A DNA stretch of 64,000 nucleotides from TPA_inf: Saccharomyces (Eukaryota): contig BK006945.2 of the NCBI GenBank assembly GCA_000146045.2, positions 704,001 through 768,000 of the forward strand. The letters are read 5' to 3'. Shown piece after piece: positions 1-64,000 of the stretch. The first letter of the stretch is position 1, and each line of letters starts with the position of its first letter. A program made the translations under genes and the position numbers. Under the pieces are notes generated by a model. That model saw nothing but the letters and a program-made list of their open reading frames with translations, was not told the origin of the DNA and did not search any database.

Positions 1-492
1 AACATTCTTCCTTGGACGGCCCATTATTATTTACGTGTATTGTTGGTAGTTAGCCCGAAGATTATGAGTACGTGAAATACACTTGTCTTTATGAAAGAGT
101 GGAAAAATGGTGGGGAGTAAGTTATACTATTGACGTGTAAAAAAAAAAAAAAAAAAATGTTAATGGAACGACCGATCTAAAGAACCATATATAATGAATG
201 ACTAAAAAAAGCAAAATAGTTAAGAATCCAAGAAAGATACTAAGAAAAGGCGAAAAGAAAAAGAAAAAGTATGTCCGCTAACAAAGATTAGCGTATAAGC
301 ACCACACGATGCGATTCAGGTCTCAACGTGCAGTGTGCAGGAGCAGGAACTATTCAATGTATTGTTGTTCCAGGGTTTTTGTTCGCAACCCACGTCTTGA
401 CCGACGGTACCCGCAGGTGAAAATTTTAGCAAAGTTACACTTTTTTTTTCATTTTTTTTTTTCTTTTCTCCTCCATCTAATTTCACCTGCGG

Positions 493-960
493 TTACCGGC
501 GGAATAACTCGCGCACCATTTCTCTGTCTCGGGCCTCGCGTTCCTCTTTTTCGACTCGAGCGGCCTCTTCACGCTGCTCGTACTTCGCGACGCTGCGCCG
601 GCGCTGCGAGCGTTTCTGTTGACGGTGCCACTGTAGAAGCGCCTCCTCTCTGGACGGCATCGTGTCGTACGACGCCGCAAGTTCGCGCGCGAGCTTAAGC
701 CGGGCAAGCTTTCGATTTTGCTCACGTGACCGCGTTTCTTGGCACTCGACAACGATCCCAGTGGGTTCATGCCGTAGTTGTACCTTAGAATTACACTTAT
801 TAATCTTTTGGCCACCGGGCCCTCTGCCGCCATGAAGGAATTTCTCAGTGCATTGTGCTTCCATCTCTGGCGTGAACTTTGGTCGCGGTGGTAGCTTGTT
901 CTTTTTAATCAGCAGCACTGCGGCACTGCTGATTGACCTCTTACTCGCTCCCCTCATCAT
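493..960 (-). CDS. YLR281C: Mitochondrial peptidyl-tRNA hydrolase / class I release-factor domain protein (ICT1-like, GGQ motif)
   Basis: 155-aa ORF with ATG start. Contains the GGQ motif (GGRGPGGQKINK) of the RF-1/PTH domain. Position and length fit YLR281C. Confidence 0.85.
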   Translation of the reverse strand: MMRGASKRSISSAAVLLIKKNKLPPRPKFTPEMEAQCTEKFLHGGRGPGGQKINKCNSKVQLRHEPTGIVVECQETRSREQNRKLARLKLARELAASYDTMPSREEALLQWHRQQKRSQRRRSVAKYEQREEAARVEKEEREARDREMVRELFRR

Positions 961-1070
961 AGTTTACTAGTCTCGGATTCTTCTGCGCTTTTTCCAGGGT
1001 CGCATAGCTTGTAGGTTGGTAGCATAGACTTATATATAAACTCATATCCGTTCTAGGAACGTATAGCGCG

Positions 1071-1412
1071 CTATGGTAGTCCGGGGAAAATGCACAGTTT
1101 AGTTAAGTGTATAGTAATTTTATCGATAAAGGAAGAATGGAAGAGGTTTATGTATACATGTAAACTCTGAACATCTAATAGACTAATGATGCGGTTAATA
1201 CGTACATTGCCGCTTCGATGCTTCAAAACTAGAATACGGCGGCAAGGCTCGTTGTTGTGTTTGCGGTGCTTTAGTTCGTATTCAAAACCACTTTTGCAGA
1301 AATCAATGTCATTGAAAAATATCCAGTTATCAGACCTATCCTCATCGCCATTATCCAAGAACAAGGAGAAGCAGGAGAAGCCAGAGAAGGAAAACGAAGG
1401 AAAGCACTCCAT
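1071..1412 (-). CDS. YLR282C: Dubious ORF antisense-overlapping YLR283W
   Basis: 113-aa low-complexity ORF lying wholly inside or overlapping the YLR283W coding region on the opposite strand. Probably not a real gene. Confidence 0.25.
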   Translation of the reverse strand: MECFPSFSFSGFSCFSLFLDNGDEDRSDNWIFFNDIDFCKSGFEYELKHRKHNNEPCRRILVLKHRSGNVRINRIISLLDVQSLHVYINLFHSSFIDKITIHLTKLCIFPGLP

Positions 1413-2130
1413 TGGCCTGTTAGACAGATTTTCAGAGGACTTTATTACTCAGGGCAATGGATTGAAACCTACTACTTCACAAAATCAATTGGATACTATA
1501 AAGTTTTATCAAATGCTTCGTGAAAGAGGCAATTTTTCCGATGAACAATGTAAAATTATCATAGCTCTATTGTTGCAACTACTAAATGATCAGTTTTATT
1601 CCTGTTACAATGATTTGTTCTTAAGGGATATGGAGCTGAATAAACAATCACATTTGTTCAGCTCGCTAGAAACAGAATTGAAATTCGCAATTCAAAACTC
1701 TAGAGACACGCAACTAAATGAGCACCACTTGCAATTATTAAAACTCAAGAGAGAACTTAACTCAATCCATGATGAACTGAATGAAATCATAATAGATCTT
1801 TTGCAAAAGGACGCTAAATTAGAATTTAACAATCAAAAATTAGAAAACACCCTTTTGTATCGACAATTAAACCTGAAATTGAACGACTGTTCTAACAAGA
1901 TTCAAACCAAGATACTGGGGGATATCAGGTCACATATCGAAAATTTAAGATGGCAGACAACCAGAAGCGGTCTTTTGGTAATATTAGTCCTTGTTTGTTC
2001 GATTATGATCGGTGTAAGCGCATCTAAGAAGGAACGCCCAGGTTTACAGGAACCTGAGGAACCTGAAATTTTAGCACCAAAGGAAGACATTGATACTACC
2101 TTCCCTCAAGATCAACATGATATAGATTAA
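1186..2130 (+). CDS. YLR283W: Mitochondrial protein of unknown function with a C-terminal transmembrane segment
   Basis: 314-aa ORF with ATG start. Basic, Arg-rich N-terminus typical of a presequence, a coiled-coil middle, and a hydrophobic stretch (LLVILVLVCSIMIGV). Confidence 0.85.
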   Translation: MMRLIRTLPLRCFKTRIRRQGSLLCLRCFSSYSKPLLQKSMSLKNIQLSDLSSSPLSKNKEKQEKPEKENEGKHSIGLLDRFSEDFITQGNGLKPTTSQNQLDTIKFYQMLRERGNFSDEQCKIIIALLLQLLNDQFYSCYNDLFLRDMELNKQSHLFSSLETELKFAIQNSRDTQLNEHHLQLLKLKRELNSIHDELNEIIIDLLQKDAKLEFNNQKLENTLLYRQLNLKLNDCSNKIQTKILGDIRSHIENLRWQTTRSGLLVILVLVCSIMIGVSASKKERPGLQEPEEPEILAPKEDIDTTFPQDQHDID

Positions 2131-2197
2131 TTAGCATACATATTGTCTGTACATAAGTATATTGTGTGTGCGTTTTGTTTCACTGAGAAAGCGGACG

Positions 2198-3040
2198 TCA
2201 TAAACGATGCTTCCTTTGTTTCGAGCCCAGCTGCCTAAATCTTTTTAAGGGCTCTCCATCTACCCAATACTTGAGAGATTCATTTACTTCCACTGAGTTA
2301 GCCTTATTGAATGCATCGATGTGGTTCGATTTCAGCAATTTTTTCATCCCTAAGCAACTGGGCAGGTATAGCCCTTTCACTTTCTCCCTCAATTCTTCTA
2401 AGACCTTTGCATTGAACGCTTCAGCGTTTGAAGATGGCATGTTAAAATTCTTGCTTATAAATCCGTTCTCGCACATTATATCGTACTTGAATGGTTTGTT
2501 GAACATGAGGCATTCATACGTCGTATTTGTGCCAAACTTCAATGGCAAAGAGACCGTTGTACCACCTTCGGTAATTAGTCCTAAGTTAGCAAAGGGGTAT
2601 AGCAAATAAACCTTGTCATTTATACTGTACACAATGTCACATAACGCTACCAGTGCCGCGCTCAACCCTATTGCTGGTCCATTCAAACAGCAAATTAAAA
2701 CTTTGGAATGCTTGATGAAGGCATCAGTGACATAAACATTTCTAGCGACAAAATTTGACACCCACTTGCTTGTTTCCGAAGGATATTTATTGGTATCATC
2801 CCCTTGGGCTTTTGCAATACCCTTGAAATCAGCACCACTGGAAAAAAATCTACCACTGCTTTGTATAATTGTAAAATATACATCACGATTTCTGTCCGCT
2901 AGTTCTAGTAACTCTCCTAAATAAATATAGTCTTCACCTTCTAGTGCATTCAAATTGTCAGGGTTCATTAAGTGAATAATGAAGAATGGTCCTTCAATAC
3001 GATAACTGATTTTCTCATTTTGCCTAATTTCTTGCGACAT
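2198..3040 (-). CDS. ECI1: Peroxisomal delta3,delta2-enoyl-CoA isomerase
   Basis: Translation starts MSQEIRQNEKISYRIEGPFF, giving 280 aa with a crotonase fold. The C-terminal tripeptide HRL is a PTS1-like signal. The ORF track starts 15 codons upstream at 3085, which I treat as an artefact; the true ATG is the 'cat' at 3038-3040. Confidence 0.9.
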   Translation of the reverse strand: MSQEIRQNEKISYRIEGPFFIIHLMNPDNLNALEGEDYIYLGELLELADRNRDVYFTIIQSSGRFFSSGADFKGIAKAQGDDTNKYPSETSKWVSNFVARNVYVTDAFIKHSKVLICCLNGPAIGLSAALVALCDIVYSINDKVYLLYPFANLGLITEGGTTVSLPLKFGTNTTYECLMFNKPFKYDIMCENGFISKNFNMPSSNAEAFNAKVLEELREKVKGLYLPSCLGMKKLLKSNHIDAFNKANSVEVNESLKYWVDGEPLKRFRQLGSKQRKHRL

Positions 3041-3359
3041 ATTGTTCTTCCTTCCTTTACTGTGCGAGCAATTTGTGCCATACACTCCAATTATCTATCC
3101 ATATGTTCATCTTTCAGTTCTTATATATAGTGCTTCACTTTTATTAACCGCTCTTGGGGTAAAAGAGAAACGGTCACTGCTACAGCCTTTCGGAATAATA
3201 TTTCTTATGCCCGTCGCCAATTTCAGATTCTTTCCTTCGTGCCGCATTTATTTTATTTTTCAAAATGACGAGAAGTTAAAATCTAAAATCAGGAAAAAGA
3301 ACAGTTGCAGATGACGAAATACTTCGAGCATTATCGCAATAAATAAGGCGTGTAAACGT

Positions 3360-4145
3360 ATGTCAGATATAGAATCATTGGGAGAGGCAGCAGGTTTATT
3401 TGAGGAGCCAGAGGATTTTCTTCCTCCTCCACCAAAACCTCATTTTGCAGAATATCAAAGGTCACACATCACAAAAGAGTCCAAATCAGATGTTAAAGAC
3501 ATCAAACTCCGTCTCGTTGGAACGTCACCACTTTGGGGTCATCTCTTGTGGAATGCAGGAATATACACCGCAAATCACTTGGATTCTCATCCAGAATTAA
3601 TAAAGGGGAAGACTGTTTTAGAATTGGGTGCTGCTGCTGCTTTACCTTCCGTTATTTGTGCTTTGAATGGGGCTCAAATGGTTGTTTCAACTGATTATCC
3701 AGATCCTGATTTAATGCAGAACATCGATTATAATATAAAGTCTAACGTTCCTGAAGATTTTAATAATGTCAGTACGGAGGGTTATATTTGGGGAAACGAT
3801 TATTCTCCATTGTTGGCACATATCGAAAAAATAGGTAACAATAATGGAAAGTTTGACTTAATCATTTTAAGTGATTTAGTCTTCAATCATACGGAACATC
3901 ACAAATTACTTCAAACAACAAAGGATTTATTAGCTGAGAAAGGTCAGGCGTTGGTAGTATTTTCACCGCATAGACCAAAATTGTTGGAGAAGGATTTAGA
4001 ATTCTTCGAATTGGCTAAGAACGAGTTCCATTTGGTTCCTCAGCTAATTGAAATGGTTAATTGGAAACCGATGTTTGACGAAGACGAGGAAACAATCGAA
4101 GTCAGATCTCGTGTTTATGCGTACTATTTAACACATGAAAAGTAG
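3360..4145 (+). CDS. NNT1: Class I SAM-dependent (protein-lysine) methyltransferase
   Basis: 261 aa with ATG start and a Rossmann-like [12 protein letters not shown] motif. Matches NNT1/EFM7 (YLR285W). Confidence 0.85.
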
Positions 4146-4447
4146 TAAGTGGGCGGAATTGGCATTCTCAACAATCATTTTTATGTTTGTAAACCAGTGT
4201 CCTTTGATATGTAACAATTAAATAAAATAAGTCATGATGGGGCACGAATTCGCAAAATGGTAGAAACACAGTAAATCGAAGAAAATTAAATAATTCGTTA
4301 TAGATATAAAGTAGTCGATTATAAAAACGTAAAAACATGAAGGCAGGGTACCTTGACGAAATAAAAGAGAGGCGGTGAGATGAGGTGAAAAATAAAGAAT
4401 ATTGCAAAAAAAAATATTCGGACTCTATGAATCAATCTCTAATAACT

Positions 4448-6136
4448 TTAAAAGTAATTGCTTTCCAAATAAGAGAAATTACATTGGGTATAGACTGAGT
4501 CGCCGGAGTCATAAGCATAACATGTGGTTCCAGAAGCACATTCCATGTAAACCCAAGCGCTATGATCACAAACGGCGAACTTCCCATCAGCAGAGCATGC
4601 AATTTCACCTTCAGTACAGGTAGATTTACCGTTCAATTTACCAGCCGCATATTGAGCATTCAATTCTTTAGCCAATGTACGAGCTGTACTGTCTGAGCTT
4701 GTACTACCTGAGCTTGTACTACCTGAGCTTGTACTGGTCGTTGTTGGGGAAAGCGTACTAGTAGTAGCTGTCTGTAGGGAAACGACAGAAGAACTCTTCG
4801 TTGCTGGCGAAAGAGTACTAGTGATAGCTGTTTGAATTGGGGCCGAAGAAACTATGCTAGTAGTAGTTGTTTGAGGGGTCACCAAGGCAGCACTGGTTAT
4901 TTGGGAAGATAGAGTAGTTTTCATACTTGTGATAGCAACTGAATTTAAAGTGCTCTCTGTTGTGGTGGTACCTAGACTAGATTTTGTCTTGGTGCTACTC
5001 GTCAATGTTTTTGTAGTTTGAGTAATTGATGTTTTGATAGCGCTGCTTGCAGTTGGAGATAAAGTAACTTTGCTTTTACTTTGTGTAGATGTCGTAGATT
5101 GTGTGGTCTTTTTCTGAGAAGTTGAAGCAGATGAAGTTGAAGCAGATGAAGTTGAGGCTGCTGAGGTTTTTGAGGTGGCAACTGTAGTAGTGGCGGTCTG
5201 GCTAGCACTTGTTAGCAAATTCTTCAAAATCTCAACATATGGTTCACCATTTAGCTCGTTGGAAAAGGCTTGAGATGCATCCCATAACGCAATACCACCA
5301 AAAGAACTTGAAGAGGCAATATCTGCAATAGTTGATTCCAATAAAGAAGTGTCAGAAATATAACCAGAGCCAGCAGCAGAAGCAGAACCAGGTAAACCTA
5401 AGAACAGTTTGATATTTTTATTTGGGGATACAGTTTGAGCATAGGTTAACCAAGTATCCCAATTGAATTGACCACTCACACTGCAGTAATTATTGTAAAA
5501 TTGGATGAACGCAAAATCAATGTCTGCATTTTCCAACAAGTCACCAACAGAAGCATCCGGGTATGGACATTGTGGTGCGGCAGAAAGGTAATATTGCTTT
5601 GTACCTTCGGCAAACAAAGTTCTTAACTTGGTAGCTAACGCACTATAGCCTACTTCGTTGTTGTTTTCAATATCAAAATCAAAACCATCAACGACTGCTG
5701 AGTCAAATGGTCTCTCACTGGCACCTGTACCTTCACCGAAAGTATCCCATAAAGTTTGTGCAAAAGTTTCCGCTTGAGAATCATCTGAAAAGAGGTAGCT
5801 ACCAGATGCACCACCTAATGATAATAGAACTTTCTTTCCTAGGGACTGGCAAGTTTCAATATCTTCAGCAATCTGGGTGCAGTGAAGTAAGCCATCAGAA
5901 AAAGTATCAGAGCATGCGTTGGCAAAGTTCAAACCAAGGGTTGGAAATTGGTTCAAGAAAGATAATAGGAAAATATCAGCATCAGAAGATTCACAGTAAG
6001 TAGCTAAGGATTCTTGCGTTCCTGCTGAGTTTTGACCCCAATAAACAGCAATATTTGTGTTAGCAGACCTATCAAAGGCATCGGTTGGCAGTAGTAAGAA
6101 TTGTGTGAATAGAAGAATGATGTAAAGGAGTGACAT
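4448..6136 (-). CDS. CTS1: Endochitinase: GH18 catalytic domain, Ser/Thr-rich linker and C-terminal chitin-binding domain
   Basis: 562 aa. N-terminal signal peptide and the GH18 motif (DGFDFDIE). A long S/T-rich O-glycosylation linker, encoded by tandem DNA repeats, precedes a Cys-rich C-terminal domain. Confidence 0.97.
   Translation of the reverse strand: MSLLYIILLFTQFLLLPTDAFDRSANTNIAVYWGQNSAGTQESLATYCESSDADIFLLSFLNQFPTLGLNFANACSDTFSDGLLHCTQIAEDIETCQSLGKKVLLSLGGASGSYLFSDDSQAETFAQTLWDTFGEGTGASERPFDSAVVDGFDFDIENNNEVGYSALATKLRTLFAEGTKQYYLSAAPQCPYPDASVGDLLENADIDFAFIQFYNNYCSVSGQFNWDTWLTYAQTVSPNKNIKLFLGLPGSASAAGSGYISDTSLLESTIADIASSSSFGGIALWDASQAFSNELNGEPYVEILKNLLTSASQTATTTVATSKTSAASTSSASTSSASTSQKKTTQSTTSTQSKSKVTLSPTASSAIKTSITQTTKTLTSSTKTKSSLGTTTTESTLNSVAITSMKTTLSSQITSAALVTPQTTTTSIVSSAPIQTAITSTLSPATKSSSVVSLQTATTSTLSPTTTSTSSGSTSSGSTSSDSTARTLAKELNAQYAAGKLNGKSTCTEGEIACSADGKFAVCDHSAWVYMECASGTTCYAYDSGDSVYTQCNFSYLESNYF
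4681..4739. repeat. Intragenic 15-bp tandem repeat (about 4 units, gagcttgtactacct) encoding an SGSTSSGST/SDST repeat in the CTS1 linker
   Basis: Direct visual repeat: gagctgtactgtct / gagcttgtactacct / gagcttgtactacct / gagcttgtactggtc. Confidence 0.9.
5117..5163. repeat. Intragenic 15-bp tandem repeat (3 units, gaagttgaagcagat) encoding SASTSSASTSSASTS in the CTS1 linker
   Basis: Three consecutive 15-nt units; the last unit is diverged (gaagttgaggctgct). Confidence 0.9.
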
Positions 6137-6676
6137 TCTATTATTAATTATTTTATATTTAAATTAGAATTTCAATGTATTGGAAAAAGAGTGGTTTTAA
6201 AAAAGGTAGGTTGTGAAACGAGCGACAGTTATTATTTTTGGATATAAAAAGGTTCAAAGGAATGACAGGTTTATTTTTTTTATGTTATTGAGTCTTAAAT
6301 GAGTGAAAGATCTTCAATGTTATGAAAAAACTTGACTGATATAATCTTAATGTAATGTATTGTTGTTGTCCATTCTATAAATTATACAAGGAAAGGTAAG
6401 TGAGACGTTTTTCCTCCATCCAAGGACCTAATACCTGCATCTTTTTATATCTTTGACCAATGCCTATGAAGCCAAATACTTCCGTCCATATTAGTTTTTT
6501 TTTGTTCCTTGAATCCTGCACCGAACCATCGAGGGGCTTAGTTCTTACACCAATGCTAATGTTTACTCAACATCTGAAACACATAAACAAATAAACAAAC
6601 ACCAAACATTGCACGTTAGAAACTCATATTTACTCGCACATATCTGTTAAGGCGAGGCTGGTTATTTTTTCAAGGG

Positions 6677-6702
6677 ACCAGCATTTCCAATTTTTCACCA
6701 GC
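6677..6702. promoter_or_regulatory. Pair of Ace2/Swi5-type ACCAGC elements in the CTS1 promoter (about -540 and -565)
   Basis: gACCAGCa at 6677-6682 and cACCAGCg at 6697-6702. Spacing and distance fit the known daughter-specific CTS1 UAS; this is established knowledge of the Ace2 site. Confidence 0.6.
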
Positions 6703-6990
6703 GGCAAAGAAAAATACCAACAAGCAGGAATCACACCCACGCATCTCATTTTGCGTTACTATGACAACTACAAAATTTGAATTTGTTAACGAGAATGACG
6801 TATATAAGTTCGATTTTGTTGAGGATATCCCACATATTCCCACCAACCAACCACTATATTAATGGACATGGTTTTTGCCGTGACCGTGGATCTCGCAGCT
6901 ACACAATGATATCTCTTGTATCCGTTTTAGCATGAATTTCTAAACAAGACTGATTATATACCATGCACTGTAACATTCAGAGAAAATATA

Positions 6991-8058
6991 CTAAAACAAT
7001 TCATTGAATTTTATCTCCCATGTGTCAATCCATTTCTTTCTTTTTGGATCACCTTCATATAGTTTACTCATTTGGATAAGAACTTTTTTAGTTACTGCAA
7101 CTAATGCAGCCTGTTCTTCTTTTACCTCCTCATTGGTAAAGTTCTTCGGCTCAAATTGTACAGTGGATACCACTTCATCCAAAAGTAACTGTATTTCCTT
7201 CAGATATGTATGTATACTGTCTAAAGTTTCTGCTTGATTCCTCTTAGGAGTAAAATCTTTTGACACCAGAGTTTTCCTGAAAGTTGATACAAGTAATTTG
7301 ATTAGCTTTATCTTCCTCGTAAACCCATCGAAAAACAACTTTATATTTTCATAGACCTTTTCCTGGTCAAATTCCTCTTTCTGTGAATCAGATTCGGATT
7401 CTGAATCCTCAAAATCCAAAAATATATCGTCCGAGTTTGCTGAAAAATCGGGTTCCTCAAGCCACTCTTTTATTTCATTCATTGTATCGTCCATTATGGC
7501 CACATTATCTTTTAAGATGTTTGCTAGGATCCCATAAGGTCCAGCCTTGGAACAATTAGAGAGAGAATCGCACGCATTGAATATTTTACCAACTGAGGTT
7601 AACCTTTCTTTGTCTAGAGATGCATTTTCGTCATTTTTCAATCTTTCTTGTAATTCGGCAATGAAATCTCTCAAGCCATCGAGCAATTGTAGCGTACTTT
7701 CATCCAGTTGGTCTGTAAAGTATTTGGGGCAATCCTTGTTATTGTAAAACAAAGGGAATAAACTTAGTAAGTAGAATAATGGCCTACTAAAATTTTGGAT
7801 TTCGGTAATCACAACTTTATGATTGTTATCAAAAGTTCCTGGCTTGCAAACAATACCTATTTTTGTGCAATGTGCCTTCAATACAGAGGCTAATTTGTCT
7901 AGTTCCTTAGTTGGGGTGGAACCTTGTAGTTTGGTAGTAGAGGAGATTTTACGCAAGTCTTCCGGCTTTTTGTATGGCACTAAAAACTGTTCATCTATAG
8001 AATTCAGCAGTTCCAATAATTTGACGTCATCCTTTCTATCACTGCTTCCAGTAGACAT
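6991..8058 (-). CDS. YLR287C: Protein of unknown function
   Basis: The ORF track gives 378 aa starting from a TTG at 8127. The first in-frame ATG ('cat' at 8056-8058) gives 355 aa starting MSTGSSDRKDD, which matches the expected YLR287C length. Confidence 0.75.
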   Translation of the reverse strand: MSTGSSDRKDDVKLLELLNSIDEQFLVPYKKPEDLRKISSTTKLQGSTPTKELDKLASVLKAHCTKIGIVCKPGTFDNNHKVVITEIQNFSRPLFYLLSLFPLFYNNKDCPKYFTDQLDESTLQLLDGLRDFIAELQERLKNDENASLDKERLTSVGKIFNACDSLSNCSKAGPYGILANILKDNVAIMDDTMNEIKEWLEEPDFSANSDDIFLDFEDSESESDSQKEEFDQEKVYENIKLFFDGFTRKIKLIKLLVSTFRKTLVSKDFTPKRNQAETLDSIHTYLKEIQLLLDEVVSTVQFEPKNFTNEEVKEEQAALVAVTKKVLIQMSKLYEGDPKRKKWIDTWEIKFNELF

Positions 8059-8536
8059 TATTGTATAACTGGTATTTCTCTTATAAAGTTTATAATAGGC
8101 GTCTCTGGTGATGCTTGTTGACCTCAATGGATTTTGTTAAAAGGAGGCTTCATGTCATCGTCAAGATCATTGCAGTTTTTTTCTAGTTTTTTTTTTTTCA
8201 TTGCCACATTATGAAGCGCCCATTCAAAAACAACTAGAAAAACGTTTGCCAACCCTAGGTACGGCAAGATCCTCCTTATTAATAAAAGCATCACACCAAG
8301 ACAGCAAAGAAGTAAATCGATAATATGAATAGCATAATTTTGCGAAGTTAAAGTCCTAAAGAAATAATTTATAGTTAACACTACTTACATAATTTCAATA
8401 CTGCTTTATATTTAAAGTAAAAAACGCATAACGGAAATACAAATACAAGTCAAAAACTATCTTGAAGTAAAGATGGCATGACTGCTATTTTGTTTCTTGT
8501 TACTTTTAAGCTCCTTTTCCACAACTGTTAATTTTC

Positions 8537-9158
<622 letters not shown>

Positions 9159-9372
9159 ATTTGCGTAGTTTTTGTATGGGGATATGGAAGATTATTACAG
9201 TGGCAAATTTAATGTGCAGTTCATGTAGCCTTTAAAATGCAACATACCGTTCGTAAGGCTGTTTTGTTCTATCTATTTTTTCTGAGGTTTCCGACAACCT
9301 CACGACATTTTTTTTTTTCGAACGGAAAAAAGAAAAGCAGTTAGTATGTAAAGCACGGATTTTTTTATACAT

Positions 9373-9385
9373 ATGTACGGATGTG
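9373..9385 (-). promoter_or_regulatory. Rap1 RPG-box-like site (CACATCCGTACAT on the gene strand), about 215 bp upstream of the RPS30A ATG
   Basis: Plus strand reads atgtacggatgtg, whose reverse complement is ACATCCGTACAT (matches ACAYCCRTACATY). An adjacent direct repeat, ctgcaactctgcaactctgcag, lies at 9393-9414. Confidence 0.5.
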
Positions 9386-9479
9386 ATAGTCTGCAACTCT
9401 GCAACTCTGCAGTTCTCAGCCATGTCAGATTTAAAGAGTTTCCTTAGCAACGTAGCAAAGAAATGTACCGCTGTAGGGT

Positions 9480-10904
9480 TTACAAGCCCTTCGATCTTGC
9501 TATATAATATATGATTTGTCCTCTTTCCCTTGGTTTTTCCACATCTTCGCTATCTTCCAAGCTACCACGATCCAACGAACAGTGGAATACGCAGGATTCG
9601 TCGTGAGAAATCGCCAAAACAACTTCTTCAAATGCAGCGTATAACTTGGAACACACCTTCCAATCTTTGCAACGGATGATTACTTCATGTGTGGACGAAC
9701 TTTCCTGTTCAGCCTTTTCCACCATAACGGATATGTCATTAAATTCAGTATCACCGCTAGTATCAGCTGTGTAAATGTTTCCCCGCGTATCTGCGATCGA
9801 GCTATCCTCAATTCTTAATAAATCTTCATCGTAGCGGATATTTTCTTCCATCTCTCGATCTCTAGTATTGGTATATAGTGAAGACATCGGTTTATCCGCT
9901 TCGATAATCGGAAGAGATCCTTCCTCCTGCCGGCCGTCTGTGTCGATGTGCTGGTTTTGGGAAGGATTGTCAGTGAGCCCTTCTTGGCGTTGTATCACAG
10001 AGTCTAAGGGTCCATTCCAGCATATTTCCAAATGCCAATCTAATTCATTCACAATTATCTTAAGTTCTACATCATCACCTTCATTTCCATGCTCCTTTTT
10101 TTTGACTCCCATTAAATGAATGTGGTTGACATTACTGTACCGTTCAACACGTCTAATAAACCCGTGGAAGGCGGAGCCAAACTCGCCCGATATTGGTGGC
10201 AGCTTGTACATCATCAGTTGAATATAGTTAATCATTGGCTCTTGTATTCGCGTATCTTGTGCTCGGAATAATAGTTTGACAGGTACTTTGAACGAATGCA
10301 TGATAACCTTATTGCTTGCGAGTAGATTTCCTGTGCCTACTGTGGTTGGTAAACCATTGTGCTCATCCACTCCCCCATTCATAACTATAGCGTCATTTGG
10401 GCCGCTAGTATGTACAATTTCTTCGAATGTTATACCTAGAGCACAAATGGGGTTCGGTTTTGAGGTTGTATCTACGCCTCCTGCTGTTCCTCCTGAAAGT
10501 GTTCCGTTATTTGTATTCCATTCTGGCATTGACTGTAGTTTTATAGTCATATTAGAGGAAGATCCTTGGTTCATTACTCGATCATACCTTTTAAACACAC
10601 TCAATAAAGAATCACAATTACACTCCATTGTTATTGTATTGAGCTCGCGAGCTGATATAACTGTATATAATCTGAATACATCATGAGGAATGGTACACCA
10701 AAGCTGACCAGTATCCCCTCGTAATATTGTACCGTTGTTACTGCTGTTGAGTGATGATTTTGGAGTGGATATTATTGTCAATCTTTCACTATTAAATCTT
10801 AAGATAGCCGTCTTTCGTAGCGAAGCAACTGTATTGATAGTAGTTCTTAGCAATTTATAATCATCAGGTGCTTCACAACCATTTACTATCAATTTTAATT
10901 TCAT
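9480..10904 (-). CDS. MEC3: DNA damage checkpoint clamp subunit (9-1-1-like complex)
   Basis: 474 aa, ATG start, N-terminus MKLKLIVNGCEAPDDYKLLRTTINTVASLRK recognised as Mec3. Confidence 0.92.
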   Translation of the reverse strand: MKLKLIVNGCEAPDDYKLLRTTINTVASLRKTAILRFNSERLTIISTPKSSLNSSNNGTILRGDTGQLWCTIPHDVFRLYTVISARELNTITMECNCDSLLSVFKRYDRVMNQGSSSNMTIKLQSMPEWNTNNGTLSGGTAGGVDTTSKPNPICALGITFEEIVHTSGPNDAIVMNGGVDEHNGLPTTVGTGNLLASNKVIMHSFKVPVKLLFRAQDTRIQEPMINYIQLMMYKLPPISGEFGSAFHGFIRRVERYSNVNHIHLMGVKKKEHGNEGDDVELKIIVNELDWHLEICWNGPLDSVIQRQEGLTDNPSQNQHIDTDGRQEEGSLPIIEADKPMSSLYTNTRDREMEENIRYDEDLLRIEDSSIADTRGNIYTADTSGDTEFNDISVMVEKAEQESSSTHEVIIRCKDWKVCSKLYAAFEEVVLAISHDESCVFHCSLDRGSLEDSEDVEKPRERGQIIYYIARSKGL

Positions 10905-11088
10905 TTAACTGAATTAAGACACACCTTTTGTCTTCTTTTTTCTCTCATCATCTCCGTATGTTTATGTTGCTATTTTGATGTAAATAAAAAAGTTGAATAA
11001 TAGACGAGGGCAAGTATAACTCGCCTATATTTGTAGCCGCAACCATTGAAAAAGAGCCATGAATATGGGAAACTAGTTGCACATAAAA

Positions 11089-22068: not shown

Positions 22069-24051
22069 ATGCTGTTGTGTAATAGAAAAGTCCCCAAGAC
22101 TTTAAATACCTGTTTTATACTGCATATATTCACTCTGTTAACACTGGGTGTGTTAGTGTCCGGAATGCCGTCAAAAATGGTATCATTCGCCTCTCAGGAG
22201 ACTTTGCAGAGAATAAATAATCTCCTTCGAGGGTCTGCCAATCGAGATGTTGACATTATTGCAGAATATTTGAAAAAAGACGACGATGATGATGGCGGCG
22301 ATAAGGATCACCATAACATCGATATTGACCCTTTACCTCGCCGTCCTAGTTTAACGCCTGATAGGCAACTTCTAAAAGTCGGTTTGCATGGTGCTATAAG
22401 TTCAGATTTAGAAGTCTGTAGTAATTTGACTATAAATGAGGTACTCCTGAAATTTCCCGGTTCTAACGCTGCAGACGCTGCAGTAACACAAGCTCTTTGT
22501 AAGGGTATGGTGAATTTTTTTAATAGTGGGATTGGAGGTGGTGGCTACGTAGTTTTTTCTGGCAAAGACGATGAAGATCATCTATCCATTGATTTTAGAG
22601 AAAAAGCACCCATGGATTCACATAAGTTCATGTTCGAAAACTGCTCTCTATGCTCAAAAATAGGGGGTCTTGCTGTCGGTGTTCCAGGTGAATTGATGGG
22701 TCTCTATCGCCTCTTTAAAGAAAGAGGTAGCGGCCAAGTTGATTGGCGTGATCTAATTGAACCAGTCGCAAAGCTGGGAAGCGTGGGTTGGCAAATAGGC
22801 GAAGCACTCGGTGCCACTTTAGAACTTTATGAGGATGTTTTCCTGACATTGAAGGAAGATTGGTCGTTTGTATTGAATTCTACCCATGACGGTGTTTTGA
22901 AAGAAGGCGATTGGATCAAGAGGCCGGCACTATCTAACATGCTAATGGAACTGGCTAAAAATGGTTCCGTGGCCCCATTTTATGACCCCGATCACTGGAT
23001 TGCAAAATCCATGATTGATACTGTCGCAAAATACAATGGAATAATGAACTTGCAGGATGTTTCATCGTATGATGTTCATGTTACTAAACCACTGTCCATG
23101 AAAATTAGGAAGGGCGCCAATTTCATCCCTGATAACGATATGACCGTATTAACAAGTAGCGGCTCAAGTTCCGGGGCTGCACTACTTGCGGCGTTAAGGA
23201 TAATGGATAATTTCCAGAATCAAGAAGGGGGCGATTATGAAAAAGAAACTACCTATCATTTGCTTGAAAGCATGAAATGGATGGCAAGCGCAAGAAGCAG
23301 GTTAGGCGATTTTGAAGGCGAAGCATTACCTAAGCATATAGAAGAGGTATTGGATCCAGAATGGGCTTTGAAAGCAGTGAAATCAATCAAAAGAAACTCT
23401 CAAGACGGAAATTTTAAAACTTTAGAAAACTGGACGCTTTATGATCCGGCATACGATATCAATAACCCGCATGGAACTGCCCACTTCAGTATAGTAGATT
23501 CACATGGGAATGCTGTTTCCTTGACAACCACCATCAACTTGTTGTTCGGTTCCTTAGTACACGACCCAAAAACCGGGGTGATCTTCAATAATGAAATGGA
23601 CGATTTCGCTCAATTCAACAAATCTAATAGTTTTGAATTGGCACCCTCCATATACAACTTTCCCGAGCCCGGGAAAAGACCCCTATCATCCACTGCACCC
23701 ACTATTGTGCTGTCAGAATTAGGCATCCCAGACCTCGTGGTCGGCGCTTCCGGCGGCTCAAGAATCACTACGAGTGTTTTACAAACAATTGTGAGGACGT
23801 ACTGGTATAACATGCCTATATTGGAAACGATAGCCTATCCACGTATACACCACCAGTTACTGCCCGACCGCATAGAACTGGAAAGCTTCCCCATGATCGG
23901 TAAAGCCGTACTAAGCACTCTCAAGGAAATGGGATATACGATGAAAGAAGTATTTCCCAAGAGCGTAGTTAATGCTATACGCAATGTCAGGGGAGAATGG
24001 CATGCGGTGAGTGACTATTGGAGAAAAAGAGGAATCTCCTCCGTATACTAA
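22069..24051 (+). CDS. ECM38: Gamma-glutamyltranspeptidase (vacuolar, type II membrane)
   Basis: 660 aa. N-terminal signal-anchor, GGT family, and the autoprocessing threonine context ([14 protein letters not shown] ... TAHFSIVD). Confidence 0.95.
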
Positions 24052-24954
24052 GATGTGGGGTAAGAATGGTACTGTAATATAGTTCAAGATAATAGTACGT
24101 AATGTAGGGAGCCTGCTTCTGTGGTATATAAATAAATACTGGGCTTGCGTTTATTTTTAAAGAATCAATATTTACTTTTCATTAACAAAGGGCATACGCC
24201 CTTAAAACAAAACAAAAAATCCAGATCATGCGAGCTTTGCCTTTTTCAGTAAGTTTCCCTACCTTGCAGCCGAGACGCGACTTCGGAACGATGCCAGCAT
24301 ACGTATTTACCATTATTAAAAAAATCTGATGGCTTGATACTGCGCGTTTCTTTTTATAGCATTAATACGCACACATACGCGCATTGTTGTTTACTATAAA
24401 TAAACCGTGGGGACCTGACCCAGTCATCCTCCCTGTGTTTACAGTGCGGTGCACACGAGCCTGAGACAAGCCCGTAACCAGGCGCGTTGCCGCAAATACA
24501 GAGGCGCCCCAGACAACACCGCAGTGTGAAGCACTGTCAATTTAAAACCGTGGCTTGCTGGAGATGCCCAGACCAACCCTGTTGGGTTTTTCTCTCGAGC
24601 ACGCCGTTATAATTTTAGCGTGTTCCGTACCTGTGTGCACATCAATAAGCGGTGTAACAAACTTGAACTTGCCATCTCATATCGTCATATGAGCAGTTGC
24701 AGAGAAAGGCACTTTAAATAAAAAGGCGTGGATGATAAAAAATGTATATAAGTTGGATGGATTTTTGGGAAAAAGTAATGTTTTTGCAGACGTTTTAAAT
24801 ACTCCCTCCCTTTTCTTAGTAATTTTTATTATGTATTGACTAAGTCAAAAATAACTATAGAAAACTAAAGTTTACGAGAGGACCCAAAAGTTTTGAATAA
24901 CACGTGCCTTTGATTTTTTGTTTACTTTCTTTTTCTAGTTAATTACCAACTAAA

Positions 24955-26301
24955 ATGCTTTCGCTTAAAACGTTACTGTGTACGTTGTTGACTGTGTCAT
25001 CAGTACTCGCTACCCCAGTCCCTGCAAGAGACCCTTCTTCCATTCAATTTGTTCATGAGGAGAACAAGAAAAGATACTACGATTATGACCACGGTTCCCT
25101 CGGAGAACCAATCCGTGGTGTCAACATTGGTGGTTGGTTACTTCTTGAACCATACATTACTCCATCTTTGTTCGAGGCTTTCCGTACAAATGATGACAAC
25201 GACGAAGGAATTCCTGTCGACGAATATCACTTCTGTCAATATTTAGGTAAGGATTTGGCTAAAAGCCGTTTACAGAGCCATTGGTCTACTTTCTACCAAG
25301 AACAAGATTTCGCTAATATTGCTTCCCAAGGTTTCAACCTTGTCAGAATTCCTATCGGTTACTGGGCTTTCCAAACTTTGGACGATGATCCTTATGTTAG
25401 CGGCCTACAGGAATCTTACCTAGACCAAGCCATCGGTTGGGCTAGAAACAACAGCTTGAAAGTTTGGGTTGATTTGCATGGTGCCGCTGGTTCGCAGAAC
25501 GGGTTTGATAACTCTGGTTTGAGAGATTCATACAAGTTTTTGGAAGACAGCAATTTGGCCGTTACTACAAATGTCTTGAACTACATATTGAAAAAATACT
25601 CTGCGGAGGAATACTTGGACACTGTTATTGGTATCGAATTGATTAATGAGCCATTGGGTCCTGTTCTAGACATGGATAAAATGAAGAATGACTACTTGGC
25701 ACCTGCTTACGAATACTTGAGAAACAACATCAAGAGTGACCAAGTTATCATCATCCATGACGCTTTCCAACCATACAATTATTGGGATGACTTCATGACT
25801 GAAAACGATGGCTACTGGGGTGTCACTATCGACCATCATCACTACCAAGTCTTTGCTTCTGATCAATTGGAAAGATCCATTGATGAACATATTAAAGTAG
25901 CTTGTGAATGGGGTACCGGAGTTTTGAATGAATCCCACTGGACTGTTTGTGGTGAGTTTGCTGCCGCTTTGACTGATTGTACAAAATGGTTGAATAGTGT
26001 TGGCTTCGGCGCTAGATACGACGGTTCTTGGGTCAATGGTGACCAAACATCTTCTTACATTGGCTCTTGTGCTAACAACGATGATATAGCTTACTGGTCT
26101 GACGAAAGAAAGGAAAACACAAGACGTTATGTGGAGGCACAACTAGATGCCTTTGAAATGAGAGGGGGTTGGATTATCTGGTGTTACAAGACAGAATCTA
26201 GTTTGGAATGGGATGCTCAAAGATTGATGTTCAATGGTTTATTCCCTCAACCATTGACTGACAGAAAGTATCCAAACCAATGTGGCACAATTTCTAACTA
26301 A
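24955..26301 (+). CDS. EXG1: Major secreted exo-1,3-beta-glucanase (GH5)
   Basis: 448 aa with a signal peptide and the GH5 catalytic NEP motif ([12 protein letters not shown]). Confidence 0.96.
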
Positions 26302-26824
26302 GTCGCCCTCAGTCCGCTCATTTTAGCTGAATTTTCTAATGTTATTTTTCATCAGCAAAACTTAACAGAACGTTAATTTATCTACCCCTTTTAGTTCATT
26401 ATCTCTTTTTTATCCAACATTTTACAGAGATCTCTCACTTAAGTCTAAGTAAAGACATTATTTTATATGGTACACTTATAGAATATACGATAATAATAAT
26501 AAAAACTATGTAACATAACCTTCAGAATTTAATATTAGTTTCCTTTTTACCTCATTGCACTAATAAAAAAATTCTACAGAATCTCCGAAAAAGAAAATCC
26601 AGCTTACTCTTTTTGTTTTCTTCTTCACACGTGAGCTTTTCCGCCGGCATACGTTCCGTTCCGTGTCGTCTTGCATAAAATTTCCGAATCACATGTTCGT
26701 AAAACAACCGGAAGTGCCCCGAATATAAAGTCAATTCTCACCGCTGTTGTAACTGGAGCTTTAAGGTGTTATCTAAGGAAGGATAAAAGAACTTAAACAA
26801 CAACAAACAAAAAATTAAGTTACA

Positions 26825-27559
26825 ATGCCAGCATTATTAAAAAGATTATTGTTTCAAGTGGGTCCTCATCCAAACGAAAGAACATTCACCTTATCCTCTG
26901 TTTCAACTGATGGGCACTATATTTCCTTGAGACCATTTGTTAAGCCAAGCGGTGATGAGTTATCTTTTCCTTTCGAATGGGCCTTTGCCGGTACAAACGA
27001 AACAGTTAAAGCTAATGATCAAGGAAACGGTGTCGTTACTCAAGATTTCAATTTCTGGTTGGATACAAATGTGTACTTGAACGTTCCAAACACCCATCGT
27101 GGCGAAGTGAACACCACTTGGAAAAATTGGGATTCTGGTTGTGTCGAGGAAACAGGCGCTGTTTACCCATTCGGTGCCGACAAAGAAAGCGTCTCTTTCA
27201 GAGAATTGTGGCAACCAGTTGACCCATCAAGAGAAGATCTAGTCATCGTCTCACCAAACAATGAGAAGTTCTCGTCGAATGCTAGGTCAATTGTCCTCAA
27301 AGTTACTGACGAAGCTTATGATGGTTTGGTTATTGTTATTGGTAGATGGATTCAAGGGTTTTTGTCCCAAAAGAATAATAACACTATTGAAGGCTTGAAC
27401 TTCATCAGATTACTTGAAAAAGATTCAGGTAAATCTGAGTTCTTATTAAGCTACGGTAAGGAAGTAAACAAAATTCCACAAAGCTACGAAAATTTGAAGA
27501 AAGGTTCCACTGTAACCAGCAATGGGTTGAACTGGGAAGTTATTGAATATCACGCTTAA
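26825..27559 (+). CDS. HRI1: Hrr25-interacting protein of unknown function
   Basis: 244 aa, ATG start; position and length match YLR301W. Confidence 0.85.
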   Translation: MPALLKRLLFQVGPHPNERTFTLSSVSTDGHYISLRPFVKPSGDELSFPFEWAFAGTNETVKANDQGNGVVTQDFNFWLDTNVYLNVPNTHRGEVNTTWKNWDSGCVEETGAVYPFGADKESVSFRELWQPVDPSREDLVIVSPNNEKFSSNARSIVLKVTDEAYDGLVIVIGRWIQGFLSQKNNNTIEGLNFIRLLEKDSGKSEFLLSYGKEVNKIPQSYENLKKGSTVTSNGLNWEVIEYHA

Positions 27560-27667
27560 TAAAGGAGAATAAATCGTTTTCTACTTTCTTCTGCTGCTAT
27601 AATAAGCACCTATGGGATCTATATAGTATTTTTATAACGATAGACTTTATAAAAGAAAATACCTAAG

Positions 27668-28000
27668 TGAAAATTTGGTGAATTTTGAGATAATTGTTGG
27701 GATTCCATTTTTAATAAGGCAATAATATTAGGTATGTAGAATATACTAGAAGTTCTCCTCGAGGATTTAGGAATCCATAAAAGGGAATCTGCAATTCTAC
27801 ACAATTCTATAAATATTATTATCATCGTTTTATATGTTAATATTCATTGATCCTATTACATTATCAATCCTTGCGTTTCAGCTTCCACTAATTTAGATGA
27901 CTATTTCTCATCATTTGCGTCATCTTCTAACACCGTATATGATAATATACTAGTAACGTAAATACTAGTTAGTAGATGATAGTTGATTTTTATTCCAACA
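27668..28000 (-). mobile_element. Solo Ty1/Ty2 delta LTR (about 333 bp)
   Basis: On the minus strand it reads TGTTGGAATAAAAATCAACTATCATCTACTAACTAGTATTTACGTTACTAGTATATTATCATATACGGTGTTAGAAGATGACGCAAATGATGAGAAATAGTCATCTAAATTAGTGGAAGCTGAAACGCAAGGATTGATAATGTAATAGGATCAATGAATATTAACATATAAAACGATGATAATAATATTTATAGAATTGTGTAGAATTGCAGATTCCCTTTTATGGATTCC...CCCAACAATTATCTCA. This is a near-canonical delta ending 89 bp upstream of a tRNA gene. Confidence 0.9.
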
Positions 28001-28089
28001 CTAAGAAATAATTTCGCCATTTCTTGAATGTATTTAAAGATATTTAATGCTATAATAGACATTTAAATCCAATTCTTCCAACATACAAT

Positions 28090-28190
28090 GGGAGTTTGGC
28101 CGAGTGGTTTAAGGCGTCAGATTTAGGTGGATTTAACCTCTAAAATCTCTGATATCTTCGGATGCAAGGGTTCGAATCCCTTAGCTCTCA
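28090..28190 (+). tRNA. tL(UAG)L1: tRNA-Leu(UAG) with a 19-nt intron
   Basis: GGGAGTTTGGCCGAGTGGTTTAAGGCGTCAGATTTAGG[tggatttaacctctaaaat]CTCTGATATCTTCGGATGCAAGGGTTCGAATCCCTTAGCTCTCA. A box (TGGCCGAGTGG) and B box (GGTTCGAATCC) are present, with the intron 3' of the anticodon. Confidence 0.95.
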
Positions 28191-29876
<1,686 letters not shown>

Positions 29877-30389
29877 GTGTGCGTAATGAGTTGTAAAATT
29901 ATGTATAAACCTACTTTCTCTCACAAGTACTATACTTTTATAAAACGAACTTTATTGAAATGAATATCCTTTTTTTCCCTTGTTACATGTCGTGACTCGT
30001 ACTTTGAACCTAAATTGTTCTAACATCAAAGAACAGTGTTAATTCGCAGTCGAGAAGAAAAATATGGTGAACAAGACTCATCTACTTCATGAGACTACTT
30101 TACGCCTCCTATAAAGCTGTCACACTGGATAAATTTATTGTAGGACCAAGTTACAAAAGAGGATGATGGAGGTTTCTTTACAATAAAGAAGCACATGTGT
30201 GTTAACGTTTTTAGTATTTGCTTGTTATGTAAATCAGGAAAACTTCGCGGGATTTGGTTGGATGCTACTTTCCATACAATAAATATTATAGATCTAAAAA
30301 GCCAAATTACAAGTAAAGATTAGTAAAGCTGTTGGAATTCCATCGTTGATAAAAATGTTAGTTATTAAATATAAAAGTCAGAATAGGTG

Positions 30390-30675
30390 AACTTGGATTT
30401 AATTGTTGGCATTTCGTTGCTGCTAGAGGCCATAATATTAGATAGCCAGGACATACTAGTTCTCCTCGTGGTATAGGAATCCATAAAATGGAATTGGTGA
30501 TTCTATGTGATATATTCACATTCTTACTACATTATCAATCCTTGCACTTCAGCTTCCTCTAACCTCGATGACATCTTCTCATAACTTATGTCATCATCTA
30601 ACGCCGTCTATTATAATATATTGATAGTATAAGTATTAGTTGATAGACAATAGTGGATTTTTATTCCAACAGTGT
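30390..30675 (-). mobile_element. Diverged solo delta LTR (Ty1/Ty2 family)
   Basis: On the minus strand it reads TGTTGGAATAAAAATCCACTATTGTCTATCAACTAATAC...GGAAGCTGAAGTGCAAGGATTGATAATGTAGTAAGAATGTGAATATAT...TTTTATGGATTCCTATACCACGAGGAGAACTAGTATG...CAACAATTAAATCCAAG. Substituted throughout relative to the 27668-28000 copy, so older. Extra short LTR-like fragments sit at 30330-30390 and 30676-30800. Confidence 0.75.
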
Positions 30676-30801
30676 CTTTGTTCGTCTCAGATATAGTCGG
30701 ATTGCCCTTTTAAGCAATCAATAGTGTTTTATTTGCAACAATGTCGTCATAGTTTAATATGTCCTATAAGATGTTAACTTGCTCAACATTCAACAAAGTT
30801 T

Positions 30802-30875
30802 GGTCTCTTGGCCCAGTTGGTTAAGGCACCGTGCTAATAACGCGGGGATCAGCGGTTCGATCCCGCTAGAGACCA
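30802..30875 (+). tRNA. tI(AAU)L1: tRNA-Ile(AAU)
   Basis: GGTCTCTTGGCCCAGTTGGTTAAGGCACCGTGCTAATAACGCGGGGATCAGCGGTTCGATCCCGCTAGAGACCA; anticodon AAT in the loop CTAATAA. Confidence 0.95.
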
Positions 30876-30884
30876 TTTATTTTT
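30876..30884 (+). terminator. Pol III terminator T-tract (tttattttt) directly 3' of tRNA-Ile
   Basis: A T3AT5 run begins at the first base after the tRNA. Confidence 0.6.
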
Positions 30885-31211
30885 AAATTCGACCGTCTGA
30901 CAGACGGTGCACTTATTACTTAATTTTTTTTTTTTTTTAATCCTCGTTAAACTGAGTACATAATCAGCAACAATATAATATAAAAGTTTTGCTTTTTTAT
31001 GTACGTACAATAGGGGTACTTAAATAAATAAATAAACAATAAAACAATCAATAAATAAATAATATACGATCATAAATTACGAGATATATTTCATAGTCTT
31101 GACTTCTCCAGCCGAACGTCATTAAATTTAAGGCAGAAAAGATAAACAAGGGTACGGTGTACAGAAGACAAAATAAATAATAACCTTTAAAAGATTATAA
31201 CAATGTTTTCA

Positions 31212-33548
31212 TTATTTCTTCTCATCGGCCTTAATTTTATTTAAGGCAGAACCATATTTGAACCATTCAATTTGCTCATCGTTGAAAGTATGGGTCAACA
31301 CAGCATCCCATGGCTTACCATTCTTTGGATGAACTCTCATTGTTACAGGCTTACCTGGAGCCAATTCAGCTAGACCCAGAATATCGATTCTGTCATCAGG
31401 GTTGATCTTGTCATAGTCAGCTGGGTTCTTGAAGTTCAATGGCAATAGACCTTGTTTTTTCAAGTTAGTTTCATGGATACGAGCGAAAGACTTTGTGATG
31501 ATAGCGAAACCGCCCAAGAATCTTGGTTCCAAAGCAGCGTGTTCACGAGAGGAACCTTCACCAAAGTTTTCATCACCAATAACAACCCACTTGATACCTT
31601 GGTCTCTGTAATCTCTAGCAGTGTCTGGAACACCTTTGTATTCACCAGTATATACATTTTTAACACAGTTAGCCTTCTTGTTTTCAGCATTAATAGCACC
31701 AATCATATAGTTATTAGAAATGTTTTCTAAATGACCTCTGTATTTCAACCATGGACCAGCCATAGAAATATGATCAGTAGTTGTCTTACCGACGGCCTTA
31801 ATCAAGATTGGCATGTCTTTAGCATCCTTACCATCCCAAGGTTTGAATGGTTTCAACAGTTGTAGACGGTCTGAAGTTGGAGAAACTTTAACTTCAACGG
31901 TGCTACGGTCTGCAGGTGGAGCTTGGTAAGTGTTCTCACCAGCATCATAACCTCTTTGAGGCAAACCATCACCATGTGGTGGTTTCAACATGAACTCATT
32001 ACCATCCTTGTCCTTTAATTTGTCTGTTAGAGGGTTGAATCTCAAATCACCCGCAATGGCGAACGCAGTTACTAATTCTGGAGATGCAACAAAAGCATGA
32101 GTTTGTGGGTTACCATCATTTCTAGAAGTGAAATTTCTGTTGTAAGAGGAAACGATAGTATTCTTGTCACCTTTCTTGATATCTCTACGATCCCATTGAC
32201 CAATACATGGGCCACAGGCGTTTGCCAAAACGATACCACCAAATTCTTTGAAGGTTTCTAATTGGCCATCACGTTCAATAGTGGCTCTGATTTGTTCAGA
32301 ACCTGGAGTAACAGTGAAAATGGTCTTGGATTTCAAACCATGAGCAGCAGCATCCTTGACAATGGATGCTGAACGAGACATATCTTCATAAGAGGAATTG
32401 GTACAAGAACCGATCAAACCGACTCTGACATCCAATGGCCAGTTATTAGCAACAGCAACTTCCTTCATCTTAGAAACTGGAGTAGCCAAATCGGGGGTAA
32501 ATGGCCCATTGATGTATGGTTCCAGAGTGTTCAAGTCAATTTCGACGACCTCATCGTATTCAGCATCCTTATCAGCAGATAATAGGTCCTTGTGGTATAA
32601 TTTAGCAAAGTCAGCGATCTTACCACGACCAGTTGCTTCCAAATATTCAATCATAGATTTGTTGAATGGGAAAACAGATGTGGTAGCACCGATTTCAGCA
32701 CCCATATTACAAATGGTACCCATACCAGTAGCGGAGAAGGTGTCAACACCATCACCGAAATATTCAACAATTTTACCAGTACCACCTTTGACAGTTGTGA
32801 TACCAGCCAATTTCAAAATAATATCCTTTGGAGAAGTCCAACCGTTCATCTTACCAGTCAACTTAACACCTAAGATCTTTGGAGCCTTCAATTCCCATGG
32901 ACGACCTGCCATAACATCAACGGCATCAGCACCACCAACACCAATAGCCAATTGACCTAAACCACCAGCATTTGGTGTATGGGAGTCAGTACCAATGATC
33001 AAAGCACCTGGGAAAGCGTAGTTTTCCAGAACAATTTGGTGAATGATACCGGAACCTGGCTTCCAGAAACCCATGTTATATTTCGCAGTGGCAGAGGCCA
33101 AGAAATCATAAACTTCCTTGTTTAGATCTATAGCTCTCTTCAAATCTTTTTCACCACCAACTTGTGCTTGAATCAAATGGTCACAGTGGACAGTGACTGG
33201 CTTAGCAACCTGTGGTAAACCAGCGGACATAAATTGTAAAATAGCCATTTGAGCAGTAGCATCTTGACAGGCAACACGATCTGGTCTTAATTTTAGGTAT
33301 GAAACACCTCTCTGAATATCTTGACCATGAGGGTCATCCAAGTGACCGTACAAAATCTTTTCCGCGTAGGTAAATGGCCTGTTTAATCTTTTTCTTACGA
33401 TATCCAGCGTTTCCACATTCTGCTTGTAGTTAATAAAAGAATGATCTTCTAATAAGTTTTGGTTGACTTTTGAATCTCTAGTCAAGTTGGAGACTGTCGC
33501 AAGACCACGAACAATGGGTCTCTTGATGGCAGAACGTGCAGACAGCAT
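31212..33548 (-). CDS. ACO1: Mitochondrial aconitase
   Basis: 778 aa. Fe-S cluster ligand cysteines lie in CTNSS and CGPCIGQW contexts; N-terminal presequence. Confidence 0.97.
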
Positions 33549-33831
33549 TGTATATCTATAGTAATAATGGTAGTATTTATTACCTTCGTTCTACTATGTA
33601 ATAACTAAGAAAGAGTGAACAGAACAAGGGACAACGGAATTAAGCAACATACTCCTCCTAATTAACCTCTAAAACCGGAAGATTATATATATAACAAAAG
33701 ATTTTCCTTGTCCTCCCTTTTTGTGCTTGCCTTTCCGAAAACCGGCAGCGATTGGAGGTTTGATGGTTAAAGTCGCCTGCGGAGAACAACTGAAGGGTTC
33801 AAATTTTTCTCGTATGCACTAATTTCTCTAT

Positions 33832-33839
33832 TGATTGGT
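33832..33839 (-). promoter_or_regulatory. HAP2/3/4/5 CCAAT box (ACCAATCA on the ACO1 strand); a second CCAAT is at 33751-33755
   Basis: Plus strand tgattggt is the reverse complement of ACCAATCA, about 285 bp upstream of the ACO1 ATG. It fits the HAP consensus TNATTGGT. Confidence 0.6.
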
Positions 33840-33993
33840 CAGGACCTTTGCCGATTTCGGCGCCGAAATGCTCGAAAAACAAAGGGTATTGCCCGGCCCC
33901 GCGGACCTCCCTTTTGCGGCTCTCGGCCATTTTTTAGGTAATTTGACACCGTGCCCAAATGGCTTGGCACAATCGAGAATCAGGCACCCGCGT

Positions 33994-33998
33994 GTGAC
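33994..33998. promoter_or_regulatory. Rtg1/Rtg3 R-box (GTCAC; plus strand gtGTGACcg) in the ACO1 promoter
   Basis: A GTGAC core about 450 bp upstream. ACO1 is a known retrograde (RTG) target, which is established knowledge; a 5-mer alone is weak evidence. Confidence 0.35.
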
Positions 33999-34160
33999 CG
34001 GCGTCATTCATTAAAGCCAGATAAGACAAAGTAAAATACAATGGATTATGATTAATACAATGATATACAAAAAGAGAGAAAATAAACGAAGGCTACGTCT
34101 GCGTAATTGACGATGGGAAACTGGTATTTTTATATAAGCATATGTAAAGTGCGAAGTATA

Positions 34161-37100
34161 TCAGTACGGAATGCCATTTGTGAGCCTTTGGAATTCATCA
34201 TAACCTTTAGTGAATATACTTTCATAACTTTTACGGATTAGCGCCTTCATATATAGTGCAGCTTCGTGATCGGTTTTTTGAGGTTGAAATCTTGCTCTTA
34301 GATTCCTAATTGTCTTGTGACCCTTAAAGCAGGGGAGACCGCTTCCTAACATAGGATTTACACACTCAATTATGGCCTCCACGTGCGGACGGGCGGCTAG
34401 ATATGCCTTGATACAAAGTTCTTCAAAGTCCAGATACGCTGGGGTCTGGGGCGAACCTCCCATCACTTTAACCATTTCTTTCGTCAGCTTGAATGGTACT
34501 GCTTCAAACTTGATACCACCTGGGACAATATCAAAAATAAACCCAAAATCGATATGTAGACAATGTCCTTGATCATCGTACATAATGTTACCATTATGTC
34601 TATCCTTGAATTGCAACAAATACGAAATTACGCTATATCCCGCTAAGGATTTAACAAAGTTGTTTCGTGCGTTTTGAAATTCGATAGTAGATTCATTACC
34701 AAATTTACTAGTGAAATATTCATATAATCCATTAACAGCTTCACGTCCTAACATATCACGGGATACCGAATTGGGTAGCACATCGATGACACCACAACCC
34801 GGTGCCGTCGCAGTAACTCTGTAGGGAAAAACGTAGACATCCAAGCCAATACTAGACCAAATGGTTCTAAATAGCGAGATCAATTGTAACGCTAGAACAT
34901 CTTGCCTACAGTCATCACCGACTTTGAAGATAGCAGCTTGCCATTTTTCAACTTCCTTGTTTTTACCTGTCAAAGGATCTTTTACGTCTTTCTTTATTTT
35001 AAAGGTCGCCATAAAAGGCGCCTTTGCGTGAGATTGAAGTGGCTTACCACTCTTCCGATCAATATCAATAACTACACCGTCAGGATTAGAAGGTAAATAA
35101 ACATCAGGTTTCACCTCAATTTTGCTCATTTCTTCATCGATCTTATGTTTCTTTTCAGCCTTACTTTTTTTTATGTATGGTTTCAACTTACCAGATATGC
35201 CAGTTACTTCGTCGAAGAATTCAAATTCACGTTCGTAAAAATCGCGATGAGATTGGCTGAAACTTGAAACCATACGCTCCCTAATACGATCTAGAGTTGG
35301 TTTGATTTCATCTTCTTGTATACCTTCATCATCCTTGTAGCAGTTTGCAAGCATATTCCAGATTATTTGATGAGAAAATAACACACTAATTTTCGCAGTA
35401 TCCAAAATCAATCTTTCGACATATCCGGTTTTATCGTATCTCAAACATTGTACGATTTGAGGAACATAGAAGAATGCCAAGTTCACATCTTGTGATTCCA
35501 ACGAATATATGCTGAATTGTAAGATAAAAGAATTACCTTGCCATTCGGGAAGGAAAAGGTTGATAGATTTTAACGGGCTCACTGGCGCCCAGTATAAGGT
35601 TGCGTGTAGGTCTTTCTTACTGCTCAGGTGGCTTCCTTTTATGAACAGGTCAAGAGCACTTGGGGACCCCACACACATTAAAGCATGTTTTGCAACTAAG
35701 CCCACTAAAACATCCTCAGCTTTCTTGCTATAACATCGTTGTAAGAGATTTATTGCTAATGTTGGATCTTTAGCAAAGGTAGCTTCAACGATATCGCTTG
35801 TAAGCTCGTTGCTGTCGGCTCCTTCAATCTTCTCAGTCGGAGTAAGCCAGGTTTGAATCTGCTGGATTTCGCTTGCCAAGAAATAGTTCAGGATCTTGTA
35901 ATCTTTCCCGCAATGACGTGACATTAGCGAGCTTAATTTGTTGAGCTGAAGGAAAAGGTCCCTAGTAACAGATAAATCTGCTTTGATTTTCAGCTCATTT
36001 GAGCCGAATGGCCACGCTACTGGTCTTTTAAACCAACTTAGGGCACCGTTTGTGATTTCTTGCGACAAACGGCCCATATACTTGGATCCCTGCTTATAAC
36101 TTGCGTTTAGTACGAGAGTCGCGAATAACAATAATTCGTGGCGAATCATTCTAGCGAACGGGTGTAGTGAAGCCTTATACAGATTCTTGATACCATAAAG
36201 CGCACATTTCGTGAAAATTTTCAATAAAAAGTCACTTTGAAATAGTGTGCCCTCGAAATGGGAAGCAAAAAATTTAATAACATGAAGATGTGGTTGCATA
36301 GCTTGGGATGCATTTTTTGCATCTCTGTTGATACCTGCTTTGTCGTAAGGGGAATATTCCATTTTTTGGTATTCTTCGCCCTTTAAGTCATGATCGCGAG
36401 AATAGAGACCAATATTGTCATCAATGGAGCGCATCCAGCAATAGCATACTTCAACTAAAAGCAAATGTGCAACTTCGGGCTTCTCAGTTATGATTGTTAA
36501 CCATACGTTTGTAGCAATCTTTAAAGATGCAGAGGTGAAGACTTCGAACGGGATGTGCACAATATCATATATCAATGACGCTGGTGCACCATTGCCAAGA
36601 ATTAACAACGCGGTAGCCATATCAAGAAAATCAGTTACGTCTTTAGTTATAATCTTATTTCCTAAGGTCAAATTTTTTCTTATGTTTTGAGTGGAAATAC
36701 CTATTTGCCTTTTGATATCCTCTGGTGATGATGTAATAGCGGTATCGAAAAGATATTTTGACCTCCAAGAATGTAAAGATATAAATCCAGAAATCGTGTT
36801 AGGTTTCTCTGGACCATAATAAGTAAGCCTTGATAATTCCTTATCTGCAGGTAAAATCAAACCAGCCATATCCATGGCAAATGAGACACCAAATTCAACA
36901 GAATTTAGCCTGCTGTACTCACCGAGATCTGATATGTATGATTGCAACAAAATCTTAGTATCCTGGTTGCTTCTATTCAATAGAATTCTTACCCATTCTT
37001 TAGCTGACTTGTGCAATCTTGATAGTGTCGTAGCGCGCCAGGACGATGAGCTTGGAACCAATATTGTTGTCTTAGAATGTTTTAATTTAAATTCATACCG

Positions 37101-39863
37101 TGGTTCAAATTTATGCGCCTCTGAGTCCAAGATACTATCAAATAGGGCTGTTAACATATCTAATAAGGTGTAGAGAGACAAATGATGACATAACGATGAT
37201 GGAATAGATCTGATAAATATTTCACAGGCATGAAAAGCGGCATCCTGCAAAGTTGGTTCCCTATGAGAAAGGCAAAGTAGCAAGTTATTAAGTTGTTGAG
37301 CAATCATTTTGGAGTTGAATATGGCATCGTTACCCTTTTGAATCAACCTAGCATATTTTCTAATCATGGAAACCGACAAAACTGCAATACACTTCTCAAT
37401 TGAACCGGAAAGAATGGAGGGGTCTGAGAAGTACAGTAGAGTCTTCGAACAATCACCTGCCTCGCATCTTATCGTTTCTAGAAGAACGGCAGCCGCTAAA
37501 AACATGATTTTAGACGATGAAGTTGTTCTGTACTGAACAATATTGGTATTGAAATATTCGGTTATCTGCTGTTTTTGTTGTTTGATATTTTCGTTAGATG
37601 AACCGCGGCGCAAAATTGTATTCATTTCCAATGAAAGCTCCTTGTTATTAGCAGGAAATTCAGAAGCCAGCGGTGGTGAATTATAGGCAATAGTTAATAA
37701 GAAAGAAAAATTTCGTTTGACAATAGGCCCGCCCAAGTGGTACCCATGGATGACAAAATTAAACCAGGCGTTCCTAAACTTGTTTGTAGTGACTTCATCC
37801 TTATTGATGTCCAATGGCGTATCGCCTGGAACAGGTAGTAGAGCGGCGAGGGGCTCTAAGTAGGTAGCGATTTGATCAGCAACACGGGAAATCTCCGTTT
37901 GAGGTCTGTGATGTTCCAATCGTTCTACTTCCCCACTGGCAATGATTGAGTCCAATAGATCATGAAGATACATGAAATATAAGTCACTTGAAAAATGCCT
38001 GGCCAACAATTCTTTTGATATCACACATTTCGCTTTAATAATATTTTTCAATAGTGCGCTATCATCAATTTTTGTTGCAATAACAGTTCTCGATTTGAAG
38101 AACTTTAGTAAAAGCGAAAATTCTGTCAGTGAAGTATTCGGAGCCAGTCTTGCCAAAGAATTCAAAATAACACCGTCTAATTCCTTTGACATAGAATTAA
38201 CTTTTTGCGTAAGAATAGAGATAGTCAAAGCTGTTATGCTTTGGGTGTTATAGTATGAGGCGATTGTAGTCGTTGCAGCCACACAATTAGATATCAAAGA
38301 GGCATGGTATGTCATAGTAGCTCCACTATTGACATCATGGGAGGAAAGTTGGCCCACAGTTGTATTTCCGAGCAGAGCACCAGTGCCATCCAAACTGGCA
38401 GATGAATTTCGCAAGGGAAAGTAGTCTTTCTCAATATTTTTTCCAGATGTTATTGTTAATTGGCGCTCACGGAGCACCGGGACGGGCGATCCGTCCTCGG
38501 AAACAGCTAATAAGTTGTTCATGGAATAAATTGTACTCACAATTGCATCTTCATTTAGAGGGTATAACCCTGTGGTGAATATTTTTGCAACATCATTAAC
38601 TGTTTCAGTCGTGATATGTGGAGACGCTACCAATAAAGGAAACATACGAATCAGAGTTAATGACAATTTTTCCGTGAAAAAATTCAGTAATGAGGCAGAA
38701 GCTACAATTGCTTTTATCAAAGATGGTGTAACGACATCAGATAAGAAAAATTTATCAATAGATTCAGAAACAACGTTTGTAAAACTTTCAAAAAGCTCGC
38801 TTTCTGTATCTTCTATAAACGGAATTAAACATAGCGTTTGTAGGTAGTGGGCTCGAGTATCAAAAGAAAATCTTGCACGGTTGTCTGTAGATAGGTCGAG
38901 AATATGTGACTCAGAACAAAATTGCAGGGAAATTTTACACATGTCTGTAAAAAACTGTTTATTGCTTCTTACGTTGAAAAAAAAGTCATCAATACACTTC
39001 GTATCATCGTTTTCATCGGCTACTTCTTGATCAAATTTGTAAAATTGGTATTGTTGATTTAGTAAGAACTCACTCAAGTTGGCGCCGACATGTGAAGTGT
39101 TTAACAGATGAGATATTAGCGAAACTTGCAAGCGAGATATTAATTCCAATAAGTAGGCACTGGATAGCTCATTTCCAGCATCGTAATACTGGACGATTGA
39201 ATCATTGGTAAACGTTGCTGAGGAATTCAAAATCTTATCAACTTCGTTTAGAAATGATCCACGAAGCACAAGTTTCGCTAACTTTTTCCAGGTGAATTTA
39301 GTAAGCTCTGTAGAGTTGGGAAACTGGATAAATGCATTAATAAAGCCCACTAATGATAGTAGACCAGATTGTTTAATAGTAAAAATCTTTAATACACGCT
39401 CAAAATAAGTTGAAATGATGCCGCCTATATTTTCATAAAGAACGGGATACTGTTCACAAGCTTGAATCATAAACTTAGTCAGCTGGAAAGTTAGCAATTC
39501 AATCGGATTTCTCATCTGTTCCAACTTGAATTTCGAGGACAGAACATCTGAAATTCTTTGTCTTGGAGTTTCCAGAAAATAAGGCGCAATTATTTCTTTA
39601 AGCATTGTCTCTACCAGATCGAGCGTGGTAGGGATTGCAACACAAAGCGAAGTTAGTACTTCCCATTCACTCAATGTAAGTGGTATAGTATATATCTTTG
39701 ACGTATTTGTGGAATAAAAAATAGGCAATGTATGAGTTATCAAATCTAATGTTGTACCATTACTGTTTTGATCATTTGGTGCACCCGTCGAAAGTTTAGT
39801 TAGTCTTCCAATAGCTTTCGCTCTTAAAGATGAAGAGGCTTTCAATCCTCTGGTAAATCTCAT
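34161..39863 (-). CDS. STT4: Phosphatidylinositol 4-kinase (type III alpha)
   Basis: 1900 aa from the ATG at 39863 (MRFTRGLKASSSLRAKAIGRL...). The track's 1935 aa starts at a GTG at 39968. C-terminal PI3/4-kinase catalytic domain (DRHNGNIM, DFGFIF). Confidence 0.96.
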   Translation of the reverse strand: MRFTRGLKASSSLRAKAIGRLTKLSTGAPNDQNSNGTTLDLITHTLPIFYSTNTSKIYTIPLTLSEWEVLTSLCVAIPTTLDLVETMLKEIIAPYFLETPRQRISDVLSSKFKLEQMRNPIELLTFQLTKFMIQACEQYPVLYENIGGIISTYFERVLKIFTIKQSGLLSLVGFINAFIQFPNSTELTKFTWKKLAKLVLRGSFLNEVDKILNSSATFTNDSIVQYYDAGNELSSAYLLELISRLQVSLISHLLNTSHVGANLSEFLLNQQYQFYKFDQEVADENDDTKCIDDFFFNVRSNKQFFTDMCKISLQFCSESHILDLSTDNRARFSFDTRAHYLQTLCLIPFIEDTESELFESFTNVVSESIDKFFLSDVVTPSLIKAIVASASLLNFFTEKLSLTLIRMFPLLVASPHITTETVNDVAKIFTTGLYPLNEDAIVSTIYSMNNLLAVSEDGSPVPVLRERQLTITSGKNIEKDYFPLRNSSASLDGTGALLGNTTVGQLSSHDVNSGATMTYHASLISNCVAATTTIASYYNTQSITALTISILTQKVNSMSKELDGVILNSLARLAPNTSLTEFSLLLKFFKSRTVIATKIDDSALLKNIIKAKCVISKELLARHFSSDLYFMYLHDLLDSIIASGEVERLEHHRPQTEISRVADQIATYLEPLAALLPVPGDTPLDINKDEVTTNKFRNAWFNFVIHGYHLGGPIVKRNFSFLLTIAYNSPPLASEFPANNKELSLEMNTILRRGSSNENIKQQKQQITEYFNTNIVQYRTTSSSKIMFLAAAVLLETIRCEAGDCSKTLLYFSDPSILSGSIEKCIAVLSVSMIRKYARLIQKGNDAIFNSKMIAQQLNNLLLCLSHREPTLQDAAFHACEIFIRSIPSSLCHHLSLYTLLDMLTALFDSILDSEAHKFEPRYEFKLKHSKTTILVPSSSSWRATTLSRLHKSAKEWVRILLNRSNQDTKILLQSYISDLGEYSRLNSVEFGVSFAMDMAGLILPADKELSRLTYYGPEKPNTISGFISLHSWRSKYLFDTAITSSPEDIKRQIGISTQNIRKNLTLGNKIITKDVTDFLDMATALLILGNGAPASLIYDIVHIPFEVFTSASLKIATNVWLTIITEKPEVAHLLLVEVCYCWMRSIDDNIGLYSRDHDLKGEEYQKMEYSPYDKAGINRDAKNASQAMQPHLHVIKFFASHFEGTLFQSDFLLKIFTKCALYGIKNLYKASLHPFARMIRHELLLFATLVLNASYKQGSKYMGRLSQEITNGALSWFKRPVAWPFGSNELKIKADLSVTRDLFLQLNKLSSLMSRHCGKDYKILNYFLASEIQQIQTWLTPTEKIEGADSNELTSDIVEATFAKDPTLAINLLQRCYSKKAEDVLVGLVAKHALMCVGSPSALDLFIKGSHLSSKKDLHATLYWAPVSPLKSINLFLPEWQGNSFILQFSIYSLESQDVNLAFFYVPQIVQCLRYDKTGYVERLILDTAKISVLFSHQIIWNMLANCYKDDEGIQEDEIKPTLDRIRERMVSSFSQSHRDFYEREFEFFDEVTGISGKLKPYIKKSKAEKKHKIDEEMSKIEVKPDVYLPSNPDGVVIDIDRKSGKPLQSHAKAPFMATFKIKKDVKDPLTGKNKEVEKWQAAIFKVGDDCRQDVLALQLISLFRTIWSSIGLDVYVFPYRVTATAPGCGVIDVLPNSVSRDMLGREAVNGLYEYFTSKFGNESTIEFQNARNNFVKSLAGYSVISYLLQFKDRHNGNIMYDDQGHCLHIDFGFIFDIVPGGIKFEAVPFKLTKEMVKVMGGSPQTPAYLDFEELCIKAYLAARPHVEAIIECVNPMLGSGLPCFKGHKTIRNLRARFQPQKTDHEAALYMKALIRKSYESIFTKGYDEFQRLTNGIPY

Positions 39864-40149
39864 CTGCCTTAAACGAGTGGCGTTTTCGATTGCTGTAGTT
39901 ATCTTTTTGTGATCTAATTTTTTTCTTGATTTACAATAGTTATTAATGTTGAATATGTTTTTTCCCACAACTCAAACATCTTCGCAGTATTCTTGAAAAA
40001 AAAAAATACTATTAACGTACCTTCATCCCTGCGCGTGCCGTTTGATGATATCAGCCAAAAGGTAAAATGAGATGAAAAAGGCCAATCATTCATAAATGTA
40101 CTTAGAGACATTAAAGAATCAGTTAGAGAATATAAAACAAGATAATAAA

Positions 40150-40851
40150 AATGGTACGTAGATGCAACTATATCTTTCCGTTTCTCATTGGCGGTTTTTA
40201 GCGATCGAAAATACTAACATAATCTTTTTGGGGGGTGAGAATGTATATGTGTACTGGATATGTATATTCTTGGCTTTATTCAAATAGTTGAAATTACGCC
40301 AATTACAAAAGAAAAAGCAAAAAGAAAATGAAAACAGCAGTTCTATTCAGCCTAATTTATCGGCAGCAAGAATTCGTTTGAAAAGGGACCTTGATTCGCT
40401 GGACCTCCCACCAACAGTGACTTTGAATGTAATAACATCACCAGATAGTGCGGATAGATCACAATCGCCGAAATTGGAGGTAATTGTTAGGCCTGATGAA
40501 GGATATTATAATTATGGATCTATTAATTTCAATTTGGATTTTAACGAAGTTTATCCGATTGAACCACCAAAAGTTGTATGTTTGAAGAAGATCTTTCATC
40601 CAAATATCGATTTAAAGGGGAACGTTTGCCTAAATATTCTTCGAGAAGACTGGTCGCCAGCTCTAGATTTGCAGAGTATTATAACCGGGCTTCTTTTCTT
40701 GTTCTTGGAGCCTAATCCCAATGACCCGTTAAACAAGGATGCAGCAAAGTTACTGTGTGAGGGTGAGAAAGAATTTGCTGAAGCTGTGAGATTGACCATG
40801 TCTGGAGGTTCAATTGAACATGTCAAATATGATAACATAGTTTCTCCTTGA
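40150..40851 (+). CDS. UBC12: NEDD8 (Rub1)-conjugating E2. Two exons: exon 1 is ATG only (40150-40152), intron 40153-40287 (135 nt), exon 2 40288-40851
   Basis: ATG|GTACGTAG 5' splice site, TACTAAC at 40212-40218, 3' splice site caaatag|TTGAAATTACGC. The spliced product MLKLRQLQKKKQ... is 188 aa with a UBC fold (HPNIDLKGNVCLNIL catalytic Cys). Confidence 0.9.
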
Positions 40852-41504
40852 GTCAAGTTCAGAGTAATTTTCGGTTGATTTGATTATATATAAACAATAA
40901 AATTATAGATAATTGTGACATACTAGGCGAGTTGTCGCCTTGGTAACATCTTGCTACCGCCATCTTCTGTTAGTTTACGCCTTATGACCAACATTCCTTA
41001 TATTCTCGTTCAAACTTTTGTCTCGATATTTTGCAGGTACCTGTAGAACTTAATGTGTTCTATTCAAAATAAGTATAAAATTTCTGGCCAGTAAAGGCAA
41101 ACAAAACATAAAGATATTAATACGAAAAATTTCTTGAAGAAAACAAAAAATACTTCTTATAATAAAGAAACAGCGAAGCCATGGCTATTGACAAGATAAT
41201 CAGGAAGGTGAGATACCCTGGATAGAAGACTAAGAGAGAGCAGGAAGTTGAAGAACGCAATCTCAGCTATCGCTAATTCTTACAAAAAATAAAGATATTA
41301 CAACTATGGAAGAAAAAAATGAATGACTATACTAGTTAGTAATATTTAACAAGATAACGCTTTCTATTTTCTGTAAAAAAAATTCTGTCTCATGCACTTG
41401 GAAGCAGCTTCAACATTTCTCTTTTCCAGATGTCACATTTTCCGGACCGGCCGTCATTCAATCGCAATTAAAAGAGAAAAATACCAACAAGTGGGTTGAT
41501 TTAC

Positions 41505-41513
41505 TTTTGTGTT
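41505..41513 (-). promoter_or_regulatory. Middle sporulation element (MSE) AACACAAAA about 110 bp upstream of CDA1
   Basis: Plus strand ttttgtgtt is the reverse complement of AACACAAAA, matching the Ndt80 consensus DNCRCAAAW. Confidence 0.5.
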
Positions 41514-41619
41514 TTCAAAAAGACCAATAGTTCTAACAAAGTAGATGCTTAGAAGTAAGCAAAGTGGAATATAGAGAAACAAAATTAAGTGATAGATTTA
41601 CTTTTACACAAGAAAAGAG

Positions 41620-42525
41620 ATGAAAATTTTCAATACAATACAATCTGTGCTGTTCGCAGCATTTTTTCTAAAACAGGGAAATTGCCTTGCGTCAAATGGG
41701 AGTACCGCATTGATGGGGGAAGTAGATATGCAAACGCCCTTTCCAGAGTGGTTAACAGAATTTACTAATCTTACACAATGGCCTGGAATTGACCCACCTT
41801 ATATTCCGCTAGATTACATAAATCTTACTGAAGTGCCAGAATTAGATAGGTACTATCCTGGCCAGTGTCCCAAAATTTCTAGAGAGCAGTGCTCATTTGA
41901 CTGCTATAACTGCATCGATGTTGATGATGTAACTTCGTGTTTCAAACTTTCCCAAACATTTGACGACGGTCCGGCCCCGGCGACAGAGGCATTGCTCAAG
42001 AAATTGAGACAAAGAACCACTTTTTTTGTTCTGGGGATAAACACTGTTAATTATCCTGATATATATGAGCATATTTTAGAGAGGGGTCATTTGATTGGTA
42101 CACACACGTGGTCACATGAATTCTTGCCAAGTTTATCAAACGAAGAAATTGTAGCCCAAATTGAATGGTCAATTTGGGCTATGAATGCCACAGGCAAACA
42201 TTTCCCCAAGTATTTTAGGCCTCCATACGGTGCAATTGATAATAGGGTTAGAGCTATAGTAAAACAGTTTGGCCTAACGGTTGTCTTGTGGGATCTCGAT
42301 ACTTTTGATTGGAAATTAATCACTAATGATGATTTCAGAACAGAGGAAGAAATACTTATGGACATAAATACTTGGAAGGGAAAACGGAAAGGTTTGATCT
42401 TAGAGCACGATGGTGCACGAAGAACAGTTGAGGTTGCTATTAAAATCAACGAACTTATTGGTAGTGACCAATTGACAATTGCAGAATGTATTGGTGATAC
42501 AGACTACATCGAACGCTACGACTAG
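41620..42525 (+). CDS. CDA1: Chitin deacetylase (NodB/polysaccharide deacetylase domain), sporulation-specific
   Basis: 301 aa with a signal peptide and NodB motifs (TFDDGP, HTWSH). Confidence 0.95.
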   Translation: MKIFNTIQSVLFAAFFLKQGNCLASNGSTALMGEVDMQTPFPEWLTEFTNLTQWPGIDPPYIPLDYINLTEVPELDRYYPGQCPKISREQCSFDCYNCIDVDDVTSCFKLSQTFDDGPAPATEALLKKLRQRTTFFVLGINTVNYPDIYEHILERGHLIGTHTWSHEFLPSLSNEEIVAQIEWSIWAMNATGKHFPKYFRPPYGAIDNRVRAIVKQFGLTVVLWDLDTFDWKLITNDDFRTEEEILMDINTWKGKRKGLILEHDGARRTVEVAIKINELIGSDQLTIAECIGDTDYIERYD

Positions 42526-42847
42526 AAGTAAGATTTCCGAGAAATAAAGTTTCTCTCTATATATCTTTGATCTCTTATTTAATTATTCAACTCGCAAAAA
42601 TAAAAAGAATATTTTGTTATTTCAAAAGTAAAAAAGTATGTATTAGAATAGAGGACATATATAAAAATCATATATATCGATGCTTGAATGTATAAGGAAA
42701 AGCGTCAAATTATGAACGGTAGGTACTTAGGATGCTGATGTCACATAAAGTCAGAGGGTATAACTTTAAAAAGTAATTTTTTAGAATCTTTTAGCGTCAA
42801 AACGTTACACGTACATTTGAACAGTGTTAAGAGTAGATTAATTCAAA

Positions 42848-43111
42848 TTATACTTTTACGTGCTCCGATACAGTCTCTACCTCTTCGTTGTCAGTGCAAA
42901 TAACAATTGGCTTATCATGAACTGTTCTTGGAGATGGAGAATATCCTTTCAGACTCGTAATATTGATGACGGTAGTTATTCTGCGACATTGAGTAGTACT
43001 AGCATCCCTTATAACCGGAATAGTTGTTGATGTAGGTGAACTTTTTGGGACATAACACTTGGCAGTTGTTTGCAAATTTTTTGTGATCATTGATATGTTT
43101 CTTAGTGACAT
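42848..43111 (-). CDS. YLR307C-A: Small putative protein of unknown function, between CDA1 and CDA2
   Basis: 87-aa ORF with ATG start and no recognisable domain. Confidence 0.35.
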   Translation of the reverse strand: MSLRNISMITKNLQTTAKCYVPKSSPTSTTIPVIRDASTTQCRRITTVINITSLKGYSPSPRTVHDKPIVICTDNEEVETVSEHVKV

Positions 43112-43287
43112 TTTTGATGCTATTGTTTTTATAGTGTAATTGCTATGAGTTTATTTTGTTGACAAGTATACTTGGCTGTCTTTTTTATATAATAACGAAA
43201 ATGTGTAGTGGAAAAGCAGGTGTGTTTTGTCTTATATCTTACAAACTATATAGGCTTATATAGTTTTTTTTCAAAGATTCTTATTAC

Positions 43288-43297
43288 TGCACAAAAA
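43288..43297 (+). promoter_or_regulatory. MSE-like elements upstream of CDA2: cTGCACAAAAa here, and TGCACAAAAA on the minus strand at 43395-43405
   Basis: Both match the Ndt80 consensus DNCRCAAAW and lie about 650 and 540 bp upstream of the CDA2 ATG. Confidence 0.4.
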
Positions 43298-43936
43298 AAA
43301 ATAAGATCCCAAATTGAACATTAACATTAGTCATATTCAGGGATGGCTCATCACGAACAGCAAACTGAATAATTTTCTTGTCTGCGTTCCTTTTTTTGTG
43401 CACCAATGGATGTAGTATGCGCACCTGATGCGCATAATAGATTGCAATTACACTGACTACAACTTACGTATATGCGTTTTTATTACTTTTCTATTGCAAC
43501 GGCCTAAAGGAATTCGATAAAAGAAAGAGTAGGCAAGATAAGCCTGAATTTGGCTTTCGGCTGTTATTTTTACTTCCGCTAAATTTTCTTTGTTCTTCCA
43601 TTGTTTTTTTGCCTTTGTGTTCTCCATTAATCCATCCAATTTTAATGTCGGATTAATGGAACTTTCTATTAACCCATAAATGCCACATAGTACGGCTGTA
43701 GCAGTGAAGGTTACAAAAGGACGGGTAACACATGAGAAACATGCGTCAGGGAACAAACTAGATATTTGATTTTGTGACGCAACGCAAAAATTACTGGCTA
43801 TTCTTTTGTAGTATTATCAAAATCCATTTAAAATATTCTCTCTCCTTCAGTAATCCTCTATTATTTATCAAAAACCCACAGTGGGTAAACAAACTGCAAA
43901 AGAGTTGTTATTATTTCTACGGATCGGCAATTGAAA

Positions 43937-44875
43937 ATGAGAATACAACTAAATACAATTGATTTGCAATGTATTATTGCACTTTCCTGTCTGGGGCAAT
44001 TTGTTCACGCGGAAGCTAATAGGGAAGATTTAAAGCAGATAGACTTTCAATTTCCTGTATTGGAAAGGGCAGCTACAAAAACGCCTTTTCCGGATTGGCT
44101 TAGTGCATTTACCGGGTTAAAAGAATGGCCTGGGTTAGATCCACCTTATATACCTTTAGATTTCATTGATTTCAGTCAAATTCCAGATTATAAGGAATAT
44201 GATCAAAACCATTGCGACAGTGTTCCAAGGGACTCGTGCTCTTTCGATTGCCATCACTGCACCGAACACGATGATGTGTACACATGTTCCAAACTTTCCC
44301 AGACATTTGACGATGGTCCTTCTGCTTCCACTACTAAATTATTGGACCGGTTGAAGCATAATTCCACCTTCTTCAATTTAGGTGTCAATATAGTTCAACA
44401 TCCAGATATCTATCAAAGAATGCAAAAGGAGGGACACTTAATCGGCTCACATACCTGGTCTCACGTATATTTGCCAAATGTATCGAATGAAAAAATTATA
44501 GCTCAAATTGAATGGTCCATCTGGGCGATGAATGCTACTGGCAACCATACCCCCAAATGGTTCAGACCTCCATATGGCGGAATAGATAATAGAGTAAGAG
44601 CAATAACAAGGCAATTTGGCTTACAAGCCGTCTTATGGGATCACGATACTTTTGATTGGAGCCTCCTTCTCAATGATTCTGTCATAACTGAACAAGAAAT
44701 TCTTCAAAATGTAATAAACTGGAACAAGTCAGGAACCGGATTAATATTAGAACACGATTCAACGGAAAAAACTGTCGATCTTGCCATTAAAATAAATAAG
44801 TTGATAGGTGATGATCAATCAACAGTTTCTCATTGTGTCGGCGGAATTGATTACATAAAAGAATTCTTGTCCTAA
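43937..44875 (+). CDS. CDA2: Chitin deacetylase, tandem paralog of CDA1
   Basis: 312 aa from the ATG at 43937 (MRIQLNTIDLQ...). The track starts at a TTG two codons upstream. Same NodB motifs as CDA1; the two are collinear over about 250 aa. Confidence 0.95.
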   Translation: MRIQLNTIDLQCIIALSCLGQFVHAEANREDLKQIDFQFPVLERAATKTPFPDWLSAFTGLKEWPGLDPPYIPLDFIDFSQIPDYKEYDQNHCDSVPRDSCSFDCHHCTEHDDVYTCSKLSQTFDDGPSASTTKLLDRLKHNSTFFNLGVNIVQHPDIYQRMQKEGHLIGSHTWSHVYLPNVSNEKIIAQIEWSIWAMNATGNHTPKWFRPPYGGIDNRVRAITRQFGLQAVLWDHDTFDWSLLLNDSVITEQEILQNVINWNKSGTGLILEHDSTEKTVDLAIKINKLIGDDQSTVSHCVGGIDYIKEFLS

Positions 44876-45033
44876 TTTTCAGGGAATTGAAGAAAATAAG
44901 GAAGAATTAAATTACAATTTAAAAAGAAATTGCTTTAGTATTTTATATATAGACATGCAGCAACTTCTTGATATATTTCAGGAAGAAAAAAACTGTTTCA
45001 ATATATACGTATCTTCTGCTTTCAGCTACATTT

Positions 45034-47769
45034 TTACTTCAGAGACATAACCAGTCTTTTTTCATCAGTACTGTCCAGTTGTAACAACATAGAAATTACA
45101 GGAAGTAATTGGTTCCGTTGTTCCTTGTGCTCCAAAAATCCCAACAAAACATTTTTTATATATGCAATTTTTTCATTTTTCTCAGAGTCTAACTCCAATG
45201 AACTTGATGATCGTATCTTCTCTAATTTAGTTGGATTAGAGTTATTCGCTGGTGAGGAATCAATATTCGCGTTAGCTAGAGTACCGATAGAACCAGACCT
45301 ACTAACTCTTCCTGACTTGTCACTGTATTGTCTTTCCTTTAAAGCATTCAATTGAGAGGACAATGAACGATAATTTTTTAGTAATCGATCAAATTTCTTG
45401 TTAAGTTCGTTATTTAAATTCAGAAGTTTCTCATTGGCAGACTGTAGCTCAAAATTCTTTTCATCAGCCTTAGACAATGAGAGTTTTAAATTAGATGTGA
45501 TCTGTTCCAACTGATCGGAATCATCTGAAGTGGCTTGAGTCTTCCTTTTGATGTCATTGTTAACATGTTTCAATGCGTCAACCTCTGATTTTAGTCCCTC
45601 TTCACGAAGCTTTAAAGCGTGTATTTCCGATTTCAGCTCAGTTACTGTATGCTTCCACTCTTGTAATTCAGTGGCCTTTCTGGATGTTTGTAAGTCTAAT
45701 TCTGCTTCCAATTTATTCTTTTCATCCGTTAAATAGGCCAATTTATTCTCCAACTCTTTTTGTTTGCTCGAATCATCTGTCTGACTGTCCGAAACTAACC
45801 TTCTCAATGTGTTAGCTTCTCTGGTTTTGTCTTGAACAATATTAGCATATTCATTTAGTTCATCTTCTAAAGATAAAATTTTTTTTGTAGATTCCTTCAA
45901 CTTGACATTTAGTTCCTCACATTGTCTTTTGATAGAATCTATGTGTTCATTCGAATTACTTTTTACATTTTGCAAGGTATTGTATTTTTCTTGCAAAATA
46001 TTCAATCTTTCCGATAATTTACCATTTTCTTTCAAATACTCCTCGTAGGAATTAGAATTCTTTGCGATATCATTATGCAGTGTCTCATTTTCCTTTTTTA
46101 ATAAGTCTAATCTGTTAGAAATTTTAGCATGATCTTTTCTCAGCTGTTCTGTGGATTTTTCAGCCACGTCCTTTTGCTCACTAAATTGTTTAACTTGTTC
46201 CTCCAAGTAACTCACAGTTTTTTCCTTTTGTTTATAAGAGGTTCTTAAAGAAGTAAGCTCCTTTGTTATGTTTGATTTTTCGTAGGTAAGTTGAGATATC
46301 TCCTCATTTAATTTGGCTACCTTGTTCTGCGATGTAGTCTGCTCTTTCTCCTTTTCTGTACATAAATTCTTCAGATGCTCTACTTTCTTGCTCAATAACT
46401 CTATCTTACTTCTCAACTCAGTATTTTTAGCTTCGTAGGCCTCGATCATCGTTGCATTTTTATGGCGTAAATCATCGAGCTCCAGCTTAACGGTTTTCAC
46501 TTCTTCATTTTGTTTACTCGAAGACTCTTTAATCTCATCTTTTGCGTCCACAAGCTCATTGCCTACAGTCCTCAGCATATCTCTCACCTCCTCTAGCTCC
46601 GAATTTTTTTCTTTCAATGACTTCTTGGTATCGATCAACTCGGTGTTAAGGGTTTCCAGCTCCTTTGCTGATTTTTCGAGCTGTGAGTTTTCCAATTCTT
46701 TAGCATCTTTTAGTTCTGCTTCTATATCTTCATACTTTTGCTTCCAATCTTCACAATCTTTATATTTTTCTTGTAATTCTTGCAAATTTTCTTTAAGCTT
46801 ATCATATTCTTCAGTATTGATTGAGTTATCGACCGTTTCCTCTTCACTGATATCACCCGTAGTTATGCCTCCCTTATTTTTCTTTCCCTTGTTTCTATTC
46901 TTTTTCCTTCTGTTATTGTTTCCTACATTTTGATGAGATATCGCCTTCGGTAACTCCTTCATTTTTTTTTCCAATTCACTCAGCTTGCGCTCTTTCTCTT
47001 TTAAAGTAATATTTAGTTCTGCCAACTCTGAGGACTTTTCCTCCATTATAGTACTTTTCGAAGACAAATTTTGCTCCAATTCGGTTATCTTCATTCGACT
47101 GTCCTCGAGAGAATGGTTCTTTATAGCCAATTCTTCCTTCAGTTCGGATATAGATACTTCTTCTTTCTGTTTTTTGGCCTCCCTTTCTTCCTTTAGTATA
47201 TTTTCCAGTGCAACTATTTTTTCTCTCAAACCTGAAACAGTATCATTTTTTTCTTTTTGTACAGTATCCAATTCTATGTTTAAAGCTTCCATTTTTTTTT
47301 TTAGATCGTCTATGTCATTTTTATAATTTTGCTCTTTTTTCAAAAATTCCTCTTCTTTATCCTTCAGAGTTTCACTAGAGGCGCTTTCTGGAATTTCCGA
47401 GTTCTGCTTAGTTAATCTCTTGATCTCATCATTCAATAGGTTATTTTTGTTGTTTAAATCCTGGAAAAAAGCTGGCAACGTATCCACTGCGTCGTCAATA
47501 TTAGATATGGGTGTATTTTCCGCTAAAATCTTTTCAACAGCCTCTAACTTCTCTGACTTTAATTTTTCATTTTTGTATGCGGAGAGTAGCAAAGGGTATT
47601 TTTGTTCATATTTCTCAAATTTTCTTAATTTAGCTTGTATTTCTTTTGGCAAGCCACTCTTATCATCTTCGATTTGTTGTTCTGACGGGGTAGGGCTCAT
47701 ATCATCGGCTAAGCCCTTCGCTAATTCATCGGTAAGATTCTTACCAATTTGTGACAGCTGTTTGAACAT
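45034..47769 (-). CDS. IMH1: Golgin: long coiled-coil protein with a C-terminal GRIP domain
   Basis: 911 aa, ATG start. Heptad-rich E/K/L sequence throughout. The C-terminal segment (EKIAYIKNVLLGFLEHKEQRNQLLPVISMLLQL) is GRIP-like. Confidence 0.93.
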   Translation of the reverse strand: MFKQLSQIGKNLTDELAKGLADDMSPTPSEQQIEDDKSGLPKEIQAKLRKFEKYEQKYPLLLSAYKNEKLKSEKLEAVEKILAENTPISNIDDAVDTLPAFFQDLNNKNNLLNDEIKRLTKQNSEIPESASSETLKDKEEEFLKKEQNYKNDIDDLKKKMEALNIELDTVQKEKNDTVSGLREKIVALENILKEEREAKKQKEEVSISELKEELAIKNHSLEDSRMKITELEQNLSSKSTIMEEKSSELAELNITLKEKERKLSELEKKMKELPKAISHQNVGNNNRRKKNRNKGKKNKGGITTGDISEEETVDNSINTEEYDKLKENLQELQEKYKDCEDWKQKYEDIEAELKDAKELENSQLEKSAKELETLNTELIDTKKSLKEKNSELEEVRDMLRTVGNELVDAKDEIKESSSKQNEEVKTVKLELDDLRHKNATMIEAYEAKNTELRSKIELLSKKVEHLKNLCTEKEKEQTTSQNKVAKLNEEISQLTYEKSNITKELTSLRTSYKQKEKTVSYLEEQVKQFSEQKDVAEKSTEQLRKDHAKISNRLDLLKKENETLHNDIAKNSNSYEEYLKENGKLSERLNILQEKYNTLQNVKSNSNEHIDSIKRQCEELNVKLKESTKKILSLEDELNEYANIVQDKTREANTLRRLVSDSQTDDSSKQKELENKLAYLTDEKNKLEAELDLQTSRKATELQEWKHTVTELKSEIHALKLREEGLKSEVDALKHVNNDIKRKTQATSDDSDQLEQITSNLKLSLSKADEKNFELQSANEKLLNLNNELNKKFDRLLKNYRSLSSQLNALKERQYSDKSGRVSRSGSIGTLANANIDSSPANNSNPTKLEKIRSSSSLELDSEKNEKIAYIKNVLLGFLEHKEQRNQLLPVISMLLQLDSTDEKRLVMSLK

Positions 47770-48223
47770 TGAATCAGCAAATGTTTCCCTAAGTTAAAAT
47801 CACCTCAAATGTAACTCCTGTTGCTTACTATTTGACGTTTCTGCTACATTTGGTTCTCTTATATTGCTGGATCTGAAAATCCGAACTATGAGAATGCGGG
47901 TAATAGCTTTTCATAGAATCACTAATTGATATTTTTTCAGGTAATAAGTTTCCTCTAATCGGGCATTTAAAATCTTGGATCGATAACTTAACTGGGTGTA
48001 ATAAAATATATAAAGATATAAAATAGATATATATATATAAAACGAACTTTATCAAGAAGAACTGCAAATGAAGCGTACTCTCAAATCCTCGAAAACGAAA
48101 AACACTCCACCAGTACAGTATTATCACGAAGAATATTAAGTAAAAGCAGCCATCTTAAATAATAGAGTGTAGCAATCAAACATAAAGCTAAGGTTCTTCT
48201 TGATTAGCAAATTGTATAAACTT

Positions 48224-51200
48224 TTATCGAAATAACCTAGAAGGAGGTTTTTTCTTACCTAGCTTCAAAAAATTGCCATTTTTATCATCTGTAAATTCAC
48301 TTAGGAATTTTGCAGTTTTTGTACCGCTAGCAGAAGAAGCATGCGTACTGCCTTTGGTGTTTCCTGATCTCGGTTCCACTTGCAGTGATAATTGATACTG
48401 CTTTTCAATGTGGGGGACATTTTCCAAAGACGCTTCTATAACGGTCTGAATATCATCCAATCGTTTCAGCTTGTAATGGAATCTTTTAAAGCTTATAATT
48501 TCCTCCACTATATTTGCGATTTTAGTCCTCTTGCTGAAGTTTATTATGTTGGTTGAATTGTGAAGAAAATCTGGGTTTCCGACAAACGTAAATGTTAAAT
48601 CAGATAGGTATACACCAAAAAAGGGAACACATGCAACGTCCGTCACGGATCGCAACAGCTCTCTATACTTCACAAAATTTCTCTTGGAATCCATAAGGTT
48701 GTTTAGGTTCTTCAGAAGGTCCTTCGACTCAGTGGAAACTAAATCCCATGTCTTTTTCAGTCGGTAGATTGGGGAGGAATACAAAGCGGACACTATGGCA
48801 GTCATTGAAGAAAAATTATTCAACTCTTTACAATGCTGGGCAACGGTAACAAAATATTGCGTTAATTTTGAACGTGTCTTGACATCTGCCTGTTTTACAA
48901 TGGTATGAGAAACAAAATTAGTTAGCGTATTAGCATTAGCTATAAATTTCGTAATGTTCGGAGAACCACCCATATTACAATACTTGGTACCCCATGCCCT
49001 ATCCAAGCATTCAAACATAGTGATCCTGAGGTATAAGTCATGTTCAAGTACAGTCAATTGTGTGGCATATGTGTATGGGTCAATATCCAAGAGCTTCAAT
49101 TTCTTCAATCTAAAAAACGCTGAAGAAGCAGAAGATGGTAAAGAAGACGAAGACATGTGTATCGGTGATTTATTGTCACGTTTAGTTGTCTGTACGACTG
49201 CCGATACCGAATCTTGTTGCTTAGGATCCACTGGTTCTTTCTCATTCTCATTTATCAGTTTTTCATTTATCTTTTGCAAAAGATCCTCTGCCCCCGGTAT
49301 TTTCTCCGATACAACCATCTTGGCAAAATTTAGAATCAGTGGTATGCCAGGTTCATAATAATTTCTTGTCCAATACTGCGTCAAAAATGTTCTCATAATG
49401 TTGACCACACGGCATTTAATCGGGTTTGACTTTTTTTCTATCCAAATATTGTAATCATCGTAACTCAGCCCTTCAGGAGGATACAAGTTGTACCTGTAAA
49501 TCAGGGCATAAAAAAACTCTCTTGTGGTTAATATACTTCTGAAAGTTATTAACATTGTAACATTGAAAGCCGCATCAACAAGTTCATGACTGGTTAAATG
49601 TTCAATCAGTGCCTCTTTTGTCCCGCCACGAATTTTTCCTCTTGAGTCATAGACAAGACTAGTTTCATAATCTGAAGTTAAAAACCATGGAAGGTTTTTC
49701 TCTATGTTCGCAGCTTTGCGTTCAATATAGTCCTCAGATCCTAATTCGTCATCGATGATAGCTTCATCATTTTCTGAATCGTCATCACTATAGTCCTCGG
49801 AATAAATATCAAACCATTTTTCTTGCTCACCTTTCAATAGTTCTGCAGTCAAATTATTCTTCATCATTCTTGCTGCGTAGTTCAGCAAATTTTCTCTTTC
49901 TTCAATCAATTGATCAACAATAATACACGCAAGATTAGAAATCTCGACATACTTTTCACAAGCATCTTTAAAATCGTCGGAGTTGTTTAAAAATTCAAGG
50001 TTATTGAACTCCACATCTTGACTCACCAATACGTGAAATAAGGAGAGTGCCAATTGTTCATTTTTTTTATGGAAGGGGCCCTTGACCAAAGGTGTATTAG
50101 AGATATTCTTGAAAGGTTCATGATGTCCGACAGGGAAATTGGACCTCATTGAGGAAAACAAATACGGGTCGTCTAAGGTCGTTTGTTGCGTTGTCATTAT
50201 TAATCTGATGACGATGTCATGAAAAGCCTGCTTTATATCAAAAAACTCTGTTAGTACTGAGGAGACCGAAGACATGGCGTGAACTAAAAATTCCTCGCTT
50301 TCCAAATCCAACAAAATACTGGGTGTCTTAATCAGGTTTTTCAAATTGATGAAAATTGACAGATCTAAATTCTCCAGTATCTCCAATAGTAAAACATTCT
50401 GATTTATTTGTTCGTATGTGCTTGAATTTATTTCCAAATTCCTAATTCTGCTTTTGGGTTTACTTATAATTTTTAAGTGTTCACCTGTAGCATTATTTAA
50501 TTTTTCAAAAATTTGCGAGGATTTCTTCTTCATTGTATTCAAAGTGTCTACAGTTAATGGATATTTTTTCTTCCTTTTTGAAACTCTTGCTCTTGAAAAG
50601 GTTCTGTTATGAGAAGGACGGTTGAAAGGTGTAAAAACTGAACCAGACGCGGCACTGCTTGCTTTTAAATCAATTTGGGAATTTGTTTCTGAATTAGCGC
50701 TATATCCTGACGCAGAGGCAATAGCATCTGCCATCTTTGGTGGAATCCTTGATATTGAGGAATTTTTGGACGACGAAGCGGTCACTTCATTAGATGTGAC
50801 AGCTTTGTTCTTTGTCGCATTACCAAATTCATCCGTAATAAAAGTCGAAAATGGATTTGTCCAAGAACCACCGCTAAATGAACCTTTAAAAAATCTTGGG
50901 AGCAACTGTGGTAAAGTATTATCATCTGAGAAGACTGAGCTCTGTAACACAAAATAAAGTAACTGAACATGCCTTAAAAATTTCGAGAATTCCACATCAA
51001 CCATTTCGTAAATCGATTTAGCTGACTTAAAATTTTTGTTGGACGGTGAAAAATCTTCCAAAGTAGAATTTTGTATTGAAGTCCTTGGTGTTACGACAGA
51101 ATTAACACTATTTCTTGGACCTAAGACTGAGAAATTTTCCATATCGTTCTCATTGACTGTACTGAATGATGATCTCATTGGAGTCAATGTATCCGTTGTA

Positions 51201-52993
51201 CTGGTACTTACATTACGTTTACCGGACAATGGAACTGAAACTAGATCATGTACACTATCTACTTCAATTTTACCATCATCCCCTTCCGTCCTAGAACAAT
51301 TATTTTCCTGATTATCGTTATCCTTGTCATTCATAGTATCCATTTTTTTTCTGTGAAAAGCTGAATCGAAATATAAATGAGAATTGATACTTATCCTTGA
51401 CAATGAAGAGATTAGACCTTTGAAAATCTTCTTAATCTCCTTGCTGCAACTTTTGGCTTTAATTTCATGTTGCATTAGCCTGCAGCCTAACTGTGTGAAG
51501 ACTATTGAATCTGATATCAAATCAAAGTATTTCGTGAAATTGAGACGATTCTCTTTAAGGAACATCTTGTGAGCCGTTTTAGTATAATAAACTGTTAGGT
51601 CTTGTAATTCTGTCCACAATTTTATATCTCTTGAATAGTGATAAAAGATGTCACTCTTGGCCAGTATAGAAGAGCGACTTGGGGCAACTACCCTTGATTG
51701 AATATTCTGCGTTAAATCTGGAGCAGATAAAGAATTTAATGATGAAGGACCAGCCTCATTGAATTCGTTTTTGTTATTTTCGTTATTATTATCATCATCA
51801 TTAATACTGTTATTATTTCCATCAGTTTCTTTTGAATCCTGTTTTTCCATTAGAAGGCTTGATCTATTTTGTTCACTTTCCGATTGCTTCGATCTCGTAG
51901 AACTGTCCTCAATATTCGCATTTTTCCTCAGATCTCTAGTATATAGGTTAACAAGATGATCATTGGGCGGGAATTTTGGTTCGCTGTCACAAATGTCATC
52001 GGATTCCATAATTGAGTTAGAAATCAAGGGTAATTCTGAACAGTATATATCAAGGTCTTTGTTATAGTATACCAACTTGTAATCGGATGTTTTCGTTATC
52101 AGTGGTATGGGGGACCAAGTCGAAGCAATGTTCGAACGTATACCATTAATAATCATTTCTATCTCTTCCAACGGTAATATCTTAATTGTTTCTTCTGCTA
52201 CTAGTGGGGGACCTGCTTTCTCACCAGAAGTTTGTAAATTTGTTTCATTGTTATTCATAATTGCGTTTGTATTCATCTCAGATGAGCCATCTGCACTCTT
52301 TGTCATATCCTGGGATAGACTAGCATTGGAATTAAAGTTCGAAGATTGAGGGGTTATGTGGGAAGCATCGTTTGGCGCTGAAAAGGGAGAATTATTCATC
52401 GATACGGTGTTATTGTGGCCGGAACTTGTTTCTGCATTGTGGGCATTTGATAAAGACGCTGATAAAGTAGAACTCCCCCTCCTGCTCTTGCTCGGATTTC
52501 TAGGCACATGTAAATATGCACTATTGCCCAAGCTATTTAAGCTGCTGCGCCTTGAGCTCTTACTGGAACTATATTTTTTCATCGGATGACTGTGCTTTCT
52601 GAGATGACTGTCTCTTAAAGGTCTACCGAAGTTTTGAGGAAACCAGCCTCTGTTAACTTTCCCATTACTGTCGTCAATAACTAATCCATCCCACCACCCA
52701 GATGAGTTTTTGTTAAGTATATAAATGGTTTCCCCTTGTTGTACAGACAAAAGTTGCGAAGAACTGTCTTTTTTAATGGGATAATTAAAGTCATAAGCAG
52801 CGACTACTATTCCAATTGGACGAATGCTGGTCAACTCACTTGTCGAGGGGGAAGAAGAAAGAGAAGCTGAGGATGATTCTGTGTTAGTGGTAGTGGAAGT
52901 GTTAGATGAAGAGCTGATCGATGGAGTTTGTGAAGCATTGCCTGCCTCCCTTGCAGAACTTGTATTGGGAATAGACGTGTTAGTATCGGACAT
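48224..52993 (-). CDS. CDC25: Ras guanine-nucleotide exchange factor (SH3, REM and Cdc25-homology RasGEF domains)
   Basis: 1589 aa from the ATG at 52993 (MSDTNTSIPNTSSAREAG...). The track adds 5 non-ATG codons. N-terminal SH3 (IVVAAYDFNYP...GWWDGLV) and a C-terminal RasGEF domain. Confidence 0.96.
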   Translation of the reverse strand: MSDTNTSIPNTSSAREAGNASQTPSISSSSNTSTTTNTESSSASLSSSPSTSELTSIRPIGIVVAAYDFNYPIKKDSSSQLLSVQQGETIYILNKNSSGWWDGLVIDDSNGKVNRGWFPQNFGRPLRDSHLRKHSHPMKKYSSSKSSRRSSLNSLGNSAYLHVPRNPSKSRRGSSTLSASLSNAHNAETSSGHNNTVSMNNSPFSAPNDASHITPQSSNFNSNASLSQDMTKSADGSSEMNTNAIMNNNETNLQTSGEKAGPPLVAEETIKILPLEEIEMIINGIRSNIASTWSPIPLITKTSDYKLVYYNKDLDIYCSELPLISNSIMESDDICDSEPKFPPNDHLVNLYTRDLRKNANIEDSSTRSKQSESEQNRSSLLMEKQDSKETDGNNNSINDDDNNNENNKNEFNEAGPSSLNSLSAPDLTQNIQSRVVAPSRSSILAKSDIFYHYSRDIKLWTELQDLTVYYTKTAHKMFLKENRLNFTKYFDLISDSIVFTQLGCRLMQHEIKAKSCSKEIKKIFKGLISSLSRISINSHLYFDSAFHRKKMDTMNDKDNDNQENNCSRTEGDDGKIEVDSVHDLVSVPLSGKRNVSTSTTDTLTPMRSSFSTVNENDMENFSVLGPRNSVNSVVTPRTSIQNSTLEDFSPSNKNFKSAKSIYEMVDVEFSKFLRHVQLLYFVLQSSVFSDDNTLPQLLPRFFKGSFSGGSWTNPFSTFITDEFGNATKNKAVTSNEVTASSSKNSSISRIPPKMADAIASASGYSANSETNSQIDLKASSAASGSVFTPFNRPSHNRTFSRARVSKRKKKYPLTVDTLNTMKKKSSQIFEKLNNATGEHLKIISKPKSRIRNLEINSSTYEQINQNVLLLEILENLDLSIFINLKNLIKTPSILLDLESEEFLVHAMSSVSSVLTEFFDIKQAFHDIVIRLIMTTQQTTLDDPYLFSSMRSNFPVGHHEPFKNISNTPLVKGPFHKKNEQLALSLFHVLVSQDVEFNNLEFLNNSDDFKDACEKYVEISNLACIIVDQLIEERENLLNYAARMMKNNLTAELLKGEQEKWFDIYSEDYSDDDSENDEAIIDDELGSEDYIERKAANIEKNLPWFLTSDYETSLVYDSRGKIRGGTKEALIEHLTSHELVDAAFNVTMLITFRSILTTREFFYALIYRYNLYPPEGLSYDDYNIWIEKKSNPIKCRVVNIMRTFLTQYWTRNYYEPGIPLILNFAKMVVSEKIPGAEDLLQKINEKLINENEKEPVDPKQQDSVSAVVQTTKRDNKSPIHMSSSSLPSSASSAFFRLKKLKLLDIDPYTYATQLTVLEHDLYLRITMFECLDRAWGTKYCNMGGSPNITKFIANANTLTNFVSHTIVKQADVKTRSKLTQYFVTVAQHCKELNNFSSMTAIVSALYSSPIYRLKKTWDLVSTESKDLLKNLNNLMDSKRNFVKYRELLRSVTDVACVPFFGVYLSDLTFTFVGNPDFLHNSTNIINFSKRTKIANIVEEIISFKRFHYKLKRLDDIQTVIEASLENVPHIEKQYQLSLQVEPRSGNTKGSTHASSASGTKTAKFLSEFTDDKNGNFLKLGKKKPPSRLFR

Positions 52994-53264
52994 GATACAA
53001 CTATCCAATATCCACCTTGCTTTTTCGTTTTATTTTTTAGTATTTATTCGAAGAAAAATGTGGCTCTTTTTATTCAATTTCTTTCCGAAAAAGAAACAGT
53101 CTATCTAACTAAAGGAATTGCTTCACGGTGATCAAGTCACTATAACTGTCTCCGCCGTGTTGGTGATGCAGTTTTCTCTGTAACTTTTGAGCTTATTTTT
53201 CTATTTTATTTTTTCCTCCAGGTCTCTGTCAAAGATCCGTCTCCCGCGATGTTTAAAAGTCGTT

Positions 53265-53612
53265 TTAGCGAATTACATAATAACCTGGAGGTGACTGACG
53301 TCGACTATTTTCTGCCCCATAAAGCAACAAAATATTTAACTCATAAAAGCTTCGAAGAATATGTAAATATAGTAGTATGAATCTAACTGAGTAAAAAAAG
53401 GGAATAACAAAACAAAAAAAAAGGAAAAGAGATGGATAGCATACGTTATGAAAGTAATAAAACCTTAGAGATAGAGATAGAGAGAGAGAGAGAGAGAGAT
53501 GCACCTTTTCTATTCTCAATAAAAAAAGGAAAGTAAGTGTAAAAAAATTTAAAGGAGGGATATATGACACTCCTACTAAGCAGTCGTTTTTTTTTTCTTT
53601 TGTTAATTTCAT
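53265..53612 (-). CDS. YLR311C: Dubious ORF spanning a GA microsatellite
   Basis: 115-aa ORF whose translation (SLSLSLSLSLR) simply reads through the (GA)n repeat. Probably not coding. Confidence 0.2.
   Translation of the reverse strand: MKLTKEKKNDCLVGVSYIPPLNFFTLTFLFLLRIEKVHLSLSLSLSLSLRFYYFHNVCYPSLFLFFCFVIPFFYSVRFILLYLHILRSFYELNILLLYGAENSRRQSPPGYYVIR
53467..53499. repeat. (GA)n / (GATA)-like microsatellite (agagatagagatagagagagagagagagagag)
   Basis: Direct inspection. Confidence 0.9.
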
Positions 53613-53636
53613 TCTTCATGCTGGGTTTTGGATGAT

Positions 53637-54833
53637 CTAGTGTTTGCACTTAAAATAATTTTTTTTCCTGCATTCTGACATCGCTTTATACATCCTCGAA
53701 TGCTGTAATTTCAATCCGAACCGTTTCAGCTGCTTTACAAACCAGTTGGTATCTTTGCGAACCTTAAACTGAAAAACTCGGAATGGTTTCATTGACTTGA
53801 AACGAAGCTTGCGCAACTGCAATCTGGATCCCGACCAACATTGTTTTGCTTTTTGGCAAGAATGATCGAAATACCTTTTAATATGTGGAGAAAATTGCCT
53901 GTATTTATTATGAAGTAGCACAAAGAGCCTTTTCCAGCGGCGTTTCTGTTCTTTATGCAATACCCTTAAACTTTCTTGAGCGGATTTAAAAGAATTCTTG
54001 AGAAATAGGTGTAACTTTATTCTTCCTCCGTTTATTTTGTTAATTCTCTTGTGCCAACCGTCTTTCATTCGAGCTTTTGTTGTATACCATAAAATAACTA
54101 AGTCTGTTTTGTATCGTCTCCAGCCCATTAGGTCATCATCCTTTAATGGGTATGCAATATGATTGTCGAAGTCGACGTAGTATTTTCCTGAAGGAGCCCA
54201 CTGACTTAAAGAGTCACTTGATGAATCGTAAGATTTTTTATCAACAAAATCGATATTGCCGTACAACAGCTTCCTTTCATTATTACGTAATGACTGTTGT
54301 GATTTAAAACCTGCCAACACATCACCAGTCAGGGAATATTCGAGGGCGAGGTATGAAAAGGTCATGGAAAGCAATGAAGATAGCATGATAACATGCCACA
54401 TCTTCAATTTAGCAGATTTACCCTCACTTTTATCTATGATATGATCCGATAGTGTGCTAGAATTCCTTATCGTACTATCCTTCAGTTTCGACCCCTCCAT
54501 ACTTGGCAATACCGTTCCGCCAACATTTGAGCCGGACAAAGTATCAAATGACTCTGAAATAGTGGGAACTCCAGTTTGATCAATATTAACTCCAGCATTA
54601 CTAAATTCATTAGATGTTCTAAAATCGTAAATACGATTCATCTGTGCAGACTCTTCACTGCTAGTGTTCGATAGGACATCTGCATCGAAGTCCTCGTCGT
54701 CCTCTCCTGCAAAGGAGCTTTCATGCAAACTATCCAAAGATATTTCTGACTTCGATGACTGTTCTTCCCCTTCTCTCCCTTTACGTAATCTACGTAATCT
54801 AACTAAATTCCAATGATCGTCTTCTTCTGACAT
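53637..54833 (-). CDS. ATG39: Perinuclear-ER membrane protein; nucleophagy receptor
   Basis: 398 aa, ATG start (MSEEDDHWNLVRLRRLRKGREGEEQ). Central TM helix (VIMLSSLLSMTFSYLALEY) and a basic, amphipathic C-terminal region. Confidence 0.85.
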   Translation of the reverse strand: MSEEDDHWNLVRLRRLRKGREGEEQSSKSEISLDSLHESSFAGEDDEDFDADVLSNTSSEESAQMNRIYDFRTSNEFSNAGVNIDQTGVPTISESFDTLSGSNVGGTVLPSMEGSKLKDSTIRNSSTLSDHIIDKSEGKSAKLKMWHVIMLSSLLSMTFSYLALEYSLTGDVLAGFKSQQSLRNNERKLLYGNIDFVDKKSYDSSSDSLSQWAPSGKYYVDFDNHIAYPLKDDDLMGWRRYKTDLVILWYTTKARMKDGWHKRINKINGGRIKLHLFLKNSFKSAQESLRVLHKEQKRRWKRLFVLLHNKYRQFSPHIKRYFDHSCQKAKQCWSGSRLQLRKLRFKSMKPFRVFQFKVRKDTNWFVKQLKRFGLKLQHSRMYKAMSECRKKNYFKCKH

Positions 54834-55458
54834 TTTAGGTCCGACAACTCGACTGTTTTACTAGTCTCTATTATCGTCACTGCGTATTACTCTGCTACTG
54901 TGCTTGTTACTTTATACCGGAACAGTAGCTCCTAAACGATTATTCCAAATGAAGAAAAACGTTTGGCCAGTAACCTGCATAAAACTGAATAACTATAATG
55001 ATACTCCGACTAATAATATATCCCAATGCCCCATCTCATCTGTGTAGATCAATTTTTATGGCTCGATCCAGGTACCTTGATAAGCAGCTGTCGCGCAAAG
55101 GGGTTACCGCAAAATGGATAGATGGACCGGGGGCACACCGGGGTAGGGGGTCCGGAGGGTTAACTGTCAACTCCACCCATACAAGACCGCGCAGAAATCG
55201 TCGCAGGACCCCGCCGAACGGCGAAAGCAAATATGCAGCCGTAAAGACCTAACAATAAACCTAATGTAGTCATAGGGCTAATTGATTTTAAATATATGAC
55301 CTAGCTGACTATTCAAGTTTGCCCTAATTGATGAGTTTTTGAAAAAAAAAACAACTTAGGTTTCGCTATCCAAGCTTATGCTATGGGAAGCGTTGGAAAA
55401 CTTGCATATAGTATGAACAAGAGCGAGATATAAAACTATAACGGTAGATGGAAAGTAA

Positions 55459-56241
<783 letters not shown>

Positions 56242-56749
56242 AGATACAAAAAATATAGTTGATGGTTCACTGGCCAAAAATGTATAAAAGAAAAATTTAT
56301 CTGTAAATAGTGATCGAAATAAAATAAGATAATAACTAAAGAATATATATGACTTTACTGTACAGATCTATAATTGAAAAATGACGAGAGGTCCTGTGAA
56401 AGAGTCTGCCTGTTCGCCATCTTCACACATTCAACCAATTCCCTGGTGCGCTTGGTTACTTCCATCAGGATATCTGCTAATTTTTGATAGAATCGTTTCT
56501 TCCCAAGCTTTGTGGAATCGCATCCATAAGTACACAATTCCGATAACTTTTGCGAGCAATCTGTGAGCCTTTCAATAATTTCTTTACAGTGCTCGCCTAA
56601 ATCCAGTTTAAAACTTTTTTGGACCATTGCTTTGGTAGTCATATCAATCACCGATTCCAAAATAGGAATAATCTCGATGGAATTTTGACATAATCTCGAA
56701 ACTGATCTTGCGGACTTGAACAATTTTGATTTAGAGGCTTGAACATCAT

Positions 56750-58342
56750 TCAAAATGCCCTGCCTGCCATAGGAAGAACAACCATTGATTTACTCTCAAC
56801 AAATTCGACGAGGTTATTTATGTTAGCGTTGTGCGTGGTTGAGTTGACATCAGAATTATTCAAGTTTTCTTCTGAAGTAGATATTCTTAATCCAAGACCA
56901 GAGTTGGGAGCAAATTTCTGCACTTTCTCTCTGAATTTCCTCATTTTGGTCACGGTTGGCGAGTAAAGTACGTCTGCAGCTGGCGGAATATTTGCATACG
57001 GCTTCGCCGTTTCTGCCACTGGTTTAGTGATAACTTTCTTCGGAGGTGATGCCTGATAATCCTGCCGAAATTTACCAATTAGCGGCAATGTGTTACCTTG
57101 AGGACTTGGACTTCTCGAGTTCGAGACAACTTTCAGAGGCAAACCTTCTCGCGGAGATGGCTCACTCGTAATTCTTGAAGAATTCTTAGTGTTTTTTAAC
57201 GGCGACACAGACGCTAAGTTTGTTTCTCCAGATGTATTATTTCGTACCTTCCCACTCTCTCGAATAGAAGATTCAGATTTTTCTATGATGGAAATTGATG
57301 GCGATGCTACAACCACTGGCATGTCCGATTTTTTTGTAATGGGCTTACCAGAGGATGGAAAACTAACAGCAGTACTACCGCTATCACCCAGAGATGATAT
57401 ATCCTTACCGTTTTTCTCATTTTTCACTTTTTCAATAATCTTCAACGGTTTCATACCTGCCTCGATATCACTGAGTTCTCCTTCATTGCGTGATATATCA
57501 TCACGTGAGGTGGATTTGATCTTCACAATCTGAGCAATATTGCAGAACGCAAAAATCACTTCCGAAATAGATGATTGAGCTACAATTCGTGGTATTAGGT
57601 CCCCATATGTGAGAAAATATCTTGTTGAAGTGATAGCATGAGATAAAGCACTCTTTAAGTATACTATTTCGTTTTCTAAAGAACTTTGCAGTGAAACTGA
57701 TGATAGGACAGGTAAGAGATCGCCTATCAACTTTGCTATCTTAATTATAGTCTCAAGCAGAATCGGCAGGCGTGTGGTGGTGGTATCCACAGGATCAATT
57801 CGATGGAGCGTGTTTTGAAAATAAAGTGTAAATTGAGTTTTTAATTCTCGGAAGACTTCAATGGATATAATACCATTCACGCTCATAAAATCATCGTTTA
57901 TTTTGAAGGATTCAAATAATGTGTCATTTAAATAGAAATTTAGATCACCCTCGTCTAACCCATTGTTATGCGTCCCCATATCCAAATGATGTAAGTTTCT
58001 CCTTTCAATTTCCGTGAAAATATCAAGAATCAATTTATGGAACTTCGCGTCCTTCAATCGAGACAGTTTAGATTGTGCTTTACCTCTTTTCAGATCAAGA
58101 TCATTTAGTGATGCATCCGCACCCGAATCTGTCAATCTTTTCATCAATTCATCGTTGACATCAGTCGTCAGTTGCCAAAATTGTACATTCGACAATTTTG
58201 TCAGGTCTTTATTTCTATTTTGGCGGTTTTGGTTCCTTCTTCTATCATCTTCTGGTACAGAGGCCTCTATAATTCTTTTGAAATTCTTATAATCCGATAT
58301 AAGGTCTATGATTTGATCATTCGTTAATTCTGAGCTAATCAT
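56750..58342 (-). CDS. SPH1: Spa2-homolog polarisome protein. The 530-aa reading frame stops here, with an abutting out-of-frame 132-codon ORF (56355-56753) downstream
   Basis: N-terminal Spa2-homology domain (MISSELTNDQIIDLISDYKNFKRIIEASVPEDDRRRNQNRQNRNKDLTKLSNVQFWQLTTDVNDELMKRLTD). The ORF ends ...VVLPMAGRAF*. The next ORF on the same strand begins 4 nt before that stop, in the frame one step along. Confidence 0.85.
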   Translation of the reverse strand: MISSELTNDQIIDLISDYKNFKRIIEASVPEDDRRRNQNRQNRNKDLTKLSNVQFWQLTTDVNDELMKRLTDSGADASLNDLDLKRGKAQSKLSRLKDAKFHKLILDIFTEIERRNLHHLDMGTHNNGLDEGDLNFYLNDTLFESFKINDDFMSVNGIISIEVFRELKTQFTLYFQNTLHRIDPVDTTTTRLPILLETIIKIAKLIGDLLPVLSSVSLQSSLENEIVYLKSALSHAITSTRYFLTYGDLIPRIVAQSSISEVIFAFCNIAQIVKIKSTSRDDISRNEGELSDIEAGMKPLKIIEKVKNEKNGKDISSLGDSGSTAVSFPSSGKPITKKSDMPVVVASPSISIIEKSESSIRESGKVRNNTSGETNLASVSPLKNTKNSSRITSEPSPREGLPLKVVSNSRSPSPQGNTLPLIGKFRQDYQASPPKKVITKPVAETAKPYANIPPAADVLYSPTVTKMRKFREKVQKFAPNSGLGLRISTSEENLNNSDVNSTTHNANINNLVEFVESKSMVVLPMAGRAF

Positions 58343-58574
58343 TCTTTTTATTTCGTTATGGCCACATTATGATATTCTTTTACTTTACTGTTTTAATTTT
58401 ATATTCTGCGATTCAAATCATAACAGATATTTAGTTGAATAACTCTGTTTTTCTTCATTTCCATTTTTTTCTATTTACCCTTCTTCTTTTTATTTTACGC
58501 GTCTCGCGTTTTATATATTAATAGTAATAATATTTAATAGTGTATGTTTGAAATTTTTATATGTCTTTATTTCG

Positions 58575-60137
58575 CTAACGTAAAAATCCCTTCTTCTTTG
58601 TAGGGACGGGGGAGTGGTTAACATTGGGAGAAGCACTATTTATTGAAAGTTCTAGCTGTTTTTTCTTGTCCTCCAAAGCTTTTAATTGTTTAGTTAATTT
58701 TTCCTTCATTTCTTTATGTCTAGCAAACAATTCAGTTTCTGATTTTTGTAGTTTTTTCTCCTTTTCGGAAACTTTTTGTTGGAAAACTGTTTTCATTTCA
58801 ATTTCTAGTTTGGCTAGTTTTGCCTCATGTAAAGTTTTTTCTTCTTGTTGTTTAGATATTGGATCGAACTCTTTGAAAACTGAATTATCTTGCTTAATAC
58901 CAAGTTTTGCCAATTTAGAAGACCTGTAGTTTTCGTATAGTATCTTGCTTGTCCTTTCCTTTAATTCCTCCATGAATTGCTTGATCAATAAATTTTTCAA
59001 AAGGTTGAAATCAGAGTGGTTGTCATTGTCCACTTCGATCACCCCCCATGGATAGGAACGGCCTCTCACTTGATTACCACTGTAGTTCTCTACAATATCG
59101 TTGGAACCAATAACAGCATAAGGTAAACTACTAAATAGTCTTTCGGATAAATGGCTATTTTCTGCATCATCGTTGGAATAAATTGGAGGCTTGAACAGCT
59201 CGATATTAGATTGGATTAACTGGTTCATAATGGTCTTCTTGAAACTTAAGATCTCTTCATCAGTTAAGATGTCAGATTTAGCAATGACAGGAATCAAGTT
59301 ACATTTTTCATATACAGATTGCATAAACTTCAGGTCCAGGGGCTTTAAGTAATGTCCTGTAGGTTCAATGAAATAAAGACATGCATGGATTCTTTTATCG
59401 TTTATTGAATGTCTGTTGATTTTGTTCTCCGCATCCAAGTATTGATCAAAACGAGAGTCAATCTCCTTAATGATCGGGTCCCATGATTTTTGATCATTAT
59501 TTAAAAAATCACCAAATCCTTCAGTATCGATCACGTTCAAATTCAGTTTAACACCATTTTCTTCAATAACCGACTCATATGACTTAATTTTGACCTTGTG
59601 CCTTTGTTCTTGTGATTGGTTCTCGTGACCCTCGCCCTGACCCTCCTCTTCTTCCTGATCATTTGCAAGTTCCTCCTCGTAATCTTTCACTAAATTGGCC
59701 TCAATATCATCATTATTAAATAAAGTTTTCATTAAAGTTGTCTTACCAATACCATCAGGGCCGACACATAGGAGATTGAAACTGAATCCGTTCTTTATGG
59801 ACCTTCTGTGCCATTGCTTGGGCAAATTAGCAAACCCTACATAACCATTGATTTGACGACGAATGAACTTAATCTCCGGTTGGTCAGGCAGAACTTGACC
59901 CTTTTCGCTCTGAGAGGAGGTGATGCCCATACCGAGGCCGGGTTCCACCTTTACATCGGATTCAGCTGCCTCAAATCTCTCGCTGTCGTCATTTTGCGTA
60001 CCGTTCGTGTACTGCGAGTCCACTCCATCATGATCCTGCGACTCTTGTTTGATCTGAACATCATTGAATTGATCATGCTGACGCTCTTCTTGTTCCGGGT
60101 CCTGCTTAATGGACACTTGTTCCTCCTTTAAACTCAT
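58575..60137 (-). CDS. CDC3: Septin
   Basis: 520 aa. Septin GTPase motifs (GPDGIGKTT, DTEGFGD) and a C-terminal coiled coil. Confidence 0.96.
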   Translation of the reverse strand: MSLKEEQVSIKQDPEQEERQHDQFNDVQIKQESQDHDGVDSQYTNGTQNDDSERFEAAESDVKVEPGLGMGITSSQSEKGQVLPDQPEIKFIRRQINGYVGFANLPKQWHRRSIKNGFSFNLLCVGPDGIGKTTLMKTLFNNDDIEANLVKDYEEELANDQEEEEGQGEGHENQSQEQRHKVKIKSYESVIEENGVKLNLNVIDTEGFGDFLNNDQKSWDPIIKEIDSRFDQYLDAENKINRHSINDKRIHACLYFIEPTGHYLKPLDLKFMQSVYEKCNLIPVIAKSDILTDEEILSFKKTIMNQLIQSNIELFKPPIYSNDDAENSHLSERLFSSLPYAVIGSNDIVENYSGNQVRGRSYPWGVIEVDNDNHSDFNLLKNLLIKQFMEELKERTSKILYENYRSSKLAKLGIKQDNSVFKEFDPISKQQEEKTLHEAKLAKLEIEMKTVFQQKVSEKEKKLQKSETELFARHKEMKEKLTKQLKALEDKKKQLELSINSASPNVNHSPVPTKKKGFLR

Positions 60138-60807
60138 GGCAACGTATTATAGGCCGATGTAATCGTTCAGTTGTCGTGTGATCCTGGATTTGATATTTTC
60201 TTGATCTGCTTTCCTCGAGAGATTTTAACTTAATACACAAAACAACACAAAACGCAATTCCTAAAACCGAGACAAAAAATGGCAAAAAATGGGAAGCGAA
60301 AACACGCCCCCACCATATCATTACACACGTAGATCATAAAAGACGAAAATACTAAATTAGCCGCCCAGGTGGTTCCTTTTTACGAAAGGAAGGAAGGAGA
60401 AATCTAGAGGTGCTGCTATATATGTTTGCAAGGTGCGAGAATATTCTGTCACAATTATCAAGCAGCAAGTTATATAAAGTTGTTTCTCACAGCTTCTTGC
60501 ACTCCCTTGCGGTGCCTTTCCTGCACCACTAGTGTAACTGCTGATGTCTTCCATTTGATGTCAGAATCGATTTCTTGTTACGCCACGAACAGTTAATATA
60601 TAGAATTAAAGGAATGATCTTGTACAACTACAAGATAACAATAGATTAACAGCCAATATTACCGTCGCCGCTGCCCGCTTCGCGGAGAAACAGCGAAAAA
60701 CAACGAAGATCGTTCTCGAAAAAGCCCAAAAGCTGGGTATAACGCAACAAAATAATCATAGATTTGACAATTGTGCTCCCAATCTTGCTTTGAAATTACC
60801 ATTATAA

Positions 60808-61269
60808 ATGAACTCTGAACAGCTGCTGCATAACTATGTTTCGGATTCGCTACTCACTACTCTGATAAGTTTTCAAGAGTTCAAGCAGCAACTACAGTCG
60901 TACACGAGCGACGAGCAACAACTGCAACATTGGTACGAATTGCTTCAGGCCAGGGATGCGCGAGTGACCTCTGAGTTAGAAGCACGAATCAAGCAGTTTT
61001 TCATAACGTTGCGCTCTAGATTACTGCGATTTCTGGAAAGCGAGCAACTATCACACTCCCTTAGCCTCGAGACACTGATCGACGCGCTGTACAAGATTAA
61101 TGACCTGTTGCAACAGCGTTTGCAGATTCTGGATGATGCTATTCAGGAAAAGACCTCGGAACTAGCAGAATTTGAAAATATGGTTCGCTCACCGAGTGCA
61201 GGAGACAATGCCATTCCTGGCCTATTACAAATTATACAATCTTATATTAATCTATTAGAGGAAAACTAG
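60808..61269 (+). CDS. NKP2: Non-essential kinetochore protein
   Basis: 153 aa, ATG start, all-helical. Its stop overlaps the TAD3 stop region (convergent, 4-bp overlap). Confidence 0.85.
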   Translation: MNSEQLLHNYVSDSLLTTLISFQEFKQQLQSYTSDEQQLQHWYELLQARDARVTSELEARIKQFFITLRSRLLRFLESEQLSHSLSLETLIDALYKINDLLQQRLQILDDAIQEKTSELAEFENMVRSPSAGDNAIPGLLQIIQSYINLLEEN

Positions 61270-62358
61270 CAGCAGACATCCCGGTCAACCTGCCCCACAG
61301 GATATTCCTCGCCGATCCATTGAAAGGCTTCGTATGTTGAGTTTAGCTGTTTGTTATCGTTCATGCAGTACCCGTCACCACTCGTTAATTTTAAGCTCCC
61401 GGTGCGCTGCATCTCTGTAAGGAAGACCACTCGTCTCACACGAGAATGGATCAGGGCCATGGAGCACATTGAGCACGGCTCATGGGTCAAATAGACGTCG
61501 TAATCAAGACACAGATAAGAGTTTGCGTCTTCGTCTACACCCTCCCTGAGTCTTTCGCCTACCGCACGGATGCCCACCATTACACTGTGGTCGATGGGTA
61601 GCGAGTTTTCGCAGTTTCTGCCATCTTCTGCCACCACTTTGTCCTTCTTTCTTGATGGGTCAACAAAGACGCTCACCATTGGAAACTGTTTTCCTGCCGT
61701 TGCCATCTTCACAGACAACGTCGACGCACGCGATAGCTCATTTCGTACTTCCTGCATGTCTATTTTATAGTCGTTCAATATTTGATCATTGGGGTTGCCG
61801 TTCCAAATCAACGGCCAGTACTTCACAGACCAGGCATTGTTCAGTTCCTTTGTGCTGGGCGCAAACTCAGGCACTTCGATATCATCACTCAGTTCATACT
61901 TTTTCGTTCCAACCCAAATACTCTTCAATTTATTGTTTATTTCACCTTCGTCGCAAATATACTCTTTCGAACACAACACCACTTCCAAGGTGGAGGTCTC
62001 GATGTCCTTGCGGATCCTTTTCAAATGTCTCAATGAAACAGGGTCATTTTTCTGAAAATCGTTTCGAATTAGCCTACTTTACTAGTTAGTTTACTTCCAT
62101 GAATACAAAAGCAAAAATCATATACATACTCTATTACTTTCTTCGAGTCTCTTGGATCTATTCTTATACTCCATACATTGACTGCACTTATATATGTTTG
62201 AAAGTTAGTTAATTGATCCTGATTTCTGTTAGATCTCATAGATACATACTTAGTTTGGGCGTATTTACATCTTTGAAATTTCTAATTTGCAGAAGCCGAT
62301 TTTCTATTATCCCGTTCTGATAATCGATTTTTAGCGGATTATTAACTTTCTTAACCAT
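61266..62358 (-). CDS. TAD3: tRNA A34 deaminase subunit. Three exons: 62250-62358, 62130-62181, 61266-62073
   Basis: Exon 1 (ATG 62356-62358) encodes MVKKVNNPLKIDYQNGIIENRLLQIRNFKDVNTPKL. Intron 1 is 62182-62249: GTATGT ... AACTAAC ... tgcag. Exon 2 (52 nt) encodes INVWSIRIDPRDSKKVI(E). Intron 2 is 62074-62129 (56 nt): GTATGT ... ACTAAC ... aaagtag. Exon 3 continues (E)LIRNDFQKNDPVSLRHLKRIRKD... with a CDA-type zinc motif (HEPCSMCSMAL). Total is 969 nt, 322 aa. Confidence 0.85.
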
Positions 62359-62503
62359 AACTAACACGCCCTCATGAATATTATCCTTCTGAGGTTTGAA
62401 TAATATATACCTTTAGATGAGCTATTGGTGATTCGCATTTAGGAATGAAAAAAAGTAAAGCATGGCAATGAATGACACAAGTGAAATAGAAAAGTGAAAA
62501 ATT

Positions 62504-62528
62504 AAAAAAAAAAAAAAAAAAAAAAAAA
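62504..62528. repeat. 25-nt poly(dA:dT) tract in the TAD3/EST2 divergent promoter
   Basis: Uninterrupted A25. Likely a nucleosome-excluding promoter element. A similar A20 tract lies at 139-158. Confidence 0.9.
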
Positions 62529-62541
62529 CTGATTTATACTC

Positions 62542-64000
62542 ATGAAAATCTTATTCGAGTTCATTCAAGACAAGCTTGACATTGATCTACAGACCAACAG
62601 TACTTACAAAGAAAATTTAAAATGTGGTCACTTCAATGGCCTCGATGAAATTCTAACTACGTGTTTCGCACTACCAAATTCAAGAAAAATAGCATTACCA
62701 TGCCTTCCTGGTGACTTAAGCCACAAAGCAGTCATTGATCACTGCATCATTTACCTGTTGACGGGCGAATTATACAACAACGTACTAACATTTGGCTATA
62801 AAATAGCTAGAAATGAAGATGTCAACAATAGTCTTTTTTGCCATTCTGCAAATGTTAACGTTACGTTACTGAAAGGCGCTGCTTGGAAAATGTTCCACAG
62901 TTTGGTCGGTACATACGCATTCGTTGATTTATTGATCAATTATACAGTAATTCAATTTAATGGGCAGTTTTTCACTCAAATCGTGGGTAACAGATGTAAC
63001 GAACCTCATCTGCCGCCCAAATGGGCTCAACGATCATCCTCATCATCCGCAACTGCTGCGCAAATCAAACAACTTACAGAACCAGTGACAAATAAACAAT
63101 TCTTACACAAGCTCAATATAAATTCCTCTTCTTTTTTTCCTTATAGCAAGATCCTTCCTTCATCATCATCTATCAAAAAGCTAACTGACTTGAGAGAAGC
63201 TATTTTTCCCACAAATTTGGTTAAAATTCCTCAGAGACTAAAGGTACGAATTAATTTGACGCTGCAAAAGCTATTAAAGAGACATAAGCGTTTGAATTAC
63301 GTTTCTATTTTGAATAGTATTTGCCCACCATTGGAAGGGACCGTATTGGACTTGTCGCATTTGAGTAGGCAATCACCAAAGGAACGAGTCTTGAAATTTA
63401 TCATTGTTATTTTACAGAAGTTATTACCCCAAGAAATGTTTGGCTCAAAGAAAAATAAAGGAAAAATTATCAAGAATCTAAATCTTTTATTAAGTTTACC
63501 CTTAAATGGCTATTTACCATTTGATAGTTTGTTGAAAAAGTTAAGATTAAAGGATTTTCGGTGGTTGTTCATTTCTGATATTTGGTTCACCAAGCACAAT
63601 TTTGAAAACTTGAATCAATTGGCGATTTGTTTCATTTCCTGGCTATTTAGACAACTAATTCCCAAAATTATACAGACTTTTTTTTACTGCACCGAAATAT
63701 CTTCTACAGTGACAATTGTTTACTTTAGACATGATACTTGGAATAAACTTATCACCCCTTTTATCGTAGAATATTTTAAGACGTACTTAGTCGAAAACAA
63801 CGTATGTAGAAACCATAATAGTTACACGTTGTCCAATTTCAATCATAGCAAAATGAGGATTATACCAAAAAAAAGTAATAATGAGTTCAGGATTATTGCC
63901 ATCCCATGCAGAGGGGCAGACGAAGAAGAATTCACAATTTATAAGGAGAATCACAAAAATGCTATCCAGCCCACTCAAAAAATTTTAGAATACCTAAGAA
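62542..64000 (+). CDS. EST2: Telomerase reverse transcriptase, 5' partial (N-terminal TEN/TRBD region; runs off the window)
   Basis: ATG at 62542. The frame stays open to the window end (about 486 codons): MKILFEFIQDKLDIDLQTNSTYKENLKCGHFNGLDEILTTCFALPNSRK... It is absent from the ORF track because no stop falls in the window. Confidence 0.9.
   Translation, partial: MKILFEFIQDKLDIDLQTNSTYKENLKCGHFNGLDEILTTCFALPNSRKIALPCLPGDLSHKAVIDHCIIYLLTGELYNNVLTFGYKIARNEDVNNSLFCHSANVNVTLLKGAAWKMFHSLVGTYAFVDLLINYTVIQFNGQFFTQIVGNRCNEPHLPPKWAQRSSSSSATAAQIKQLTEPVTNKQFLHKLNINSSSFFPYSKILPSSSSIKKLTDLREAIFPTNLVKIPQRLKVRINLTLQKLLKRHKRLNYVSILNSICPPLEGTVLDLSHLSRQSPKERVLKFIIVILQKLLPQEMFGSKKNKGKIIKNLNLLLSLPLNGYLPFDSLLKKLRLKDFRWLFISDIWFTKHNFENLNQLAICFISWLFRQLIPKIIQTFFYCTEISSTVTIVYFRHDTWNKLITPFIVEYFKTYLVENNVCRNHNSYTLSNFNHSKMRIIPKKSNNEFRIIAIPCRGADEEEFTIYKENHKNAIQPTQKILEYLR

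Follow-up and report, generated by a model that had tools for sequence, protein, structure and literature searches.

The window analysed here is a 64,000-nucleotide stretch of the Saccharomyces cerevisiae genome in which SPH1 (YLR313C) occupies positions 56750..58342 of the minus strand as an open reading frame (ORF) of 530 codons followed by TGA. SPH1 is the whole-genome-duplication paralogue of SPA2, which encodes a polarisome scaffold. It lies between a septin gene on its upstream side (58575..60137) and a gene for an RNase III-domain protein on its downstream side (55480..56241), and all of the related loci have these same two genes as neighbours. The 3' end of the SPH1 ORF reads ...ATG GCA GGC AGG GCA TTT TGA, with the stop codon at 56750..56752 (minus strand). 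A second ORF of 132 codons (56355..56753, minus strand) starts with TTG AAT GAT, overlaps the SPH1 TGA by 4 nt and is offset from the SPH1 frame by -1/+2. The initial annotation had recognized both ORFs, adjoining one another on the same strand in different frames, and both sets of coordinates are confirmed. The TAA that bounds the downstream frame at its upstream end (56790..56792, minus strand) is, however, 13 codons above the TTG rather than the approximately 10 codons first estimated. The TTG 'start' of the 132-codon ORF is itself artefactual, as the ORF finder applied a bacterial genetic code table.

The 530-aa product is identical, residue for residue, to Sph1p of S. cerevisiae S288C (RefSeq NP_013417.3), and the window carries the S288C reference allele without any difference. 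The same 530-aa protein has been reported for CEN.PK113-7D. A search against Pfam identified the GIT_SHD domain (PF08518) in two repeats of this product, with an E value of 8.5e-12 and a score of 44.9 bits against a cutoff of 21.1. The best-scoring repeat, which represents Spa2 homology domain I, comprises residues 91-116 (57995..58072, minus strand) and is kept in the truncated protein. Among the Saccharomyces orthologs, the best-conserved block of Sph1 lies at residues ~222-276. In addition, 42% identity was reported between YSCL8543.8 and the 'Spa2 box' region, or SHD-II (Arkowitz and Lowe, 1997; PMC2139937).

The downstream ORF is real coding sequence and not a chance reading frame. It encodes the C-terminal domain of the Spa2/GIT proteins, SHD-V or GIT1_C, which corresponds to ancestral codons 527-648 (56397..56762, minus strand) and is supported by Pfam, profile search, BLASTP and dN/dS. 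The Pfam model GIT1_C (PF12205) matched all six of the Saccharomyces copies examined, with a best E value of 1.5e-7; the copy in the window reached 4e-5 and 24.2 bits, just under the 25-bit cutoff. An exhaustive search of 1.84 billion representative sequences with a profile of the domain found 167 proteins at E<=0.001, nearly all of which matched at the extreme C-terminus of proteins of 1,000-1,800 aa. In those profile-matched proteins that were scanned, the N-terminus carries GIT_SHD and the C-terminus carries GIT1_C, and one of the clusters bears the name Spa2p. The profile matched Spa2 C-termini with E values of 1e-13 to 1e-17. In a BLASTP comparison, the ORF in the window aligned to positions 1357-1446 of the 1461-residue Spa2p of M. 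servazzii, with 31% identity across 91 aa (E=1e-9). Between the five species with an intact gene, the downstream region contains no stops and has a dN/dS of 0.20-0.46, compared with 0.35-0.60 in the disordered middle of Sph1 and 0.14-0.29 in its N-terminus. Together, the homology to GIT1_C and Spa2 and the conservation of the frame uphold the initial proposal that the downstream 131-132 codons are an ancestral SPH1 C-terminus lost by frameshift.

The Spa2 homologues were reached through the exhaustive profile search and not through word-indexed searching; when a word-indexed protein database was queried with the 132-aa ORF and then with the domain alignment, only one fragment was returned. A sequence-profile search of the PDB with the domain found nothing. 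The AlphaFold2 model of the domain is all-helical and of moderate confidence (pLDDT 70). A Foldseek comparison of this model with the PDB gave no match at E<=0.001, and the best TM-scores, none of which reached that threshold, were 0.57-0.64 to vinculin-tail and alpha-catenin bundles. A FAT-like bundle of the GIT1/FAK type was thus confirmed by neither of these two PDB searches. While homologous to the SHD-V of Spa2, the Sph1 copy is more divergent than that of Spa2, in keeping with the 24.2 bits scored in the window. In Spa2, SHD-V is sufficient for Hof1 binding in a two-hybrid assay and is one of several fragments with which Chs2 interacts. The C-terminal half of Spa2 also contributes to its recruitment at the site of division (PMC5895073).

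The two frames are separated by an insertion of two nucleotides. In a nucleotide alignment with four 648-aa Sph1 loci, the sole length difference is a GG at 56763..56764 (minus strand), which falls between ancestral codons 526 (GCA) and 527 (CAG) as ATGGCA[GG]CAGGGC. The SPH1 ORF of the window is ancestral through codons 1-526, beyond which codons 527-530 (G R A F) form a frameshifted tail. The GG is missing from the four 648-aa S. cerevisiae loci, from two additional loci (L001 and L018) and from five other aligned Saccharomyces ortholog loci; it is carried by L006-L009, L019 and L020. A difference in junction length from other strains and species had been predicted and was found, although the lesion is not the single-nucleotide indel within a run of G/C or T that had been proposed. 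Instead, it is a 2-nt insertion at a site outside any homopolymer. The GG has a unique placement, flanked by A and C, and so did not arise as a homopolymer slip. Moreover, the nearby GGG run (56760-56758) and TTTT run (56755-56752) have the same length as in intact alleles. The insertion changes CA-CAGG to CAGG-CAGG, so a repeat-templated event is possible.

In the 648-aa S. cerevisiae alleles, the protein reads ...PM(A/V)QGIL... through the junction, as it does in the five intact orthologs, all of which conform to ...PM(A/V)Q(G/K/D)IL.... Without the GG, the SPH1 junction would read ATGGCACAGGGC. The 648-aa and 661-aa alleles and the five orthologs encode SHD-V/GIT1_C in one continuous frame with the preceding part of Sph1. 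In the window, by contrast, the domain is present in the DNA but lies out of frame behind the GG and the TGA. When the GG is removed, the window sequence matches UniProt Q06160.2 exactly.

Any indel able to fuse the two ORFs must lie within an interval of 37 nt (56753-56789), the upper limit of which is set by the TAA. Within it, a 1-nt insertion would yield a protein of 662 aa and a 2-nt deletion one of 661 aa. The earlier statement that a single 1-nt indel would produce a fusion of about 661 aa thus holds for an insertion, to within one residue, but not for a deletion, which reads straight into GAA TGA. The same overlap raises the question of programmed ribosomal frameshifting (-1 or +2), by which full-length Sph1 would be restored; in its favour, neither frame is closed over 37 nt, and the stop is preceded by a run of T. 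The overlap nevertheless contains no in-register X XXY YYZ heptamer and no +1 site of the Ty1, Ty3 or OAZ type (CTTAGGC, GCGAGTT, CTTAGTT), and a +1 slip on TTTT would encounter GAA TGA. Ribosome-footprint evidence for the 3' end, including the terminal extension, was rated 'low' by Andreatta et al. (2015; PMC4494051). Furthermore, all five intact orthologs and most strains have a single frame, which indicates that the split arose by recent mutation and does not reflect a recoding signal under conservation. Programmed frameshifting at this junction is accordingly regarded as very improbable.

Scarcely more credible is the expression of the downstream ORF alone as a free-standing SHD-V protein, for instance from the internal ATG at codon 567. 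Annotation pipelines do call products of 90, 95 and 132 aa, the 95-aa product from the ATG at codon 567 is annotated in CEN.PK113-7D and in ScRAP assemblies, and the sequence of the domain is still intact. However, the ORF has no evident promoter, lies inside the SPH1 transcript and would need reinitiation after a 530-codon ORF, which is very unlikely in yeast, and the TTG start is a product of bacterial-code ORF finding. The state of the domain also has another explanation: the variants among GG haplotypes are mostly synonymous, but since several are common to intact alleles, they reflect past and not current constraint.

The alignment of alleles and species further indicates that the window has a second derived feature. 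Ancestral codon 649 is CAG in the window (56394..56396, minus strand) and represents a stop loss; all of the 648-aa alleles of S. cerevisiae and all other species, including S. mikatae with its decayed copy, have TAG or TAA at this position. From this distribution, the ancestral Sph1 had 648 aa, and not the approximately 661 aa initially suggested for the fused protein. On the evidence of this alignment, the 661-aa form ends in 13 codons of former 3'UTR that was opened by a TAG>CAG change. The further 12 codons and TAA at 56355..56393 (minus strand) are read only in the 661-aa allele, which lacks GG and has CAG649. The F541 of the window sequence, by contrast, is ancestral, and the Y541 of the 648-aa alleles sampled is derived.

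Three forms of the gene can then be compared. The 648-aa allele, which is that of Arkowitz and Lowe (1997; AF008236), K7_Sph1p and most ScRAP strains, is the same gene as that of the window. It differs in lacking GG, having TAG at codon 649, possessing Y541 instead of F541 and retaining an intact SHD-V, and only 5 positions over the length of the gene separate the nearest example (P0005, L002-L005) from the window. The 661-aa 'Protein SPH1' of UniProt Q06160 and GenBank AAB64516.2 equals the window sequence minus GG and is not the product of the window; the 13 residues at its end are not ancestral but were added by stop loss in a particular lineage. It is nonetheless a real allele in one read assembly (ERR15089278, locus L018), where SPH1 is that of the window minus GG and encodes the exact 661-aa UniProt sequence. 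This contig comes from a different strain, given that its upstream flank has 5 SNPs relative to the window. The most parsimonious order of events is probably 648 aa to 661 aa by stop loss, followed by 530 aa by GG insertion. Placing the stop loss first depends on the single read-assembled contig L018, which may alternatively represent a precise reversion of the GG.

The existence of the 661-aa entries bears on a further explanation, which is that the GG is a sequencing or assembly error and that the true S288C gene lacks the extra bases and encodes one continuous 661-aa protein. UniProt Q06160.2 and GenBank AAB64516.2 list this length for S288C, and two published analyses have used it (PMC4494051; PMC3240633). 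Against it, 64 blocks of the collection contain precisely this 530-aa protein, and they include chromosome-scale NCBI assemblies and independent read assemblies. Four of the loci (L006-L009), from different projects (two NCBI chromosome-scale and two read assemblies), match the window over 2,288 nt, and the 132-aa downstream ORF has been called separately on 46 contigs. The GG is also found on two further, diverged haplotypes and stands outside the homopolymers, where such errors concentrate. Finally, the current RefSeq protein is the 530-aa form. With the identical allele in so many independent assemblies, an error is highly unlikely, and the lesion is taken to be genuine.

Restriction of the lesion to laboratory strains of the S288C type, which had also been suggested, does not agree with its distribution. 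GG together with CAG649 occurs on at least three haplotypes, namely those of the window, L019 and L020. Compared with the window, L020 has 6 differing sites within the gene and one upstream of the ATG, and L019 has 13 differing sites within the gene. L019 is strain CBM, a wild diploid in the ScRAP panel, and in the human clinical isolate CHS_3a the downstream ORF is annotated separately. What S288C inherited is a natural polymorphism and not a laboratory mutation or an error. Other natural loss-of-function polymorphisms are present in S288C, such as the flo8 nonsense allele. SPH1 resembles these in that the reference strain carries a disabling variant of a gene that is intact in most isolates. 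Unlike the flo8-type alleles, SPH1 loses only its C-terminal domain, and the carriers include wild and clinical isolates. When metagenome contigs were scanned for the two versions of the junction, a single contig of the intact type was recovered, which is too few for an allele census. The split gene on the metagenome contig L001 (462 aa + 185 aa) was considered as a second frameshift and rejected, the interruption being a run of 10 Ns in the scaffold.

The variation among GG alleles suggests that the domain has been out of frame for only a short time. The ancestral frame of the GG alleles of S. cerevisiae shows none of the additional stops or indels expected in a decaying pseudogene. The variants among them are mostly synonymous in that frame, and several are common to intact alleles, from which the GG insertion looks young and SHD-V has not yet started to decay. 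In L019, variants are concentrated downstream of the frameshift (9 in 410 nt versus 4 in 1,578 nt; Fisher p=0.0002). Relaxed constraint was considered as the cause and set aside, as six of the eight changed downstream codons are synonymous in the ancestral frame and the other two, which do alter the residue (A568, C576), are also known from intact alleles. The excess is better read as the result of recombination with an intact haplotype of divergent sequence.

Overall, the window most probably contains an S288C-type SPH1 allele in which a GG inserted after codon 526 shifts the frame, truncates the protein to 530 aa and strands SHD-V, an interpretation to which a probability of about 0.93 is assigned. 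Direct evidence establishes the lesion together with its polarity and reproducibility, and also identifies the domain. In the proposed sequence of events, the insertion would lead translation through four foreign residues, GRAF, to the TGA. The resulting Sph1-530 would keep the GIT_SHD repeats of the N-terminus and the putative 'Spa2 box' region for localisation and would be without the C-terminal helical domain of ~120 residues. The 132-codon ORF consists of a nearly undecayed SHD-V and 13 codons of former 3'UTR that derive from the probably earlier TAG>CAG stop loss. The 354 nt from the premature stop to the position of the ancestral stop would lengthen the 3'UTR, and nonsense-mediated decay may lower the level of the mRNA. 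Judged from the sequence, the 530-aa protein is the form likely to be made, with which the 'low' footprint evidence for the terminal extension agrees, although indirectly.

The frameshift of SPH1 in S288C has been known since 1997 and is already included in the current reference annotation. Arkowitz and Lowe (1997; PMC2139937) cloned SPH1 by PCR and described differences that involved a frameshift and a stop, and their SPH1 sequence showed C-terminal homology to Spa2p, with 28% identity over the last 84 residues. The two differences detected in the present analysis are the ones that they described. From the accession versions and the lengths used in published analyses, the reference annotation appears to have gone from 530 to 661 and back to 530 aa, the current RefSeq Sph1 being version.3 at 530 aa. 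SPH1 is not mentioned in the description of the reference-genome update (Engel et al., 2014) or in two of its supplements. At least two reports based on the 661-aa form can be reread in this light. Fitzpatrick et al. (2011; PMC3240633) classed Q649TAG of strain 74-D694 among nonsense mutations that inactivate the gene, but this 'inactivating' TAG at codon 649 is the ancestral stop. Similarly, Andreatta et al. (2015; PMC4494051) listed SPH1 as gaining 13 residues by point mutation, a de novo C-terminal addition, and this tail lies downstream of the frameshift in the S288C sequence of the window. The importance of the finding is thus mainly one of bookkeeping, in that Sph1 is in circulation at three lengths, RefSeq giving 530 aa and UniProt 661 aa, with most strains having 648 aa.

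The functional consequences of the truncation may be partial. Deletion of SPH1 reduces shmoo formation and abolishes bipolar budding in diploids, and Sph1-GFP localises like Spa2 (Arkowitz and Lowe, 1997; PMC2139937). Sph1-530 would be expected to lose whatever SHD-V contributes, but it should still reach sites of polarised growth, since the domains implicated in localisation and Spa2-like function are kept. In the deletion collection, which is derived from S288C, sph1-delta suppresses the cortical-ER defect of ptc1-delta and lowers Slt2 activation (PMC3784387). The presence of sph1-delta phenotypes in the BY background suggests that the truncated Sph1 appears to keep part of its function. That BY strains carry the 530-aa allele is assumed from their S288C ancestry.

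Loss of this domain is not confined to S. cerevisiae. In S. mikatae, the Sph1 C-terminal domain was independently lost and has decayed, with several stops and indels, as is typical of a decaying pseudogene. The five intact orthologs, from S. uvarum, S. eubayanus and three further Saccharomyces lineages, all stop at the same codon. A tentative proposal, held to be somewhat less probable than its converse, is that Sph1 is repeatedly shedding SHD-V/GIT1_C in Saccharomyces, with a young segregating GG allele in S. cerevisiae and an older, independent and decayed loss in S. mikatae. The paralogue might then be undergoing reduction to an N-terminal scaffold as Spa2 makes the domain dispensable or its loss is favoured. 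If this is true, the 648-, 661- and 530-aa forms of S. cerevisiae would constitute a natural allelic series for dissecting the role of SHD-V. More immediately, polarisome work in BY/S288C strains probably uses an Sph1 without SHD-V, and results on Sph1 function may not transfer across backgrounds, for example between strains derived from SEY6210 (648 aa) and BY strains (530 aa).

The 661-aa form of SPH1 recorded in UniProt is a real allele. A locus assembled in Logan from ERR15089278 (L018, positions 3001-4986) carries a gene that matches that of the window except for the absence of the GG insertion, with no other difference within the gene, and its product is identical to UniProt Q06160.2. 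The upstream flank of this locus, on the CDC3 side, differs from the window by five SNPs. The L018 allele is likely to represent the immediate progenitor of the S288C allele. In addition, a convergent gene encoding an RNase III-domain protein lies downstream of SPH1 (window 55480-56241, plus strand), with counterparts in L002-L009. Across the window and these loci, the predicted product is either 253 or 249 aa long, depending on the assembly, which probably reflects the choice of different start codons by gene callers.

The GG insertion is also present in the wild isolate CBM (L019), where positions 2379-2788 align with window 56355-56764. From the insertion onward, this haplotype differs from the window at 9 positions in 410 nt, compared with 4 in the preceding 1,578 nt (Fisher p=0.0002). 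One of the nine converts the premature stop from TGA in the window to TAA. Such an excess might be attributed to decay. The majority of the differences, however, are synonymous in the ancestral frame, the single frame of the 648-aa protein, and two are common to intact alleles, which suggests that recombination rather than decay was responsible. A split SPH1 in the metagenome scaffold L001, with products of 462 and 185 aa, was considered as a further frameshift allele and rejected. It is a scaffolding artefact that resembles one, because a run of 10 Ns (L001:1488-1497) shifts the frame and leads the gene caller to divide the gene in two.

In S. mikatae, the annotated Sph1 ortholog is 513 aa long, and a remnant of the Spa2-like C-terminal domain SHD-V follows its stop (L010:3040-3520, IFO 1815 assembly GCA_947241705.1; L011, an independent ENA assembly). 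Fragments including SMVQK, SIVDTYTKVMDQDNSK and FDVSKCAKKFIKSVELANE are still discernible, but they are spread over all three frames and interrupted by several stops and by deletions of 10-25 nt. The two assemblies are identical in this region, although both may derive from the same source strain. Judged by this remnant, the loss of SHD-V in S. mikatae is separate from, and older than, that in S. cerevisiae.

The codon CAG at window 56394-56396 (minus strand) is TAG or TAA in the 648-aa S. cerevisiae alleles and in all other species compared, and by this comparison it is the derived state, a lost stop. The ancestral TAG at this position has been scored as an inactivating mutation (PMC3240633), and the 13-aa Sph1 tail has been counted as a translated de novo extension (PMC4494051). 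In both studies, the polarity or status of the site was taken from the 661-aa annotation, and the tail counted in the latter sits behind the frameshift in the S288C sequence of the window.
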